Positions 1 through 64,000 of a DNA stretch of 64,000 nucleotides are shown here, piece after piece (position 1 is the first letter of the stretch; each line of letters starts with the position of its first letter). The notes below the pieces were generated by a model, which made no database searches, was not told the origin of the DNA, and was given only the letters and a program-made list of their open reading frames with translations. Source of the stretch: a virus (lineage: Duplodnaviria > Heunggongvirae > Uroviricota > Caudoviricetes); IMG/VR virus record IMGVR_UViG_2944808559_000001, positions 23,109-87,108 of that record. One strand, given 5' to 3'. The translations under genes were made by a program, and so were the position numbers.

Positions 1-39
1 CGACGTTCAACGCCACGACGCCCTCACCTCCAAGCTGGG

Positions 40-372
40 TCAGTCCTTGTCAGGGGTGAGGGCGCGGGCAATGCGGGTGTCCGCGTCGAGCAGGCCGAGG
101 ATCCTGGTGCGGAGCCACCGCCACGGCTTGCCGGACAGCGACTCCGGCGAGGTCAGGTCGATGCCGTAGACGGAGTGCAGGTCGCACTCGATCAGGGCCC
201 AGCGGGTCAGGAGGTCGCCCCACCCGACTGCCTGGCCGTCACCGCCCTGGTGCGCGGGGTCCGGCTCGTACCACTCGTAGAGCCCCGTGACGGGGTCGAA
301 CTCGCCGCCTCCGCCTCCGGGGCTTCCGCTTCCGGGCCCGCGTCCCAGTACTTCGCCGCGGTGTCGGCGTCA
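40..372 (-). other. -1 frame extension of tail assembly chaperone (gpT-like frameshift product), open from the TGA at ~370 to the stop at ~40
   Basis: The minus-strand -1 frame reads ...GSGSPGGGGGEFDPVTGLYEWYEPDPAHQGGDGQAVGWGDLLTRWALIECDLHSVYGIDLTSPESLSGKPW... while the 0 frame of the chaperone ORF turns into low-complexity junk (PEAEAPEAEAASSTPSRGSTSG). A candidate slippery G_GGC_CCG lies at ~330-345. This is the typical G/GT arrangement upstream of a tape-measure gene, which would sit beyond the window. Confidence 0.4.
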
Positions 373-674
373 CCGGCGATCCACAGGAACGCCGTCACCC
401 CGGCGTGCTTGATGCGCGGCCACGACACCCGGTCGGCGATCATCTCGTCGTAGGCGTCGCCGAGCACACGCCGGTACAGATCCGACTCGCCGTCGTCGTC
501 GAGGTTGGCCGCGTCCACCTGCTTACCGTTGGCGGCGTCGATCCCGGCCGTCATCAGCCGCTGACAGAACAGGCCCGTCTCGGCGTCGGGCGGCGGGACC
601 CGGTAGGTCTTGCCGCGGATAGGCAGCGACAGGCTGTCGTCGAAGAACTCGTCAAGGTCACGAAACTGAGCCAT
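207..674 (-). CDS. tail assembly chaperone (gpG-like)
   Basis: 155-aa ORF immediately downstream of the major tail protein gene on the minus strand. The second frame overlaps it (see extension feature). Confidence 0.5.
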   Translation of the reverse strand: MAQFRDLDEFFDDSLSLPIRGKTYRVPPPDAETGLFCQRLMTAGIDAANGKQVDAANLDDDGESDLYRRVLGDAYDEMIADRVSWPRIKHAGVTAFLWIAGDADTAAKYWDAGPEAEAPEAEAASSTPSRGSTSGTSRTPRTRAVTARQSGGATS

Positions 675-677
675 GGA

Positions 678-1145
678 TCAGGCCGCCGGGTTCGCGATCT
701 CGACCGGCGCGCCCTGGCCGATGAGCTCCAGCTCGAACGGCTCCAGGTCGGTCGTCTTGCCGCCGCCGCCCTTGTAGTCGACGGCCGCCCACCCCTGGTA
801 CGCGTCCGGGCTGCCGTCCCGCCTGTACCAGCGGACTTCGACGTTGGCCTCCACGCCGACGATGAGGCCGGCCTGGCGGACGAAGTCCTGGCCCGGGTCC
901 GGGACGAACGTGGCCGAGGCGGTGTCACGCTTGCGGTTGCCCTTGGCCTTGAGCGTCCAGGTCCGCTGCGTGACGGCGTCGGAGCTCCAGCCGTCGCCGT
1001 CGAAGTCGCTGTCGTCCTCGGTCTTGGTCTTGATCTCCAGCTCGAAGCTGGTCAGACCCCGGATTTTCGTCCAGGTCGGCTCGGCCCCGGGCGTGGTGTT
1101 GGCCTCCACCACCCAGTCCTTGGCCAGCAGGCTACGCAGAGCCAT
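678..1145 (-). CDS. phage major tail protein (TP901-1/phi13-like)
   Basis: 155 aa. TWTKIRGLTSFELE...KAKGNRKRDTASATFVPDPGQD is a typical siphophage major tail pattern. It sits after the head-tail genes and before the chaperone pair. Confidence 0.6.
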   Translation of the reverse strand: MALRSLLAKDWVVEANTTPGAEPTWTKIRGLTSFELEIKTKTEDDSDFDGDGWSSDAVTQRTWTLKAKGNRKRDTASATFVPDPGQDFVRQAGLIVGVEANVEVRWYRRDGSPDAYQGWAAVDYKGGGGKTTDLEPFELELIGQGAPVEIANPAA

Positions 1146-1225
1146 ATCAGTGCCTCCTCAAGGCATGCGAGAAAGCCCGCTGGCGGAACCGCTAGCGGGA
1201 AAGAGAAACGGATCAGATGGGCGGG

Positions 1226-1681
1226 TCAGCCGCCGTCGCGGTGCGTGGACGGCCGATGCGCCGTGATCTCGTAGGAGTCGGCGCGCTCCCACCGGCCGCT
1301 GTCGTCGCGGCCCAGTGGCGTGACGAGGCGACGCTGCGCCAGCAGCACGAATGCGCCGGTCACGAGCTGGTGGTTGGCGAGACCGTGCACCTGGTCGTAC
1401 ACGCCGTCGGCGAGGTCGTCCACGATGCGCGGGTCTGGGCCGCCCCGCATCCGGAACTGCACCTGCACGACCGTGTCGGCGTTCTCGACGTCGTCCATCG
1501 AGGTGCCCGACCCGTACATGGCCAGCGCGATCGCCGCATCAGGCGACGTGGGCAGCCCGCCGATCGTCAGGCCCGTCTGCTCGGTCGCGTACACGCCGTC
1601 CGGGTCCCAGTCCCCGACGCCGGCGGCGGCGAGCATCTGCGCGATCCCGGTCAGCAGATCGCGGGTGAAGGTGCGGCTCAT
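1226..1681 (-). CDS. putative tail terminator / head-tail joining protein
   Basis: 151 aa, immediately upstream of the major tail gene in the late operon. Called by position only. Confidence 0.35.
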   Translation of the reverse strand: MSRTFTRDLLTGIAQMLAAAGVGDWDPDGVYATEQTGLTIGGLPTSPDAAIALAMYGSGTSMDDVENADTVVQVQFRMRGGPDPRIVDDLADGVYDQVHGLANHQLVTGAFVLLAQRRLVTPLGRDDSGRWERADSYEITAHRPSTHRDGG

Positions 1682-2037
1682 CCCATCGCCCGTTCGATCG
1701 CTGCGGCGATGATCCGCTCCACCACCTCGGCCTCTTCACGCGCCGGGTTCTCCAGGTACTTCCACTCGCGTCCGGCCAGGTGCCGAAGCCCTTGCGTCTC
1801 GTGCTGGTAGACCGCGTACTCGGTGTCGTACGAGACGGCGGCCCGAAGCTCGCTCGGGTCGACGCTGGCCAGGCCCGAACGCTCCAGCACGCCGTCATCC
1901 AGCGGAACCCGCTGGCGTGACACCTGCAGGATGTGCTCGGCCGCGAGGGTCAGCCCGGTGACGGCGCCCGCCTTCCAGCGGGCGTTGACCTCGGCCGGGG
2001 TGTGGTGCACCCGGAACTCGGTGCTGCTCATCGGCAC
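1678..2037 (-). CDS. putative neck protein (HK97 gp10-like)
   Basis: 119 aa, 4-nt overlap with neighbours. Called by position in the head-tail module. Confidence 0.35.
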   Translation of the reverse strand: MPMSSTEFRVHHTPAEVNARWKAGAVTGLTLAAEHILQVSRQRVPLDDGVLERSGLASVDPSELRAAVSYDTEYAVYQHETQGLRHLAGREWKYLENPAREEAEVVERIIAAAIERAMG

Positions 2038-2348
2038 ACCACCTCCACATGGTCGGGGGTCGGCAGGCGGCCCCCGTTACGGTCGAAGCTGGTGATGGCG
2101 ATCATCTGCCGCCCGTAGGCGGTGATCCTGCTTCCGGCCGGGCAGCGGGTGCCAGGCCGGAAGAAGATCGTCGTATCGGAGACGACCTCGGTGCCGTCGT
2201 CGTCGCGCACCATGCGGCGCTCGTCGTCGATCAGGCACGGCTCGCCCTCGATGGGCGGGTCATAGACCGGCCCGTACGCGCCATGACCCTTGAACGGCTC
2301 GATGTCCGCGACGTGTGGGAGCATCCACAGCGGCAGCGTCGTGCCCAC
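2028..2348 (-). CDS. putative head closure protein
   Basis: 106 aa, in the head-tail joining module. Called by position. Confidence 0.35.
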   Translation of the reverse strand: MGTTLPLWMLPHVADIEPFKGHGAYGPVYDPPIEGEPCLIDDERRMVRDDDGTEVVSDTTIFFRPGTRCPAGSRITAYGRQMIAITSFDRNGGRLPTPDHVEVVCR

Positions 2349-2361
2349 GGTCCCCCCTCCG

Positions 2362-2754
2362 TCACCAGTAGGGGCCGTCGATGACGTAGCCCGGCAGCAA
2401 GCCTGCTCTGCGCAGGATCGACACGGCGTCCTGGGCGTAGCGCGGCGGACCGGACTCGCCGTTGCCGCCTCGGTCCAGCTGAACGCTGCCGATCCTCACC
2501 GACTTGTACGCGGAGGCGACGCCGTACTTGTCGCCCACTTCCAGCGACCAGGCCGCCTGCGCGCACGTGGCCCGCATGATGGCCTCCCGCTTGTCCGCCT
2601 CGACCGGCATCCCGGTCTCGTCGGTGCGGTAGACGGCCACCGTGAGCAGCTCGTCGATCCGCTCCGAGGCCCGCTCCAGCTCCCCCTCGATGTCAGCCGG
2701 AGCGGCGGCCCTGGTGTAGTCGGTGTAGTCGGCCGGGGTCGCGTACACCAGCAC
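2362..2754 (-). CDS. putative head-tail connector/adaptor (gp6-like)
   Basis: 130 aa, acidic N-terminus. Called by position downstream of capsid-associated genes. Confidence 0.4.
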   Translation of the reverse strand: MLVYATPADYTDYTRAAAPADIEGELERASERIDELLTVAVYRTDETGMPVEADKREAIMRATCAQAAWSLEVGDKYGVASAYKSVRIGSVQLDRGGNGESGPPRYAQDAVSILRRAGLLPGYVIDGPYW

Positions 2755-2763
2755 AGCAACCCC

Positions 2764-3108
2764 CTACGGCTGTTCGAGGACCGCGACCGTCACCCCGGCG
2801 GGGTCGCTGTAGTTGATCCACACCTTGCCGTCCGGCCGCCGGTACGCGGCCGGCAGCGGCGGGATCAGCACGTCGCCGGTCGTGGCCGGGATCACGTACT
2901 CCCGGTCCTGGATGTCCTGGCCGTCGACCGTGCCGGGGATCTCGATCGTGACCGTCCTCGGCGCGGCGTTGGTGTTCTTGATGCGGATCTGCCGCCTGTC
3001 CGACCAGGTGAACATGTTGCCGTCCACGTTGGCCGGGTTCGGCAGCGCGGCCGTCAGGTTCAGGCCCGCGCGCGGCACGGGCGTGACGGTGAGGTCAGTC
3101 CTGGCCAT
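2764..3108 (-). CDS. hypothetical phage structural protein
   Basis: 114-aa ORF in the late operon with high GC3. Confidence 0.4.
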   Translation of the reverse strand: MARTDLTVTPVPRAGLNLTAALPNPANVDGNMFTWSDRRQIRIKNTNAAPRTVTIEIPGTVDGQDIQDREYVIPATTGDVLIPPLPAAYRRPDGKVWINYSDPAGVTVAVLEQP

Positions 3109-3523
3109 CGTCGCCTCCTTCCCCGAACTCCTCGATCAGGGCCTGCTTGGACAGGGCGGCCGCGTCCCGCGCGGGCATGCCGCGCTTGATCGCGTAGGCG
3201 ACCCACTCCTTCTTCGGCTCGTGCTCGGCCGGGCGGATGACTCCGGCGGCGACGTCGGCGAGGCCGGGACCGGCCTGCCCCTGCACCGGCCCGGGATCGG
3301 GCTGGTCGGGCGCACCGATGAGAATCCATACCTCCAGCGCGTCCAGGCGCGCCGACCGGTTCGGGTACTGCACGACCTGGCCCGTGTTGCTGTTCCTGTA
3401 CTGGTAGGTGGAGGCGACATCCGCGTGGATGCCCTCCACCCTGTCCAGCGCGCCCATCGCGTTGACGTTCTCCCGCGCCGTCAGGGCGCCCATGTGGTCG
3501 ACGGGAGTGCGCGGCCCCGGCAT
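3095..3523 (-). CDS. hypothetical phage structural protein
   Basis: Internal ATG of the 234-aa track ORF (MPGPRTPVDHMGALTARENV...), 142 aa. Its start overlaps the stop of the upstream gene by 1 nt. Confidence 0.4.
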   Translation of the reverse strand: MPGPRTPVDHMGALTARENVNAMGALDRVEGIHADVASTYQYRNSNTGQVVQYPNRSARLDALEVWILIGAPDQPDPGPVQGQAGPGLADVAAGVIRPAEHEPKKEWVAYAIKRGMPARDAAALSKQALIEEFGEGGDDGQD

Positions 3524-3876
3524 CAGAAGTTCGCGTCCTTCTCGATGTCGATCTGGATGGTCAGGTCGGTCGGGGTGCCGGCCACGGACACGACGGTCGC
3601 GGCGAGCGTGTCGCCCGCCTGCATCCGCCGGTTCGCCAGGGCCGCGAGCGACCCTGGCACCCACGTGCTCGCCGCGTTCACCGACAGGTCGCCGGTCAGC
3701 ACGGACGCGCCGTTCTTGGTCGCGTTGACGGCCGCGCCGGTGCCGCCGACGCGGTAGGCGCGCACGGCCATGACCCGGCACGGCACGGACGCGCGCCACA
3801 GCACGAACGACCCGGCCGCGATGTCGCCGCCCTTGAGTGTGATGGTCTTCTCGGTCAGACGAGGCTTGAACGCCAT
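3523..3876 (-). CDS. possible head decoration / DUF2190-like small capsid-associated protein
   Basis: Internal start MAFKPRLTEKTITLKGGDIAAGSF... (118 aa). RBS AAGGAGA sits 8 nt upstream. Directly downstream of the capsid gene and its hairpin. Confidence 0.4.
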   Translation of the reverse strand: MAFKPRLTEKTITLKGGDIAAGSFVLWRASVPCRVMAVRAYRVGGTGAAVNATKNGASVLTGDLSVNAASTWVPGSLAALANRRMQAGDTLAATVVSVAGTPTDLTIQIDIEKDANF

Positions 3877-3904
3877 CCCTGCTGTCTCCTTGTGTCGTTG
3901 AGGA

Positions 3905-3944
3905 CCAGCCGCCCCGCTAGCCGAACGGCTAGCGGGGCGGCTGG
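3905..3944 (-). terminator. strong stem-loop (18-bp perfect stem CCAGCCGCCCCGCTAGCC / GGCTAGCGGGGCGGCTGG, 4-nt loop) 3 nt after the major capsid stop
   Basis: Read directly from the sequence. No U-tract, which is common for actinomycete terminators. Its position after the highly expressed MCP suggests a terminator or attenuator. Confidence 0.5.
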
Positions 3945-3947
3945 TGG

Positions 3948-4862
3948 TTAGGCGTTGTCCACGTCCTTGACCAGCACGGCCCGGTTGGGGTCCAAGGTCT
4001 TCGTGCCGTAGAGGGTATCGATGGAGACCACGTCCTGCTTGAGGTCGATGTCGTAGTCCATCACCACCCGGAGCGAGAAGCCCTTGTAGTTCGCGACGAC
4101 GGCGTTGGCGGCACCCTGCGGCAGCACCAAAGGGCGAGTGACCAGGCAAAACGCCGTCCTATGGAAGGCGACGCCGACCTCGGACTTACTGTTGCCGGTC
4201 GTCTGCGGCGGCACCTTGATGTTCTGGGTGCTGAACGCGTCGAACCCGAACACGCGCCTGCCGAGCGACGCCTCGCGCAGGCCGTCGGTGTCACCGCGGA
4301 CGTCGAGCTGGTGGAACAGCGGGTCCGACAGCCAGTGGGCCTTCATCTGCGGGCCGATCACCACGCTGCGCTGACTGGGCGAGACGCTGCGCTCGTTGAG
4401 GACCCGGTCGGCGTCGATCATCGACTTCGGGGTGTCCCAGGTGTGGATGTTCGGCAGGCCGCCGTTACCGATCTCCTGGACGACGTCGTCGCGCAGAGCG
4501 AGCAGGTCCCTGTCGATCTTCTGGCTGATCGCCTCCATCGCAGGATTCAGCAGCTGCGTGGCGAAGTCCTGAATCTCCAGGGTCATCTCTTCGGCGGTCA
4601 CGGCAAACGAGACGTCAGCGAAGTGATTCAGCGTGACCGGGACCGCCGTCTCGGTCGCGTTCTGGATCTGGATGCCCTCGCTGCGGTCATACTCGTAGGC
4701 GTCGAACGTGGCCGGCTTGCGGACGTTGACGGTGTCGCCGACCTTACCGGCGAAGTCTTCGTCCAGGTCGCGGTGCACGAGCTGAGCCATGACGCAGGTC
4801 TCGTACAGGGTGGCGAGCGCCGCGCGGGCGATCACCTGCGGGGTGAGAAACGTGTTGGCCAT
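3948..4862 (-). CDS. major capsid protein (HK97-fold)
   Basis: 304 aa. RBS AAGGAGA is 8 nt upstream of the ATG. Preceded by a scaffold-like gene and followed by a hairpin. Sequence is MCP-like (ANYKGFSLRVVMDYDIDL...). Confidence 0.8.
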   Translation of the reverse strand: MANTFLTPQVIARAALATLYETCVMAQLVHRDLDEDFAGKVGDTVNVRKPATFDAYEYDRSEGIQIQNATETAVPVTLNHFADVSFAVTAEEMTLEIQDFATQLLNPAMEAISQKIDRDLLALRDDVVQEIGNGGLPNIHTWDTPKSMIDADRVLNERSVSPSQRSVVIGPQMKAHWLSDPLFHQLDVRGDTDGLREASLGRRVFGFDAFSTQNIKVPPQTTGNSKSEVGVAFHRTAFCLVTRPLVLPQGAANAVVANYKGFSLRVVMDYDIDLKQDVVSIDTLYGTKTLDPNRAVLVKDVDNA

Positions 4863-4874
4863 GCGGCCGTCTCC

Positions 4875-5714
4875 TTAGGAAGCGGGAGACTCCTTCGCGC
4901 CGCGGCGGCGCTTGCGGAAGTCATCCACGGTGAGCTGGTCATCGCCGGTGCGTCCGCCGGGCCCGCCGCCGAACTCCCCCCCGGACTTGGTGTGCGTCGC
5001 CGCCGGGGCGACCGCCTTGTACTTCGGGTTGTCCTCCACCGCCTTGGCGATGGTGGAGGTGATCGTCGCGGCGAACTCCTTGTCGTCGGGGTCGAGACCC
5101 GACACGTTCGCCAGGAACGAGCGGCTGTCGAGCAGCGCGTCAACGTCGGCGCCGGCCTTGACTGCCTGCCGCACCACAGCGAGTTCGACCTGGGTGCGGC
5201 GCAGCCGGTCAGCGGTCTGCTCGTTCTGCGTGGTGAGCGCTGCCTTGTCGCTGGTGAGCTGCTCGATCACCTGCGCCGGTTCGAGGGGCTTCTCCTCCTC
5301 CACGCCGAGCGCCTTAGCGATCTGCTGCGCCACCTCCTGACGGGCGGTGGCCACCAGCTCCTCGGCGGTGGGACCGTCCGGCTTGGCGTCACTCTGCGCC
5401 TTGAGCTCTTTGAGCTGGTTGCGGAACTCGGCAGCCTCGTTCCGGGTGTCCTTGATCAGCTTCTGCGCCCAGGACGGCAGATCGGCGACCTTGCGCGGGT
5501 CCGCGACCATCGGCTGCTCCGGCTCGGTGCCCGGCCCGCTGCTCGGCCCCGTGGGTGCGCCCGTGACCTCGGCTCCACCGCCGTCCGCAGGGGCGGGGGC
5601 GGGCTGGCCTTCGGGCGCGCCTTCAGAGCCGCCAGCGATCACGTAGATGGGGCGGCCGTCCTTACGGTTGCCGAGCAGCGCGCCAGGCGCGGTCGGCAGC
5701 GGGTGGTGCTTCAC
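4875..5714 (-). CDS. capsid scaffolding protein
   Basis: 279 aa, Ala/Glu/Gln-rich coiled-coil (KELKAQSDAK...LTTQNEQTADRLRRTQVEL). GTG start with RBS AGGAGGG. Lies between the MuF and capsid genes. Confidence 0.65.
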   Translation of the reverse strand: MKHHPLPTAPGALLGNRKDGRPIYVIAGGSEGAPEGQPAPAPADGGGAEVTGAPTGPSSGPGTEPEQPMVADPRKVADLPSWAQKLIKDTRNEAAEFRNQLKELKAQSDAKPDGPTAEELVATARQEVAQQIAKALGVEEEKPLEPAQVIEQLTSDKAALTTQNEQTADRLRRTQVELAVVRQAVKAGADVDALLDSRSFLANVSGLDPDDKEFAATITSTIAKAVEDNPKYKAVAPAATHTKSGGEFGGGPGGRTGDDQLTVDDFRKRRRGAKESPAS

Positions 5715-5809
5715 GATGGGCCCTCCTGGAGCCAGACATGACGAAGGCCCGCGCCTGGCGGGCCGTGGTGGAGAAAAGCGCAGGTCAGCCCCTCACAGGG
5801 GCGAGGGGG

Positions 5810-6949
5810 TCAGCGGGGCAGCCGCAGCCCCTTGTCCTTGGCCAGCGCGCGGGCGCGCGCCCGGTACTCGCGTACCTTCGCGTTCGCCTTCTGCTTGGCG
5901 TCCTTGTCGATCGCCGCCGCCGCGCGGCGTTCCCACTGCCGGGCCTGGCGTTGCAAGCGACGCACCTCCTGGGTGTCGCCGTACTCCGCAGCCACCGCGG
6001 GCTTGGGCGCCGGCCGGGTGACGCCGGGCAGGTACGCCGACAGCGAGTGCCTGCAGTTCGGGTGCAGCAGCCCCTCAAGACGGGCCTGCGCCACGGTGGC
6101 CGCGACCTGGACGGTGATCGGCTCGTTGGTGAGGACGTTCGTTGCCAGCCGCTCGCCCGCCGTCCCCGACTGGGTGAGGACCTTGCCTTCCCACGGGTCG
6201 CACAGGCTGCACGAGTACGGCGTGGTGGAGACGATCACCAGGTCCATTCCCGCGTCACGCAGGATCGCGAGGTGGCCGTCCACGGCCGCGCGGGCGGTCG
6301 CCGTCCGCATCGCCATGGCCACGTACGACTCCAAGTTCCACGTGCGGCCCGACGCGTCGGTGAAGCCGGTGATACCGCGTGCGAGGAGCCGGTCGAGCGC
6401 CTCCTGAGCCGCCAGACGGCGGGTCTGGCCTCCGATCAGCACGCGGCCCGCGGTTGCGGCGATCACCTGCCGGTAGATGTCCTCCACCACGCGCAGCGCG
6501 GACAGCTCCACGACGTCGAGCCTCTCGACCACCTGGCGGGCCAGCTCGGTCACGCCCTGCCCGGGGTTGATCAGCTGGGAGGAGCCGAGCTGGCGGGCGT
6601 CCCGCAGCGTCCGCTCCAGCCGCCGGCGGATCTTGGCGTCGTTCACGTCGCGGATGGCGGTGATGATGGCCTGGTCCATCCCTGCCGTCCACGCGCCGAC
6701 GACCGACTTGCGGGCCTTGGCCGCAGCCTCCAGCCGCTTGATGATGCGTTCGGCCTCGCGGCGGAGCTGCCCGATCTCGGCCAGCCGTTTGGCCTGCCAC
6801 GCGGTCGGGTCGTCGTCGGCCTGGTCGACGTCGTCAGCGACCCGGGCCGCGATCCGCTGCAGGAGCACCTGCTCCGCGTCGGCGTACAGGCGGGCGACCT
6901 CGCGGGCCTGCTCCAACGCGGAGGCGATCTCCTGCTCGGGCGTCGCCAT
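5810..6949 (-). CDS. phage head morphogenesis protein (SPP1 gp7 / Mu F family)
   Basis: 379 aa. Carries the MuF motifs GITGFTDASGRTWNLESYVAMAMRTA and HPNCRHS. Its start overlaps the portal stop. Confidence 0.8.
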   Translation of the reverse strand: MATPEQEIASALEQAREVARLYADAEQVLLQRIAARVADDVDQADDDPTAWQAKRLAEIGQLRREAERIIKRLEAAAKARKSVVGAWTAGMDQAIITAIRDVNDAKIRRRLERTLRDARQLGSSQLINPGQGVTELARQVVERLDVVELSALRVVEDIYRQVIAATAGRVLIGGQTRRLAAQEALDRLLARGITGFTDASGRTWNLESYVAMAMRTATARAAVDGHLAILRDAGMDLVIVSTTPYSCSLCDPWEGKVLTQSGTAGERLATNVLTNEPITVQVAATVAQARLEGLLHPNCRHSLSAYLPGVTRPAPKPAVAAEYGDTQEVRRLQRQARQWERRAAAAIDKDAKQKANAKVREYRARARALAKDKGLRLPR

Positions 6950-8529
6950 CAGCTCTCGCCGGTGGGTTCGCCAGCGTCATCGTGTGCCTCGGGGACGATG
7001 ATGTCGCGCAGGTCATCCGGGTCGGGCACGTTCAGGCCGAGCTCGTCGCGTAGCCTGTCCACCTCGGCCTTGATCTGCGTCTCGTCCCACTCGGGGTGCA
7101 GCATGCGGACGCGGGTGTCCAGCGATGCGGACTGTGCCCGGTTGAGCATGTCCAGCGTCCGCGACAGCGCTTCCGGGTCGGGCATGACCCCGTCGGGCCA
7201 CTCCACGCTCGCCCGCTCCGGGACGACCTTCGTGCCGTAGATGTGCGCGTCGACCGCGAGCAGGCATTCCGCGAGCCACGCCAGCGCGGGCGTCCAGTAG
7301 TTGAGCTTCTTGCCGCGCGTGGTGAAGCTGCGGCGTTCGCGGGAGTGGATCTCCGTCGCGGTCGCCGCCGCGCCCTCGCCGGCCTCGCCGAAGCTCTGCA
7401 CGGAGTATCCGGCACCCCGCAGGATCTGCGCGAGCAGGCTCTTGGCGGTCTGCTGGTGCTCGGCGACGCGGATGTCGAACTGGGAGACGGTGATCATGGG
7501 AGCGCCGCCGGGCGGCGGCAGCATCCCCAGCGGCGCGTACACCTCGCGGTCCGGGTCCCACGTCGAGCCCCTGCCTCTGCCGGTGTTCGTCAAGTACACC
7601 TCGGGCACGATGATGCGACCCTTGCCGAGCCGCAGGTCCCGCATCCAGCTCGTGAACGTCTCGTCGAGCGAGTCCATGAGCGGCTCGACGCCCGCATAGT
7701 CCGAGCGGCCCAGACTGGTGCCGCGCAGCAGCCGGTGGGGGCGCATGTTCGGGACGTACTCGACCAGCAGCCCGCGCGGAAACCCGGAGTCGAAGCCGCC
7801 GTCGGCGTCGACCATCTCCGCGAAGATCTCCGTCTCCGGGTGGTCGGTCAACGGCACCTGCATGCCCAGCTTCTCGTCATCCCCCCGGTACAAGCCGTGG
7901 TAGACGCGGCCGAACTCATGACGCTCCAGGTGCCGCCACACGTCCTTGTGGTCTTCCTCGAGGATCCGCCAGAACGTGACCGCCCGCAGGCGGCCCTTGA
8001 CGAACTCCGGGACCGCGCAGTCCGCCGGGAGGACGTCCACCACCGGGTGGTCGTGCATCTCGGTGTCCCACCCGACCCGCAGGTACACGCCGCCGTAGGC
8101 GGCGCACAGCTCGGCGCCCTCCAGCAGGATGGCGTTCACGCCGCCCTCTCCGAGGATGGTCTCCAGCCTGGCGTTGCCCGTCTTCCCGCTCACTCGCAGC
8201 GTCGGCGCTTCGGAGAACAGCAGGTCGCCGGACGTGCCGGCGATGTCCGCCGCGATGGGAACGTGCAGCTTCGTCGACCGGGACTGCCCGGCCGGGAGCG
8301 GCGTGCCCCAGAACCATCGCGAGATCCGGTTCAGGAACCCGCCCCCATACGTCAGCGGCCGGTCCCACCCCTTCAGGTCGAGCCCGACCCCCGGGAGCAC
8401 CCCTGCGCCGTACACCTTCGCAAGCTCGTCCGGGTCTCCGCCGTACCAGGCGCCGTGCTGGGCGTACATGCGCAGCTCCGGCTTCATGCGCGGGGGCGGC
8501 CACTCCTGGTCAGTGGTGGGGAGCGGCAC
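6949..8529 (-). CDS. portal protein
   Basis: 526 aa, GTG start. Sits upstream of MuF. Its size and position are typical of SPP1-like portals. Confidence 0.8.
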   Translation of the reverse strand: MPLPTTDQEWPPPRMKPELRMYAQHGAWYGGDPDELAKVYGAGVLPGVGLDLKGWDRPLTYGGGFLNRISRWFWGTPLPAGQSRSTKLHVPIAADIAGTSGDLLFSEAPTLRVSGKTGNARLETILGEGGVNAILLEGAELCAAYGGVYLRVGWDTEMHDHPVVDVLPADCAVPEFVKGRLRAVTFWRILEEDHKDVWRHLERHEFGRVYHGLYRGDDEKLGMQVPLTDHPETEIFAEMVDADGGFDSGFPRGLLVEYVPNMRPHRLLRGTSLGRSDYAGVEPLMDSLDETFTSWMRDLRLGKGRIIVPEVYLTNTGRGRGSTWDPDREVYAPLGMLPPPGGAPMITVSQFDIRVAEHQQTAKSLLAQILRGAGYSVQSFGEAGEGAAATATEIHSRERRSFTTRGKKLNYWTPALAWLAECLLAVDAHIYGTKVVPERASVEWPDGVMPDPEALSRTLDMLNRAQSASLDTRVRMLHPEWDETQIKAEVDRLRDELGLNVPDPDDLRDIIVPEAHDDAGEPTGES

Positions 8530-8692
8530 GTCACACCCTCTCTCTTTCGGCTAACAGATTCGCTAGCGACAGCCACGAGTCAGCGAGCTTCTCGATGCGT
8601 TCCATCCGGGCCAGATCCGTCTCCAGCTCGGCGTTGGACAGCAGCCGGGCCGCGTTCTGCACGGCCTCGTCGAAGGTCACGTGGAACCTCGC

Positions 8693-9637
8693 TCAGATGA
8701 TGGGGACCAGTCCGGATGGCAGCACCGGACGCTCGTCAGGCCTGACCACGCGCACCCACCCTTGGTAGGTGCCGTCAGGCAGGGTCACCGCGCCGCCGGG
8801 GCCGACCTGGATGCGCGCCTCCGCGCCACCGTTGCCGACCGCGCCCCACGACGCTGGCGTCCACTGGTCCTCGGTCGGCTCGACGCCGGGGTTCGTGAAC
8901 GCCACCGCGACTTCCTCCACGCCGAGCGCGTTGTCGACGAAGAAGCTCAGGTACTCCAGCGACAGGCTGCTCATCGGGTCCACGCCCGTCCCCCTTCCGA
9001 GGTAGCGCGCCGCCCAGGACCGGCGCGGCAAACCGACCCGTAGCGGCGGTGTACGGCGCAGCAGCGGCCGCGCGAGTCCGGCCCCGGTGACCTGGCCGAT
9101 CGTGTGCGTCGTGATGGCGAGCAAGGCGAACGCTTCTCCGGCCGCTGCGGCGTGGCCTACCGGCCCTCCGCGCGCGAGCGTCAATGGCCGCGCCTGCCCG
9201 ATCCCCACCGACTGGTGGAGTGCGAGCGCCTTGCCCGGGCGCAGTGGTTGTGGCTGGCCGACGCCAGTCACGGTGCTCGCGACCGGGTCGCCTCGCATCA
9301 GGAAGACGACACCGGCGGAGGTAATCTGCCCGGTCGCCCGGCTCTTCCACTGGCCAACCTGGACGACCGTTCCGGCGCCGCTCACCTGGCCGAGATGCGA
9401 GCTGCGGACCGGCGTGGCAGGCGCGGCTGCTCCGGCGCCGCTCACCTGTCCGAGCACGCGAGTCTTGGTCGCCGTCGCCGGCAGCGGACCGCTCGTGCCG
9501 GACGCCTGCCCGGCGCGTTGCGAGCGGGCGGCGAGCACCGTCAGCGCGGAGCCGTGCCCGGTGACCTGGCCCGCGATGGTGGCGCGGGGTCGGGCGATGA
9601 TAGGTCGGTTCGGGTATGAGCGGCCTGCGCGGGCCAT
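8693..9637 (-). CDS. repeat-containing protein with about eight 20-aa repeats (xLGQVSGAGx) and a distinct ~95-aa C-terminal domain
   Basis: Start chosen at the internal ATG (MARAGRSYPNRP) with RBS GGGAGG 5 nt upstream, 14 nt after the upstream stop. The 60-bp DNA repeats show synonymous substitutions, for example ggccag/gtgagc versus ggacag/gtcacc. This supports minus-strand coding over the antisense 428-aa plus ORF. Confidence 0.5.
   Translation of the reverse strand: MARAGRSYPNRPIIARPRATIAGQVTGHGSALTVLAARSQRAGQASGTSGPLPATATKTRVLGQVSGAGAAAPATPVRSSHLGQVSGAGTVVQVGQWKSRATGQITSAGVVFLMRGDPVASTVTGVGQPQPLRPGKALALHQSVGIGQARPLTLARGGPVGHAAAAGEAFALLAITTHTIGQVTGAGLARPLLRRTPPLRVGLPRRSWAARYLGRGTGVDPMSSLSLEYLSFFVDNALGVEEVAVAFTNPGVEPTEDQWTPASWGAVGNGGAEARIQVGPGGAVTLPDGTYQGWVRVVRPDERPVLPSGLVPII
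9250..9620. repeat. degenerate tandem 60-bp repeats, about 7-8 copies, core ccggcgccgctcacctggccgag
   Basis: Seen directly, for example at 9371-9393 and 9431-9453. They lie within the coding region of the repeat protein. Confidence 0.6.
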
Positions 9638-9650
9638 GGACCGCCTCCCT

Positions 9651-10382
9651 CTACCAGCTAGCGGCGCGGTGTACGGCAGTGGGCGGGGACAGCAACACCG
9701 AACGGGTAGCGGGCGATGCGGGCGGCGCGGGCTGGACCCGCAGCGTGAAACCATGCGCCGCGTACACAGAGGACGAAACGGTGTGCTGGCGTTGCGCCGT
9801 GCTCGCCGATGTCATGACTTGCCGGGTGAGTTGCGCCGTGACCCAGTTCCCATCGAGGTCGGCTACCTCAACGAGCGGCGATGGAGCCGCCCACGTCCGC
9901 GCGGCGCTGACGTTGTAGTTGTCCCCGGCGGCCCACCGCAGCTCCAGGTCGCCGATGGCGGGCGAGGCAGGCCCTGCGGGGGTGTTCACGTTGACGATCC
10001 CCGACCCGGTGTTCGTCTGGCCGTTGGTCCGGGTGAACGTCGGGGCAGCAGGGAGCGCGTCGGCGATGGCGGCGATGGCCATCACGTTGATGCCACCGAA
10101 ACCTTCGGGCCCCAAGTCCAGCTCCCAGGTGCTTTCGGAAGCACCGGCCACCTTCCACCAGATGCCCGTGGCGATGAACCCGTACGTGGAGCTGTTGTCC
10201 GTGGCGTACGAGGTGAGCAGCTGCCACGCGGGGCTGCCGCCGGTCAGGCTGACAAAGTCGAACTCAGGCGCTTCGAACGACAGGAACGCCACCAGCAGGT
10301 CGCCCGGCTGCATTCCCGGCGGCGGCGTGGGGTTATTCGAGCTCTGTACGGCCTGGTAGATGTTCGGGCGTAAGGTGGGCAC
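9651..10382 (-). CDS. hypothetical protein, tandem paralog 2 (243 aa)
   Basis: About 50% identical to the neighbouring 241-aa ORF. They share MPT.R...PPP.MQPGDLL.AF...TGGSPAWQLLTS...AIGDLELRW.AGDNYN...HTVS..VYAAHGFTLR..PAP...AVHRA.SW. Confidence 0.55.
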   Translation of the reverse strand: MPTLRPNIYQAVQSSNNPTPPPGMQPGDLLVAFLSFEAPEFDFVSLTGGSPAWQLLTSYATDNSSTYGFIATGIWWKVAGASESTWELDLGPEGFGGINVMAIAAIADALPAAPTFTRTNGQTNTGSGIVNVNTPAGPASPAIGDLELRWAAGDNYNVSAARTWAAPSPLVEVADLDGNWVTAQLTRQVMTSASTAQRQHTVSSSVYAAHGFTLRVQPAPPASPATRSVLLSPPTAVHRAASW

Positions 10383-10398
10383 TCAGCACCGCCTCCCG

Positions 10399-11124
10399 TC
10401 ACCAGCTAGTGGCACGGTGCACGGCGGCAGCACCCGACAGCTGGACCGGTCGGGCAAGCACCGGCACAGGGGCAGGCCGGATCCGTAGCGTGAAGCCGTG
10501 CGCGGCGTACACCCCTGCCGAGACCGTGTGGGTGCGGGACGACGAGACGGGGTCCGTGATGGCCTGCTGGGTCAGCTGCGCCGTCAAGTAACCGTCGCTG
10601 AGGTCAGCGACCTCGCTCGCCCCTGACGGGCCGGACCATGACCGGTTCGCCTCCTCGTTGTAGTTGTCGCCAGCCACCCACCGCAGCTCCAGGTCCCCGA
10701 TGGCGGGAGGCGGCCCGGCCGGGCTGCTGATCGATCTCAACGAGGTGGACGTCGATGTCTGGTCGGCTGACACCCTGTACTCGGGTGCCTCCAGCAGCGC
10801 GTCTGTGATGGCGATCACTGACATGACCGAGAAGAAGTCGTTGTCCTCCGAGGCCACCGTCCACTCGTCGTCGTCGCTAGCCTGCTTCCACCAGATTCCG
10901 GAGGCGACGAGGCCGTCGAAGCCGAACTCCTCACCGGCCGTGGTAAATCGTGAGGTCAGCAGCTGCCACGCGGGGCTGCCACCCGTCAACTGGGCGTCGA
11001 ACCCATCGATCGGGGCCTCGTAGGCGAAGAAGGCCAGCAGCAGATCGCCAGGCTGCATCGTCGGCGGCGGAGAGATCGTAGGGGAGTCAACAGCGGTAGA
11101 GATTTGTGCTCGGACGGTGGGCAC
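10399..11124 (-). CDS. hypothetical protein, tandem paralog 1 (241 aa)
   Basis: See paralog 2. Abuts the next gene at 11125. Confidence 0.55.
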   Translation of the reverse strand: MPTVRAQISTAVDSPTISPPPTMQPGDLLLAFFAYEAPIDGFDAQLTGGSPAWQLLTSRFTTAGEEFGFDGLVASGIWWKQASDDDEWTVASEDNDFFSVMSVIAITDALLEAPEYRVSADQTSTSTSLRSISSPAGPPPAIGDLELRWVAGDNYNEEANRSWSGPSGASEVADLSDGYLTAQLTQQAITDPVSSSRTHTVSAGVYAAHGFTLRIRPAPVPVLARPVQLSGAAAVHRATSW

Positions 11125-11589
11125 TCAGCACCGCTCCACCCAGAGGGTCGCCGCGACGGACACCGCGTCGGCGAATCGGGCCCGCAGGACGAATCCCGTG
11201 CCGGGGCCGCAGTCGGGGCTGTCGCCCAGCGGCAGGTCATACAGGACCGTGCCGGAGTTCGGGGACAGCGACCACGCGTCGAGGACCACCAGCTCGGTCG
11301 GCTCGCTCGTCCAGGTGTGCGCGGCCGTGAAAGCGGCCGGGATGGAGCGGCCGTACAACTGCTGCGGGGTCACCGACGTCGAGGCGGTCCCGGGCAGATT
11401 CGAGGCGAAAGTCGCCGCGCACAGCTGGATGTCGCCCGGCACCGCCACCGCGGTGCCTAGCGTGCTGACCCTGATCTTCTTGACTTCCAGCCCGAACGAG
11501 CTGGGCGCGAGCACGCCGAGCACGCTGCGCGCCGTGTTCGCGGAAAGCGACACAGCCGGGGAGACGACGGAGTATCCAGTCTTAGCCAT
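11125..11589 (-). CDS. hypothetical protein (154 aa, beta-rich, no charged clusters)
   Basis: ORF track. 4-nt gap to the upstream gene. High GC3. Confidence 0.5.
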   Translation of the reverse strand: MAKTGYSVVSPAVSLSANTARSVLGVLAPSSFGLEVKKIRVSTLGTAVAVPGDIQLCAATFASNLPGTASTSVTPQQLYGRSIPAAFTAAHTWTSEPTELVVLDAWSLSPNSGTVLYDLPLGDSPDCGPGTGFVLRARFADAVSVAATLWVERC

Positions 11590-11592
11590 AAG

Positions 11593-12063
11593 TCACACCG
11601 CCCGGTAGAAACCGTCAGGCGAGATCTGAACGACCACGTTGCTGCCGTCCGGCGTGATCGAGAAATCATGCGCGGTCAGCGGCACGATGGCGCTGTCCGG
11701 CGACGCGGTCGCCGGCCGGTAGCAGACCAGGACCTTGGCCCAGCCGCTGCCCGGCTGCACGGAGAGGAACGTCTGGTCCGGGATGTCCAAATCCACTCTG
11801 TCGTTGGCGAGGTCGGGCAGCGCGTCGCCCAGGTCGGCGGCGCTGAGCACCTTACGGGCGTAGCCCGTGTTGGTGGCCTCGTTGCTGGAGCCGCTCAGGA
11901 TCTCAGCCAACGTCGCCCGGTCCTTCAGGCCGGCATCGGACTCGATACCGGCCTCCGCCAGGACGACCAGCACCAGGGCGCTGGTCGCGGGGTCGCCGGT
12001 CCGGACGCGCCGGTACAGCTCGACTGTCCTGCCTTTGGCGGCGTTGAACTCGAAGTCGGCCAC
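11593..12063 (-). CDS. hypothetical protein (156 aa)
   Basis: GTG start (VADFEFNAAKGRTVELYRRV) with RBS GGAGGG 4 nt upstream. It is the first gene after a 300-bp non-coding gap downstream of terL. Confidence 0.5.
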   Translation of the reverse strand: MADFEFNAAKGRTVELYRRVRTGDPATSALVLVVLAEAGIESDAGLKDRATLAEILSGSSNEATNTGYARKVLSAADLGDALPDLANDRVDLDIPDQTFLSVQPGSGWAKVLVCYRPATASPDSAIVPLTAHDFSITPDGSNVVVQISPDGFYRAV

Positions 12064-12204
12064 GTGGCCCTCCTCGTTGACGTGGTGACGTGGGTGGGGG
12101 TGCCGGGGAGCGCGGCCTCGGCGACTGGACGACGATCCGCACCGGGCAGATCCAGCCCGCCCGGCCAAGCAAGCGGCAGCGTGGGCGCACCGGGAACGCG
12201 ATAG

Positions 12205-12258
12205 GGGTGTGGTCCCGGCCGGCGGCTGCCCCTCAACAACCTGGGCCGGGACCACACC
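12205..12258. repeat. 15-bp perfect inverted repeat GGTGTGGTCCCGGCC ... GGCCGGGACCACACC with a 23-nt loop, inside the 300-bp terL-cassette intergenic region
   Basis: Read directly from the sequence. Confidence 0.5.
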
Positions 12259-12372
12259 GCGGCTCAACGCTGGCGGACGGAAGGTGCCGTCGCGGAGCCG
12301 TCTGACCCCTGGGCTGTCCTTGCGCGAAGGCGTGCGACCGGAATACGCGAGGACAAGCCCGGGGAGCCGAAG

Positions 12373-13653
12373 TCAGTAGACGGGTACGGGTTCCAGGAGT
12401 GGAGCCCATGCGGCCTGCGTGGTGTGCAAGCCGTAGCGGGCGGCGTCCATGGAGTGGTCGTCCAGTTTGACGGGGACGTCGTCGCCGCTGGCGGCCTTCT
12501 TGTCGTCCCAGCTGTAGGAGCCGACCTCGGACAGCCACCCTGCGCAGGAGCGGTGGATGCGCAGCTGGTCGGCGGCCAAGAGGTTGCTGACGGTGCGGAT
12601 GCCGTCCATCACGGAGTTGTCGCCCATGGTGGGCAGGAGCCCGTCCCAGTGCAACTGCGTGATGAACGAGGCAGCCGACGGGTCAACCACGACCCATTCC
12701 GGCTGCACGCCGTACGTGCCGGGCCCATGCGAGTTCGGGAAGGTGTGCAGCCAGTCCCTCAGCCGCTTGGAGTACTCGGCGTCGGTGAGCTGGCGGCGTT
12801 CGGCGCGCGAGTCGTAGCGCCACTCCCCCGCGAGGTAGACGCGCCGCTGCCGCTCGTCGTCGGGGACGGAGACGCCGACGAGGATCGCGGCGAACGGGTT
12901 GACCGTCCCATAGTCGACGCCGAGCGAGATCCAGCGCTCCATCATCGGCAGCCGGTCGACCACGTGCTTGTCGGGGTCGAAGCTGTCGAAGATCATGCCC
13001 TCGGCCATGCACCACTCACCGAGCACGTAGCGCCGGTACCAGAGCCCGGAGTACTCCGCCTTCAGGTTGGAGACGTAGGCCGGGTCCAACGACGGGTTGT
13101 CGTCGAGCATGAAGTGCCAGTACTTCAGGTCCAGCTCACCGGCGCGGAGGATGAACCGCTTGCGCAACCAGTGGCCGGGCGCGTCGGGGTTCGTCGTGCA
13201 GAAGATCATCGAGCCGGGCACGCTGCACCGGGCGAGGAGCTGGTCCCAGAACGTCTCGGGGATCAGCGTGGCCTCGTCGACGTACGCCCCGGCACACGTC
13301 ATGCCCCGGAGCCTCGACTCGGCGCGGATGTCGTTCGCCGAGACGATCTCGATCCGCCGGCCGAGCACGTTCGCGGTGGGCGCGCCGCGGTTGTAGAAGA
13401 TCCGCCGCGAGACGGGGCCGGTCAACGCCGGGTCCATCAACGGCTCGAAGATGTTCCTGCTGATGGTGTCGTTCGTTTTCCCGACCACGACCAGGCTGCC
13501 GCCGCGCGGTGCGGTGGCCACGTACATCAGCCAGCGCAGCAGCGACGCGATCGTCTTCCCGCTGCGGACGGCGCCCGACCAGATGTTGATGCGGGCGGTC
13601 GCCTCGGCGATGGACTTGGCCTGCTTCGGGGACAGGGTGACAACGCCGGTCAC
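12373..13653 (-). CDS. terL: terminase large subunit
   Basis: Walker A GAVRSGKT, Walker B AYVDEATLIP and a C-terminal nuclease-like region. GTG start in a GTGA overlap with the terS stop. The upstream arginine-rich part of the 509-aa track ORF looks like an artefact. Confidence 0.85.
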   Translation of the reverse strand: MTGVVTLSPKQAKSIAEATARINIWSGAVRSGKTIASLLRWLMYVATAPRGGSLVVVGKTNDTISRNIFEPLMDPALTGPVSRRIFYNRGAPTANVLGRRIEIVSANDIRAESRLRGMTCAGAYVDEATLIPETFWDQLLARCSVPGSMIFCTTNPDAPGHWLRKRFILRAGELDLKYWHFMLDDNPSLDPAYVSNLKAEYSGLWYRRYVLGEWCMAEGMIFDSFDPDKHVVDRLPMMERWISLGVDYGTVNPFAAILVGVSVPDDERQRRVYLAGEWRYDSRAERRQLTDAEYSKRLRDWLHTFPNSHGPGTYGVQPEWVVVDPSAASFITQLHWDGLLPTMGDNSVMDGIRTVSNLLAADQLRIHRSCAGWLSEVGSYSWDDKKAASGDDVPVKLDDHSMDAARYGLHTTQAAWAPLLEPVPVY

Positions 13654-14144
13654 CGCACCACCTCGACCGCCTCCACCACCTCGGTGTCGTCGAGGTCGAT
13701 GTCGGCGGGGGCGGCCGGGAGCGCAACCTGGCCGTTGGTCGCCTGGATGACCTGGAACAGGTTGCCGAGCAGGGAGACGACGTCGGAGTTCTCGGCGCCG
13801 TTGCGGTTGATGAGGTCCAGGCCCAGCAGGGTGCAGCGGCGGGCGATCAGCCGTTCGACACCTTCGACCGCCTTCACGTCGCCGCCGCACGCCTTGGACC
13901 ACAGGCTGGCCATCATGCGGTCGAGCCGGTCGATCTCGATCTGCAGCAGCTGTTCGCTGGACTCCTGCTGCGCCCTGGAGGCCATCTGCAGGGCACGGGT
14001 GACGTCCTTGGAGGCGGCGGCCAGGCTCCCGTAGCCGAGTTTGTCAGCGATCGTCCGATACGGGACACCGGCGAGTCGCATTTGCACGGCCTTTGTCCGA
14101 CGCTCTGCAATAACGACCTGACGCGCTTTGTTGGGACGGCCCAT
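13650..14144 (-). CDS. terS: terminase small subunit (HTH, sigma-70 region-4-like)
   Basis: Internal ATG MGRPNKARQVVIAERRTKAVQMRLAGVPYRTIADKLGY... gives 164 aa, directly upstream of terL. Confidence 0.6.
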   Translation of the reverse strand: MGRPNKARQVVIAERRTKAVQMRLAGVPYRTIADKLGYGSLAAASKDVTRALQMASRAQQESSEQLLQIEIDRLDRMMASLWSKACGGDVKAVEGVERLIARRCTLLGLDLINRNGAENSDVVSLLGNLFQVIQATNGQVALPAAPADIDLDDTEVVEAVEVVR

Positions 14145-14219
14145 GAGGGGAACCCCCGAATGAATCGATGTGACCACGCACACAGTTCGTGGTTGGGATT
14201 TATGAGTTAATCTGCGAAA

Positions 14220-14726
14220 ATGCGACCAATAAAAATGATCACCATTCAGCAACCCTGGGCCGCGCTCATCGTCGCCGGGATCAAAGACATCGAGAACCGC
14301 ACCTGGACGACGGCCTACCAGGGACCACTCCTCATCCAGGCCGGGATCAAGATCGACCGCCGCGGGTTGCGACGGCTCGACGAGCTCGGCCTGGAGCTCG
14401 ACGCGCCGCTGCACCGCGGCGTGATCCTCGGCTCCGTCCACCTCGGCGAGATCACCCGCTCCAGCGCATCGCCTTGGGCACGGCCCTACGCGCAGCACTG
14501 GAAGCTGTCCGACCCGCAGCCCGTTGTCCGCCTGCTGGAGGCTCGGGGCCAACAGGGCCGCCTCTTCGATCCCCCTCCTGACTGGAGGCGCGCGTTCACC
14601 GAGCACGACGCCGGCACAACACGCCTGTCACGGGTGCGGGACGTGCCGGCCGACGAGGTCGCCCCCAGGTTCAGGGAGAAGGTGACCCCTGAGGCGGCGT
14701 TGCTGGCCGCCCTGAACGGGGGGTGA
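14220..14726 (+). CDS. ASCH domain protein (PUA-like)
   Basis: MITIQQPWAALIVAGIKDIENRTW is the ASCH signature. AT-rich 5' end. Divergent from terS. An alternative start is at 14235. Confidence 0.65.
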   Translation: MRPIKMITIQQPWAALIVAGIKDIENRTWTTAYQGPLLIQAGIKIDRRGLRRLDELGLELDAPLHRGVILGSVHLGEITRSSASPWARPYAQHWKLSDPQPVVRLLEARGQQGRLFDPPPDWRRAFTEHDAGTTRLSRVRDVPADEVAPRFREKVTPEAALLAALNGG

Positions 14727-15801
14727 CGGGTGCCACGTACTCGAACGAGACCACCCCGAGCCGCCTCGGGTCGAGCGACTGCTCGTGCATCCAGGCGTGC
14801 TTGCTGCTGGTGCCGAGCGTGCGATCCTGGCGCTGCATCCGCCAGCGCGGGCTGCGCGCCCGGTAGGCGTTCAGCGCCGGGTGAGCGGACACGGCACGCA
14901 GCCGGTAGCCACGCTCATACAGGTACTGCCCCATCCACTCGGTCATCCGGCCGCCGAGCGACAACCCCTGATAGTCCGGCAGCACGACCGTGCGATGCGC
15001 CATTTTCAGGTTCCTCGTGCGAGGGTGCTGGAAATGGCGGTAGCTCGTGAAAGCCGCCAATTCGCCATTCACGTACCCGGCGAAACACTGCGCGCCGCGA
15101 TGCAATTCGACGGTCAAATAGTGATGGCGGCTAAACACCTTCCAGAGGGAGCGGTCAGCCTCGTGGATGTCGAGCCGGAGCGGCGGCCGGGGTTGAACCG
15201 ACCTCCAGCTGAACGAGGCCGCGGCGACGTCGTACACCCAGTCCGGCTGCAGCCAGTCGAGCACGTCATAGTGGCAGGTCACGGCCACGAGCTGCCGGTC
15301 GCGGCGACGTACCGCCTTCTGCACCGCGTGCGAGGCGACCTTCGCCACCTGCCTGTCCACGACCGACGTGAACTCATCGATGACGACCAGGCCGTCACGG
15401 TCAGCCAGCGCCCGGGCCAGCCCGGCGCGGAACGCCTCCCCGTTCGACAGCGTGCTGAAAGGCCGCATCCACGCCGGCGGCGAGCTCAGGCCGACCGCGC
15501 CGAGCAGCGCGACGACGTCCTTGACGCTCATGCCCTTCGGGAAGTCGTCGACCAGCGCCCGGTCTGTCCACTCCTGAGCGCCGACGAGGGCCTCCGGCCA
15601 CAGCTCGCGCGCGATCGTGGACTTGCCCGCTCCGGACGGGCCGACGAGCAGGCCGACGTTCCACGGCCGCTCCTCGACGGGCATCTCCACGGACCAGGAG
15701 GTGGTCAGCTTCTCCTCGACGGGCACGTCGAACAGGCCCTGCAGTTGCAGGACTCGCGCGCTCCGCTTGACGGGAGACGACAAGGTGATCTCAGCGCGCA
15801 C
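14671..15801 (-). CDS. ABC-type ATPase domain fused to a C-terminal GNAT acetyltransferase-like domain
   Basis: Walker A GPSGAGKST, signature-like LSNGEAFRAGLARAL, Walker B LVVIDEFTSVVD and an H-loop TCHYD. The C-terminal YQGLSLGGRMTEWM matches GNAT motif A. Confidence 0.65.
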   Translation of the reverse strand: MRAEITLSSPVKRSARVLQLQGLFDVPVEEKLTTSWSVEMPVEERPWNVGLLVGPSGAGKSTIARELWPEALVGAQEWTDRALVDDFPKGMSVKDVVALLGAVGLSSPPAWMRPFSTLSNGEAFRAGLARALADRDGLVVIDEFTSVVDRQVAKVASHAVQKAVRRRDRQLVAVTCHYDVLDWLQPDWVYDVAAASFSWRSVQPRPPLRLDIHEADRSLWKVFSRHHYLTVELHRGAQCFAGYVNGELAAFTSYRHFQHPRTRNLKMAHRTVVLPDYQGLSLGGRMTEWMGQYLYERGYRLRAVSAHPALNAYRARSPRWRMQRQDRTLGTSSKHAWMHEQSLDPRRLGVVSFEYVAPVTPRSGRPATPPQGSPSP

Positions 15802-15816
15802 TCTGCCCCCTCGCCA

Positions 15817-16443
15817 TCACATGAGTGCGCGGACCTGCCAGCCCTCGTCCGCCAGGCGCTCGAGGAGGCGGGTCTGCTCGGTCTCGTTGTCGCAGGTGAC
15901 GATGATGCCCCACACCTCGGGGCGGACGTCCTCGTCGGCGTCGCCGGGCTCGGGCAGCTCCTCGTCGTGGTCGCCCGCGCCTTCGGCGGCGATCGCGTCG
16001 GCGAGGTCGGCCAGGTCGTCATCGGTGTAACCGGCCGCGGCGAGCAGGTCGGGGTCGGCGTCGCGGACGTCGGCGAGGACCTCGGCGAGCATCCGGTCTT
16101 CCCAGCCGCCTTTCTCGGTGGTGCGGTTGTTCGCGACCAGGTACGCCTCGGCGTCCGCGTCCGAACGGGAGGACCAGCCGCGCACGATCGGCACCAGCCA
16201 GGTGCCGTCGTCGTCGATCAGGATCCCCTCGGGCGGGGACGCCTTGTCGGCGGCCATCGCCTCCAGAACCTGCAGGCGGCCGTGGCCGACGACCAGGCGT
16301 CCGGTCCGCTCGTCGAGCTCGCCGGCGACGATCGCGCCGAACGCCTCGATCGAGGCGCGGATGGCGGGCAGGTCGTGTTCCTTCGGGTTGCGGACGGCGC
16401 GCGGGATCTCGTGCAGCCGCATGTGCTCGATCCGGCGCATCAA
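15817..16443 (-). CDS. ParB N-terminal (ParB/Srx nuclease-like) domain protein
   Basis: 208 aa with ...NPKEHDLPAIRASIEAFGAIVAG...VVGHGRLQVLEA. ATGA overlap with the upstream gene. Confidence 0.55.
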   Translation of the reverse strand: MMRRIEHMRLHEIPRAVRNPKEHDLPAIRASIEAFGAIVAGELDERTGRLVVGHGRLQVLEAMAADKASPPEGILIDDDGTWLVPIVRGWSSRSDADAEAYLVANNRTTEKGGWEDRMLAEVLADVRDADPDLLAAAGYTDDDLADLADAIAAEGAGDHDEELPEPGDADEDVRPEVWGIIVTCDNETEQTRLLERLADEGWQVRALM

Positions 16444-17471
16444 CTCTCCCTGTTCTTGGGGCGGTAGCCGTACCGCTGTCGCTCGTGGCTGAGCTCACGG
16501 GTGATGAGGGCGCAGGCGAGCACGTCCCAGCACTGGGCGTCCACGGCCTCGTCGGGCACGCGCACGGATGAGCCCATGATGCGGTTCCGGCCGCCCGCCT
16601 TGGTGGGGATACCGCCGTTCGGGGCGTCCCACTCCACGGACCAGTGGTACTTCGCGGCGCGGTTGAGCCGGGGACGGCCGAGCCGTACCCGCTCCAGCTT
16701 CAGCTGCACCTGGTGGGTGTCGCCTTCAGGCATCTGCACCCAGCCGAGCACCGGCCCGGCGGCGTCCTCGTAGCTGTACCGCTTCGGACCGAACAGCGCC
16801 TGGACCAGGTCGAGGCTGATGCGGCCGTGCATCCACCACGGGTCCGTGCTGGCCCACTCGTGTTCGCGGGCCCACAGCTGCCAGCGGAGCGCCCAGTCGT
16901 CGATCGACACGTTGATCACGCGGGAGGTGTAGCCCTCGGGGATGAGTTGGCGTTGCAGCCAAGTGCCGAACCCCTGTGCGTGCAGGTACAGGGCGCCGAA
17001 CGGCCATACCCGCAGGTGCGCCGCCACGGTGTGCTCCGCGCCGGCCGCGCCGATGGAGATCTCGGCGCCGAACACGCCGAACGTCCGGCCGAGCACCAGC
17101 TGGCCGCCGAGCGTCCCGGTGGGGTGGTCCGGCCACGGGCCTGGGCTCCACGTGGTGGAGCCGAGCTTCCGCGTCCCCTCGGTGTAGCCCGGGGGGTACA
17201 CGCGGCCGGTGTACGGCTCGCCGACGTCGTAGTGCGCCGCGGGGAGGCTGCCTTGCGGTTCGGGCCGGACGCCGCAGCGGTCGCAGGTCACCCAGCGGGC
17301 CGCGTCAAGGCCGGGCTTGCGCGGGCCGTACCCGTCGACCACCGGCTTGTGGCCGCGCAGGCGGCACCACAGCCTGAGCCGGGGCACGTCGTTCCACCAG
17401 AATCCGCGGTCGAGGAGCACGCCGCGGCGGCGGCCGTCCCGCTTGAGGTAGTCGGTCGAGTGCCACCACAT
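16440..17471 (-). CDS. hypothetical protein (343 aa, Trp-rich)
   Basis: ORF track. Operonic with the ParB-like gene. Confidence 0.5.
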   Translation of the reverse strand: MWWHSTDYLKRDGRRRGVLLDRGFWWNDVPRLRLWCRLRGHKPVVDGYGPRKPGLDAARWVTCDRCGVRPEPQGSLPAAHYDVGEPYTGRVYPPGYTEGTRKLGSTTWSPGPWPDHPTGTLGGQLVLGRTFGVFGAEISIGAAGAEHTVAAHLRVWPFGALYLHAQGFGTWLQRQLIPEGYTSRVINVSIDDWALRWQLWAREHEWASTDPWWMHGRISLDLVQALFGPKRYSYEDAAGPVLGWVQMPEGDTHQVQLKLERVRLGRPRLNRAAKYHWSVEWDAPNGGIPTKAGGRNRIMGSSVRVPDEAVDAQCWDVLACALITRELSHERQRYGYRPKNRES

Positions 17472-17473
17472 GG

Positions 17474-17710
17474 TCAGCGGCCCTCCGGGGGACGGCCGCC
17501 CGACCAGACGATGGTGGCGGAGTCGAAGCCGTCGGGGTCGCCGGTGTGGAGCCGCCGGACGGTGGGCTGCTGGACGACCTGGTCAGGCGCGTCCTCTTCG
17601 ACGGCGCGTAGCGCGTACGCGTGGGTGTTCGCTGCCACGAGGGTGGTGTGCGGCTTGGCCGAGTTGTCTTGCCATTCGACGGCGTAGAGGTTGCCGGGCC
17701 TACGACCCAT
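17474..17710 (-). CDS. hypothetical small protein (78 aa)
   Basis: RBS GGGAGAG sits 5 nt upstream of the ATG. Confidence 0.45.
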   Translation of the reverse strand: MGRRPGNLYAVEWQDNSAKPHTTLVAANTHAYALRAVEEDAPDQVVQQPTVRRLHTGDPDGFDSATIVWSGGRPPEGR

Positions 17711-17819
17711 GAGGCTCTCCCGAGGGGTGAGGGGTGCGAACGGAGAGGTAGGCCCCGGCCTGGCGCGTCACCCGATCCCCCAGGCAGGGGCGGCCAGGCG
17801 CGGGGAGCGTGGGGGCGGG

Positions 17820-18146
17820 TCAGCCGCGGGGCGGCCAGCTCCAGGTGCCGGGCCGCACGCCTTCGACGCAGGAGGTGGCCCAGTAGGTGTCGTTGCCGTC
17901 CAGGTAGACCTGGAGGTTGACGTAGGCGGCGCCGAACGTGCGCACGATCATGGCCGGGAAGACGTCGCCCGTCATGACGCGGTTGCCGACGTGCGCGACG
18001 TGGCCGTCCGCGCCGGCCTGGCCGGGCAGGGCCGGGGTGCGGCCGCGCTGGAACGCCTCGAAGTCGTCGCGCCGCCGGTTGATGGCGTCGGCGTCGGCGT
18101 CGCTGAGCTGGTAGTGGACGATACGGCCGATGGACGGCTGGCTCAT
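17820..18146 (-). CDS. hypothetical protein (108 aa from internal ATG MSQPSIGRIVHYQ)
   Basis: RBS GGAAGG sits 7 nt upstream. Confidence 0.45.
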   Translation of the reverse strand: MSQPSIGRIVHYQLSDADADAINRRRDDFEAFQRGRTPALPGQAGADGHVAHVGNRVMTGDVFPAMIVRTFGAAYVNLQVYLDGNDTYWATSCVEGVRPGTWSWPPRG

Positions 18147-18544
18147 CAGGGGCCTTCCGGTGCTGGCGGCGGGCATGCGAAAGGCCCCAGGAGACGGGGA
18201 CGCTCCAGGGGCCTAGCTCGTGATCACGTCTGAGACAAGATCATTCCCGGGGGGTTCCCGGGTGTACCGGACGCGGGAGATCGTGCGGGAGAGACGCTCT
18301 CAGCGCTGCGGATGAATCCCCCGACCGGGGGAAAACCGTGCGTACCGACACGAAACCCAGACTGATCATGAGGGTACACACGGTTGTCAAGCCGAGGCAA
18401 GATCCTGCAACCACAAGTGCGCGCTCACCTACCGCAAACCACCGGAATCGCCTGTGGGAACGGCAATGCAGCGTTTAGCGTTGGTTCAAATGACGCCGGG
18501 GCCAGGTCGCCCCAACTCACCCACGCCAAGGGGAGCCCAGAGGA

Positions 18545-19576
18545 ATGGACAACGCGATTCGAGTCACTCTTGACGATGGGGTCGATGTGATCGTCGAACC
18601 GCCAAAGCCGGATTCTTGCAGCAGCAGTGATCTTGGGAGAGCTGCGACGAAGTCGCTGATCAGGGCAATTAAGCTCTGGCGGCTGAAGTCGAACTTCGAA
18701 AGCGAGCCGCTCTTGAATCCGGCTTTCGAGCTCTGGGCCGCTCTCGCCATGGCCCGAATGGAACGCGACCACGGGCCAGAGATCGAGCTGGAGTTTGCGG
18801 CGGTACATGACGCCTCAGCCGATGGCTGGGTGGTTCGTCGTGACTCCGCCCGCGCTGGCGAGTTCCGCATCGTCCTCGTCGTGCACGCTATGCACTCCGC
18901 ATCCGCTTCCGCTCCGCTGACGGTATCCGCAGAAGTGGCCGCCCAGTCGATGATCGAGCAAAACATGGACGCTCTGCTCAATCCCACCCGACAGCCGAAC
19001 GAGGACCTGCCGATTATGGTCTACGTCGGCGGCGACGCCGACGAAGCCGCCCTGTCCCCCATCGAAGAGGCCATCAAGGGCGTGCTCGACTCCCACGAGC
19101 TCCGAATCGAGACCTCCCAGGGGCCATTCCTCGGCTCCATCGCGAAGTGGTTCAAGGCTGTTGGACGCGGCGCGCAGTCCTTGGCCGACAGTGAAATCGG
19201 CCATGACCTCGCCGCCGAAGCGCAACGTGCCATCCAGCTCCGGGCCGTGGACCTCGAACAAGCCAAGGTGGACGATGCCAAAGCGACGGCAGCCGCGAAG
19301 CTTATCGAAGCCGCCGAGCCGTACTCCGTCGTGACCATCCAGGCCGGGTCCATGCTGCTGCTGAAGGCACACGACATGCTGGTAGTCCGAGACCTGACGC
19401 CGCGGGAGATGCTCTACGTACGGAGAAACTCCCGGCTGATCACGGACCCGAAGGCACTCCTCGCGGGCCTCGACTCCTGTGAACTCCCCACGTCCATCGA
19501 CTCCTGCGAGCTGCCCAGCACGTTGGCCGCCCAGCGCCGCTCGGAGCTGACCATGGGGTTTGAGGACGTCGAGTAA
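18545..19576 (+). CDS. hypothetical protein (343 aa), lower-GC opposite-strand moron next to HNH and integrase
   Basis: GC roughly 55-60% against ~70% background. It is the only plus-strand gene in this stretch. No recognisable motifs. C-terminal DSCELPTS duplication. Confidence 0.6.
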   Translation: MDNAIRVTLDDGVDVIVEPPKPDSCSSSDLGRAATKSLIRAIKLWRLKSNFESEPLLNPAFELWAALAMARMERDHGPEIELEFAAVHDASADGWVVRRDSARAGEFRIVLVVHAMHSASASAPLTVSAEVAAQSMIEQNMDALLNPTRQPNEDLPIMVYVGGDADEAALSPIEEAIKGVLDSHELRIETSQGPFLGSIAKWFKAVGRGAQSLADSEIGHDLAAEAQRAIQLRAVDLEQAKVDDAKATAAAKLIEAAEPYSVVTIQAGSMLLLKAHDMLVVRDLTPREMLYVRRNSRLITDPKALLAGLDSCELPTSIDSCELPSTLAAQRRSELTMGFEDVE

Positions 19577-19627
19577 CCCGCCCATCCGCTGGACGCGGCC
19601 TCTTTTAGCCGTACTCCGGTGGCACCC

Positions 19628-20239
19628 CTACTCGATGGCCGCGGCGACCAGGTCGGACGGGTCGTCCTCCAGCCGCCACGGCGTGGTGGACACGCTCAGC
19701 TCCGGGAACCCGAAGTGTTCAATCTCAATGCCGAGGATCGCGGTCGGCGGACGCTCCCGGTACCGGTCGAACACGCCAACGCCGCCCGGCTCCTTGGAGT
19801 TGCAGCTCATGCACAGCAGCCCGCGGACCAGATCGGTAGCGTGGTCGTGGTCCCACACCTGCCGCGCATGCCGGCCGCCGCAGATGGCGCACCGCTCGGC
19901 CTGCCACTCGACGAGCACATCCACTGGGTCGGCGACCCGGTCAACTTCCGGGGCTTGCCAGCTCCAGCAGGCAGGCTCCGCCGCATGCAACCACTGCTCA
20001 ATCTTGTCGCGCTCCGCGTCGAGTTCAGCGTCCAGTCGGGCTGCCTCGTCGCGCTCCTCTGCGGTCCTGTGGGCCGGGCACGCCGGGTACCGCGACTGAA
20101 TCCGAGCACGGCAGGGCTTGCCCGTGGCTTTGGTCGGCCGCCCGCACTCCACCGTGCTCTCTCCCATGATCAACGCGTACGCGGACTGGAGCGTGTGCCC
20201 GTCCGGCAGGGACCGGCGCGCCGGTTCGAAGCCGCTCAC
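19628..20239 (-). CDS. HNH endonuclease (endonuclease VII-like)
   Basis: CAICGG...VWDHDHATDLVRGLLCMSCNS. Overlaps the integrase stop by 4 nt. Confidence 0.7.
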   Translation of the reverse strand: MSGFEPARRSLPDGHTLQSAYALIMGESTVECGRPTKATGKPCRARIQSRYPACPAHRTAEERDEAARLDAELDAERDKIEQWLHAAEPACWSWQAPEVDRVADPVDVLVEWQAERCAICGGRHARQVWDHDHATDLVRGLLCMSCNSKEPGGVGVFDRYRERPPTAILGIEIEHFGFPELSVSTTPWRLEDDPSDLVAAAIE

Positions 20240-21282
20240 TGCGTCCCGCCCGCGTACTGCGCCTCACCGCGGGCGAACTCCGCGCCCAGGTCGTAGGCGG
20301 GTGACCTGTCGAGCGTGTCGCGGGCGCGGTCGTAGCGGCGGGTCGTGCGGGGGTCGGCGTGCCCGAGGAGGTCCTGCACGACGTGCAGCGGGTACTTCTC
20401 CAGCAGGTGCGTGGCGATGGAGTGGCGTAGCGAGTGCGGGGAGAGCGAGTCCGCGTGCGGGATCCCGGCCTTCTTCGCGACGCGGCGCAGCTGGCGGAAG
20501 ATGGACGGCTGATCCAGCGGCTTGCCGGTGTCGGTGCGGAACAGCGGGCCGTCGTCGTTGCCGCGCTCCTCGAGGTAGCGGTCGAGGGCGACGGAAGCGT
20601 ACGGCGGGATGATGAACCGCTTCGTGTTCTCCTCGCCGCCGCCCTTCACCGGGAGGTCGATCACCCGGTGGCCCCGGTCGTGGCCGAGCGCGGACCGCTT
20701 GACTCGGATGACGCCGCCGACTCGGCACGCGGTCACCACGAGCAGGCACAGCAGCGCGTACGTGCGGGCCGTCTCATAGGTGTGGGCGTGGGCGAGCATG
20801 CGGTCCAGCTCATCCTTGGACAGGCCGCGCGTCTTGGACACGTCGGCGGTCTTCGGCCGGTCCATCTTGGTGAACGGGTTGCGCACGGCGTGGCCGGCGC
20901 GGACGAGGTAGTCGTACCAGGACGAGGCGGCGGCCAGGCGGCGCGAGCGGGTCGAGGCGGCCAGGCCGCAGTCTCGGAGTGCGGCGCCGTACAGGTCGGC
21001 TGCGGACGGTGGCACGTCGGCGGGATCCAGCCCGCGACCTTGCAGGTAGGTGATCCACCAGCCGAGGTCTTGGACGTAGCCGCGCTTCGTCGCTTCGGAG
21101 GTGCGTTTCTCGCTGGACAGCCATGCTCCGGTGGCCGCCAGCGCGTCGATGGTCATGCCGCCTCGGCGCATCAGGTCGGCGAGCTCATGTGTGGTGCGTG
21201 CGGGGGCCGTTCCCCGGAGGGTGGGGCTGGTCATGGGGGCGATCGCGGTCCCGGGGGGGATTTGTTGATCTTGAGGGATCAT
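20236..21282 (-). CDS. int: tyrosine recombinase / phage integrase
   Basis: 348 aa. Has an R...HSLRHS...LLGHADPRTTRRY catalytic tail and an N-terminal SAM-like domain. Confidence 0.85.
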   Translation of the reverse strand: MIPQDQQIPPGTAIAPMTSPTLRGTAPARTTHELADLMRRGGMTIDALAATGAWLSSEKRTSEATKRGYVQDLGWWITYLQGRGLDPADVPPSAADLYGAALRDCGLAASTRSRRLAAASSWYDYLVRAGHAVRNPFTKMDRPKTADVSKTRGLSKDELDRMLAHAHTYETARTYALLCLLVVTACRVGGVIRVKRSALGHDRGHRVIDLPVKGGGEENTKRFIIPPYASVALDRYLEERGNDDGPLFRTDTGKPLDQPSIFRQLRRVAKKAGIPHADSLSPHSLRHSIATHLLEKYPLHVVQDLLGHADPRTTRRYDRARDTLDRSPAYDLGAEFARGEAQYAGGTQ

Positions 21283-21287
21283 GCAAA

Positions 21288-21325
21288 TGATCTTACATGA
21301 TAAGAGACATTGTCATGTAAGATCA
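21288..21325. promoter_or_regulatory. 13-bp perfect inverted repeat TGATCTTACATGA-N12-TCATGTAAGATCA, AT-rich, 6 nt upstream of the int start codon
   Basis: Read directly. Lies in the divergent int / membrane-protein intergenic region. Confidence 0.45.
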
Positions 21326-21368
21326 TTAATTAGGGAACGGTTCGATCACACACTCATCGCCCACCCCC

Positions 21369-22001
21369 ATGCAGCGTTCCAATAGCCCCATGGACTCTCT
21401 CGAACCCGGACCTCTCTGGCGCCGACTGCGTGACCAAGAGGAGCGCAGCATCATTGCCCGCCAACTCCGAGACGCGTCGCCCACGATGGTGCTGGCTGGC
21501 ATCTTCACCAGCGTCGCCGCAGCGATCGGCATGGGGCTTCTGCTACAGCATGTCCCCGCCGTACGACCGGTCCTTGGCAGGTGGGTCATCATCGGAGTCC
21601 TTGTGACCTCCGTGATCGCAGCTTGCTGGCTGGCCTATTGGAGACACAAGAAAACAATCCGCGAGCTGGGCTTCTCCCCTGCAGACCAGCCTGCTCGCCT
21701 CCGGCATCAAATTTCACGCGTCAACAGCGCTATGACCGAAGCCGCTGAGCTGATGGACAACCTCCAGCGCGATCTGGCGGCGCAGCAAGCCGCCCGCGAA
21801 ACTCTTATCGCCGAGGCCGAACATCAGCAGCGACTGCTCGAAGTCAACAAAGTAGAGGCCGAGAAGATCCGGCTGATCATCGTTGGCGAAACCAAGCGGA
21901 GCCTCCGCACCCAACGCTTCCGTGAGTGGGGCTTCTTCCTTGCTGGGCTCGCTTTAGCCGTCCCCATCAATATCCTTTCCGACCTCATCGGACCGAAGTA
22001 G
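21369..22001 (+). CDS. membrane protein with two N-terminal TM helices, a central coiled-coil and a C-terminal TM
   Basis: 210 aa with hydrophobic segments MVLAGIFTSVAAAIGMGLLL, WVIIGVLVTSVIAACWLAYW and WGFFLAGLALAVPINIL. Plus strand, lower GC, no obvious RBS and possibly leaderless. Confidence 0.5.
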   Translation: MQRSNSPMDSLEPGPLWRRLRDQEERSIIARQLRDASPTMVLAGIFTSVAAAIGMGLLLQHVPAVRPVLGRWVIIGVLVTSVIAACWLAYWRHKKTIRELGFSPADQPARLRHQISRVNSAMTEAAELMDNLQRDLAAQQAARETLIAEAEHQQRLLEVNKVEAEKIRLIIVGETKRSLRTQRFREWGFFLAGLALAVPINILSDLIGPK

Positions 22002-22098
22002 CCCTCAGAAGGGAACCGCACGCCGGGGAAGCCGTGCAGCGATCACGAGAACGTGCGACAATCGAGGCGGCTCACACGGTATCTGCTTTCACGTAACG

Positions 22099-22479
22099 AT
22101 GATGCAGATAGGAAGTGAGTCCTTGTCTTATTTTCACGCGTTCCGGCAGCTTATCGATGAGCTAGCGCTCATCATCGTCGCCGTCACCGGGCTCGCTACT
22201 CTCACCTTGGTGCTCGCGTACCTTACCCGAGGCACTTACCGAGCGCTCTTTCCCAACGGCCTAGCACCCCTATTGCACCGCCGCGCCCGCACCAACCGCT
22301 CCACCACCAACAGCCGATCCACCCGCACCACCCGCCGGCCCCCAGCATCCAACCGCGTCGACGGCCCCCGCTCATCCGGCCCAAACCACCCCAACCCCAC
22401 CCACCGCCGAACCGAACCCACCGACACCCCACACCGCGCAGCCGCACCCACAAGATCCACCCACACACCACCAGCATGA
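22099..22479 (+). CDS. small membrane protein with a disordered Thr/Arg/Pro-rich tail
   Basis: 126 aa. One TM (LALIIVAVTGLATLTLVLAYL). The 3' half lies in a C-rich simple-sequence tract. Confidence 0.4.
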   Translation: MMQIGSESLSYFHAFRQLIDELALIIVAVTGLATLTLVLAYLTRGTYRALFPNGLAPLLHRRARTNRSTTNSRSTRTTRRPPASNRVDGPRSSGPNHPNPTHRRTEPTDTPHRAAAPTRSTHTPPA

Positions 22480-22598
22480 CCCAAAAGGCAAAAAGGCAAC
22501 GCCGAGTGCAGGTACACGCGCCGCAGGCCGGCGGGGGGTGGGGGGCTGCCCGCGCATGGGAAGCCCGCGCGCCAGTGCGGCGCGCGGGCTTCGTGGGA

Positions 22599-22976
22599 TC
22601 AGCCGCGTTCGGCGATCGCCCGCGTCAGGTTGGCGTCGGCTTCGGCGAGTACGCCGATCAGGCGCTTGATCTCGCGGCGGATCGCCACGCGCACAAGGTC
22701 GCTCGGCTCGGCACCAAAGCGCGTGTAGGTCGCCATCTGCAACGCGTGGAACGCGTCGTGCGCCTGCTGGATGTGGTCGCCGTACCAGCTCGGCTTTACC
22801 TCTCGCGTGATCATGAGGGCGACGCACACCACGTCAGTGGGCAGAACGATCAGGTCGCTGGCGTCGCCGATGTAGGCCTGCGGGATCTCTACGGGGACGC
22901 CAGCGCGCCCGAAGATCGTCAGTACACGGTCGGTCGCCAGATCGATCAGTTCGTTCGTGGTGGGCTTGGCGATCAT
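22599..22976 (-). CDS. hypothetical protein (125 aa)
   Basis: Preceded by the conserved 5'UTR tacccgaacggagcaacc and a GC hairpin. Confidence 0.5.
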   Translation of the reverse strand: MIAKPTTNELIDLATDRVLTIFGRAGVPVEIPQAYIGDASDLIVLPTDVVCVALMITREVKPSWYGDHIQQAHDAFHALQMATYTRFGAEPSDLVRVAIRREIKRLIGVLAEADANLTRAIAERG

Positions 22977-23038
22977 GGTTGCTCCGTTCGGGTAGGTGCC
23001 GCCCGCCGCTGGGGTCGGCGGCGGGCGGCGGCGGGGGG

Positions 23039-23440
23039 TTAGTTCTGGGCGTGCTTGCCGCGCGCGGCGACGGCGCGCATCATCTCGCGTGCCTGGTCTG
23101 CAGAGATCAGCCGCGCGCCCATGTTGCCCAGGCTGTCGAGTGCCTGCACGAGGGTCTTGATCACGAACATGTTGACGCGCGGCGCACCGGCGGCGGTGAT
23201 CACCTCACCGAACACCGCCCAGGCCGACACGCCGATGGCGCGGTCAACGGGGTTCATGACCGCGAACAGGCGCGCGTGGGCGCGCCCGACGTTCGTCTCT
23301 GCGCCCTCGGGCGTGGTGAGTGCGCCCAGGTGGTTGACGCCCATGTTCACGGGCGGGATGTCCAGGCCGGTGAGGACCTTGTTAAGGCTGTCGAGTGCGG
23401 CGCGTACGAGCGGCGCAACGTCGGGGCGTTCCTGCTCCAT
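23039..23440 (-). CDS. hypothetical protein (133 aa)
   Basis: Preceded by the conserved 5'UTR tacccgaacggagaaacgatc and a GC hairpin. Confidence 0.5.
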   Translation of the reverse strand: MEQERPDVAPLVRAALDSLNKVLTGLDIPPVNMGVNHLGALTTPEGAETNVGRAHARLFAVMNPVDRAIGVSAWAVFGEVITAAGAPRVNMFVIKTLVQALDSLGNMGARLISADQAREMMRAVAARGKHAQN

Positions 23441-23503
23441 GATCGTTTCTCCGTTCGGGTAGGGTGCCGCGCCCCCGGGGGCGCGGGGGCGCGGCGCGGG
23501 GGG

Positions 23504-24049
23504 TTACTTGCTAGCGGGCTTGCTAGCGGGCTTGGCGGCTGGCTTGGGGCTGTTGGCCGCCGTCCGGGCGGCGCTCAGCTCCTCCGTGAGTCGGGTGATC
23601 TCCGCCTGTAGGTCGGCGTTGATCCGCTCCAACTTGGCCGCGTGCTCACGGAGGTTCATCAGCTCCTCTGCCCGCTGGATCTCGGCGCGCATGTCGCGCA
23701 ACTTCTCGACGGTCGGCGCGGGGCTCTGCGCCAGCGGGTCGTTGTCCTTCAGGTCGCCCAGTGCGAGCTTGCCGATGGTGCTGCGGAAGATCTTCGCCTT
23801 ACCGCCGTCGCGGCGGTCGATGATGTCCGCCTCCATGCCCTCGGGGCAGGCGATCATGTCGTCGGCGTAGTCGGGCTGACCCTTGGCCAGAACGAACGTG
23901 CCAGCGATCACGTGCGACGCGATCACGGGGAGTCCGGCGCGGCGAACGTCCCGGTCCCACGAACCGCCCGAGCCGCTCTGCCGGGGGTCGGCGTCGATGG
24001 CGGCCAGGATCGCGTCCAGGATGGCGGTCGGCGAGAGCTTGAATTCCAC
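23504..24049 (-). CDS. hypothetical protein (181 aa) with a C-terminal coiled-coil and a KPAAKPASKPASK tail
   Basis: GTG start with RBS AGGAGA 4 nt upstream. Hairpin gggcgcgcccgc-aacg-ggcgggcgcgccc sits upstream. Confidence 0.5.
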   Translation of the reverse strand: MEFKLSPTAILDAILAAIDADPRQSGSGGSWDRDVRRAGLPVIASHVIAGTFVLAKGQPDYADDMIACPEGMEADIIDRRDGGKAKIFRSTIGKLALGDLKDNDPLAQSPAPTVEKLRDMRAEIQRAEELMNLREHAAKLERINADLQAEITRLTEELSAARTAANSPKPAAKPASKPASK

Positions 24050-24105
24050 GGTTTCTCCTGTTGAGAGGGGGCGCGCCCGCCCGTTGCGGGCGCGCCCAGG
24101 GGTGA

Positions 24106-24873
24106 CTAGTTGGGGATGGTTTCGGTCGGCGCGTCGCCGCTGGTCTGCGGCGCAACGCTGGGGGCGGTCTGGGCGCGTCGCTTGTTCGCCTTACGGGCGC
24201 GTCGCACGACGACGACCAAACCGATGATGATCGCCAGACCCAGCAGACCCACGCCGCCGCCCGCGACCACGAGCTGTACGGGCACGCCGGACGCGGACGC
24301 GGGGACGGTGGCGGGCTGACGCATTTCCGCTAGCTGGTTCGCTAGCGAGTTGAGCGCGCCCGCGATCGACGGGTCGGCGGCGACAGGGAAGGCAACCTCC
24401 GTGTCTTTCGCCTTGGGCTCCGCCGCTTCCGGGATGGGCACCGTGCCCAGCGGCGCGGGCACGTGAGCCTGCGGCGCGGACGCGGGCGGGACCGGGGGTG
24501 TGGGGGGTGTCGGGGGTGTCGGACCCGGCACCGTGACCCGCTCGGTGACCGTGGCGGTCGGACCCGGCACCGTCGCCTTTTCCGTGACGGTGGCGGTCGG
24601 ACCCGGCACCGTGGCGGTGGTGGTGGTGGTCGGCCCAGCCGCCGTGACAGTCGGCGGCGTGGCCGTCAGCGTGACGCTAGCCGTGATGGTGGTTGCCTCC
24701 CCAGGAACGGTGACCGTCTCGGTAACGGTCGCGGTGGAGCAGATGACGCCCGCCGGGCAGTCATCCATGGTCATGCCCGCGCTGGACGCGGGCGCTGTGA
24801 GGACGCAGAGAGCCAGCGCACCGGCGGCCGTGGCCGCTGCTGCACTGATCTTGCGTCGCGTGTTGAGTCTCAC
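24106..24873 (-). CDS. secreted, membrane-anchored repeat protein
   Basis: N-terminal signal peptide (AAAATAAGALALCVLTAPASSA), three 13-aa TVTE(K/R)ATVPGPTA repeats, a Pro/Thr-rich stretch, a C-terminal TM LLGLAIIIGLVVVV and a basic tail RRARKANKRRAQ. Confidence 0.6.
   Translation of the reverse strand: MRLNTRRKISAAAATAAGALALCVLTAPASSAGMTMDDCPAGVICSTATVTETVTVPGEATTITASVTLTATPPTVTAAGPTTTTTATVPGPTATVTEKATVPGPTATVTERVTVPGPTPPTPPTPPVPPASAPQAHVPAPLGTVPIPEAAEPKAKDTEVAFPVAADPSIAGALNSLANQLAEMRQPATVPASASGVPVQLVVAGGGVGLLGLAIIIGLVVVVRRARKANKRRAQTAPSVAPQTSGDAPTETIPN
24515..24635. repeat. three 39-bp tandem repeats (ggtcggacccggcaccgt core) encoding the TVTExATVPGPTA units
   Basis: Read directly. Confidence 0.6.
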
Positions 24874-25068
24874 ATCTGGGAATCGTGACCTGTAGAGAGT
24901 GCGTTACCGACTCTGAGGTAACGGAAATATAACAGTGCGTTTCTGCACGTCAGACCGTGTGCCCAGACCTGTAACGCACGTGACCCCCTCCCCCACGAGG
25001 GGACACCCCCGGATACGAGGTGACCCCCGCGCGGGTCGGGTCGCAGCGACGAGCACAGCACCGGGCGG

Positions 25069-25124
25069 CGTCAACCGGCGTTGACGAAGCCAGCCGGCCA
25101 ACTCACGTCAACCAAAGTTGACGT
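25069..25124. promoter_or_regulatory. two copies of the inverted-repeat operator-like site CGTCAAC-N4-GTTGACG (25069-25086 and 25105-25124), ~37 bp apart
   Basis: Read directly. Lies in a 550-bp non-coding region upstream of the small-gene trio. Confidence 0.45.
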
Positions 25125-25467
25125 CCGCTCGGGTTGTGGATCGGCGTTGTTGGATGGTGTGTCTAATTGGGTGCCGGGTTTGTCTGGTTTGTGTCTTCTG
25201 CTCTCGTGATCTTGGTGCGCTGTGGTCCACGCTGACAGCTTTTGATCTTGCTGTTGGTGGGATGACACCAGAAACCCCCTGTTCGCGTCTGTGGGGTGGT
25301 CTGTAGACGCGCGCAGGGGGTTCGGGGGGTTGGGTGTCGCTTGCGGTTTCGCTAGCGTCCACTGTGAATGGGACTTAGATGCACAACCAGTCAGCGACGA
25401 GGGGCGACGCTGAGCGCGGGCTGTGGTGGAAGTGTGGCGGGCTGGCGTGAGGCCGCGGGTTCTTCGG

Positions 25468-25656
25468 TTAGCGGCGGCGCTGGTGGTAGCGGGTCTTGAC
25501 GTGGGTGGCTCGGGGCCAGCGGATGGTGCGGAGCGCTCGGGCGAGGCGTCCGGTGAGGCGTCGCCAGTCGGTGTCGGTGAGGTGGCTGGCCTCGTCGACG
25601 ACGAACAGGACGGGGGTGAGGCCGCGGAAGCCGCGGGGCTCGGGGTCGAAGGTCAT
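25468..25656 (-). CDS. small protein (62 aa) with a C-terminal RWPRATHVKTRYHQRRR tail
   Basis: ATGA overlap with the upstream gene. C-terminus paralogous to the neighbour. Confidence 0.35.
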   Translation of the reverse strand: MTFDPEPRGFRGLTPVLFVVDEASHLTDTDWRRLTGRLARALRTIRWPRATHVKTRYHQRRR

Positions 25657-25904
25657 CGGCGTCTCCGGTGGTAGGTGGTCTTGATGCGGGTGGCTGCTGG
25701 CCAGTGGGTGTTGCGTTCGTCGCGGGCGAGCCGGTCGCGTTCCTTGAGGTAGGCGCGGCGCTGGGCTGGGGTGGGCTGGTGCCAGGCGTTGAGGATGCTG
25801 GCGAAGGCGCGGGCGGTGCCGCGGAGTGCTTTTCCGAGCTGTTCGAACGCTGGGGTGAACTGGGCGAGTGGGTTGACGCGGAGCTCGTCGGGGGCGTTGG
25901 TCAC
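25653..25904 (-). CDS. small protein (84 aa, GTG start) with a C-terminal HWPAATRIKTTYHRRRR tail
   Basis: GTGA overlap. Shares a ~50-bp DNA direct repeat with the next gene. Confidence 0.4.
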   Translation of the reverse strand: MTNAPDELRVNPLAQFTPAFEQLGKALRGTARAFASILNAWHQPTPAQRRAYLKERDRLARDERNTHWPAATRIKTTYHRRRR

Positions 25905-26125
25905 TGCTGCTCCTTGCGGGCGGCCTGGTCGCGTGCGGCGCGGCCGGCGGCGATGATCGGGTTGATCTTGCGGAGTGGGGGCCTCCATCCGTTGGCGTTG
26001 AGCCAGTCGGCGATGGCGGTGACGTCGTCCTCGAGGAGCGCGGCTTGGACGTGGGGTTGAAGGATGCCGCGTACGGCGTCACGCATGGTCTTCCAGGTGG
26101 CTTGGATGTCGGGGTCGGTGGCCAT
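25901..26125 (-). CDS. hypothetical small protein (74 aa)
   Basis: RBS GAAGGAGA sits 6 nt upstream of the ATG. Confidence 0.5.
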   Translation of the reverse strand: MATDPDIQATWKTMRDAVRGILQPHVQAALLEDDVTAIADWLNANGWRPPLRKINPIIAAGRAARDQAARKEQQ

Positions 26126-26264
26126 GGGTTCTCCTTCTCACTCGCGATATGGCTAGCGGGTTGTCCACAAGTTTGTCGGGCCTGTTTTGCCCCCTTCTAC
26201 CTGTAGGTGTGTGGACGGTCACCACAAGAAGAGGGTTTATGTAGGGGTGTTGTAAGAGGGTTGG

Positions 26265-26330
26265 GCCCGCCCGCGCGGGCGGGCAATTCAGGTGATTGCC
26301 CGCCCGCTGGGCCGTGAATGCCCGCCCGCT
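26265..26330. promoter_or_regulatory. GCCCGCCCGC iteron-like cluster: a 20-bp perfect palindrome GCCCGCCCGCGCGGGCGGGC plus two direct TGCCCGCCCGCT copies 21 bp apart
   Basis: Read directly. A fourth copy lies inside the upstream CDS 3' end at ~26404. Confidence 0.4.
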
Positions 26331-26396
26331 CGTCCGGTCATAGATGGGACATCACATGACCGCCGGTGGGGTTATCCACAGGCCCGCATGGTCGTG

Positions 26397-26783
26397 TTAC
26401 CCGGACGGGCGGGCGGGCAACTCGACCGACGCGGGCAGCTCCGGGATGCGGTAATCAGTCGCGCGACCCCGCACCGCGAACACCGGCGACCCGTCACGCC
26501 TCTTCCCGATCGGGACACGCACCTCGACCCCGTGCTCGGCCAGACGGCGCAGCACCTTCGTCAACCCGTCGACCGTCACCCCGGCCCGCATCGCGATCGT
26601 CTCCGTCGCCGTGATGGACGTGCCGTCGTCCCACTTGTCGATCGCATGCACCCGGAACCGGCGCGTGTCCTTCCACGTCCGCTCGGCGATGATCAGCAAC
26701 ACCAGCCGCTCGGCCGCCGTCAACTCCTTGGCCGCGGGCGTCGCCAGCCACGCCGCCACCTCGCCCACCAGGCGTGCGCTCAC
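26397..26783 (-). CDS. hypothetical protein, possible winged-helix DNA-binding (128 aa)
   Basis: GTG start with RBS GAGGGGG. Contains LTAAERLVLLIIAERTW...GLTKVLRRLAEHGVEV. Confidence 0.45.
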   Translation of the reverse strand: MSARLVGEVAAWLATPAAKELTAAERLVLLIIAERTWKDTRRFRVHAIDKWDDGTSITATETIAMRAGVTVDGLTKVLRRLAEHGVEVRVPIGKRRDGSPVFAVRGRATDYRIPELPASVELPARPSG

Positions 26784-26860
26784 CCAACCCCCTCAACGCG
26801 CTCGACGAACTGGCGCGCCCTGAGGGAAGAGCGTCACGCTGATCACCGTACGACCCGGGC

Positions 26861-27142
26861 CTATCCACGCAGAACCCTCCGCTCCCCCGCCTCATCGATC
26901 TCAGCCAGCAGCGACACCGAACAGGAATGCCCGGGGCCGTAGCCGTAGCACGGGGTGCAGAACACCTCGCCGACCGCCAGGTCCTCAACGTGGTGCTGGC
27001 AGACGGCGACGTCCTCCAGGTGCTCGTGCACGCAGCCCACCGTGGCGCGCATCACGACTTCGCTCCCGCACGCCCGCCACGACAGGTTCCCCTCGATCGT
27101 GCAGCCGGCCTCGGCCCGGCCCCCACTGCACGCCACGGTCAC
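26861..27142 (-). CDS. Cys/His-rich small protein (93 aa), paralog B
   Basis: GTGA overlap. Carries CVHEHLEDVAVCQHHVEDLAVGEVFCTPC, mirroring the neighbour. Confidence 0.45.
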   Translation of the reverse strand: MTVACSGGRAEAGCTIEGNLSWRACGSEVVMRATVGCVHEHLEDVAVCQHHVEDLAVGEVFCTPCYGYGPGHSCSVSLLAEIDEAGERRVLRG

Positions 27143-27444
27143 CGCTCCCCCGCGTCGCCTGCCGCCTCGTCCACCGCGGCGAACCCGACCAGATGACACT
27201 CGTGCCCGTCCTGCAGGCACGGATTGCACACCACCGTGCCGCGCTCGGCCGCGCCGAGGTGGACCGCACACAGACGACCCTCCCGCACGTGCCCGTGCAC
27301 GCACACCGCCACATACGCGGCCGGCATCTCGTCCGCGCACGGCGTCCACCCGGACCGGCGGCCCGGGACCGGCTTCGCTCCGCACGGCCCGGCGAGGGCG
27401 GCGCTTACGCTGGCTGTCTCGCTAGCGAGAATGGTCGCGGTCAC
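27139..27444 (-). CDS. Cys/His-rich small protein (101 aa), paralog A
   Basis: Contains CVHGHVREGRLCAVHLGAAERGTVVCNPC. ATGA overlap with the upstream gene. Confidence 0.45.
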   Translation of the reverse strand: MTATILASETASVSAALAGPCGAKPVPGRRSGWTPCADEMPAAYVAVCVHGHVREGRLCAVHLGAAERGTVVCNPCLQDGHECHLVGFAAVDEAAGDAGER

Positions 27445-28625
27445 AGGTCCGTCTCCTTCACTGCCTTGATGAACTGCTTGAACGGCTCCAGCTTCGCCAG
27501 CTCACCTTCGAGCCGCTGCTTCTCGCTCTCCAACGCGAGCATCCGCCGATGCAAGCTGTCGTTGGTCCGGTTGACGTCATCGACGGCGCTCTCGGCCTCG
27601 GCCAGGTGCTGCTGCAGCTCCGCCACCCGCCCCCGAAGGCCGGTAACCTCGCGCTCCAGCCCCTCGATCGTGGCGGCCGCCGTGCGACCCGCCTCCAACA
27701 GCTTCATCAGCTGCGCATACTCATCCGCAGGCGGCGGGACAGGCGGCGGGACAGGCGCCGCCGCCGGCCTGCTGGCGGCCGTGATCGTGCCGCCAGCCCA
27801 TGCCTCGCGTATCCACCAGATCGACGGGTTGCCGCGCTTCTGACACCGGATACGGCCCGTGTCACGCAGAAACCGGGACACCTCCTCCTGATAGGCGACG
27901 TCCCAGCCGTGGCCCGCCAGACGCAGCACCGACGTGAGGGTGCCCGTCCACAGAACCCCGTCAACGCGGGCGTTGGTCCCCTGCTCGTCGCCTTGCTCGG
28001 CGGCTGCCTCCCGCAGCAGGTCATACAGGGCCTTCGCGTCCTTGGCCAGGTCCTCCTTGCGAGCCCCCACATCGATGCGGGCGACGTCGCCGATCTTCGG
28101 CATTGACTCATCAGCTCCTTGCGGCGTTTCCGTTTCAGGGATGGGGTCGGCCCCACCTTCAGGGCCGGGGGTGGGGTGTTGGCCGTGGCGGGCGACCGCG
28201 CCGAGGAGGAACCGCATCACCTCGTCCTCGCGCCTGCGCAGCACATCCACCCACGACCGGTTGTCCATGTCGGCGTTGATGCGCAGCCGGTCCTGGTCGA
28301 TGTCGAACGTCACCCCGGACCGGTACGCCGCAGCGACCAGCTCCTGAATCTCCCAGTTGTCGCCCGGCTGCCGCTCCTGCTCGGGCGGGTCGGCGGTGAC
28401 GGCCGCCTGCATCGGGGCGCGCGTGGCGAGCTGCCGCACCTTGGACCGCGCGTTCAGCAGGTTGTCACCGTTGACCCTGTCCGGCACCGACTGCGAAAGG
28501 CCGGTGGCCGGGTTCGTGACCTTCCACTCGTTGCCGACCTTCTCCACCGTGAAACGGTGCCGCCTGGCCTCGCTGCGGATCATCTTCTCCACGTCGCTCC
28601 TGCGGCTCATGCGGGCCTCCCCCAC
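27441..28625 (-). CDS. hypothetical protein with a C-terminal coiled-coil (394 aa)
   Basis: ORF track. C-terminal heptad-like ELAKLEPF, LESEKQRLEGEL. Confidence 0.5.
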   Translation of the reverse strand: MGEARMSRRSDVEKMIRSEARRHRFTVEKVGNEWKVTNPATGLSQSVPDRVNGDNLLNARSKVRQLATRAPMQAAVTADPPEQERQPGDNWEIQELVAAAYRSGVTFDIDQDRLRINADMDNRSWVDVLRRREDEVMRFLLGAVARHGQHPTPGPEGGADPIPETETPQGADESMPKIGDVARIDVGARKEDLAKDAKALYDLLREAAAEQGDEQGTNARVDGVLWTGTLTSVLRLAGHGWDVAYQEEVSRFLRDTGRIRCQKRGNPSIWWIREAWAGGTITAASRPAAAPVPPPVPPPADEYAQLMKLLEAGRTAAATIEGLEREVTGLRGRVAELQQHLAEAESAVDDVNRTNDSLHRRMLALESEKQRLEGELAKLEPFKQFIKAVKETDL

Positions 28626-29167
28626 ACGGCCATGCCGACATGCCGGGCGAACGCGGCAGCCCCCGCGGACCCGGTCGACCCGTCGAACAGGTGCGCGAGC
28701 ATGCCGTACCGGCCGCCCCTCCCCTGCGTCAACCCGATCATGTAGCCGTTACGGGCCGGGCCGGCCGCCCTCGCTAGCTCTGGGACGTGCCACGGCGCGG
28801 GGTGGAGCTCCACCGTCACATCCGGCACCGCGGCCGCCCACTCGTAGGCGTAGCGGTCACCGCCGCCCGGCTTGCCCTTGGCCCGGTCGTAGCCGATGAG
28901 GAGGCGGAAGCTGCCGTACCGGTCGTACAGCTGGCCCAGGTCCTCGCGCACCTTCTGCCGGTCGGCGAGCCGCGACCCGGTGTAGACGATCGTCAGCAGA
29001 TCCGGCTCGCACCAGGAGTCCATCGCGGCGGCGAAGTTCGCCATGACGTGATTGACGATGACCTGGTCGATGGGGTAGCCGCCGAGGATCTCTTCGAGGA
29101 TCTCCTCGAAACGCCGCTTCTGTTCGGTGGTCAAGGTGGGCCTGCCTATCTGTGTTCGCCCGTTCAT
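28607..29167 (-). CDS. hypothetical protein (186 aa), possibly a SLOG/DUF2493-like nucleotide-binding fold
   Basis: IVYTGSRLADRQKV pattern. Low confidence on function. Confidence 0.45.
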   Translation of the reverse strand: MNGRTQIGRPTLTTEQKRRFEEILEEILGGYPIDQVIVNHVMANFAAAMDSWCEPDLLTIVYTGSRLADRQKVREDLGQLYDRYGSFRLLIGYDRAKGKPGGGDRYAYEWAAAVPDVTVELHPAPWHVPELARAAGPARNGYMIGLTQGRGGRYGMLAHLFDGSTGSAGAAAFARHVGMAVWGRPA

Positions 29168-29257
29168 CAGGTTCCTTCCGTTGTTGGCCAGCCTCGAGGA
29201 CGCTGGCGTTCAGGGGGTGGATCGCGTGAGGGCCCGGCCCCTGATCGGGCCGGGCCC

Positions 29258-29560
29258 TCACGGGCGGTTCTTCGGTGGGAGGCCGCGCCGTTTCCGGCGG
29301 GCGTCTTCGAGCCGACTCACGTTGTCCGGCAGCTGCTTCGGCACGCCCTTCGTGCAGGTGGCCACGTGCGGTGTGAAGATCTGCTCGAACAGCGCCTTCG
29401 GCCTGTCGGCGGTCGGCCGGCGCGACCTCCACACGCCGAGACCGTCGCGGGTGCACACCGTGTTACCGGACGGGTTCGGCTTCGGGTCGACCGCGAACGG
29501 GCGCCCGGATTCGGTGATGGTCCACAGGATCGGCTCCTTGCAGTCACCGCACTGGGACAG
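29258..29560 (-). CDS. hypothetical protein, C-terminal 100 aa clearly coding (GC3 ~90%) but with no in-frame ATG/GTG/TTG start
   Basis: LSQCGDCKEPILWTITESGRPFAVDPKPNPSGNTVCTRDGLGVW... The in-frame upstream region is a Pro/Thr/Ser tract with lower GC3. Confidence 0.4.
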   Translation of the reverse strand: MSQCGDCKEPILWTITESGRPFAVDPKPNPSGNTVCTRDGLGVWRSRRPTADRPKALFEQIFTPHVATCTKGVPKQLPDNVSRLEDARRKRRGLPPKNRP

Positions 29561-29561
29561 G

Positions 29562-29783
29562 TCACGCCGCGTGGGGGCCAGGGTCGTACCCCGCGGGCTG
29601 GCCGCCGTGGTGGAGGGAGCGGGCGGCGGCGATGTCGTCGGCGTCGACGCCCCACCCTTCGATGACGCAGAGGGTGTTGCCGGAGGCGTCGGTGACGCGG
29701 GTGATGGGGAGCCGGAGCCGGGCGCGCTTGTGGCGTCGCTGTCCGCGCTTGCGGTCGGGGCGCTCGTACTCGGGGATGAACAC
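29562..29783 (-). CDS. hypothetical small protein (73 aa)
   Basis: GTG start with strong RBS GAAGGAGA 6 nt upstream. GC3 ~93%. Confidence 0.45.
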   Translation of the reverse strand: MFIPEYERPDRKRGQRRHKRARLRLPITRVTDASGNTLCVIEGWGVDADDIAAARSLHHGGQPAGYDPGPHAA

Positions 29784-29964
29784 GTAACTTCTCCTTCGGT
29801 GTTGGGTGGGCAGTAGCAGCGCAGCGGCGCGCACTGGCCTGCAGGTGGTGAGGGCGGCGCGTGCGATTCGCAGCGCGGGCCCTGCGGGTAGGGGCGGGTG
29901 GGCGTCGCGCCGCACGGGCCGGGCCCCCAGGTGCAGGGCCCGAACAGCGGGGACGACGCCCGGG

Positions 29965-30474
29965 TCACTCGGCGCCGTCCAGCGCGAGTCCCGACCACAG
30001 TCGGATCACGGCGCCCGGGACGCGGAGCGCGTCGGGTTCGCCCGGCTGGCCGACGTACACCTTGGCCAGGTCGCGGTAACGGACCACGCGGGCGTCGTCC
30101 TTCCACACTCCGGCCTGCGTGAGAGCGTCCTCAGTGCTGCGCAGGAGCTTCGAGATGTCCGGCGCGCTGGCGGGAAGCCACCACAGGGTCTTCGACCAGC
30201 GGACGCCGGTCGGCCACCAGGTCGGGCGGCCGGACGGCTTGTCGCCCATGGTGAACACCATCTCGGCGATGATCGGGCCGTCCAGCCGCGTAAAGTCCTC
30301 GCCGGCGGCGATGCGGCGGTCGATCTCGTCCATCGCGGCCTGCCGCACGTCCTGCCGCCACGGCTTGACGGTCTTGGTCTGCTCGACCATCCGGCCCTTG
30401 CCGACATGCTTCTTCGAGCCCTGCGAGCCGGGCGTGCCGTACACGGTGATCGTGATGAGCGGGGGTGATGTCAC
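29965..30474 (-). CDS. rusA: RusA-family Holliday junction resolvase
   Basis: 169 aa. ITVYGTPGSQGSKK...WWPTGV... is typical RusA. Confidence 0.7.
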   Translation of the reverse strand: MTSPPLITITVYGTPGSQGSKKHVGKGRMVEQTKTVKPWRQDVRQAAMDEIDRRIAAGEDFTRLDGPIIAEMVFTMGDKPSGRPTWWPTGVRWSKTLWWLPASAPDISKLLRSTEDALTQAGVWKDDARVVRYRDLAKVYVGQPGEPDALRVPGAVIRLWSGLALDGAE

Positions 30475-30698
30475 TGCTGCCTCCTCAGGCGAGTGGGGAC
30501 CTCGATGACGAGCCCGCCGAGTGACGGGTCATCGTCGAGGTCGGGGTCATGGGTGGGGTCGGCGAGCCGCTCGATCGCGACGCGGTGCCGGTCGCGGCGC
30601 AGGTCGAGGGCGACGCTGGCCACGACGAGCAGGCCGGTCACGGTGACAAGCAGCCCGATCGCGGCGAAGAAGCCGACGATCACGTAGACGGCGATCAC
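30471..30698 (-). CDS. small membrane protein (75 aa, GTG start)
   Basis: VIAVYVIVGFFAAIGLLVTVTGLLVVASVAL. GTGA overlap with a further 43-aa TM ORF at ~30697-30828. Confidence 0.35.
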   Translation of the reverse strand: MIAVYVIVGFFAAIGLLVTVTGLLVVASVALDLRRDRHRVAIERLADPTHDPDLDDDPSLGGLVIEVPTRLRRQQ

Positions 30699-30822
30699 CG
30701 CTGGTTCTCGTTTCCGCGCGCCCACCAGCCGATGAACAGGCCGACGATGACGCCGGCGGCGCCCATCCCGGCGAGCAGCCACACGAGCTGCTCGACCGGG
30801 ACGGACACGACGGGGTGGTGCG

Positions 30823-31218
30823 TCATTGCGGGGCGACCGCCAGTTCGGCGAGACGGACGTTGTCCACGCGCAGGGCGTGGAGGTCGTGCTCGGCCTGCTC
30901 CAGCGCTTCCTGGGCGGCGCGCAACCGGCCCGGGTAGGAGCCGGTCTCCAGAGCCTGACCAGCGATGGCGCGGGCCGCGGACAGACCGGCGGACCAGTCG
31001 GCCAGGTCCACGATGTCGTTCAGCGCGTCACCGTAGGCGTCGGCCAAGGCCTTGGCGTTGTTCGCCTCGTCCTGGAGTTCGCCGAGTCGGTCCTGCAGGG
31101 CCCGGATGCGCTCGCTCGATCGCCTGTCGCGGGTGCGGAGGGCGAGTTTCCAGGTGATGAGGCAGGCCAGAGCGCCGAGGGCGACGCACACGGTGTAGGC
31201 GACGATCGCCGCCGCCAC
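30823..31218 (-). CDS. membrane-anchored coiled-coil protein (131 aa)
   Basis: N-terminal TM AAAIVAYTVCVALGALACLITW followed by a heptad-rich region. Confidence 0.5.
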   Translation of the reverse strand: MAAAIVAYTVCVALGALACLITWKLALRTRDRRSSERIRALQDRLGELQDEANNAKALADAYGDALNDIVDLADWSAGLSAARAIAGQALETGSYPGRLRAAQEALEQAEHDLHALRVDNVRLAELAVAPQ

Positions 31219-32057
31219 TAGTTACCGCCTCCCCGAGGGGTGACGTTGACCTGGCCGCCGTCGCTGACGATGACCTGGATGCGGCCGTCCTTGATTGCCT
31301 GCCACATGACCGCGCCGTCCTGGCCGAGCACGTCCACCAGGGCCTTGATGGCTTCCATCTCCGTGCGGGCCTTCTCGTTCTTCGCCTTCTGCGCGGTGTT
31401 CTCCTCCACCGCTTGCTGCGCGGCGGCGAGCGCGTCACGGACACCCTGCGGCGGCTGCGGCTGCTGCAGGGTGACGGAGAACCCGCCGAAGAATCCGGCG
31501 CCGCCCTGCTCCTTGATGAACTGGGCGGCGTACGTGGCGACCTGCTGCTCCCACTGCTGCTTGATCTGCGGGTTGGAGAACAGGTCCTTCCAGCCGTACT
31601 CCTTCGCCGCGGCGTCCATCGCCCGGTCGAGCGGCTGGCCGATGTAGATGCCGAGCAGCCGCGTCCAGCCGGCGTCCTCCCAGGCGCGGAACTTCAGGCC
31701 GAGCTGCTCGTGGAACCTCTGGAGGGTCTTGCAGTCCGTCGTCAGGCTGAACGTGGCGACGCCGGTCACGGTCATCTCCAGGTTGTCCTTGGACACGACG
31801 GTGAGCGGCCCGGACTCGGCGGTCTTCTTGTTGGCGAACTCGAAGGTGCGCTGCCCGGCGGGGTAGGTGTACCCCTGGTCGAACGGGCCGGAGGTGTCCT
31901 TGCTGCCGGGCTGGATGCAGTTCTGGAACGTGGTGTCGCTGATGGGCCCGGCGTCGTAGACGATGCCGACCTGGTCGGGCTCCGGCGTGGTGATGGAGCA
32001 GCCGGTGGCGAGCGCGGCGACGAGCAGGGCGCCAGCGGCGGCGGTGGTGCGGTTCAT
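31218..32057 (-). CDS. lipoprotein (279 aa)
   Basis: Internal ATG MNRTTAAAGALLVAALATGCS matches a lipobox LATGC. ATGA overlap with the upstream TM gene. Confidence 0.6.
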   Translation of the reverse strand: MNRTTAAAGALLVAALATGCSITTPEPDQVGIVYDAGPISDTTFQNCIQPGSKDTSGPFDQGYTYPAGQRTFEFANKKTAESGPLTVVSKDNLEMTVTGVATFSLTTDCKTLQRFHEQLGLKFRAWEDAGWTRLLGIYIGQPLDRAMDAAAKEYGWKDLFSNPQIKQQWEQQVATYAAQFIKEQGGAGFFGGFSVTLQQPQPPQGVRDALAAAQQAVEENTAQKAKNEKARTEMEAIKALVDVLGQDGAVMWQAIKDGRIQVIVSDGGQVNVTPRGGGN

Positions 32058-32302
32058 CGAGGTGTCTTCTTCCTGTGAGGGGTGTGGAACGCGCGGATCT
32101 TCTCCGCGATGAGGGCGGCGGAAGGGTCGAGCGCTTCCGCCTGCTGGGCGACGACGCGGATCTCGTCGAGGAGGTGCTTGTGGGCCGCCAGGTCGCGGCG
32201 GTCCTGGCGGGCTCCCTGGATCCGGGTCCTCATCCAGACGATGAGGACGGCTGCGAGCGCGATGATGGCGACGCAGCCGAGGATGATGACGGCCGCCTTC
32301 AC
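32054..32302 (-). CDS. small membrane protein (82 aa)
   Basis: TM AAVIILGCVAIIALAAVLIVW. Confidence 0.45.
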   Translation of the reverse strand: MKAAVIILGCVAIIALAAVLIVWMRTRIQGARQDRRDLAAHKHLLDEIRVVAQQAEALDPSAALIAEKIRAFHTPHRKKTPR

Positions 32303-32353
32303 CGGTTGCTCCGGGACGGTTCGGCGTTCGGCATGGCGTTGGCTCCTGGAGGG

Positions 32354-32575
32354 TCAGTCGTCGGGCCCGCTGGCCCACACGGCGGTCAGCGCGGCGGCGA
32401 TGACGACGGCGATCACGGCGGTCAGGACGTGCGGCTCGCGGCCACGTGCGACCTGGTCGCCGTCGGCGGTGATGCGGGGCTTGCCTGCCGCTCGCCACAG
32501 GCTGGCGATGAGGCCGACCGCGCCAAGCAGCATCAGCAGCGCGAAGGAGACTTGGACGAGGATCCGGGCGCTCAC
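32354..32575 (-). CDS. small membrane protein (73 aa, two TM)
   Basis: ORF track. Hydrophobic segments. Confidence 0.45.
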   Translation of the reverse strand: MSARILVQVSFALLMLLGAVGLIASLWRAAGKPRITADGDQVARGREPHVLTAVIAVVIAAALTAVWASGPDD

Positions 32576-32838
32576 AGGGCGCTCCCCTGACGGTGGTCGA
32601 GGGCGAGGCCGCGGGCGACCTCCGGCGGGATGGTGACGCCGTGCGTGCGCAGCAGCTCGGCGAGCTGCTCCTGAGTGGGGATCTCGCCGGGAGCGGTCCC
32701 GTAGCGGAACACGTCCTGCTCGTCGCCGACGTAGCTCTGCGCCCAGAAGGTGCGGAAGTGCGCGTCCCAGCCGGTCGTGGTCAGCGTGTGCTCCGCTGCT
32801 CCGGGCGGGTTCGGCAGTACGTAGCGGCCTGCCATCAC
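32572..32838 (-). CDS. hypothetical protein (88 aa)
   Basis: ORF track. ATGA overlap. Confidence 0.45.
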   Translation of the reverse strand: MMAGRYVLPNPPGAAEHTLTTTGWDAHFRTFWAQSYVGDEQDVFRYGTAPGEIPTQEQLAELLRTHGVTIPPEVARGLALDHRQGSAL

Positions 32839-32972
32839 AAGCTCCGCGCGAGGAAGCTGAGCAGGACCGCCACGTGCCAGAACAGCGTCCAGGCGAGGGC
32901 GGCCAGGCCGACGCGGGCGAGGAGCGCGTGCACGCGGGCCACGTTCTCCATCAGGCTGGTGAAGGTCGTCAC
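32835..32972 (-). CDS. tiny membrane protein (46 aa, GTG start)
   Basis: GTGA overlap. Reads VTTFTSLMENVARVHALLARVGLAALAWTLFWHVAVLLSFLARSL. Confidence 0.3.
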   Translation of the reverse strand: MTTFTSLMENVARVHALLARVGLAALAWTLFWHVAVLLSFLARSL

Positions 32973-33205
32973 CGGCGACCTCCGGCGAAGTTTGTGCAGG
33001 TCAGGATGTTGACCAGCAGCATGAGGACGCCTGTGACGGCGATGGCGGTGAGGTAGTCCATCGGCGGGATCTCCGCCCACCAGCCGTGCAGCAGGTGGGT
33101 CAGTGCCTTCACCATCAGGGCGCCGAGCAGCAGCCACCCCAGGGCCAGGGCGAGCAGCCCCGCGATCACGAGGGCGGCGGCGATCTTGTCGGCGATGCGA
33201 CTCAT
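32969..33205 (-). CDS. small membrane protein (78 aa)
   Basis: Multiple TM segments. Confidence 0.45.
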   Translation of the reverse strand: MSRIADKIAAALVIAGLLALALGWLLLGALMVKALTHLLHGWWAEIPPMDYLTAIAVTGVLMLLVNILTCTNFAGGRR

Positions 33206-33489
33206 CGGACGCCTCCCGTCCGGGCCAGGCGCACCAGGCGGGACGGGCCGCTTCCGTCGCGGTTGGCGGCCAGCTCGTGCGCCTTCACCCAGCCGGGAAA
33301 GGAGAGGGCCAGGGCGGCGCGCTGCTCGGTGCTGGCCACGTCGACGGCCATCAGCAGCCGCCGGTAGAACAGCGGGCCGGGGGTGCCTCCTCGGCCGAAG
33401 TGGAACAGGACGTGGGAGGCGATGGCCGGAGTGATGTCCGGGTCGGCCAGGTCCACGACCTGGCCGGGCGGTGGAGGAGTCATGTTCAT
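33202..33489 (-). CDS. hypothetical protein (95 aa)
   Basis: ORF track. ATGA overlap. Confidence 0.45.
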   Translation of the reverse strand: MNMTPPPPGQVVDLADPDITPAIASHVLFHFGRGGTPGPLFYRRLLMAVDVASTEQRAALALSFPGWVKAHELAANRDGSGPSRLVRLARTGGVR

Positions 33490-33514
33490 CCGTTTCGGAC
33501 GGCTAGCGGATGCG

Positions 33515-33757
33515 CTAGCGCGATTCGGTGGCGGTGTTGCGGTCGTGGAGCAGGTGATCGACCTCCCACCCGGGCAGGGCGATGCGGTGACCGAGGAGAG
33601 CCGCTCGCAGCAGCGACATGGTGGGCATGCCGCTGGCGTGCTCCCACAGCGTTCGGCCGTCCGGGGAGGTGCCTCGCGTGTAGTACGTCTGGTGGAGGGC
33701 GTCCCAGGCGCAGGTCACGACGATGCCGTGATGCGCCTGGAACGTCCGGGGAATCAC
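33515..33757 (-). CDS. hypothetical protein (80 aa, GTG start in GTGA overlap)
   Basis: C-terminal part of the long 380-aa track ORF. The rest of that ORF looks like an artefact. Confidence 0.35.
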   Translation of the reverse strand: MIPRTFQAHHGIVVTCAWDALHQTYYTRGTSPDGRTLWEHASGMPTMSLLRAALLGHRIALPGWEVDHLLHDRNTATESR

Positions 33758-34197
33758 CGCGTCTCCGCAGGCTGCTGCTGCGGCTTGGGGAAGACGGCGG
33801 TGTCGCCGGCCTGGGGCGCGGGCTGTTCCAGGTACGGCCGGACGCGCTCCGGCTGCGGCTCCTGCACGGGCTGCTGGACCGGTTGCGCGGGCTGGAACGG
33901 CGCCCGCCCGGCGGCCTGCTGCAGCGGCGGACCGGATTGGGCGGCGGCGGTGATGCGCTGCTGCTCGGCCTGCCGGTGCGCAGCGATGTCGGCCTCGATC
34001 TGGCGACGTATCGCCGGGAGCACCTGCTGCTCCAGCTTGTCGAGCACGGCCGCCGTGTCGGCCAGATCCTTCATGTCGGCCCGCGCCGCGGTGAGGCGGA
34101 ACTCGCCGATGACGAGCGTCACGTTGGTGGGCGACACGTCGGCCACCACCTGGTCCGGCGTGGGCGTGTCTCGCAGTACGTAGTGGGACATGGGCAC
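33754..34197 (-). CDS. hypothetical protein (147 aa), Gln/Pro-rich C-terminus
   Basis: RBS GAAGGAGA upstream. Follows a GC hairpin (cccggcccgc-ggtc-gcgggccggg) after RecT. Confidence 0.5.
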   Translation of the reverse strand: MPMSHYVLRDTPTPDQVVADVSPTNVTLVIGEFRLTAARADMKDLADTAAVLDKLEQQVLPAIRRQIEADIAAHRQAEQQRITAAAQSGPPLQQAAGRAPFQPAQPVQQPVQEPQPERVRPYLEQPAPQAGDTAVFPKPQQQPAETR

Positions 34198-34260
34198 GAT
34201 CGGGTCTCCTTCGGGGTGAGCCCGGCCCGCCGGTCGCGGGCCGGGTGGAGGAAAGGGGGG

Positions 34261-36015
34261 CTACTGCTGCGCCGTCCACGTGGCCTGGGCCGCCTTGATG
34301 GCGTCGTCCCAGGTCTTGGTGCGTCCGGCGCAGTCGCGGAGCAGCTCGGCGACGCCTTCGGCCTCGTCGGTGGTGAGGTCCTGCAGCGTCGTCACGCCCC
34401 GGTTGAACAGCCGGGAGAGGTCTGCCAGCTGGTCCTCCGGGCTGAGCCGCTCGTCGAGCTTGGCGAACAGGGCGGTGATGTCGTCGAGCGCCTTGGCGCG
34501 CTTCCTGGCCGCCGCTGAGGTGGGCTGGTGCTTCCCGGCGCGGAACTGGGTCAGGAAGGCGTTCAGCTCGTTGTTCGCGGCCTCGCGGTGGCCGACGTTC
34601 ATGGCCTTGCGGAACGCCCCGGCCAGCGTCTGCGGGGAGCCGCCCGCTCGAGCCCATTCGGCGCGGATCATCTCCGCGAGGTGCTCGCGCTCGATCCCGT
34701 ACTTGTCCGGCATGGGCGGGTTCGCAGGCGGCTCGGCCGGGGCAGCGTCGGGCGCGTCGAGGTGGTCGAGCACCAGGGCGACCTGGTCGAACGTGAGGTC
34801 CTTGCGGCTCTCGATCTTCTCGCCCAGAATGCGGCCGATCTCGGCGCGGACCGCGTCCGCGTCCGTGATGCCGCGGTCGGCGAGCAGCGCGTGCACCGCG
34901 TTCATCATGGCCTTGCTCGGCTTCCGCGCCTTGGCCGGCTGCTCCGGCGCGGCCATAGGCCGTTCGGGGGGGAAGACCTCGCCGTCGATGGTGGGCACCG
35001 GGATGTCGTTGAGCGCCTTGATCAGTTCGTCGGCCTGCTCCTCGGTGAGCTGGCGGGCCGACTTGCGCTCGCCGAACAGCTTCTCCACCAGGTCCAGCGC
35101 CGCGTCCTTGCTCATCTTGCGGTCGCGGACGAGCCGGGCGATCTCGCGGTCCTGGTCCCCGGTCAGCCCGCCCGTGGGGAACGTCTGGCGGATCGTGACG
35201 GATTCGCGGACGGGCCGCGTCGGATCCGCCGCTGCCTCGTCCTCGTCGGGCTCGTTGGGGTGGGTGGTCATCTCGACGGGGTTGGCGGCGGGGTCGAAGT
35301 CCGTCCGGACGCCCTCGTCCACGGACAGGGCGACCGCCATCTCAAGGGCGGTCGGGATGGATTTGACCAGCCGGGCGCGAATCATCGTCTTCCGGCCCAT
35401 TTCATCGAAGTGGTCCCGCCACGGGCCGACGATGCCGTCCTTGTTCTTGGCCATCGCGAACTTGTCGCGGTGGGCCTGCATCTCGGCCAGGCTCATCGGC
35501 TCGGTGAGGATGCGCTGGGTCCCGTGCGGGCCCTGGATGCTCGCCATCGCGTAGAACCCGATGGCCGGGCCGCGCGGGGTGCCCAGCGGCGGCATCTTGT
35601 GGGTGAGCAGGTCAGCGCCGAGGTCCATCTCGAACACGTCGCCCTGGCGGACGATGTTCGACTGGACCGCGACGACCCTGGGGTGCCGGTAGGCCAGGTC
35701 GGCGTACCCGCGATAGCCGACAATCAGGGTGGCGTCGGTGCGCTTCTCTCGCCAGTTCTTCATCGGCAGCAGCCACGCGTGGCCGAGGCCTGCGACGCCC
35801 GGCCGCAGCCCGAGCTGCGCGCACGTCATCAGGCCGCCCAGCACGGACGGGGCGTAGCACGTGGCCAGCGCCGGTGTGGCGCGCAGGCTGTTCAGCGCGT
35901 CCTGCTTGAGCTGGGCGACCGTCACCCCCTTGGGCAGCGCCGCCTCGAACTCGGCGGTGTGCTTGCCGATGCGGTCATTCATCTCCTCGATCAGCGCGGG
36001 CAGATTGTCGCTCAT
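34261..36015 (-). CDS. recT: RecT-family single-strand annealing protein with a ~300-aa C-terminal extension
   Basis: The N-terminal ~280 aa are RecT-like. Total 584 aa. ATGA overlap with the exonuclease. Confidence 0.75.
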   Translation of the reverse strand: MSDNLPALIEEMNDRIGKHTAEFEAALPKGVTVAQLKQDALNSLRATPALATCYAPSVLGGLMTCAQLGLRPGVAGLGHAWLLPMKNWREKRTDATLIVGYRGYADLAYRHPRVVAVQSNIVRQGDVFEMDLGADLLTHKMPPLGTPRGPAIGFYAMASIQGPHGTQRILTEPMSLAEMQAHRDKFAMAKNKDGIVGPWRDHFDEMGRKTMIRARLVKSIPTALEMAVALSVDEGVRTDFDPAANPVEMTTHPNEPDEDEAAADPTRPVRESVTIRQTFPTGGLTGDQDREIARLVRDRKMSKDAALDLVEKLFGERKSARQLTEEQADELIKALNDIPVPTIDGEVFPPERPMAAPEQPAKARKPSKAMMNAVHALLADRGITDADAVRAEIGRILGEKIESRKDLTFDQVALVLDHLDAPDAAPAEPPANPPMPDKYGIEREHLAEMIRAEWARAGGSPQTLAGAFRKAMNVGHREAANNELNAFLTQFRAGKHQPTSAAARKRAKALDDITALFAKLDERLSPEDQLADLSRLFNRGVTTLQDLTTDEAEGVAELLRDCAGRTKTWDDAIKAAQATWTAQQ

Positions 36016-36956
36016 GCGGCCTCCTCCGTGGTGTCGTCAGGAAGATCAGGCGGTGGCACCTGATCGAGCTTGTTGTCGGGCTTCACGTACGGCAGGCCCT
36101 TGCTGGAGAGCTGACGCAGCGCGTAGTCGTAGCCGCCGTGCATGGCGCGTCGTGCGGTGCCCATGAACGTGGCGACCTTGGACAGCGCCAGCAGCTTCCG
36201 GTCCTCGGCCGCGTCCATGCCGAGGACGGCCGCGCGCAGCTCGGCCGCCAGGTCGGCGGGCAGCTGCACCGTGGCCTCGGGGTCGATCTTCGGGTGCAGC
36301 TTGCGCACCGTGGCGTACGTGGCCGGGTGCTCGTCAAGCTCCGGCATCTCATCCCAGAACACCGACGCCAGGAAGTCCTCGGCCGCGTCGCGCAGGATTG
36401 CCGCCTCGGCGGGGTCGTACTCGATGACGTACTCGCGGAACGACAGACGGCCGTCGAGCAGGCCGAACCGCCAGCGCGGGACACCGAAGGTGTCCATGTA
36501 CCAGACGACCTGCACCCGGTAGTACAGCGGCACCTCGTCGGTGCCGGGGCGGCCCCATCCAGAGCCGTAGGCGTCGGCGTCGGTCTTGAACTCAGCGCCC
36601 TCGACCAGCACACCGTCCTCGAAGCACAGCGCGTCCGGGCTGGCCAGCTGGTAGTCCCGGTCGACGTGCACGTACGTGCCGCCGGAGCGGACCGTGAACT
36701 CCGGGTGCTGGTCGGCGAACCAGGCGCGGATGCCGGGCTCCAGGTAGTGGCCACGCATCTGCGCGGCGGTCGTCGGCTCCGGCTTGATGAGGCCCTTCTG
36801 CAGGCACCACTCCGAGTACGGCGACGCCCACGGCGACTTCCCGATCACCGCGGCCATCGACGACCCGCCGAGCCGGCCGCGGCGCTCCTTGCGTCCGCGG
36901 CGGCTGTCGGGGCGGAACCGGCCGAGGCGGCGGGCGGTCCCGACGGTCGCGGTCAT
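36012..36956 (-). CDS. YqaJ-like viral recombinase exonuclease (PD-(D/E)xK, lambda Exo-like)
   Basis: Internal ATG (MTATVGTARRL..). ILGKSPWASPYSEW...DALCFED...GAEFKTDADA motifs. 314 aa. Confidence 0.7.
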   Translation of the reverse strand: MTATVGTARRLGRFRPDSRRGRKERRGRLGGSSMAAVIGKSPWASPYSEWCLQKGLIKPEPTTAAQMRGHYLEPGIRAWFADQHPEFTVRSGGTYVHVDRDYQLASPDALCFEDGVLVEGAEFKTDADAYGSGWGRPGTDEVPLYYRVQVVWYMDTFGVPRWRFGLLDGRLSFREYVIEYDPAEAAILRDAAEDFLASVFWDEMPELDEHPATYATVRKLHPKIDPEATVQLPADLAAELRAAVLGMDAAEDRKLLALSKVATFMGTARRAMHGGYDYALRQLSSKGLPYVKPDNKLDQVPPPDLPDDTTEEAA

Positions 36957-37363
36957 CACGGCCGCTCCGGACGCTGCTTCGCCTGTTCGAGGCGGCGACT
37001 GCCGGGAGTCTTGAGGCGGAACGGCCCGCACAGCTGGTCTGCCGTCTGGAGTTCGTCGTTGACGAAGCCAGCGCCGGACTCGCAGGTGAGAGCGATGCCG
37101 TCCCCGTACTCCTCGGGCGTGTGGGCGAACCAGTCCTTGCCACTCGCGTCCGTCCAGATGTCGCCGCAGAGCGGCGGCCATTCGGCGGCGCGGACGAGCG
37201 TGTGCCTGACCGTGTCGTCGTCCGTCCGGAAGTAGGCGCTCGCGCCGCACCCATTGGGGTTGCCGATGCCATACCGGGCTGGATCGTTCGGGTCGACGTC
37301 GACGATCGTGCCCCGGCGGACGACCTCGACCAGGTCGCCCTTGCGGTACAGGGGTTCGCTCAC
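36956..37363 (-). CDS. hypothetical protein, tandem paralog (135 aa)
   Basis: MSEPLYRKGDLVEV..VDPNDPARYGIGNPNG...FRTDDDTVRHTLV.AAEWPPLCGDIW.D parallels the next gene. Confidence 0.5.
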   Translation of the reverse strand: MSEPLYRKGDLVEVVRRGTIVDVDPNDPARYGIGNPNGCGASAYFRTDDDTVRHTLVRAAEWPPLCGDIWTDASGKDWFAHTPEEYGDGIALTCESGAGFVNDELQTADQLCGPFRLKTPGSRRLEQAKQRPERP

Positions 37364-37752
37364 CGGCCGCCCTCCCGTTCGAGGCGGACGCTGCCGGGGA
37401 TCTCCAGGTGGAACGTCCCGTAGTTCCGGACGGCCTTCATCAGGCCGTGCTCGCCGATGTAGGTCGCCCCGAACTCGCTGGTCAGGACGATGAGGTCCGG
37501 CTGGTCGGGGTCAACCTGGCAGAACCAGCGCTTGCGGTTGCGGTCGCGCCAGATGTCGCCCGGCAGTGGCGGCCAGTCGGCCGTGGCCATCAGGACGTGG
37601 TCGATGCTGGCGTCGTCGGTGCGGAAGGACACCAGGCCGTGGTCTCCGTAACGGAGGTGGTGCCGGGCCGGGTCCTCCGGGTCGACCCGGTCGATGACGC
37701 CGGGGATGGTCAGCGTGACGCTGTCGCCTTCGCGGTACATGCGCGTGCTCAC
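37360..37752 (-). CDS. hypothetical protein, tandem paralog (130 aa, GTG start)
   Basis: VSTRMYREGDSVTL..VDPEDPARHHLRYGDHG..FRTDDASIDHVLMATADWPPLPGDIWRD. GTGA overlap. Confidence 0.5.
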   Translation of the reverse strand: MSTRMYREGDSVTLTIPGVIDRVDPEDPARHHLRYGDHGLVSFRTDDASIDHVLMATADWPPLPGDIWRDRNRKRWFCQVDPDQPDLIVLTSEFGATYIGEHGLMKAVRNYGTFHLEIPGSVRLEREGGR

Positions 37753-37952
37753 CGGGCGCCCCCCTGCTCGAACCAGATGTAGTCGTGCTCGTCGGCGGGC
37801 GTGAGCTGCTGCTCGGCCGGGTTGCTGGGGTCGCGCCACACCGGCCGGGCCGGGGGCTGGCTGGGGCGCTGGTCGTCGCCGGCCAGGGCGGACAGCCAGG
37901 CCAGGTGCTCGGCGTCGGCGGAGTCGTCGTAGGGGCGGCGGCCGAATCTCAT
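37749..37952 (-). CDS. hypothetical small protein (~67 aa from internal ATG)
   Basis: MRFGRRPYDDSADAEHLAWLSALAGDD... The upstream part of the track ORF is arginine-rich junk. Confidence 0.3.
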   Translation of the reverse strand: MRFGRRPYDDSADAEHLAWLSALAGDDQRPSQPPARPVWRDPSNPAEQQLTPADEHDYIWFEQGGAR

Positions 37953-38287
37953 CGCTGCCCTCCGTTGGCGAGGGCGGTCGGGGGGATCTCGCTGCGGCGG
38001 GCCAGCTCGGTGCGGACGACGCGCATGACGAGCTGGGAGACGCCGCCGAGCTGGTTGCCCTCGTCGTAGAGGGCGAGGAGCTGCTCGCCGGGCATGGCGT
38101 GGGCCTGTTCGGCGAGGATGCTCGCGAAGCGGTTGAGGAAGGTGCCGGGGGTGCACAGCGGGCACCCCCGGCTCTGCGCGTCGGCTACATGATCACCGTG
38201 AGGTGCGGTGCACTCCGATACGGGCGTCGTCTCGCTAGTGAGGTTGCTAGCGAGAAGAACGTCCGGGGCGCGCGTGGTGGGGTTCAT
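37949..38287 (-). CDS. hypothetical protein (~113 aa)
   Basis: MNPTTRAPDVLLASNLTSE...CTAPHGDHVADAQSRGCPLCTPG. ATGA overlap. Confidence 0.4.
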   Translation of the reverse strand: MNPTTRAPDVLLASNLTSETTPVSECTAPHGDHVADAQSRGCPLCTPGTFLNRFASILAEQAHAMPGEQLLALYDEGNQLGGVSQLVMRVVRTELARRSEIPPTALANGGQR

Positions 38288-38304
38288 GGTGGGTCTCGTT
38301 TCGG

Positions 38305-38802
38305 TCAGGCGGCAGTGCAGGTGCAGGGGCAGGAGCATGCGGTCGCCCGGGGCAGGACGAGCCGCTCGGCGAGGTAGTGCACGACGGCCCCGTACGGGAC
38401 GCGGTGGGAGCGGTTGTGCACCTTGAAGTACGGCAGGCGACCGTTCGCCACCAGCAGATTGGCAGTCCGGTGGCTGACGCCGAGGATCTTGCTGACGTCG
38501 GCGACGCGGATCAGGTCCAGCCGCATCAGCTCGTCGAGGGGGACGGGCACGCGGTCGCGCAGCTTCGCCAGGGTGGTGCGGTAGTCGGAGCCGATCGAGG
38601 CGGCCAGCGACTTGTATCCCTCGGGGGTGACGGTGAGGCGTCGGCCGCCGCTCGCGGCGGGCCCGAGGGTGACGAGCCGGGTGTCGGTGAGGGCCCGCAG
38701 CACGTCAGCGGGAATGTCCGGGTCGGTGTCGCGGACGTCGTCCGTGCTTGCTCTCCGCAGCACGCTGAGCGCTTTCGTAGCGCGTTCTCGCTGGTCTTCC
38801 AC
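38305..38802 (-). CDS. excisionase-family/MerR-like HTH DNA-binding protein, candidate Cro/Xis-like early regulator
   Basis: C-terminal LIRVADVSKILGVSHRTANLLVANGRLPYFKV. GTG start with purine-rich RBS GGGAGGGGG. First minus-strand gene leftward of the switch region. Confidence 0.55.
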   Translation of the reverse strand: MEDQRERATKALSVLRRASTDDVRDTDPDIPADVLRALTDTRLVTLGPAASGGRRLTVTPEGYKSLAASIGSDYRTTLAKLRDRVPVPLDELMRLDLIRVADVSKILGVSHRTANLLVANGRLPYFKVHNRSHRVPYGAVVHYLAERLVLPRATACSCPCTCTAA

Positions 38803-39065
38803 GGGTCCCCCTCCCCTCCCCTCACTCGCTAGTTGATCTTGTTTGGGATGGATCTTGCGCACGTGACGAACTTAGTGCGCATCGTGCGCTTCCGTCAACA
38901 TTTGTGCGCTCTGGAGACTACTGTCATTGCCTAAGAGAACGGGCGGAATGCTTGAGAGGCCAGCATTGACAGGAAGTTCCGTACCCAAACCGCAAGTCGG
39001 CTGCTACTGTGACGCCGAAGCGCAAAGTGCGCACCTAAGCGCCAGGTAGGAAAGGGGCAAGCCTC
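38803..39065. promoter_or_regulatory. immunity switch region with at least five TGCGCA(N) motifs (38856, 38876, 38885, 38905, 39028) and GCGCAAAGTGCGCA at 39020-39033, between the divergent Xis-like and XRE genes
   Basis: Read directly. AT-richer than the flanks. A TTGACA -35-like hexamer sits at ~38968. Confidence 0.5.
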
Positions 39066-39575
39066 GTGCGAACCACCGATACACGCAACGAAGCCGCGCT
39101 CACCGAACAGGGCGCGTTCTTCAAGGCCAAGCGCACCGAACGTCTCGACGCCATGACGCTGATCCAGGCGGCCGAACAGATCTCCCGGCTCTCGCCCCGC
39201 CAGCCGATCTCCAACAGCGGCATCTCCCACTGGGAAAGCGGCCGGCGACGCGTCGACGACCGCTTCGTCGTCATGATGGCGCTCGCCTACGGCAACATCG
39301 ACCCCGAGGAGCTCGAACAGCTCGGCCGCGGCAAGGCCGCCGAATGGCTGCGCAGGGAGCTGGCCGAACGCACCGCCGAACAGGCGCACGTCGCCGACGC
39401 GCACGTGGACATCGACGCGATCATCGCTCGCCTGCAGCGCCAGCTGTCGGAGATCAACGCGCTACCCCGCACCAGCCCCGAAGCTAAGAGACGCATGGCG
39501 GAGGCGCTGCTTCGGCACCACGAGAGCGTGGCCGACATGACCGACGCCCAGCTCGGCCTCGACACCGCCTCCTGA
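39066..39575 (+). CDS. XRE-family HTH transcriptional regulator, candidate phage repressor
   Basis: 169 aa. LTEQGAFFKAKRTERLDAMTLIQAAEQISRLSPRQPISNSGISHWESGRR is the HTH_XRE pattern. GTG start with RBS AGGAAAGGGG. Plus strand, divergent from the early genes. Confidence 0.65.
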   Translation: MRTTDTRNEAALTEQGAFFKAKRTERLDAMTLIQAAEQISRLSPRQPISNSGISHWESGRRRVDDRFVVMMALAYGNIDPEELEQLGRGKAAEWLRRELAERTAEQAHVADAHVDIDAIIARLQRQLSEINALPRTSPEAKRRMAEALLRHHESVADMTDAQLGLDTAS

Positions 39576-39576
39576 G

Positions 39577-40515
39577 TCAGCCGTCGACGACCTTCGACAA
39601 CCAGCCCACGCGGGCGGCGTGCAAGCCGAGCTGGAAGCGCGTCGATACCTCGGCCCGGTCCATCAACTGCTGAATCCGGCGGATCACCGTGCGCTTGGAG
39701 ATGCCGAGCGCGGTGGCGATCTGCTGTTCCGTCGCGCCCCGGGCCAGATGCCGGACGATGGTGATCTCCTGCTCGGTCGGCCGTTCCTGGTCCGTGCCGT
39801 TGTTGCGCCAGGCCGTCCGGCGCGGCAGGGCCCGCTCCCAGAACAGCTCGAACGTGGCCAGCAACGCGTCCATGACAGTGCTCGGGTGCACGAGCAGCAC
39901 CGGCAGATCCCGGTCGGCATGCTGCGGCACCAACGCCCGGTCCCGATCGCCGATGATCAGCTTGAAAGGCAGCCGGTCGATCACCCTGATTTCGCATCCC
40001 CACTGATGGGCGCGTTCGGCGGCGTCGACAGCCTCTTTGTCCGCGAAGACCTCCTCCTCCATCAGAATGCGGCAGCGCGGGTGATCCTGATCGGGCAGAT
40101 CCTGCTCCCCCGTCACCACCCGGAAAGGAGCTGTCGCGAACGACAGCAACTCCCGGCGTGCCGTCTGCTCGATATGGCCGAACGTCTTACGGACGTGGTC
40201 GAGATCGGTCAGAACATCAACAGCCGCCTGGCCCCTGTGCAGGTGGCTGTTGGCCTCGTAGAGCATCTCGAGCTCCGCCATGCGCGCCTCCGCCGCGGCC
40301 ATGGCGCGCTGCCCTTCCACCAGGCGTCTTTTCAAGGCCAGTTCAGGACGGGCAGCGGTGAGCAGACCTTCCCCGTAGATCAGCCCATCCGCGCGCAACT
40401 GCTGGGCGGCATCAGCGAGGTTGCGAGACAGACTGTCCACGTGGGAAGGGCCCTCAGTCAGCAATAACCGATAGAGCGCCTCGGCGTCTTCGTCGAGCCC
40501 GAGAATCTGATGCAT
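39577..40515 (-). CDS. LuxR-family transcriptional regulator (C-terminal LuxR HTH)
   Basis: LARGATEQQIATALGISKRTVIRRIQQLMDRAEVSTRFQLGLHAARVGWL. Convergent with the XRE gene. Confidence 0.65.
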   Translation of the reverse strand: MHQILGLDEDAEALYRLLLTEGPSHVDSLSRNLADAAQQLRADGLIYGEGLLTAARPELALKRRLVEGQRAMAAAEARMAELEMLYEANSHLHRGQAAVDVLTDLDHVRKTFGHIEQTARRELLSFATAPFRVVTGEQDLPDQDHPRCRILMEEEVFADKEAVDAAERAHQWGCEIRVIDRLPFKLIIGDRDRALVPQHADRDLPVLLVHPSTVMDALLATFELFWERALPRRTAWRNNGTDQERPTEQEITIVRHLARGATEQQIATALGISKRTVIRRIQQLMDRAEVSTRFQLGLHAARVGWLSKVVDG

Positions 40516-40856
40516 GGTCTCCCGCTTGGGCCGGGGCCCCGGCCGAGCGGGACCGTTCCACTACTTCATGGGTGATGGATCAGCTGCGGTCTCACGTCCG
40601 TGCGAGTGTCCGAGCCGGTAGGCCCGGTACGACGAGCTCGCATGACGCTGTAGGGGTGCGAGTCGCAATGCCTGTACAGAGAGCGGTGCCACGACGGTGA
40701 CCCCCCACCCGCTCATGAGAAGCACCTCATCCGCGCCGCAGTCGAACAATGGTGTGACCGCGAGGAGGAACCAGCTGGTGGCCGCCGCCGCCGAACAGAC
40801 CAGCCACGCCCGGTCGAACCGGGCCGGCCTCGGGGCGTCCGTGTCCTGCGGGTCGT

Positions 40857-41216
40857 TCACCAACCCCCCAAATGCGCCTGGAGGCTGGCGGGGATGTTGC
40901 TCGCGTTGGGGAAGGTCGTGGTCTCGGTGGTGATCCGAGAATGCGTGGTGACCTTCGTGATGGTGACCGAACCGTCGGCGTTGGTGACCTTGGTGTAGGC
41001 GGTCGTGGTCGACGTCCGGACGGGGGTTTCCGCCGCAGGGGAGTCCGTGGGGGTCGGCACCGGGGGCAACTCCGGCTCGTCGCTGGCAACCGGGTCGCTC
41101 GTGGGGGTGGGCTCGCTCGTGGCGGTCGGCTGAGCGGGGGGAGGTGCAGTGTCGTCCGCGTAGGCCGCGGTGGTCGACGCGAGCAGTATGGCCACGCCGG
41201 CGGTGGCCAGCAGCAT
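40857..41216 (-). CDS. small secreted Pro/Thr-rich protein (signal peptide MLLATAGVAILLASTTAAYA)
   Basis: Internal ATG of the track ORF. Other overlapping frames are judged spurious. Confidence 0.45.
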   Translation of the reverse strand: MLLATAGVAILLASTTAAYADDTAPPPAQPTATSEPTPTSDPVASDEPELPPVPTPTDSPAAETPVRTSTTTAYTKVTNADGSVTITKVTTHSRITTETTTFPNASNIPASLQAHLGGW

Positions 41217-41562
41217 CCGGGGGTGACGGGAAAGTCGAGACAGCACGGCTGGGCCCTTTCGGGTAGAGATTGTCCGGGTACGGCGCACGCCTGCTGACGA
41301 TTGAAACTGCAAGTGTCAGCGGCATTTGTCATCGCCTGTGGAGGGATATGCAAATGGTCTGGCCCAGCCTCTGTCCATAGTTTTCCGCGGCACGTTTTTA
41401 CCATGGCACCAAAGTGCCAAAAGGGTTGTTACCGAAACCGAGCGTAGCCATCGCACATAGTGATCGAACGTAACGATCCATGCCGTCGCCGTGACTATGA
41501 ATTCCACCCGTGACAGAGTGTGGTGCTTCCAAGATCAAGAGGGTCGTCGAAGGGCTTCAGCC

Positions 41563-41799
41563 ATGAAGATTGACGTGGACGCACCGACCACCCTGCCCGG
41601 CGCGGGGGCAGGGCTCATCTTCCTCGTCGCCCAGGCGGCCGAACCATCGCTATTCCTCGCCGGCGTCGCAATTACCGCGATGGCAGTCTGCGCCGCCTTG
41701 TTCATCAGGGCCGTCCATACCAAGCCCGCGCAGCCGCCGCTTCCGGACTACATCGCCTACGAGGTGGGCCTGCGCGACGGAAGCAGAACCGCCCGATGA
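41563..41799 (+). CDS. small membrane protein (78 aa)
   Basis: MKIDVDAPTTLPGAGAGLIFLVAQAAEPSLFLAGVAITAMAVCAALFI. Preceded by a low-GC (~50%) regulatory region. Confidence 0.4.
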   Translation: MKIDVDAPTTLPGAGAGLIFLVAQAAEPSLFLAGVAITAMAVCAALFIRAVHTKPAQPPLPDYIAYEVGLRDGSRTAR

Positions 41800-41847
41800 T
41801 CGAACAAGCTCCAGGGCTGCGGTGCGCGGCCCTGGAGCCATGAGACG

Positions 41848-42087
41848 TCAGCCAGGCAGGTCGAACCGGGTCGTGGTGCGCACGCCGTCGAGGAAGATCT
41901 GCCACTCCCCAGGAGAGAACTGGTTGACCGGCCCGCGTTCGTCGGGTCCGCCGCCGGACGCCCGGGATCTGGTTACCTCCACACGTCCGCGATGCAGCCG
42001 CACCCAGACACAACCCCCCGACTCCGAAGCCGGAGCCTTACGCCATTCCTCGGTCAGCACGCTGCAGAAACTCCTCGCGGATCGCAT
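41848..42087 (-). CDS. DUF397 domain protein
   Basis: WRKAPASESGGCVWV...GPVNQFSPGEWQIFLDGV matches the Streptomyces DUF397 pattern (WRKSSYS..G.CVEV...F...EW..F). Confidence 0.6.
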   Translation of the reverse strand: MRSARSFCSVLTEEWRKAPASESGGCVWVRLHRGRVEVTRSRASGGGPDERGPVNQFSPGEWQIFLDGVRTTTRFDLPG

Positions 42088-42874
42088 GGATGAGATCAGC
42101 CGACTCCTCTGGGGTCAGCGCTGCGGCGGCCAGGTGCTCGAACCGAAGCTCGAACTCCGCCGCAGCCTGATCCACGATCTCATCCACGCTCTCCTGGTAC
42201 AGCACCGTAGGCATGTCCGGCATCCCGTACAGCACGAACGACGGCATCACCACCGGCCCGGCAAGCACACGGATCGACGTCGTCGACCGGCCGGCCTCCT
42301 CGAGGAGTCTGCCGAGCTGGTCGGCCATCACCTGAGGGCCGCCGAACGGCTGGCGCAGCGCCTGCTCGCCGATGATGGCCTCCACCGCGGGCGGGTCGTC
42401 GGCCGACAGCAGCGCCTGGCGGGCGATCCGGGCGCGGGCGCGCAACTGCACCAAGCCGCGCTCCTCCCACGGCCGGTCGGCGGCGATGACTTCGCGGGCG
42501 TAGTCGAGGGTCTGCAGCAGGCCGGGCACCACTTGTGTCTGCCAGTAGCGGACGACGCGGGCCTCGGTCTCGTAGATGACGTAGTCGCCGAGGACCTTGC
42601 CGTACGGCTTCCACCACGGCTCGGTGCGAGCGTCCATGATGAGCTGAATGCAGCGCCGCTGGGTCGGCTCGTCGGCGCCGTACAGCGCGAGGACGTCGCG
42701 GACGTATCCGGGCGTCACCAGCGAGTGGCCGTTCTCGACGTTCGACACCTTGCCGCGTGAGCAGCCCAGTTTCTGCGCGACCTCGTCCAGCTTCAGGCCA
42801 CGGGCAGCGCGCAACTCACGCAGCGCTTCTCCAAGCTGGGCACGGCGCAAGGGCGGACTGATACGCGACGACAT
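42038..42874 (-). CDS. XRE-family HTH regulator with DUF5753-like C-terminus (partner of DUF397)
   Basis: LGEALRELRAARGLKLDEVAQKLGCSRGKVSNVENG. Canonical actinomycete XRE/DUF397 gene pair. Confidence 0.65.
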   Translation of the reverse strand: MSSRISPPLRRAQLGEALRELRAARGLKLDEVAQKLGCSRGKVSNVENGHSLVTPGYVRDVLALYGADEPTQRRCIQLIMDARTEPWWKPYGKVLGDYVIYETEARVVRYWQTQVVPGLLQTLDYAREVIAADRPWEERGLVQLRARARIARQALLSADDPPAVEAIIGEQALRQPFGGPQVMADQLGRLLEEAGRSTTSIRVLAGPVVMPSFVLYGMPDMPTVLYQESVDEIVDQAAAEFELRFEHLAAAALTPEESADLIHAIREEFLQRADRGMA

Positions 42875-43056
42875 GAGGGAATTGTGGGGGAATGGCAGAG
42901 AAGGCTCGCGAGCGGCACAGCAACCGTGATGACAAAGTGATCAGGGAAAACGCTTCCCTGATAAGCGAGCCATGGACGCATCTCGTGCCTGCACACGACG
43001 AAGCCCCGGCGCTTCTGTCATACGCCGGGACTTCGTTTTCAACACGCTCGACGAGA

Positions 43057-43407
43057 CTACGGCTCGGCAGGCGCGTTGACAATCTCCTGGATCTTCTGGA
43101 ACCGCAGACCGGTGATCTGGCTGATGCTGGCCCGCGTGACCAAGCTCTTCTTGTCCGCCGCAGGCACTCCTTCGGGCGAAGCCGCGGCCGTGCGAATCGC
43201 CTCATGCCATGCCGCGGTGGGCGCGGCCATCGCTCGGTCGTACTCCTCCTGAGCGGCCCGCTGGGCATCGCGGTACAGCGCGGTCGCGTCGACCAGGGCC
43301 CGCTCGGCCTTCTCGCGTTGCTCTGCAGGCGGCAGCCTGCCGGGGTGTCGCCTCGTCATGGTCAGCATGTTAGTCCTTGCATTCTCGACGTCGACTAGAT
43401 CGGCCAC
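43057..43407 (-). CDS. hypothetical protein (116 aa)
   Basis: ORF track. Confidence 0.4.
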   Translation of the reverse strand: MADLVDVENARTNMLTMTRRHPGRLPPAEQREKAERALVDATALYRDAQRAAQEEYDRAMAAPTAAWHEAIRTAAASPEGVPAADKKSLVTRASISQITGLRFQKIQEIVNAPAEP

Positions 43408-43411
43408 ATGG

Positions 43412-43969
43412 CTAGGCCAGGCGGGCCGCCTGCCTCCGTTCGCGCTCCGCTTGGGTCTTGCCCGAACGAGCGCACGGCGGCGAGCAGTACTTCGTGTCGA
43501 GCCGCTTCGTCATCGGGATAGGCGTCCGGCAGATCAGGCATGCCAGATCAGGCGCACGAGTTTCTCGCCGGATCCGCTTCTTCTCCGCAGCGCGCAGAGA
43601 GCCCTGCTTCGTCGAGCATGTACGGCATCTTCTCGTCCCATACGAGGTCACACGGGTGTTCTTCTCTGTGTACTCGTGCCCCTCGTGGCAATGAGTGACC
43701 GCAGCGGCCTGCCGCCGGAGATTCTCCTCCTGCGTCACCGCTTCGAGGTGCGTGGGATTCACGCAGTCCCGAACTCGGCATAGGTGATCGACCTGGTAGC
43801 CCTCGGGGATCGGCCCAACGAAATGCTCGTACGCCCATCTGTGCGCGTAGACCTTCTTCTGCCGAACAGAGAAGGTACCGTAGCCATTCAGGCGGCCTAT
43901 GGTCCCCGTCCAGAGCCAGCACCCAGACGTCTTGATGACCTTGTCAAGGAAACGTGCTTCAACATCCAT
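43412..43969 (-). CDS. HNH endonuclease (phage homing-type)
   Basis: GCWLWTG...YAHRWAYEHFVGPIPEGYQVDHLCRVRDCVNPTHLE. Start taken at MDVEARF. Confidence 0.7.
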   Translation of the reverse strand: MDVEARFLDKVIKTSGCWLWTGTIGRLNGYGTFSVRQKKVYAHRWAYEHFVGPIPEGYQVDHLCRVRDCVNPTHLEAVTQEENLRRQAAAVTHCHEGHEYTEKNTRVTSYGTRRCRTCSTKQGSLRAAEKKRIRRETRAPDLACLICRTPIPMTKRLDTKYCSPPCARSGKTQAERERRQAARLA

Positions 43970-44600
43970 TCGTCTCATCTCCTGCCACAAGTTCGTGCAC
44001 GTGGCGGCCGATCTCCTCGACCGACCACAGATGGCCGCAGCCGCCGATCCGCAGGTCGCACTCGATGTAGGTCTCACCTGCCGTGCGGATCAACGCCCTC
44101 AAATCACACTCAGGGCGGGGGCACGGAGCGATTAGGTGCTGCACGTGGACCTGCCACGGTGCGAGCGCGTGCGTCGTGCGCCGCAACCCGGCCAGCTCGT
44201 CGCACATGTCCCCGATCCACCCCTGCCCGGCCGCCCACCCGACGTGCCGGCCCAGCCACACGGCCAGCTCCTCCACCGTGACGCGCTCCGGATACACCAG
44301 GCCGCGGTGCTCGGCGATCAACCACGCCCACGACTTGAGCACGTGCCGCAGGTGAGCGGCGTGGTCCAGGACCTCCAGCCGGATCGGGACCGGCGCCTCC
44401 CGGCTGCCGGACACCTTCGCCCCTCCCCCGCTGCCGGGCGCGATGTGGTGGCCGAGCCACCGGTCGAGGGTGGGCGTGATCTCGATGTCGCGCCGCAACC
44501 GCGTCGTACATCCGGCGCAGATCAGCTGACCGAGATCAGCCTGGCGCGGTCCCCGCTGTCCGCCACATCGGGGGGCTACGCACAGCGGAACCTGGTTCAA
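43959..44600 (-). CDS. hypothetical protein with CxxC zinc-ribbon-like motifs (213 aa)
   Basis: ORF track. Confidence 0.45.
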   Translation of the reverse strand: MNQVPLCVAPRCGGQRGPRQADLGQLICAGCTTRLRRDIEITPTLDRWLGHHIAPGSGGGAKVSGSREAPVPIRLEVLDHAAHLRHVLKSWAWLIAEHRGLVYPERVTVEELAVWLGRHVGWAAGQGWIGDMCDELAGLRRTTHALAPWQVHVQHLIAPCPRPECDLRALIRTAGETYIECDLRIGGCGHLWSVEEIGRHVHELVAGDETNGC

Positions 44601-44741
44601 CTCTCACGCTCTTTCTCAAGCCAGAACTGAAGAGTTGCTAGCCTATCCGCTAGCGTTACATTGTGTCCTTCATGGTCACATCCGTTCGCTCGATTCCGTG
44701 GACTGGCGGCTAGACAGCTGCCTCGGCGTATCAACCAGTCG

Positions 44742-45965
44742 TTACGTGGCCGCCCCACTCGCTGAAGCGTCTTCAGCCGCTTCAGCGAGTCGCAGCGTAT
44801 GCCACCCGTCCGTGCCCGACTCTTCCCGCCAACTGGGCGGCCAGACACGCTCTGTGTTTTCGGCCGCAGGCATCAGTCGTACACCGTCCAACTCTGCGGC
44901 TTCCAGTCCTGTCACCTCATCGAACCTGATGTCAGTCCCTTCGCTAAAAACCGCCTCATCGAACACGGCGTGGCACTCGAAAGACGCGCCGTTGAACCTG
45001 ACATCGCCGGTGAATGCCGCATTCCGGAAGAAGACATCGCGAGTGAAGGTCGCAGAGTGAAACAGAGCGGCCTCGGTGAAAACCGCCCCATCGAACCAGA
45101 CGTCGTCGGCGAAGGACGCAGTGTTGAACCAGGCGGTGTCGGTGAAAGTCGTTTCATGGAACAGAGTGTGACCAGTGAAGGTCGCCTTAGCGAACTTGGC
45201 CTCGGCGAAACGGCAATTAGAAAGGTCGAGGTTGATAAGCGTGGCACCTACGAGATCCAGGTGGATGTCTGGCCAGTGCCGCGCGCTGTGATCGGCATGG
45301 CGCTGCCTCCAGCGGCGGCGTGGTGCCTGGAAGCGCAGGTGGTCGGTCAATATGCGCTGGGCTGTGAGACGGACCTGTAGTTCCTCCTCCGGGTCGCGGC
45401 TGCTGTTGGCAGCGGAGCGACTTATGCCAGTCCGGGCATTGCGCTGCGCGACGCGGACCTTCTCGTATCTGTCCTCCCGTAACGGGGTATAGGGCATGCG
45501 CAGGTAGGCGCAGACCACGTCCACAATGGTTTGGCGCAGCGCTGGCGTATCCTGAGCAAGACGTTCCAGGGCGTAAAGTCCGCCAAGGCGGACCGGAGCC
45601 TGGTCATTGCCAAGTTGCTCAACCGCCTTTGTATACAGTTCGGTGACCCGGCGCTCAGTGGCGTCGTGCGTGGTGTGTGCAGTGGCTAACTCCTGATGCC
45701 GTTGTCGACGTACCGCCAGCATCAACGTCACCGCAGCCCCTACGCCCGCGGCGGCAGCCAATGCAGTGCGGGCGACCTCGATACGGGTAGAGATCTGCTT
45801 GTCGATGGGCAGTTGACCCAGGTCTTGCAACAGCCAGGCACTGGTGGCCCATGTGGCTGCTCCGATGAGTAGCGCGGCAGGGAATACCCACCACCACATC
45901 GATCGTGGTGTCCGGAGCTCAGGTGGTGGGCCAGCGGGCTTAGTAGTGCGTGACGGGAGAAAACG
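44742..45965 (-). CDS. pentapeptide-repeat protein with N-terminal TM region
   Basis: Internal ATG MRFLPS. Long run of A(D/N)FxxAxF pentapeptides (FAEAKFAKATFTGHTLFHETTFTDTAWFNTASFADDVWF...). Confidence 0.6.
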   Translation of the reverse strand, partial: RFLPSRTTKPAGPPPELRTPRSMWWWVFPAALLIGAATWATSAWLLQDLGQLPIDKQISTRIEVARTALAAAAGVGAAVTLMLAVRRQRHQELATAHTTHDATERRVTELYTKAVEQLGNDQAPVRLGGLYALERLAQDTPALRQTIVDVVCAYLRMPYTPLREDRYEKVRVAQRNARTGISRSAANSSRDPEEELQVRLTAQRILTDHLRFQAPRRRWRQRHADHSARHWPDIHLDLVGATLINLDLSNCRFAEAKFAKATFTGHTLFHETTFTDTAWFNTASFADDVWFDGAVFTEAALFHSATFTRDVFFRNAAFTGDVRFNGASFECHAVFDEAVFSEGTDIRFDEVTGLEAAELDGVRLMPAAENTERVWPPSWREESGTDGWHTLRLAEAAEDASASGAAT

Positions 45966-46277
45966 CATGCTCCATTCCACCTCGCAGCGGAGCACTGGCT
46001 CCGGCGAGTGCTCAAGTCGTGACTCAGCCGTCTGAGCACGCCCGCAGTCTCTTCTCGCTCTATCGCCCACCCCTTGAGTGACTCTGCACATGCGGTGTGC
46101 GATAGAAGACCTCCATAAGCAACCCTTTAGATCGAGTGCTGGTAGAGGCGTGCTCGTAGACATCGCCTGGTCCAGGCCCGGTTACTTAAACCGCGCTCAA
46201 CGCACTTCACCGATTGGACTCCTTGTCGACTAGGTGGCGCAGGCCAGCGGTTGCTGGCTGGCCTGCCGTTGTGTGGC

Positions 46278-47051
46278 TCAGCCCTGGTATTCCTGCTTGA
46301 GGATCTGCAGCAGGGCAGTGGCCAACGAGCCGAGGTGGCCGCCGGGCTGGCCGCCGCGCTTGCTGTACTCGCGGTTGGCGGCGTTCATGAACTCGTGACG
46401 GGGGATGCTGTCGTCGTGGGCGAGCTGGTCGATCGGGACGGCGCGCAGGCCCTCGGCCATGGCCTGGACGATCGGGTCGGCCGCGAGCTTCTTCGCGGTC
46501 TCGGCGTAGCTGGGGTCGGCGATCACTGCTGCGTCCGTCAGCATGTCCTGCAGTTCGGATGTGCGGCCGCCGCTTCCAGCGTCGCCGTAGGTGTTCTCTC
46601 CGCTGTTGTTCACCTCGACCAGCAGCGGGCCACGCCCCTCCGGGATGCCCTCGTCCTCGACGTGCACGTACGTGCCCGAGCCGTCCTTGCGGACGTAGAC
46701 CAGCATGGAGACGCCGAGCGCCTCCATCACGTACATGGGGGACACGTCGCCCTGGTCGGGGTCGGGGTCGAACACGCGGACCTCGCAGCCGTCATCGATG
46801 GCGATGGTGCGAGGGCTGGGCGAGGGCAGACCTGCGAGCGCCGCTTTCAGCATGTCGAGGCGGCGCTGACCGAACTGCCAGATCTCCAGCAGGTCGTCAT
46901 CGGTGCGGGCGGCCAGGTCGCCGATGGTGCTGATGCGGTCGCGCTTCAGCGGGTGGGTGACGTGGAACGTCAGGCTGGGCAGGACCTTCGTGATGTCCGC
47001 GTCGGCGGGCAGGCCGGCCTGGGCGATCAGTTCGGCTACGGTCTTGTTCAC
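46278..47051 (-). CDS. hypothetical protein (257 aa, GTG start), possible HhH/alpha-CTD-like segment
   Basis: GTGA overlap. RISTIGDLAARTDDDLLEIWQFGQRRLDMLKAAL. Confidence 0.45.
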   Translation of the reverse strand: MNKTVAELIAQAGLPADADITKVLPSLTFHVTHPLKRDRISTIGDLAARTDDDLLEIWQFGQRRLDMLKAALAGLPSPSPRTIAIDDGCEVRVFDPDPDQGDVSPMYVMEALGVSMLVYVRKDGSGTYVHVEDEGIPEGRGPLLVEVNNSGENTYGDAGSGGRTSELQDMLTDAAVIADPSYAETAKKLAADPIVQAMAEGLRAVPIDQLAHDDSIPRHEFMNAANREYSKRGGQPGGHLGSLATALLQILKQEYQG

Positions 47052-47395
47052 AGGACCTCCCACCGGCCGGTGTCGGCGTTGAGGTAACGGATCTCGGCCG
47101 AGCCGGTGTCGTTCTTGGCCCAGTCGAGCGGCGCGAACCACAGCTCGCCGCCCTCCTCCCCCGGCGGGACGATGATCCGCCCGGCGTAGTCGAGCTGGCC
47201 GTCGCCGTCGTAGAGGCGGAACTGCGCGCCCTCCCCGGCCTTGAGCCGCTCGGTGAGCGTGAGAGCCTCGTCCAGGTCGGCGTTCGTGATGTCCACGAGC
47301 GCACCGGCGCGGGATTCTTCCGGCCTGTCGGCGAGGTGGTCTTCGGTGATGATCCAGCCGTGAGGCTTCGCCACGGTCAGTCCTCTTTCCATGCG
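47048..47395 (-). CDS. hypothetical protein (115 aa)
   Basis: Internal ATG MERGLTVAKPHGW. The upstream part of the track ORF is low-complexity. Confidence 0.45.
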   Translation of the reverse strand, partial: RMERGLTVAKPHGWIITEDHLADRPEESRAGALVDITNADLDEALTLTERLKAGEGAQFRLYDGDGQLDYAGRIIVPPGEEGGELWFAPLDWAKNDTGSAEIRYLNADTGRWEVL

Positions 47396-47652
47396 TTGAT
47401 GAGGCCGGCCACCTGGCGCTCCTTGGTGGCGGTGTCGGTGAACAGCTCGGCCGCCATCCGGTAGCCCTGGTTGGTGATCAGCGGGTTGCTGTGCCCCGCC
47501 GCGTGCGCCTCCTCCGCCTTGCGGGCGGCGTCGTCCATCTGCTGGGCGTGGCAGTGCAGGGCGTTCGTGATGACGTGGGCGTGCCCGTCGAGCAGCTCGA
47601 CGGCGGCTCGCATCCGCTTGAGATCGTCGGGGTTGACCTCGATGTATGCCAT
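47377..47652 (-). CDS. hypothetical protein (91 aa)
   Basis: ORF track. Confidence 0.4.
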   Translation of the reverse strand: MAYIEVNPDDLKRMRAAVELLDGHAHVITNALHCHAQQMDDAARKAEEAHAAGHSNPLITNQGYRMAAELFTDTATKERQVAGLINAWKED

Positions 47653-48350
47653 CAGCCGATCCCGCACTGGTCGGGGCCGCCGGCGGCGTTGATGGCGGCG
47701 GCGAGCTGCGCACTGAGGTGGTGGGCTTCCTCGACGGTGAGCGCCTTACCCGGCAGGTTGAGCAGGACATTAGTGCCGGTCCAGCGCGCCATCAGGCCGG
47801 AGTCCGCGTTCTCAGCTGCGTGGTGCTCCCCGTGAGGGTCACCCAGCGGCTGGATTGCGGCGTCGCGTTGCTTGACGGCCTCCGCGAGTGTGCGGGCGAG
47901 ATGGTCGCGCTCGGCCTCGGCCGCCGTACGGGCCTCGTGCGGCGTGAGCTTGCCGACCCGCTGCACCGTGACAGCGAACCGGTCGCCTTCCTGCCGGTCG
48001 GTGAAGGTGAACGACTGCTCGACGTAGTTAGGGGCGTCGCCGAGCCCCCGTGCCCAGCCGACCAGCGCTCCGGTGATCTCGTTGGGGGCGTGAACGGTGA
48101 GGCCCCAGCCGCCTTCGGGCATGGGCCCCATCTGCCCGACCATCACCTGGTCGGCGAGCGCTTCCGCCTGCGCGTCTTGGTGGTCGAGGGCGCCGTCGAG
48201 GGCGTCCACCGCGACGCGGTACTGGACGCCGTCGTTGAGCAGGTATGGCCAGTGCTGGTTGAGCTTGTCGCCGACGGCGCGGACCAGGTCGGGGTCGTGC
48301 TGGCCGTGGTCGATCGGCTCGGCCTGTTCGTCGGGATTGGTCTGGTTCAT
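47652..48350 (-). CDS. hypothetical protein (232 aa)
   Basis: ORF track. Confidence 0.5.
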   Translation of the reverse strand: MNQTNPDEQAEPIDHGQHDPDLVRAVGDKLNQHWPYLLNDGVQYRVAVDALDGALDHQDAQAEALADQVMVGQMGPMPEGGWGLTVHAPNEITGALVGWARGLGDAPNYVEQSFTFTDRQEGDRFAVTVQRVGKLTPHEARTAAEAERDHLARTLAEAVKQRDAAIQPLGDPHGEHHAAENADSGLMARWTGTNVLLNLPGKALTVEEAHHLSAQLAAAINAAGGPDQCGIG

Positions 48351-48423
48351 GGTCTTCCTCGGATGGCTGATGAGAGAGGCGGCCCCGCCGTACGGCGGGG
48401 CCGCGTGGGTGTGGGGTTCGGGG

Positions 48424-49158
48424 TTACCTCAGGGCGGCCTGCGGGGCTCCGTCCAGGCGGGTGCCGCCGACGTCGGCCCGGCGGCCGGCCTCTGCGCCCC
48501 TGTTGTAGGCGTCGGCGTCGACCGTGACTTTGCGGCCCTTGCTCAGCTTGGGGTACATCTTGGCGAACATGGCGTGCACCACCTGGTCGCGTTCGATGAG
48601 CACGATCTCCGTGCTGACCTCGCCGGGCGCGTCCTGCGCCTCGTCGGCGGCCCGCTGCTCGGCGGCCCTGATCCGGTTGAGGGCCTCACTGATGAAGCCG
48701 TGCAGGAACGAGCGGCTGTAGGCGTCGCGCTTGGCCTTGGTGGAGGTGTGCCCGAACGGGACGCCTTGCCGGTTGAGCGCCCGGAACATCTGCAGCATGA
48801 GGCTGGTGTAGAGCAGCTCGGCGCGCTCCAGGTCGGGGGCGAAGCCGAGCAGGTCCATGGTCGACTTCTTGGCCCGGGGAGCACGCATCCAGACGGCGCG
48901 GCAGCGCAGTGCCTCGGCGACGCCGTGGACGAGGGTGGCCTGTTCCCGCATCCACGGGTCGGCCACCTCGACGGACCGCAGCTCGGGCTTCTCCCGGCCG
49001 GGCCGGAGGTAGGCGAGCCTGGCGCGGTCAATGCCGTACTTGGCCATCTGCGACTCGGCGGCCGCCATGAACGTCTTGCGCTCGTGCTCGTTGTCGGTGC
49101 CTTCGGCCTTGGCGAGCAGCCCGCGGATCCGGGTGAGGATCTTGTCGTTGTCTGCCAT
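48424..49158 (-). CDS. DUF2786-like protein
   Basis: N-terminal KILTRIRGLLAKAEGTDNEHERKTFMAAAESQMAKYGI matches the DUF2786 pattern common in actinophages. Confidence 0.5.
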   Translation of the reverse strand: MADNDKILTRIRGLLAKAEGTDNEHERKTFMAAAESQMAKYGIDRARLAYLRPGREKPELRSVEVADPWMREQATLVHGVAEALRCRAVWMRAPRAKKSTMDLLGFAPDLERAELLYTSLMLQMFRALNRQGVPFGHTSTKAKRDAYSRSFLHGFISEALNRIRAAEQRAADEAQDAPGEVSTEIVLIERDQVVHAMFAKMYPKLSKGRKVTVDADAYNRGAEAGRRADVGGTRLDGAPQAALR

Positions 49159-49223
49159 GCGGTTCTCCGTTTCGGGGAGGGATGGGAGCGGCCCCGCCTG
49201 GGGGGACGGGGCCGCGGAGGGGG

Positions 49224-49829
49224 TCAGTAGCGGGTGGCGTTGCGGTCGTCGTCGGTGAACCCGTCACCACCGCGCGACAGCAGGCGCCCGGCGCGGGTCA
49301 GCGTCTCCTGGGTTCTGTTGGAGCCGTATGACAGCGTCATGCCGGGGTCGATGCCCATGGAGGAGGCGACGGTGATGGCGTCCTGGTCGGCGCCGAGGAA
49401 GACGATGTTCCAGCCCTTGGCCCGCTGCTCGGTGATGAGCGCCTTGATCTGGTCGAGGCGGTACTCCTGGGACCAGTTCTCCTCACCGTCGGTCTGGATG
49501 GCGAGGCTGATCTCTGCGGGCTGCTCGCCTTCGGGCATCTGGTCGAGCTGCTCGTTGATGCGGCTGATGGTGATGCCGATCGCGTCGAGCAGCGCGGTGC
49601 TGCCGGACGGGCGCAGCTCGTAGAGCGGGACGTCGTTCAGGGCGAGGTACTCGTAGACGACCTGGTGCCGGGTGGCGAATTCGTAGAGCGAGACGAGCGT
49701 CTCCGCCGGGTTGGTGTGCTGCTCCTGCAGGAGCAGCACGAGGCCGGCTTCGGCGGCGGTCTTCACCTGCACCATGGAGCCGGAGCGGTCCATTAGGACG
49801 GCGAGGAGGCGGCGGTTCGGGTTCGGCAT
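49224..49829 (-). CDS. von Willebrand factor A (vWA) domain protein
   Basis: Internal ATG MPNPNRRLLAVLMDRSGSM gives the MIDAS DxSGS, plus GSTAL and TDGEEN. RBS GAAAGGGA. Confidence 0.6.
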   Translation of the reverse strand: MPNPNRRLLAVLMDRSGSMVQVKTAAEAGLVLLLQEQHTNPAETLVSLYEFATRHQVVYEYLALNDVPLYELRPSGSTALLDAIGITISRINEQLDQMPEGEQPAEISLAIQTDGEENWSQEYRLDQIKALITEQRAKGWNIVFLGADQDAITVASSMGIDPGMTLSYGSNRTQETLTRAGRLLSRGGDGFTDDDRNATRY

Positions 49830-49891
49830 GTCGGTCCCTTTCGAGGGGTTGGAGGGTTGGCCCGGCCGGGCGGCCGGGCCGCGGGGTGATG

Positions 49892-50176
49892 TCAGTCGGC
49901 GAAGAGGACGCGGCCGTCGAGGACCTCGACGGTGCCGTTGATCTCGGCGGCCAGGTCGTCGACCACGGCGCGGTTGGCGTCCCAGTAGGCGGCCTCGACG
50001 ACGAGGCAGAGGACGTGGCCGCCGTCCTTGTCGCGGATGGTGCAGGCGACGGCCTGGCGGACGTCGAGGACGACGCCGGTCCGGGCGCAGGTGATCTGCC
50101 TGCTGACCATCCACTGGAGGGCCATGCGGTTGGCGGCGGTGTCGGGGTCGAGGTGGCCGAGGATGACGGCCATGAC
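49892..50176 (-). CDS. hypothetical protein (~94 aa, GTG start)
   Basis: VNDVMAVILGHLDPDTAANRMALQWMVS... RBS GGAG. The upstream part of the track ORF is ignored. Confidence 0.4.
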   Translation of the reverse strand, partial: VMAVILGHLDPDTAANRMALQWMVSRQITCARTGVVLDVRQAVACTIRDKDGGHVLCLVVEAAYWDANRAVVDDLAAEINGTVEVLDGRVLFAD

Positions 50177-50543
50177 GTCGTTCACGTGCGGCTCCGTTCG
50201 GGTTCGGCTGGCGATTTCGCTAGCGAGTTTGGTGGTTCCGATCCCCTGCTGGGGTGGTGCGGGGGTCGGTGGGGTGTCCAGAGTCGCAGAGTCGCTGCAG
50301 ATTCGCAACGACTCGTGCGGGGGTCTGAGACGCTCCGAGAGCGCTTGGGGGAAGCATTCCGATCTCAACCCCTCCGGGAAGGGTGTTGAGCGCTTCAGGA
50401 GCGCTCTCAGACGCGCGGGGGACGATCACCCTGGACAGGGACACGCTAGCGCTCACGCAAGCCACGTTCGGTTGCGCAAAGTGCGCAATGCCAGAAGACT
50501 GGAGGCCCAACCTGGGCACCGACAGTGGAGGCGACCTCACCTC

Positions 50544-51065
50544 ATGGCCAGCACAAACAAGACGCGCGGCCGAGGTAAGGCTGTGCCCGAGGCGCAGTTC
50601 AGCGAACATGCGAGCCCAGCGCCGGCCACAGCTACGAAGACGAAACAGCCAGCAACTTCCCGCCGCATCGGCAAGCCGAAAACCATGTACGCGCTCAACG
50701 TGCGCATCCCCCGGGACATGGACGAGCGCCTCACCGCCGCCGTCGAGCGCACCGGCATGGGCCCCCAGGCCATCGCCAACGAGGCGATCAACGACCACGC
50801 CACAGCGGTCGGCGTCCCCGAGGACATCCCCGTCCCGGCCAAGGAAGACCGCCCGTTCCGCGAGCGCACCCCCAAGAAACGCCGCTACGGCACCGCCGAA
50901 GAAGAGCAAGACCGCCAGCTCGGGGTACGCGTCACGCCCCTCACCGACGCCCGCCTCACCGCGGCCTGCGACATCACCGGCAACGGGCCGCAGGACTTCG
51001 TGCGGACGGCGTTGAACGTCTGGCTGCACAAGCGGAAGATCCCCTTCAGCGCCCGCCAGGATTAG
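50544..51065 (+). CDS. tandem ribbon-helix-helix (CopG/Arc-like) DNA-binding protein
   Basis: Internal ATG MASTNKTRGRG. Two RHH-like units (MYALNVRIPRDMDERLTAAVERTGMGPQAIANEAI and LGVRVTPLTDARLTAACDITGNGPQDFVRTALNVWL). Upstream region carries TTGCGCAAAGTGCGCAA. Confidence 0.5.
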   Translation: MASTNKTRGRGKAVPEAQFSEHASPAPATATKTKQPATSRRIGKPKTMYALNVRIPRDMDERLTAAVERTGMGPQAIANEAINDHATAVGVPEDIPVPAKEDRPFRERTPKKRRYGTAEEEQDRQLGVRVTPLTDARLTAACDITGNGPQDFVRTALNVWLHKRKIPFSARQD

Positions 51066-51484
51066 GAAGCGGTGGCAGGGAAAGCCACGCCGAGCTGGCT
51101 GTACAGCTCCAGCTGGTCGAAATAGAGGCGGTGGGCGATGATCAAGTCGTTCTCGATGGTGAAGACCCAGCATGCGTGGAAGCTCACGCGCCGGCCGGAC
51201 GGCTCGACGACCTGGCCTCCCGCGATCAGGAACGGCCCGGTATGCGTGCCGTTGAAGGTCGTCTCGACCGCCGCCCGGTCGCCGTCGGAGATCCGGTCCC
51301 ACACGGTCATGGACACATCCGGAACCGCGTCCCAGACGTGGGCGTGGTACGAGGCGATCTGCTCGTGGCCGTCGGCCTGCATCTCCGGTCCCACCATGGT
51401 GGCGGCGTCGCTGTAGCAGCGCACGCATGCCTCCATGTCGTGGGCGTTCAGTGCTGCCACCAGGCGGTCGACGACGTCGGGCAT
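51062..51484 (-). CDS. SnoaL-like / NTF2-fold protein
   Basis: 140 aa. LVAALNAHDMEACVRCYSDAATMVGP...WDRISDGDRAAVETTFNGTHTGPF is the SnoaL_2-like pattern. Confidence 0.5.
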   Translation of the reverse strand: MPDVVDRLVAALNAHDMEACVRCYSDAATMVGPEMQADGHEQIASYHAHVWDAVPDVSMTVWDRISDGDRAAVETTFNGTHTGPFLIAGGQVVEPSGRRVSFHACWVFTIENDLIIAHRLYFDQLELYSQLGVAFPATAS

Positions 51485-51554
51485 GCCGTGGGCTCCTCCC
51501 CCAGTTATCGCAGCTCGTGGAAACGCCTGTCCCTCTACCCAAGCTCAAGGGTGC

Positions 51555-52331
51555 TCACCTGCCCACTTGTGATATCCCAGGTGGCGGGGACGTCACCGGC
51601 GGCCGGACGTTGTCAGGCGCGCCCGGCTGGTCGACGCCGACCGGCGGTATGCCGACGAGCTGGGCAGGCTGAGGGCGCAGCACGCGCGCCGAGGGATGAG
51701 TGCGCGCTATGTCCTTCTCTGGCACGGGCCTCATGTCGTACAGCTCGACCACCTGAGCGACCGCGAGTGCGACCGGGTGGTACGCGATGGCGTCCCAGGC
51801 AACGAACACGTTGTGCCTCCAAAGCAAGGGCTGGGCTGGAGTCCTGGCTCGGTACAGGTCAGCCAGAACACCCGCGCTGAGAGCTGCCTCCACCGTGCAG
51901 AGCATGGCCTGGTCCTGGAGCATCGGGCATTCCTTGAGCGCCTTCGGGATGCAGTTCCAGCAGGTGGGCGGTGCGTTGGTTCTCCCAGATTCCTCGCCGG
52001 TGCGCTCGAACACGGTTGGGACGAGCAGCCACGGGATTCTGCCCGATTCGGGGTCGGTCGCCGGTGCCCCGCACACCTGGCAGAGCAGGTGATTCATGCA
52101 TTTCCATTGGCGCAGGACGTTGAGTTTCCGCATGCGCTCGGAGCCGCGCGCTTTCGGCCTGTCGCGCAGGTCGAGCGACCGGGCGCGCAGAATGCCGTTG
52201 ACCCAGTCGCTGCGGTGGGGGTGGCGGTAGGTCAGGCGAAGCTCGTACTCGTGCCACTCGAACAGGATGGGTTCGTCGACCAGCTCGTTGGCGTAGGCGA
52301 TCGTGTACGGCACGGTGGTGTAGCCCGTCAT
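51555..52331 (-). CDS. hypothetical protein with CxxC...CxxC zinc-finger-like motifs (259 aa)
   Basis: Internal ATG MTGYTTVPYTIAYANELVDEPILFEWHEYE. Contains CQVCGAP...CWNCIPK. Confidence 0.45.
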   Translation of the reverse strand: MTGYTTVPYTIAYANELVDEPILFEWHEYELRLTYRHPHRSDWVNGILRARSLDLRDRPKARGSERMRKLNVLRQWKCMNHLLCQVCGAPATDPESGRIPWLLVPTVFERTGEESGRTNAPPTCWNCIPKALKECPMLQDQAMLCTVEAALSAGVLADLYRARTPAQPLLWRHNVFVAWDAIAYHPVALAVAQVVELYDMRPVPEKDIARTHPSARVLRPQPAQLVGIPPVGVDQPGAPDNVRPPVTSPPPGISQVGR

Positions 52332-52546
52332 GATACGGTCCCGCCGAGCCGAATCGTCTGGCTCAGCAGCCCGGCGTTCGTGTCGCTGATGCTGCGATTT
52401 GGGGGCCATGTCTTGTATCGGGCGTGCCAGAGGTCGTCTACCCGCCACACGGTCCAGTCCGGATGGGCGTCCATCAGCACGCTGCACATGTGCGCGGCGT
52501 GCTCCGGAATGTTGTAGTAGGCGCGCGTCTCGTCCTGATTCATTGC
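52328..52546 (-). CDS. hypothetical small protein (72 aa)
   Basis: Internal ATG MNQDETRAYYNIPEHAAHMCSV. Confidence 0.35.
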   Translation of the reverse strand, partial: AMNQDETRAYYNIPEHAAHMCSVLMDAHPDWTVWRVDDLWHARYKTWPPNRSISDTNAGLLSQTIRLGGTVS

Positions 52547-52743
52547 GCTGCCTTGCTGGCGAGGGACGCCACGTGCGACGGGGCTGGCGCTTTGGTCTCC
52601 GCTTGCTCTCGCGCGCGGAGTTCTCGCATGCGAACCGCGTGGTCGGCGTACCAATCTTCAAGGGCCGCCATCTGATTTTCGGGCGCGAAGGAAGTCATGG
52701 GGTGGTGATCTTCCGGTCTCGGCTCGGGCAGGTGAATCAACAT
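52540..52743 (-). CDS. hypothetical small protein (67 aa)
   Basis: ORF track. Confidence 0.3.
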   Translation of the reverse strand: MLIHLPEPRPEDHHPMTSFAPENQMAALEDWYADHAVRMRELRAREQAETKAPAPSHVASLASKAAQ

Positions 52744-52805
52744 TAGCGCTAAAGCACTTAGACGCTAAGGGGGAACGGCACTATAGCCCTGATGCGATTC
52801 GATTC

Positions 52806-53225
52806 GTGACCTCACCCTTGGACCCAAACGCGGACAGGCCCCTGTTCAAGCAACTGGCCGACCGGGTTCGCGAGCAGATCCGGACCGGCGAGCTACCGCC
52901 CGGTCACAAGCTCCCGTCGCTGCATCGGCTCGCCGACATGTACGGCGTCGGGGTGGCCACAGTGGAGGACGCTTTGGCGCAGCTTCGCGGTGAAGGACTG
53001 ATCGAGACGCGCAAGGGCGTCGGCAGCTTCGTCCTGGAGGAAGTCGAGCGCCGCGTGGTGACCGTGGAGGGTCCGGCGTTCGTGGAGGCGCGTATGCCGA
53101 CGCCCGACGAGCAGCGCAAGCTTGGCCTGCCCGCGCAGGGTGTGCCGGTTCTGGTGGTCGAGGAGGACGGCCAGGAGAAGGTGCTCCCGGCTAACCGGAC
53201 GAGACTCGAGATCCCGCCCCGCTGA
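52806..53225 (+). CDS. GntR-family HTH regulator (short)
   Basis: PGHKLPSLHRLADMYGVGVATVEDALAQLRGEGLIETRKGVGSFV. Confidence 0.6.
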   Translation: MTSPLDPNADRPLFKQLADRVREQIRTGELPPGHKLPSLHRLADMYGVGVATVEDALAQLRGEGLIETRKGVGSFVLEEVERRVVTVEGPAFVEARMPTPDEQRKLGLPAQGVPVLVVEEDGQEKVLPANRTRLEIPPR

Positions 53226-53603
53226 TCACTTGGGGCGGCGCAGGCCCTCGTTCGACGCGATCCGCGCCAGCATCTCCACCGAGACGCCGAAGGTGCGGGC
53301 GATCTCGGCAGGCTTACGGTTCGGGTCGGGGTAAGCGGTGCGCAGCTCTTCCAACTGCTCGGCCGTCAGCGTCTTCACCCGCGATCGGCGTGCCGTACCG
53401 GCCGGCCGCCGCACCTTCCGCGCGTTGGCGTAGCGGACGATGGTGGAGATGCTCGTGTCGAAGTCGGCCGCGATCCGGCCGACGTCGTCTCCGGCCGCGT
53501 ACCGCTCCAGGAACGCGTCGATCTCCTGCGCAGTGAGCGGCGCGGCCGGCGGCTGTTCGCTCACCGTTCCTGCCTTTCGGTCGACTCCAGGTCCTGCACC
53601 CAT
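53226..53603 (-). CDS. HTH DNA-binding protein (two HTH-like motifs)
   Basis: IAADFDTSISTIVRYAN and IARTFGVSVEMLARIAS. Internal ATG. 125 aa. Confidence 0.45.
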   Translation of the reverse strand: MGAGPGVDRKAGTVSEQPPAAPLTAQEIDAFLERYAAGDDVGRIAADFDTSISTIVRYANARKVRRPAGTARRSRVKTLTAEQLEELRTAYPDPNRKPAEIARTFGVSVEMLARIASNEGLRRPK

Positions 53604-54049
53604 CAGCGTCGCCCCGCCGCGTGGAGCAGCAGCGCCGCGTGAAGGCTGATCCTCGTGTCGTCGCGGTCGAAACCGAGGCTCGTGGCCAGCGCGCCGGCGG
53701 GCCCCGGAAGCGGCGTCGCCGGGAACCGCTCGCCGTGGAACGCCTCCTGGTCGTCGACTTGCTGCGCGTAGCCGTTGAGTTCGTAGGCGTACATGGCGGC
53801 GGTGCTGTCGCCCTCGCCGAGCTCGGCGTCTCGGGACAGCCACGCCATGTTGAGGAGGATCGCGGCGCGCGTCTCGGGCGCGGCGTCGCTCCACCTGCGA
53901 AGCAAGTCCTGGTCTTGCGCGGCCTGCTCGACGTCGTTCTCGACGTCGTTGAGGACCTCGTGGAAGTCGAGCACGACGTCCGGGATCTGCATGGCAATGC
54001 CAAGCAGGTCGCCGGAAGCGGCCTTCTGGTCGAACGTGTTCTCGGTCAT
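53603..54049 (-). CDS. hypothetical acidic protein (148 aa)
   Basis: Internal ATG MTENTFDQKAASGDLLGIAMQ. Confidence 0.45.
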   Translation of the reverse strand: MTENTFDQKAASGDLLGIAMQIPDVVLDFHEVLNDVENDVEQAAQDQDLLRRWSDAAPETRAAILLNMAWLSRDAELGEGDSTAAMYAYELNGYAQQVDDQEAFHGERFPATPLPGPAGALATSLGFDRDDTRISLHAALLLHAAGRR

Positions 54050-54149
54050 AGGGGGTCCTCGTTGGTTGCAATGCCTTACGCAGAGGGATGACGGTGTCGA
54101 ACGCGATGACGTGGATGAAGCCATGTTCGGCGATGGGGGCTCTTCAGCC

Positions 54150-54497
54150 CTACAGGTCGAAGACAGCGGCGAGCATGTCGCGTACAGCTTCCATGTCGTT
54201 GGCCGACACGGTCCCGAGATGAGCTTCTGGGTCGGCGCCCAGCCAGTCCCGGAGGACCCGCTGGATGTTCCCGGCGTTGACGTAGCGCCGGCCGCCGTGG
54301 TTGGGCACGGTGATGGCGACGGTGAGCAGGTCGCCGTCGTCGTGGGACTTCACTTCGAGCGCTGGGATCCAGCGCCGGTTCGGATGAGCGAGGATGCCGG
54401 GAGCGGCCACGACGAGGACGGCGCGCTCCCGGTTGATCCCCTTGGGGGAGTAGACGTAGATGCCGCCGTACTCGACCGAGACGGGGGGCTGAGTCAC
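54150..54497 (-). CDS. candidate PemK/MazF-like toxin
   Basis: 115 aa. GGIYVYSPKGINRERAVLVVAAPGI...LLTVAITVPNHGGR resembles the MazF/PemK barrel. ATGA overlap with the upstream RHH gene. Confidence 0.4.
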   Translation of the reverse strand: MTQPPVSVEYGGIYVYSPKGINRERAVLVVAAPGILAHPNRRWIPALEVKSHDDGDLLTVAITVPNHGGRRYVNAGNIQRVLRDWLGADPEAHLGTVSANDMEAVRDMLAAVFDL

Positions 54498-54727
54498 GCG
54501 GCGTTCTCTCCCCGACCGTCCGCGGCGACCAGCTCGCGCTCGTCGGTCTCGGCCTGGTCCTCGAAGGAGTCCGCACCGGCGGGGCCGTGGGAGAGGGCGT
54601 AGTACCGCAGGGCTTCTTCGGCGTACTGGGAGGGGTTGACACCCTGCTTCTCGGCGGCTGCGGCCACGAGACGGACGGTCGACTTTTTGAGGGAGTAGGA
54701 CTGGCTGATTTTTTGCTGCTTACCCAT
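54494..54727 (-). CDS. ribbon-helix-helix antitoxin-like protein
   Basis: SYSLKKSTVRLVAAAAEKQGVNPSQYAEEALRYY is the RHH/CopG pattern. Confidence 0.5.
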   Translation of the reverse strand: MGKQQKISQSYSLKKSTVRLVAAAAEKQGVNPSQYAEEALRYYALSHGPAGADSFEDQAETDERELVAADGRGENAA

Positions 54728-54823
54728 ACCCTTACCGTACTCGGGTTGCGGGCATTCTTGCGAGGATTCCTAGCAAGAGGCCCGGGTCGACCGGTACAGC
54801 CCGCGCCCTCCGCGCTCAGTCGC

Positions 54824-55183
54824 TTACCACTCCTGGCTTGTACGGAGAGGCTGCTCACCCGGCGGGATCAGCTTGAAGCTGACGTAGACCTTAGGGTCGC
54901 CGGGCTCAGGGTCAACGTTGGAGTGCAGCCGCTGGTACTCGGTCGCGTTGATCAGCTTGCCGCCGTCGACGAAGACAGGCTCGACCTCGCTCCCGGGCTC
55001 GGAGGAGGAGTAGTAGTAGATCTTGACGAGAGCGAAGGCGACGACGGGATAGGTCGCCCTGTCGATGACTGTCCTCTTCCTGGTCTCGGCGTCTAGCTCC
55101 TCCTGGGTTACCTGCACCTGCCAGCCGGGGGCGGCCGAAGTAATGGACAGGATCTCATTGGCGAATCGCTCGGGCATGTGCAT
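54824..55183 (-). CDS. hypothetical protein (119 aa)
   Basis: ORF track. Confidence 0.45.
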   Translation of the reverse strand: MHMPERFANEILSITSAAPGWQVQVTQEELDAETRKRTVIDRATYPVVAFALVKIYYYSSSEPGSEVEPVFVDGGKLINATEYQRLHSNVDPEPGDPKVYVSFKLIPPGEQPLRTSQEW

Positions 55184-55236
55184 CTTCCTCGGGTAGTTGG
55201 TGGCGTCTCGGTTCGGGTGTCGAGATTCGGCGCGCG

Positions 55237-56934
55237 CTACTGCTTACGTCCAGGCTGATGGTGGCGGATGAAATCCTTGTACGCCTGCCGGAACGCAGGA
55301 TCGGCGAAGCGTCGGGCCAGCTTGCGCCGCTGCTGGTCGATGACCTCGGCGTCCGGCATGCCGATCGTCAGTGACTCCTGCAGCAGCAGCGCGCCCTCCT
55401 GATCAGACAGGAGGCCGCCTTCGGGCCGGCAGCCGTGCTCGCAGGCCATAGCGTCGACGGCGCCCCACAGACGGCAGTTGTGAGCGATCCCTGAGCTGGT
55501 GACGAAGGACTCGGCGTCCTCCACCTGCAGGTCGAAGACAGGCCCCTGGTAGTCCCGCCGAACTTCCGGTGAGCGGTACTGCTCCTCGCCGGATGCTCCA
55601 GTGGCGGGCGTGTAGACGAAGGCGTCGTCGTACATGTTCTTGGTGCCGTGCCCCGGCTTGCTCCCGCGCCAGTTGGAGGGGAACAGGTGCACGTCGTAGG
55701 TGGTGCCGTTCCGGTCCGACTTATGGGCGACGTACATGCGCGGGAAGAAGCCGTTGGCCAGCGCGACGAACCCCATCTGGACGGCGAGCTGCTCGGAGTT
55801 CGTCGTCGTGCTCATATCCTTCTCGCGGAGGCACTTGCGGCCGTCTCCGAGGTCCCACGCCTCGTAGATGGCCCAGAGTTGGGCGTGAGAAAGGCGGGCG
55901 AACAGTGAGGGACGGATGCGTTTCTCCATCGCGCCGACGCCGCCGAGGGCTTTCATCAGCCGACCGAACAGTGCGGACGACACGGTCAAGGCAGAGGTCT
56001 TCCCGCGGGTGCGAATGAACTGGCTGGTGATTCCCAGCGTTTCGAGGTATTTGCCGATGCACTCCAGGATCGGCAGCTCGTCCAGGTGCATAGTGAAGGT
56101 CGCCGACTGGATCGAGGCGTTGCCCTCCGCGAGGTAGATGCCGAGCATGAAGAGGAAGTCCTCATCCACCGGGATTCGGGCGGGAATCTGCTGCATGATT
56201 CCGCGCACGGCGGCCCCGCTCGTGAAGGGCTCAAGGTGGTCGCCGACGAGCTTCCCCTGTACGAAGTCCGTCACGTCGAGGGACTGGAGGGGCGGCACGT
56301 CCTCGAAGACTCTCGGGAAGCAGAGGTAGTCGCCAGCCTGATGCTGCCGCTTGGCGATCAATTCCTCGGCCGGTCGCCACTCCGGCGCCGGCGCCTTACG
56401 CCTGTCCTTATGCCGAGCGGCGAACCACTGATGGTCAGCGGTCGACCAGCATGGCACATGTGTCCCGGTGTGCCGGACGTTGATGACCGGGCCTTCGTAG
56501 TAGCGGCTGGCGGTGGCGACGACGCGGTGGAGCTTGCCGTCCATCCCGTAGACCCGGTCTCCGGCATAGATGTCCTTGATCTGCTTCGGGCCTTCGTCTG
56601 TGTAGACCCAGGCGTCGGGCAGAAAACAGATCATCGGCCGGTCGGCGTACGTGGTGCAGCGGTCGTCCTTGAGGGCGGGGCAGGCGTAGTCGCCGTCGCG
56701 GTCGAGCTGGTCGAGCGCGTCGTCGTGGTGGGGGATGGTGACGCCGCGGGCGCGGATACGCTGCCGTTCGCGGGGGTGCATGTCGATCGGGCCGCACGAG
56801 TCGGCGCACAGGCCCTTGCAGTTCGGCTGCGGCACCTGCGCGTACAGCTCGTCCAGGCGGGCGTCGATATCGGAGCGTCGCACAAGCTCTCCAGGGTGAG
56901 GGGTAGGGGCAGAAAGAAGGGCGCGAGCCGTCAA
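55237..56934 (-). CDS. intein-containing Cys-cluster protein; the extein is a ~181-aa CxxxCxxxC...C-rich putative metal-binding protein
   Basis: TTG start per the ORF track. Contains all the canonical intein blocks. Confidence 0.7.
   Translation of the reverse strand: MTARALLSAPTPHPGELVRRSDIDARLDELYAQVPQPNCKGLCADSCGPIDMHPRERQRIRARGVTIPHHDDALDQLDRDGDYACPALKDDRCTTYADRPMICFLPDAWVYTDEGPKQIKDIYAGDRVYGMDGKLHRVVATASRYYEGPVINVRHTGTHVPCWSTADHQWFAARHKDRRKAPAPEWRPAEELIAKRQHQAGDYLCFPRVFEDVPPLQSLDVTDFVQGKLVGDHLEPFTSGAAVRGIMQQIPARIPVDEDFLFMLGIYLAEGNASIQSATFTMHLDELPILECIGKYLETLGITSQFIRTRGKTSALTVSSALFGRLMKALGGVGAMEKRIRPSLFARLSHAQLWAIYEAWDLGDGRKCLREKDMSTTTNSEQLAVQMGFVALANGFFPRMYVAHKSDRNGTTYDVHLFPSNWRGSKPGHGTKNMYDDAFVYTPATGASGEEQYRSPEVRRDYQGPVFDLQVEDAESFVTSSGIAHNCRLWGAVDAMACEHGCRPEGGLLSDQEGALLLQESLTIGMPDAEVIDQQRRKLARRFADPAFRQAYKDFIRHHQPGRKQ
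55477..56628 (-). mobile_element. intein (384 aa) with LAGLIDADG homing endonuclease
   Basis: N-splice ...RPMI|CFLPDAWVYTDEG, block B TADH, LAGLIDADG motifs LGIYLAEGN and AWDLGDGRK, C-splice FVTSSGIAHN|C. Confidence 0.7.
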
Positions 56935-56959
56935 GGGGGTACGGCTCGCGCCCCGAGGG

Positions 56960-56976
56960 TGATTACGGCGTAATCA
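56960..56976. repeat. 17-bp AT-rich palindrome TGATTACGGCGTAATCA (copy 1), 1 nt after the HU stop and 26 nt upstream of the intein-gene start
   Basis: Read directly. Confidence 0.6.
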
Positions 56977-56977
56977 G

Positions 56978-57274
56978 CTACGCCCTGCCGTTGACGGCGG
57001 CCTCGAGTTCGGCGCCCATCGTGAACGTGACGGCCTTCTTCGCAGCGATGTCGATCTTCTCGCCGGTCGACGGGTTGCGGCCCACGCGGGGCTTGCGCTC
57101 GACGACCTTGAGGCGGCCGAAGTTCGTGATGGCGACGTCGCCGCCGGCGGCGAGCGCGCCGCTCATGGCATCGATGACAGCGCTGACGACGAGTTCGGCG
57201 TCGACGGGGAGTTCGGCCTTCTTCGCGTCCTGGATGGCGCCGTTGACTGCCTTGACGAGGTCACGCTTGTTCAT
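56978..57274 (-). CDS. HU-family DNA-binding protein
   Basis: MNKRDLVKAVNGAIQDAKKAELPVDAELVVSAVIDAMSGALAAGGDVAITNFGRLKVVERKPRVGRNPSTGEKIDI is the HU/IHF fold signature. Confidence 0.8.
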   Translation of the reverse strand: MNKRDLVKAVNGAIQDAKKAELPVDAELVVSAVIDAMSGALAAGGDVAITNFGRLKVVERKPRVGRNPSTGEKIDIAAKKAVTFTMGAELEAAVNGRA

Positions 57275-57357
57275 GGCTGGTTGCCCTTCTGTGTCGATGA
57301 TCCAGTATTACGCTAGCGCCAGCGCTAGCGGCATAGCCTTACTGGAGGATCCGGCGG

Positions 57358-57756
57358 TCAGCGCGGCTCCTGGACGGTGAACAGCTTCTCGGCGAGCGAG
57401 GGAAGCATGGCCCACGTGACGCCGCGGTGGTTCCAGCGGTGCACGCGCTCCAGCAGCCACTGGGCGCCCGGGGTGAAGAGGCGCTTCACGTGGCTCGGCG
57501 CGGCCTTGATGGAGCAGCCGGCCGGGAGGTCGTCGATGGTCACGCCGTGGACGGCGAGCAGTTCGACGGCGATGCAGTTGTGCGGGTCCTGCTCGCCGCG
57601 ATGGGAGGAGCCGACGCGGCCGGGGTGGGCGGCGCTGATCTGCGCGAGCTGGCGCATGAGCTTCCCGTGGCTGATCCTCAGCTTCCTCGTCGCGGGGCTG
57701 GCGGGGGTCTCCTCTTCCGGCGGGGGCGGGAGGTCAGGAGGCGAGGAGGTGTGCAT
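57358..57756 (-). CDS. hypothetical protein (132 aa)
   Basis: ORF track. Confidence 0.45.
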   Translation of the reverse strand: MHTSSPPDLPPPPEEETPASPATRKLRISHGKLMRQLAQISAAHPGRVGSSHRGEQDPHNCIAVELLAVHGVTIDDLPAGCSIKAAPSHVKRLFTPGAQWLLERVHRWNHRGVTWAMLPSLAEKLFTVQEPR

Positions 57757-58363
57757 GGGCTTCCTTCCTGGGCGGGTGAGTGTGGTTGATGAGGGTCGGG
57801 GCCGGTGACGGGTCGCCGGTCGGGAGGGGTGCGGGGGATCGGTCGCGGGCGGGCAGGTCGTAGCCGCCGCCCGGGGCCCGGCCGGGTAGCGGCCGCCGGT
57901 TGGCTGGGTCGCGGCGGATGGTGACGATGGGGCCGCCGCTGTCGAACCAGCCGGGCGGGTAGACGGCGGTGACGTCGTTGAGCCAGCGGCGCATCTTGGC
58001 TCTGCCGTAGTCCTTGGGCGGCTCGTGAGCGGGGGGAAGGTTCCGCCACTGGGGGTGGGTGTGGTCGTGGGCGGCCTCGACCGCGTCCAGCACGTGCCCG
58101 AAGTCCTGGCTGCTCTCCCAGGCGCAGCCCAGGCACGCGCCTCGGAAGCGGTGCGGGTGGCGGCGGACCTGGAACAGCACGGTCGGCAGGTGCTTGTCGG
58201 CCACCTGCAGCTCGGCGTGGGCGCGGCCGAGCTGGTTGCCCGGGTGCGTGATGTAGATGGCCCACGCTCCGGCCGGAGGGTCGGTGAGCGTCCGGTAGTG
58301 GAGCTGGCGGGCGACCGCGCCCCGCAGCTCGGACGCTCCGTTGATTACGCCGTAATCAGTCAC
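57734..58363 (-). CDS. hypothetical protein (209 aa, GTG start)
   Basis: Codons 2-7 (TDYGVI) are encoded by palindrome copy 2. Confidence 0.45.
   Translation of the reverse strand: MTDYGVINGASELRGAVARQLHYRTLTDPPAGAWAIYITHPGNQLGRAHAELQVADKHLPTVLFQVRRHPHRFRGACLGCAWESSQDFGHVLDAVEAAHDHTHPQWRNLPPAHEPPKDYGRAKMRRWLNDVTAVYPPGWFDSGGPIVTIRRDPANRRPLPGRAPGGGYDLPARDRSPAPLPTGDPSPAPTLINHTHPPRKEAHAHLLAS
58342..58358. repeat. 17-bp palindrome TGATTACGCCGTAATCA (copy 2), overlapping the first codons of the 57734..58363 gene, 12 nt from the upstream stop
   Basis: Read directly. Confidence 0.6.
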
Positions 58364-58369
58364 GCGGCA

Positions 58370-59131
58370 TCACAGGCCCGGGTCGGCGTCGGAGCGGACG
58401 TGTCCGGAGGCGTCGACGACGCCGGCCACGTCGTGCTGGTCGGGGAAGGGCGGCTCGTCGGCGAACAGGCCGCCGCCGGCGTTCTCCTCCTTCTCCGGCT
58501 CGGGGGGAGGCGGCGGGCTGTAGCGGTCATCAGGGAAGGACTGGCAGGACGGCGAGCACCTGACACCGGCCGGGCTGCCGCAGTCCACCAGGCACTCGTA
58601 CGGGTAATGCGTCTGTGCGCGGATCAGGGTGACGGCCTCGTGCGCGTACCGGGTGCGGCGCGGCTCACCGGGATCGCGGCCGGGCAGCGGCGGGGGCGTG
58701 ATCGCGTAGACGGGGCCGCCCGGCGTGTCTTCGACGGTGACGTGCGTGATCGGGCCCGACGGGAACTCGTTTGCGCGGCCGGAGCGCACACCGAGGCTGC
58801 TGCCGTCCTGGTCGAGGCGGGTGAACAGGTTCTGCTGGTCCAGCAGGCCGCGCAGCAGCTGGGCCGCCTCTTCCGGGGTGATCATGGACGGCCGGGTGCG
58901 GATCAGCGCGGCCTTGACCAGGACCATGGAGCGTGTCCCGAAGAGGTACATCTCGGCCAGGCCGGTCTCTCCTCGGTCGAGCAGGTCGCCGAGGGTGTGC
59001 ACGTCATTGCGGTGCAGCAGCTTGTAAAGGCCGAAGGGCAGACCGGGAAGCGCCTCCTCGATGAGGGCCTCGTGCGGCCGGCCGCTGCGCCGGGCGAGCT
59101 CGTCGAGCGGCGGCTGGGTGTCGTGGGTCAT
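58370..59131 (-). CDS. hypothetical protein (253 aa), possible HhH/alpha-CTD-like N-terminus
   Basis: LDELARRSGRPHEALIEEALPGLPFGLYKLLHRNDVHTLGDLLD. Confidence 0.45.
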   Translation of the reverse strand: MTHDTQPPLDELARRSGRPHEALIEEALPGLPFGLYKLLHRNDVHTLGDLLDRGETGLAEMYLFGTRSMVLVKAALIRTRPSMITPEEAAQLLRGLLDQQNLFTRLDQDGSSLGVRSGRANEFPSGPITHVTVEDTPGGPVYAITPPPLPGRDPGEPRRTRYAHEAVTLIRAQTHYPYECLVDCGSPAGVRCSPSCQSFPDDRYSPPPPPEPEKEENAGGGLFADEPPFPDQHDVAGVVDASGHVRSDADPGL

Positions 59132-59553
59132 GAGCGTCCTTCGGCAGGGGTGGTCGACGGGGCGGTCAGAACGTGGCGGTTGGCGTCGAGCCAGTCCGCG
59201 GTGCGGAAGCGTTGCGCGGTGTCGGGGATGACGGCGACCAGGAAGGCCAGGGCTCCGCCGGACAAGGCTCCGAGGATCGGCGGCAGCAGGTGACGGACGA
59301 GCTCGCCGTCGGGCCGGGCGCCGAGGATCCGGTCTTCCAGCAGGGCGTAGTCGTCGAGGACGACCACTCCGGCGCGCTCGCTGGCGTGGACCAGCTTCGG
59401 GCAGGCCAGCAGGGAGAAGACCGCGCAGTCGATGTGGAGGCCGGGCTCAAAGGAGTACGGCATGTCCGTCTCGCCGATCATGACCATCGGCCCGGTGATC
59501 GGGGTGCCGCAGGTGCCGCACAGGCGGTCGCGCATGCCCTGGCGCTGCCGCAT
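59128..59553 (-). CDS. hypothetical protein with a CxxC pair (141 aa)
   Basis: ORF track. No in-frame start further upstream despite an open frame. Confidence 0.45.
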   Translation of the reverse strand: MRQRQGMRDRLCGTCGTPITGPMVMIGETDMPYSFEPGLHIDCAVFSLLACPKLVHASERAGVVVLDDYALLEDRILGARPDGELVRHLLPPILGALSGGALAFLVAVIPDTAQRFRTADWLDANRHVLTAPSTTPAEGRS

Positions 59554-59791
59554 GGAGCAGTTGACGCCGAGCGTGGCGCGGCCCTCGCCGGGGACGCAGT
59601 CGCAGATGAGGATGCGGCCGTGCTCCGGGTCGAGCTCGACGCGTTCTTCGCCGTCCGCCCAGTCGGCGACCCACGGGACGGGGAAGCCGCGTTCGGTGGG
59701 GGGGCCGCGATCTGTGGCGGCATGGGAGGCAGCAGGCGCTTCATGGATCTCCTTGTGAGGGGGTGCGGCGGCCGGTCGGCCGCCGCGCCGG

Positions 59792-59808
59792 TGATTACGG
59801 CGTAATTA
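59792..59808. repeat. 17-bp palindrome variant TGATTACGGCGTAATTA (copy 3), in a 300-bp intergenic region ~45 nt after the upstream stop
   Basis: Read directly. Confidence 0.55.
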
Positions 59809-59853
59809 CTTCGGACCGTGGCGGCGGCCCGTGCGGGCCGCCGCCGTGCTGGG

Positions 59854-60120
59854 CTACTTCGGGATGCGGCGCACCTTGACGTGCGCCTTCGGGGCGCCCT
59901 TCTCGATCAGGTGGTCGCACATGAAGTCAGCGTTTTCGCGGGTGTAGGGGCCGATCCGGACCGTGTCACCCATTGCGCCGCCCTTCAGGACGGTGATCGT
60001 GCCGGACGCCTCGAACATCTGGCGGCGGGTGTTCCAGAACTCGGCCGCGTCGGGCGCGGTCATGTTGAGGCCGGTCTCGTTGATGACGACGCCCCACTCC
60101 TCGCGGTCGGCCTCGGTCAC
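59854..60120 (-). CDS. hypothetical protein (88 aa, GTG start in GTGA overlap)
   Basis: RBS GGAGGAGG. C-terminal part of a long arginine-rich track ORF. Confidence 0.4.
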   Translation of the reverse strand: MTEADREEWGVVINETGLNMTAPDAAEFWNTRRQMFEASGTITVLKGGAMGDTVRIGPYTRENADFMCDHLIEKGAPKAHVKVRRIPK

Positions 60121-61463
60121 GCCTCCTCCTCGATCGGCTCGGCCGGCTCCGCAGCGTCCTGCTGCTGCTTGAGGAGCGCGGCCTGGGCGGCGGCGGCCTC
60201 CTCCTGCTCGGCCAGCTCGGCGGCGAGCTGCTCGACCTGCTCGCGCAGTCGCTGGGCCTTGCGGTCGTGTCCGGCCTTGCGGGCGGGGGCGTGGTGACGG
60301 TCGTGCGCGGCGCGCAGTTCGTCCAGGCTGGGCTGCTTGAGCCAGTGCTGGGTGAGCTGGTGCACGATCGCCCTGACGGCCTTCTCGGTCTTGTCCGGCA
60401 CGCTGACCGTGTTGTAGCGGCCGGGCCTGCCGACGTAGGGGCCGTGTCTGCCGTCGGCGCTGGTGTTGGACGGGTCGTAGACGCCGTCTCCGGCGAGCGT
60501 GATGGTGTTGACCACGGGCGCCCCCGGGCGGGACCGGTAGCCCTGGTCGCACTCGTACTTGCCGGTCTCGGGGTCGTCGCCGTACTGCACGCGCAGGTAG
60601 TCCGGGCGGCTACTGCCGTAGGTGCTGCGCTCGTATTCGAGCGCGTCCAGGCCGATCCAGAACACGCCGACCCGGACGACGGCGTAACGGGTGCGGCCCT
60701 TGTCGTCGTGGGAGACGTGCACGCGCAGCGCCTTCGTGCCCTTCCCGCCCGGCCGGGGGACGCTGATGACGAACGAGGTGACGCCGTCGACGCGGTCGCC
60801 GTCCCGGTACGGGTCCGCGCCGACCTGGCCCAGGATCTCCTCGATGTCGAGCCCGCCGACCATCTTCAGCTGATCGAACGCCTCCATGAGGACGGCTGTC
60901 CGGGACGGGATGGCCCCCGACTCGGGCAGGTGGACGGGGCAGTCGGGCGGGCAGTCGTCGGGGCCGGTGGTGCGGCACAGGATGCAGGTGACGCCCTCCT
61001 TGGGCACCGTCTGGGAGACGTCGTACACGGCGGTGCCGACCAGCCTGCTGTACTTGCCGACGACGACCTCCTCGGCCTTGCCGGTCTCGGCGTTCTCCCG
61101 TTCCTCCCGGCGCAGGCCGCGGTACAGCGACTCCACCCACAGGGGGATGGCGTCCTCACGGAGCTGGCGGCCCTCCCGCTCCCACCACTTCTCGCCCTGC
61201 ACGCGGGTCGCGTACGGGTCCTGCGCCCACAGCCGCATGCTGTTGGCGAGGGTGTGCCGGTTGTAGTGCGGGAACTGGGCGACGTACAGCCGGACCTCGT
61301 CCAGCACGGCGGGGGTGTCGCGGATCGCCGCGGCGGTGATCTCCGCAGCGGCGGCGGCCCAGGAGTTGCCGAGCAGCTGCTGCTCGCGCCAGGCGGCGTA
61401 CTCCTCGGCGGTCATCTTCGCGGCGCGGCCGGTCTTGGGCTGCTCGGCGGGTGGACGGATCAT
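60117..61463 (-). CDS. ArdC N-terminal-like (DUF1738) domain protein
   Basis: FPHYNRHTLANSMRLWAQDPYATRVQGEKWWEREGRQLREDAIPLWV matches the ArdC-N ssDNA-binding pattern (FHxYSxxN..L...Q....T.V.G...W...GR.V..GE..I). 448 aa. Confidence 0.55.
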   Translation of the reverse strand: MIRPPAEQPKTGRAAKMTAEEYAAWREQQLLGNSWAAAAAEITAAAIRDTPAVLDEVRLYVAQFPHYNRHTLANSMRLWAQDPYATRVQGEKWWEREGRQLREDAIPLWVESLYRGLRREERENAETGKAEEVVVGKYSRLVGTAVYDVSQTVPKEGVTCILCRTTGPDDCPPDCPVHLPESGAIPSRTAVLMEAFDQLKMVGGLDIEEILGQVGADPYRDGDRVDGVTSFVISVPRPGGKGTKALRVHVSHDDKGRTRYAVVRVGVFWIGLDALEYERSTYGSSRPDYLRVQYGDDPETGKYECDQGYRSRPGAPVVNTITLAGDGVYDPSNTSADGRHGPYVGRPGRYNTVSVPDKTEKAVRAIVHQLTQHWLKQPSLDELRAAHDRHHAPARKAGHDRKAQRLREQVEQLAAELAEQEEAAAAQAALLKQQQDAAEPAEPIEEEA

Positions 61464-61536
61464 GCGGGTTCCTTTGCTTGCGTTTCGGCTAGCGATACAA
61501 GGGCGGGTCCGGGGTTGGGCCCGCCCCAGGGGGTGG

Positions 61537-62499
61537 TCAGAAGAGGTCGTCGGCGGCGGCGCGTAGCTCGGGCAGCGGCCGGTGGAACCAGCGGGCGGTG
61601 AAGCCGCCCGACATGTTGAGTAGCCGCTCAGCGCGGGCGTCGGCGGTGACGACCTTGTAGCCGTACGCGGTCTTGATGGCGTTCGGGTCGTCGTCCGGGT
61701 CGGCCAGGACGTACTCCCAGTCCTCCAGGGCCAGCCGCGCGGCGGGGACCGGCCTGCCTCCGAGCAGGACGCGGCCGGTGACGGTGTCGTAGGTGAGCAG
61801 CCACACGGCGCCGGCCTCGTCGCAGGCGATGGAGGCCACGTCCATGACCATCCGGCAGCCGCGCCGCTGCTCGCCGGACAGGTCGTCGAGCTCGAACGGC
61901 GCGATCATCCAGCCGTGCGGATGCCTGAGGTTGCGGTACTCGGTCTCTTTCCAGAGGCCCGGGTCGGCTTCGATCGTGTTGAGCACGTGGAGGAACAGAG
62001 CCTTGCCGCGCAGGGTGTACGCGGCGGGCCCGAAGTAGCGGGCGGCGTTCTCGGCGATCTGGTCGAGGGACCTGCCCGCGTCGAACAGCGGGTGGTCCGT
62101 CGCCCCCTCGACGGGGATGCCGAGCAGGCGGGCGGCGCGGTAGGCGACGTGGATGATCCGCTCGTCGTCGCGGCCCTCCACGCTGCACGTCAGCTGGCGT
62201 GGCGTCCGCACGAACGCCTCGGGGTCGTCCGGCTCGGCCAGGACGTAGGCGCGCAGCTCCATGCGACTGCCAGGGTCGTTCAGGAGCCAGGTGGCTCCAG
62301 TCAGCTCGCCGATCCACCCGGCGAGACACAGGCCCGTGCCGCACCGCCAGTCCTTTTGGTAGTGGGCCATCTGGCCGGGCTGGCAGGCGTCCTCGGACGG
62401 GAGCTGGCGGAGGAAGCTCAGCGTGGCCGTCATCAGCGGCCCGCCGCGCAGGCCGGACAGGTCCGGCAGAGCCGGGTAGGGGTGAACGGTCTGGCTCAT
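61537..62499 (-). CDS. hypothetical protein (320 aa)
   Basis: ORF track. Confidence 0.5.
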   Translation of the reverse strand: MSQTVHPYPALPDLSGLRGGPLMTATLSFLRQLPSEDACQPGQMAHYQKDWRCGTGLCLAGWIGELTGATWLLNDPGSRMELRAYVLAEPDDPEAFVRTPRQLTCSVEGRDDERIIHVAYRAARLLGIPVEGATDHPLFDAGRSLDQIAENAARYFGPAAYTLRGKALFLHVLNTIEADPGLWKETEYRNLRHPHGWMIAPFELDDLSGEQRRGCRMVMDVASIACDEAGAVWLLTYDTVTGRVLLGGRPVPAARLALEDWEYVLADPDDDPNAIKTAYGYKVVTADARAERLLNMSGGFTARWFHRPLPELRAAADDLF

Positions 62500-62560
62500 C
62501 AGGGGTTCTCCTAGGGGATGGCGGGGTCCCGGCCGGGGGCGGCCGGGACCCCGGAGGGGA

Positions 62561-63141
62561 TTACTCGCTAGCGGGACAGCTAGCGAAAAGGTCGATCACG
62601 TTGCTGTGGCTGGTGACGACCTGGTGGGACTCGCCGCACTCCTTGTGGCGCTCGATACGGTCCACCGTTCGGGCGGCGCTCTGCCAGGTGGTGAACGGCA
62701 GTTCCCAATTCTCTCCGGTGCAGACCATCCGCCACCGGTTCGACAGGGGCGGCCCGGCAGGGTCGGCGCTGGACAGGCCGCCAAGGTGCAGTTCGATCAC
62801 GTGGGCGTGGTCGACGCCCTCGGCGGCGAGCTCGGCGGCGGCCTGGTCGACGTGGACGGCGCCGGTCGGCGTGACTTCCAGCTCGTCGCCGGTCGGCCCG
62901 TACGGGCGGACGATGGCGACGCGGTAGCCGATGACCTTCCGCTCGGGGCGCTTGGCGGGCTCCGCGAGCAGGTTGTCGGGGCATCCGGCCTGGCGGCGCT
63001 GGCCTCGCACAGGCCGTACCGCCAGTCGGGGTTGCGGCTGATCATCGCGACGACGGCCGTCTCAGGGCAGTCGGGGCTGCAGCCGCACGGCCAGTCCTGT
63101 TCTCGGGGCAGGACGAGCGGCCCCCACTTCTGCTCAGCCAT
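62561..63141 (-). CDS. hypothetical Cys-rich protein, apparently split over two frames (62797..63141 N-terminus, 62561..63010 C-terminus)
   Basis: The N-terminal frame MAEQKWGPLVLPREQDWPCGCSPDCPETAVVAMISRNPDWRYGLCEA degenerates into Pro/Ser junk exactly where the other frame starts reading sensible protein (VIGYRVAIVRPYGPTGDELEV...). Confidence 0.35.
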
Positions 63142-63544
63142 CGGCGTTCAGCCTCCCCTTCGTCGCGGCCGGCAGTTCGGTGAGGGCCGCGGCGACGGCC
63201 TCCTCGACGGAGGCGTAGCGCGGGCTGGTGGAGACCTTGCCGGTCAGCCACTCGCCGCGCGAGTAGTAGCCGGACAGGCGCAGCTCCTTGCACACCTGGC
63301 CGTACCTGCCGTCCGCCGTGTAGTACTCGGCGGCGATGATGTCGCGGTTGTAGACGGAGAAGTGGGGGCTGGGCAGGATGCGCAGCACGCCCGCGTCCGC
63401 CTCTGACAACGGCGCGGTGGAGTCGCGCAGGACCTTCGTGATGTGGCCGCGGAACTTCTTCACTGGCCGGTCGCCTTCCTGATCCGCTTCTCGCAGACGG
63501 GCCCGATCGCCTTGGCGATGAGCCGATGATGTTGGGGGGGTCAT
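63134..63544 (-). CDS. hypothetical protein (136 aa)
   Basis: Internal ATG with RBS AGGAGGAA 5 nt upstream. ATGA overlap with HNH. Confidence 0.45.
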   Translation of the reverse strand: MTPPTSSAHRQGDRARLREADQEGDRPVKKFRGHITKVLRDSTAPLSEADAGVLRILPSPHFSVYNRDIIAAEYYTADGRYGQVCKELRLSGYYSRGEWLTGKVSTSPRYASVEEAVAAALTELPAATKGRLNADG

Positions 63545-64000
63545 CCTGATTCCTCCTGGCGGGATGAACGGGTGAGGTATTCGATGGCGCTGCGGAGGAC
63601 GGCGACGTCCTCGCGCAGTTGGCCCAGGCCGGTGTTGCAGCCGCTGCAGAGAAAGCCGCGGAACGCGCCGCTCTGGTGGTCGTGGTCGATGTGCAGGCGG
63701 ATTTCGCCTGGGGCGGGCGTCCGGTGGCAGATCTCGCATTGATGGCCTCGCTCCTCCCACGCGGCCATTACCTCGGCGAACGAGAGGCCGAGGACGTTGC
63801 AGGACTGGCGGATCTTCCTCCGAAGCGCCCATTCGGGGTCGTTGGCCAGGCGCTCCTTCTGACGGGCGCGCTCGGCGGCCCTGCGGCGCTGACGTTCCTC
63901 TTTCGGCAGTGCCGCCGTCCGCTCGCGCGCTTCACGATTCCGGCAGGCCCGGCATCGGGAATTGCGTTTCCACCCGGTTTCGTGTGGCCGCCACGGGAAC
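63541..64000 (-). CDS. HNH endonuclease, 5'-partial (continues beyond the window end)
   Basis: CEICH...HIDHDH...CSGCN is the HNH motif. The reading frame stays open upstream to position 64000 (...CRACRNREARERTAALPKEER...), so the N-terminus lies outside the window. Confidence 0.6.
   Translation of the reverse strand, partial: FPWRPHETGWKRNSRCRACRNREARERTAALPKEERQRRRAAERARQKERLANDPEWALRRKIRQSCNVLGLSFAEVMAAWEERGHQCEICHRTPAPGEIRLHIDHDHQSGAFRGFLCSGCNTGLGQLREDVAVLRSAIEYLTRSSRQEESG

Follow-up and report, generated by a model that had tools for sequence, protein, structure and literature searches.

What are three near-identical palindromes doing at gene boundaries in the early operon of an actinomycete prophage? 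The DNA analysed here, a stretch of 64,000 nucleotides (hereafter the window), belongs to a serine-integrase prophage integrated in Nonomuraea maritima and not to a free phage genome, and the palindromes fall within the early operon that adjoins the integrase end of the prophage. The original prediction had taken them for stoperator-like repressor sites or for transcription-factor sites that punctuate an operon. Our preferred reading, to which we give a probability of roughly 0.72, is that they are orphan parS sites, that is, ParB-loading centromere sites, of the SCP1-parS1 specificity class. We read them as an orphan centromere because their core is identical to an experimentally defined parS, because the same sequence is linked to parAB in other elements, and because no parA or parB was found in the 82 kb of contiguous sequence covered here.

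Three palindromes at gene boundaries

Copies of the palindromic 17-mer TGATTACG[G/C]CGTAATCA begin at 56960, 58342 and 59792, so the sequence and positions first given for the three near-identical copies were verified.

56960..56976, no strand: site 1, TGATTACGGCGTAATCA, a perfect 17-bp palindrome around one central base, with the exact SCP1 parS1 core ATTACGGCGTAAT inside
58342..58358, no strand: site 2, TGATTACGCCGTAATCA, with the central base flipped
59792..59808, no strand: site 3, TGATTACGGCGTAATTA, ending in ..TAATTA, with the 13-bp core intact

The core ATTACG[G/C]CGTAAT is exact in all three sites, with a central G or C, and the single mismatch of site 3 is at position 16, in the outer flank and outside the core. 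A scan for all copies, allowing up to three mismatches, found the 17-mer at these three places only in 64 kb, against 0.00 expected from 100 dinucleotide-preserving shuffles; the recurrence is indeed far beyond chance. A looser core, TTACGNCGTAA, searched with one mismatch, occurred at the same three places only in the window (0.24 expected), and no half-sites were found elsewhere in its 64 kb. All three copies lie inside 2.85 kb, with none other in 84 kb. A fourth perfect palindrome, of a neighbouring specificity class, lies just beyond the window edge.

The sites had been described as lying within about 1–45 nt of the stop codon of the gene upstream, and the measured distances from the minus-strand stops are 1, 11 and 45 nt. 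Site 1 begins 1 nt past the stop of an HU-like gene (56978-57274, minus strand), and site 2 is 11 nt past the stop of a 253-aa gene (58370-59131). As had also been noted, site 2 encodes TDYGVI of the downstream protein: it overlaps the first codons (V-T-D-Y-G-V-I-N) of a DUF6349 gene (57734-58363), of which codons 2-7 read TDYGVI. Read on either strand, the 17-mer hits a stop codon (TGA or TAA) in two of its three frames, so it is confined to intergenic gaps or to the single frame that reads DY[G/A]VI. This coding constraint, rather than punctuation of transcription, accounts for the placement at gene boundaries, and the proposal that the sites punctuate an operon gives way to this simpler explanation. 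A different, intergenic motif, CGCTAGCG, is present in 12 copies and is a better candidate than the palindromes for an operon-punctuating signal.

Match to SCP1 parS1

The parS1 site of SCP1, a linear plasmid of Streptomyces coelicolor, is attacggcgtaat (Table S3 of McPhillips et al., NAR 2026, PMC13245405), and its 13-bp core is identical to that of the window sites. The match is to the supplementary table; as text strings, the 17-mer and its 13-15-mers were not found in the paper texts. SCP1 parS1 was mapped by ChIP-seq and bound in biolayer interferometry with a KD of 386 nM, and one such site lies inside parB1 (PMC13245405). The plasmid's ParB1 binds and hydrolyses CTP and slides as a CTP-dependent clamp (PMC13245405). 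This published binding of an identical core, together with the covariation of site and recognition helix described below, suggests that the window sites are likewise targets of a sliding helix-turn-helix (HTH) ParB CTPase. That part of the original prediction which assigned the sites to a sequence-specific dimeric DNA-binding protein therefore stands, but its stoperator and transcription-factor proposals do not, since the core is that of parS1 and is tied to parAB elsewhere.

The site on actinomycete plasmids

When genomes were scanned, exact copies of the 17-mer turned up in many contigs and plasmids of Streptomyces, as a rule several to each. In 37 fetched loci, parA was closely preceded by one to three copies and followed by parB, which often held a copy of its own, read as DYGVIT. 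The ParB of these loci is a common Streptomyces plasmid type, found in 533 Streptomyces plasmid records. On a complete 36-kb linear plasmid, all five sites were within 5 kb around parAB; the three window sites are similarly clustered.

A variable position of the site covaried with the ParB recognition helix, in a comparison that left SCP1 ParB1 out of the alignment. ATTACG sites paired with the helix SQG[W/L][V/I]SQR, ATCACG sites (the SCP1 parS2 core) with [A/P]Q[S/A]TL[A/S][S/T]K, and ATAACG sites with TQAFISQR. The ParB locus of N. terrae (L278) had no site of these three classes. From 259 plasmid sites we derived the extended consensus GG-TGATTACG-S-CGTAATCA-CC, which the window sites match, outer flanks included. 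Flanks with 5 bp or more of additional complementarity accompanied about 19% of plasmid sites, against about 1% in a shuffled control. A small mobile palindromic element was considered and rejected: the flanks are site-specific, and the window sites have no extra flank complementarity. In its extended form of 17-21 bp, the site serves hundreds of plasmids of actinomycetes as their common centromere.

The host prophage and its relatives

The contig that holds the prophage (JBICUH010000011.1) was covered over positions 43-125 kb (about 82 kb contiguous), and no ParA or ParB was detected there by tblastn, profile HMM or precomputed Pfam annotation. In a limited search, no parS1-class ParB appeared among the listed N. 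maritima proteins. One gene of the window has its counterpart beside parAB in a relative.

50544..51065, plus strand: probable tandem ribbon-helix-helix (RHH) gene (tblastn 1e-22 to positions 3386-3982 of the relative's locus L003; synteny)

Its matches to RHH/RelB-type profiles were weak only. Its next neighbour in the window is a SnoaL-like gene, at the place where the relative has parA and parB. That relative, a mosaic element on a 104-kb contig of Nonomuraea sp. NPDC050394 (L003/L245/L279), has the order RHH–parS–parA–parB, with ParA and ParB confirmed by Pfam. Its four sites span 10.7 kb: one separates the RHH gene from parA, and the others stand at gene boundaries of an early operon homologous to that of the window. 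Sites are thus positioned around cognate parAB in this relative (at L279) and not in the window, where, by gene order and homology, the RHH gene is the sole remnant of the module.

At orthologous junctions, the closest related prophage (L275) has, three times over, a consistent variant, CACGnCGTCATC, that is not palindromic. The consistency of this variant would suit co-evolution with an element-specific binder better than it would random decay. Two related prophages were without sites, and one had diverged versions. Megablast of positions 55000-61000 against phage and plasmid collections returned no close DNA relatives, and no close viral relatives of the DUF6349 gene were found.

Sites also occur in an unrelated small phage family. 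The 41.5-kb phage UViG_2875367630 has the 17-mer 10-18 nt upstream of the -35 element in three of its eight conserved promoters, and neither ParA nor ParB was detected in the 92% of its genome that was covered. Relatives of this phage keep the 13-bp core. A core kept upstream of early promoters hints at a ParB-independent or regulatory use, and the family, having no detectable ParB, leaves room for another binder.

Alternative explanations

The sites may be non-functional relics of a lost parABS module, intact only thanks to a recent loss or to an equally recent recombination that brought them in. We regard this as possible but on balance doubtful. The absence of parA and parB right after the RHH gene fits such a loss, as do the two site-less prophages and the diverged one; at the junction after the HU gene, moreover, 3 of the 17 positions of the site are changed in L275, so that the site is no better conserved than its flanks. 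Against decay stand the 13-bp core, perfect in three of three sites, and the variants of L275, which share one consensus with no random damage. Site 3 is a gain of this lineage and not a decaying leftover: it lies within a 56-nt insertion, between G+C-rich hairpins, that is missing from three related prophages. The perfect palindrome of the neighbouring class just outside the window also argues against relics.

It is distinctly unlikely that the palindromes are operators of a prophage-encoded regulator, stoperator-like or like the conserved inverted repeats of phiC31, at which a dimer bound at early-operon gene boundaries would block or modulate read-through or promoters. Their place beside the integrase end, the conserved inverted repeats of similar size in intergenic regions of phiC31, the promoter-proximal copies in the ParB-less 41.5-kb phage and the consistent variant of L275 at orthologous junctions all agree with such a role. 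Yet the sequence is the plasmid parS consensus, outer flanks too, and the sites number just three (plus one). No promoter-like sequence was found adjoining the window sites (matches to the promoter pattern GGGGTTGCACACCC were mostly chance), and no site lies at any regulator gene of the window. Genes of the RHH, GntR, XRE/DUF5753 and LuxR types are also present in site-less relatives, so that no regulator has a matching presence. The tandem-RHH and GntR proteins, conserved across the prophage group, were rejected as binders: they occur in site-less relatives, have no site at their own genes, and differ in their DNA-contacting strands between elements with the same site. The phiC31 repeat itself (AJ006589), CCTACTCACGTGAGTAGG, is a different sequence that occurs there at least 8 times, and the window motif, with up to three mismatches allowed, is absent from phiC31.

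Stable hairpins do stand next to two of the sites.

56918..56955, minus strand: terminator-like hairpin with a 14-bp stem and 9-nt loop, then CCTTCTTTCT, directly downstream of site 1
59765..59786, minus strand: G+C-rich hairpin between site 3 and the RBS and ATG of the next gene, within the lineage-specific insertion
59820..59845, minus strand: G+C-rich hairpin between the stop of an 88-aa gene and site 3, matching a single hairpin at the same junction in related prophages

The first folds at -46.5 kcal/mol for its 91-nt context (z = -5.5), is kept in L275, and was absent from a consensus terminator scan because its loop exceeds 8 nt. It is likely the terminator of the HU gene, rather than the palindrome of site 1. 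The original prediction had judged the stem of the palindrome, at 6 bp, too short for a convincing terminator, and we agree that it is too weak: on its own, the motif reaches no more than -4.4 to -5.1 kcal/mol (z = -0.8 to -2.1). It has no T-run, and an intrinsic terminator was rejected, the stable hairpins being the neighbouring ones. Rfam 15 covariance models gave no match at E <= 1 over 56500-60300. An RNA-level hairpin, acting as a terminator, processing site or antiterminator target in a polycistronic early transcript, can therefore be dismissed as very improbable: the palindrome can fold a 7-bp stem with a 3-nt loop and lies between genes beside strong hairpins, but this fold is outside the minimum-energy structure in two of three longer contexts, there is no U-tract, the symmetry reaches the loop positions and the central base flips between G and C, as in a twofold DNA site, and, as double-stranded DNA, the identical sequence functions as parS in vitro.

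Proposed mechanism and significance

If the sites are orphan parS, each would be a nucleation point for a dimeric HTH ParB CTPase. On replicons with the cognate genes, ParB binds the core ATTACG-N-CGTAAT, takes up CTP and closes into a clamp, which slides to flanking DNA to form a partition complex several kb wide, to be positioned by ParA. The N. maritima prophage belongs to a mosaic phage lineage; it uses a serine integrase and, in the 82 kb covered, has kept only the RHH gene and a cluster of intact sites that spans 2.9 kb. That ParB binds the three copies in the window, and that they have any function today, we infer. Activity would require a parS1-class ParB in trans, from a co-resident plasmid or phage-plasmid, and could then give partition, silencing or incompatibility; otherwise the sites would be inert remnants.

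A broader idea, speculative and rather improbable, is that actinomycete phages may carry orphan parS so that co-resident ParB-CTP clamps load on them. Such loading might (a) silence the early lytic operon or tether phage DNA, so that the phage senses and exploits the resident element, or (b) destabilise competing ParABS1 phage-plasmids, which the prophage would exclude; alternatively (c), a phage or host protein may share ParB1 specificity. Sites that are orphan by design would fit the gain of site 3 by insertion and the second-class site next door. The consistent L275 variant would fit as well, as would the 13-bp core retained by the ParB-less 41.5-kb phage family.

The parS of a Streptomyces plasmid was experimentally defined only in 2026, for one plasmid (PMC13245405). 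New here are the extended site across plasmids, with site classes that covary with the ParB recognition helix, the reach of the parS1 system into phage-like elements of Nonomuraea, and sites that persist intact, with no cognate ParB detected, both in the integrated prophage and in a small phage family unrelated to it. If functional, the orphan sites would tie the partition machinery of plasmids to the regulation of prophages or to rivalry among mobile elements; if relics, they would mark a switch, within one phage lineage, from one of two modes of lysogeny, plasmid-like and integrative, to the other. For annotation, the site is a simple signature by which the centromeres of plasmids and phage-plasmids from actinomycetes can be located.

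Comparison with known systems

Beyond the core itself, the window sites share with SCP1 parS1 and ParB1 a few copies over a few kb, a copy tolerated in coding sequence, and a cognate HTH-ParB family that adjoins the same sites in other elements. The SCP1 sites surround parAB1 and have outer flanks CT...GG, whereas the window sites have the TG...CA flanks of most other plasmids and belong to a prophage integrated in a different genus, Nonomuraea, with no parAB within 82 kb.

The phiC31 repeats and L5 stoperators are likewise short, repeated protein-binding sites in intergenic gaps of phages of high-G+C hosts, and are bound by the immunity repressor, a role of which the window sites give no sign. 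Stoperators of the L5 gp71 type are asymmetric, oriented and far more numerous (dozens of copies), whereas the window sites are perfect palindromes in three copies in 64 kb, and this identity was rejected. Operators of the phiC31 type adjoin conserved early promoters; the window sites have no conserved promoter nearby.

Closer parallels come from ParB-family systems. The centromere sites of the linear plasmid-prophage N15 lie in regulatory regions. These SopB sites, IR1-IR4, are dispersed (PMC7205306). In N15, in the window prophage and in its ParAB-carrying Nonomuraea relative, palindromic sites of the ParB type stand singly at scattered places in a phage genome and form no tandem array, but N15 encodes SopAB and is maintained as a plasmid, whereas the window prophage is integrated and lacks these proteins. 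KorB of RK2 is a ParB-family CTPase whose palindromic site, OB, is scattered over the replicon and has a central G/C base, as the window sites do. The KorB clamp doubles as a long-range transcriptional silencer, as cited in PMC13245405 (its ref. 18). The OB sequence is unrelated, and the window holds no sign of silencing or of a KorA-like partner.

Among cluster A mycobacteriophages (RedRock), some members are integrative and others have parABS and an extrachromosomal prophage (PMC7157519). Their parS are arrays of 8-bp direct repeats flanking parAB, in cassettes that swap at one locus, and orphan parS sites are not described for the integrative members (PMC7157519). By analogy, the window prophage and the NPDC050394 element look like the two sides of the same alternative between integration and parABS.

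Palindromes at gene boundaries

A sequence search of the window confirmed the three copies of a 17-bp palindrome that had been described in the original prediction:

Site 1, 56960-56976, TGATTACGGCGTAATCA
Site 2, 58342-58358, TGATTACGCCGTAATCA
Site 3, 59792-59808, TGATTACGGCGTAATTA

Their recurrence was indeed far beyond chance: allowing up to three mismatches, the 17-mer matched only these three places in the 64-kb window, and shuffled sequences gave zero matches. A looser search with the core returned the same three places and no others, and no isolated half-sites were found in the window. As had been proposed, the sites lie close to stop codons (1, 11 and 45 nt past the stops of upstream minus-strand genes), and site 2 falls in coding sequence, overlapping the first codons of the DUF6349 gene. 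The stem had been judged too short for a terminator, in agreement with our folding: the hairpin formed by the motif itself is weak and, in two of the three contexts, is left out of the best fold, and the stable hairpins are neighbours of the palindromes, not the palindromes themselves.

The further suggestion that the sites act as stoperators or otherwise punctuate transcription fared less well. On both strands two frames of the 17-mer are closed, one by TGA and the other by TAA, and the sole open frame reads D-Y-G/A-V-I. Because of these stops in two frames, the motif fits only short post-stop gaps or a tolerant protein end in a tightly packed phage genome, and this pattern matches both the window and a 104-kb parAB-carrying relative. 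Thus, the coding constraint accounts for the boundary placement and no transcriptional role is required. A consensus scan found no match to a promoter or terminator at the sites, nor did any Rfam family match there.

Identity of the motif

A motif scan using one genome per species returned at least 120 loci. The majority of the matches listed came from Streptomyces contigs or named plasmids, which carried 2-6 copies per 8 kb, often 37-49 bp apart. Clustering the ORFs of the listed loci gave one dominant family, ParA, present in at least 37 loci with the motif at distance zero. At these listed loci, 1-3 motif copies immediately precede the parA promoter region and parB comes next; an in-frame copy, read as DYGVIT or DYAVIT, is often present in the part of parB encoding its disordered C-terminal region. 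The protein is the usual ParB of Streptomyces plasmids (533 Streptomyces plasmid records), and all five copies in a complete 36-kb linear plasmid fall inside 5 kb around parAB. The consensus of 259 distinct sites was (G/A)G-TGATTACG-S-CGTAATCA-C(C/T).

The centromeres of SCP1, a linear plasmid of Streptomyces coelicolor, have been mapped by ChIP-seq and confirmed by biolayer interferometry (McPhillips et al., NAR 2026, PMC13245405). Its parS1 is attacggcgtaat and its parS2 is attatcacggcgtgataat; each par operon is surrounded by three sites, and each parB has one inside it. CTP is bound and hydrolysed by both ParBs, which also slide, with ChIP zones of 15-20 kb (PMC13245405). The exact parS1 core was present in all three window copies. 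Site class also covaried with the ParB recognition helix on ParB-carrying IMG/VR contigs, several of them ~90 kb, which independently supports the identification as parS.

Site core and ParB recognition helix on ParB-carrying IMG/VR contigs
Core ATTACG: helix SQG[W/L][V/I]SQR
Core ATCACG (the parS2 core): helix [A/P]Q[S/A]TL[A/S][S/T]K
Core ATAACG: helix TQAFISQR

Each of three classes had a site copy within the element's own parB. This and the covariation point to ParB as the binder in these ParB-carrying elements.

The plasmid loci had other features. A separate conserved inverted repeat in the parA promoter region, CTAACGTGTC...GAACGTTAGTATGG, is probably an autoregulatory operator. Additional complementary flanks of 5-17 bp, specific to each site, occur at approximately 19% of plasmid sites, versus ~1% in a shuffled control, and place these sites at the tips of potentially long hairpins or cruciforms. 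Streptomyces loci L032, L068 and L097 are among those concerned, and one such arrangement is GTGCTGGG-motif-CCCAGCAC. Dense 17-mer arrays, with as many as 6 copies in 1.6 kb at spacings of 38-49 bp, adjoin a conserved ~700-aa protein, not parAB:

L059, 726-2294
L110, 10-384
L028, 5726-5779

Probable orphan sites in an integrated prophage

Identical proteins place the window in contig JBICUH010000011.1 (318 kb) of assembly GCA_043198055.1, and the NCBI protein name assigns it to Nonomuraea maritima. Nearly all genes of the window are on the minus strand, and they include terminase, an SPP1-type portal, a minor capsid protein, a P22-like coat protein, a RecT-GemA fusion, YqaJ, RusA, XRE/DUF5753 and LuxR-type regulators and a tyrosine recombinase. 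Since a 631-aa large serine recombinase lies ~3.7 kb past the window's high end, followed by host-type genes, and tail genes run on for at least 9 kb beyond the other side, the prophage is integrated and spans at least 77 kb.

Only two contigs in a viral-contig scan held the exact 17-mer more than once, one of 104 kb and one of 41.5 kb. The former (69% G+C), from Nonomuraea sp. NPDC050394, has modules in common with the window. Its gene order is tandem-RHH (ribbon-helix-helix) gene, site, parA, parB, with ParA and ParB both Pfam-confirmed, and this module lies on the opposite strand within an early operon homologous to the window's; a 442/448-aa protein, HU, DUF2786 and an alpha-CTD-like protein are common to both operons. 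Three more sites occur there at gene boundaries over 10.7 kb, every one providing the upstream gene's TGA stop. The window has kept the RHH gene (50544-51065, plus strand), after which comes a SnoaL-like gene. Neither ParA nor ParB was found in contig positions 43-125 kb by tblastn, profile HMM with filters off or precomputed Pfam, and a limited search of the listed N. maritima proteins gave no ParB of the parS1 class.

Three prophages in other Nonomuraea genomes have the same integrase and early operon, and parAB is absent from all of them too. Two lack sites entirely; the closest, in N. wenchangensis, has one 1-mismatch copy, elsewhere. It also carries three exact, non-palindromic copies of a variant, CACGnCGTCATC (L275 5307, 10765 and 12139), in one orientation on the coding strand, at junctions orthologous to window sites 1, 2 and a fourth position. 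The variant may be a diverged site class or the product of conversion among relics, and its consistency across three copies is at odds with random decay. Site 3 sits in a 56-nt insertion that none of the three related prophages has. These differences suggest that sites turn over quickly and are not simply decaying. At the fourth position N. maritima has a perfect palindrome, TGATCACGACGTGATCA, just outside the window (8068-8084 of L132, which runs past its high end; ~64416-64432 in window numbering), flanked by a 342-aa gene and an Endonuclease_7 gene; the palindrome has a core of the SCP1 parS2 class, and the N. wenchangensis counterpart of this place reads TGACCACGACGTCATCA.

The other contig, IMGVR_UViG_2875367630_000001, is a 41.5-kb phage of 56% G+C, unrelated to the window. 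Its genes include those for a DnaB-like helicase, a primase and a sigma-like protein, and for a putative ThyX recognised by eye. No ParA or ParB was found in 92% of it (positions 1-38050). It has eight promoters that are almost identical in sequence, TTGCACACCC-N-GGTGTGCTTTAAT, and whose spacers each contain an inverted repeat; the 17-mer lies 10-18 nt upstream of three of the eight. Five relatives (among L282-L288; 82-85% protein identity) have two copies of the 13-bp core, flanked by CT...AG or TT...AG.

Overall, we put at about 0.7 the probability that the sites belong to the parS1 class and are orphan in the sequence covered. That they still have a function is roughly an even bet. They may serve in regulation or act in trans, or another protein may bind them, given that the limited protein search listed no ParB of this class, that the N. 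wenchangensis variant is consistent and that the 41.5-kb phage family carries the motif or its core with no ParA or ParB found in the 92% covered of that phage. An RHH or GntR protein as binder was rejected because both are kept in related prophages without sites, and the phiC31 repeat is a different sequence from the motif.

Other features of the prophage

The palindromic octamer CGCTAGCG occurs 12 times in the window versus ~2.4 expected from shuffles, mostly in intergenic gaps:

1190, 8561, 24340, 25350, 27420, 33513, 44648, 50218, 50444, 57311, 57323, 62566

Its coding-strand form is usually bipartite, CGCTAGCG-N3-CCGC(A/T)AGC, and ahead of the HU gene two copies occur together, followed by TAATACT. 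Its density is 6-8 per 20 kb in three related Nonomuraea prophages, and it was not recurrent in the ParAB-carrying relative. For the phage's own repeated promoter or operator, the octamer makes a stronger candidate than do the parS sites.

Further features of the window were:

20236-21282, tyrosine recombinase, mid-prophage, adjoining an Endonuclease_7 gene and additional to the terminal serine integrase
34261-36015, 584-aa fusion of a RecT and a GemA-like domain
42927-42943, a distinct palindrome, TGATGACAAAGTGATCA, immediately upstream of the XRE/DUF5753 gene (42038-42874) and perhaps its own operator
55237-56882, minus strand, CxxCxxCC (putative zinc/iron-chelating) protein with an insertion matching Hint and LAGLIDADG
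59128-59744, minus strand, gene after site 3, frameshifted by a 1-nt deletion at a seven-C run (~59697-59703)

The insertion is probably an intein with a homing endonuclease; homologues of 148-169 aa in two related prophages have no insertion, and one relative has the 548-aa form. The frameshifted gene has an intact counterpart of 203-205 aa in three related prophages, and the identical frameshift is present in an assembly from a separate sequencing run (L133, 100% identical). The candidate explanations are a pseudogene, programmed slippage and a homopolymer error common to both assemblies.

Comparison with known systems

Plasmid ParA at Streptomyces loci L012-L130 has an N-terminal extension resembling two RHH repeats. 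In the Nonomuraea elements a gene of its own encodes the RHH part. The kind of site is already known, as a parS1-class ParB site described in 2026; what is new is where it occurs, as an orphan cluster within a Nonomuraea prophage that is integrated and whose relative has a full parABS module.
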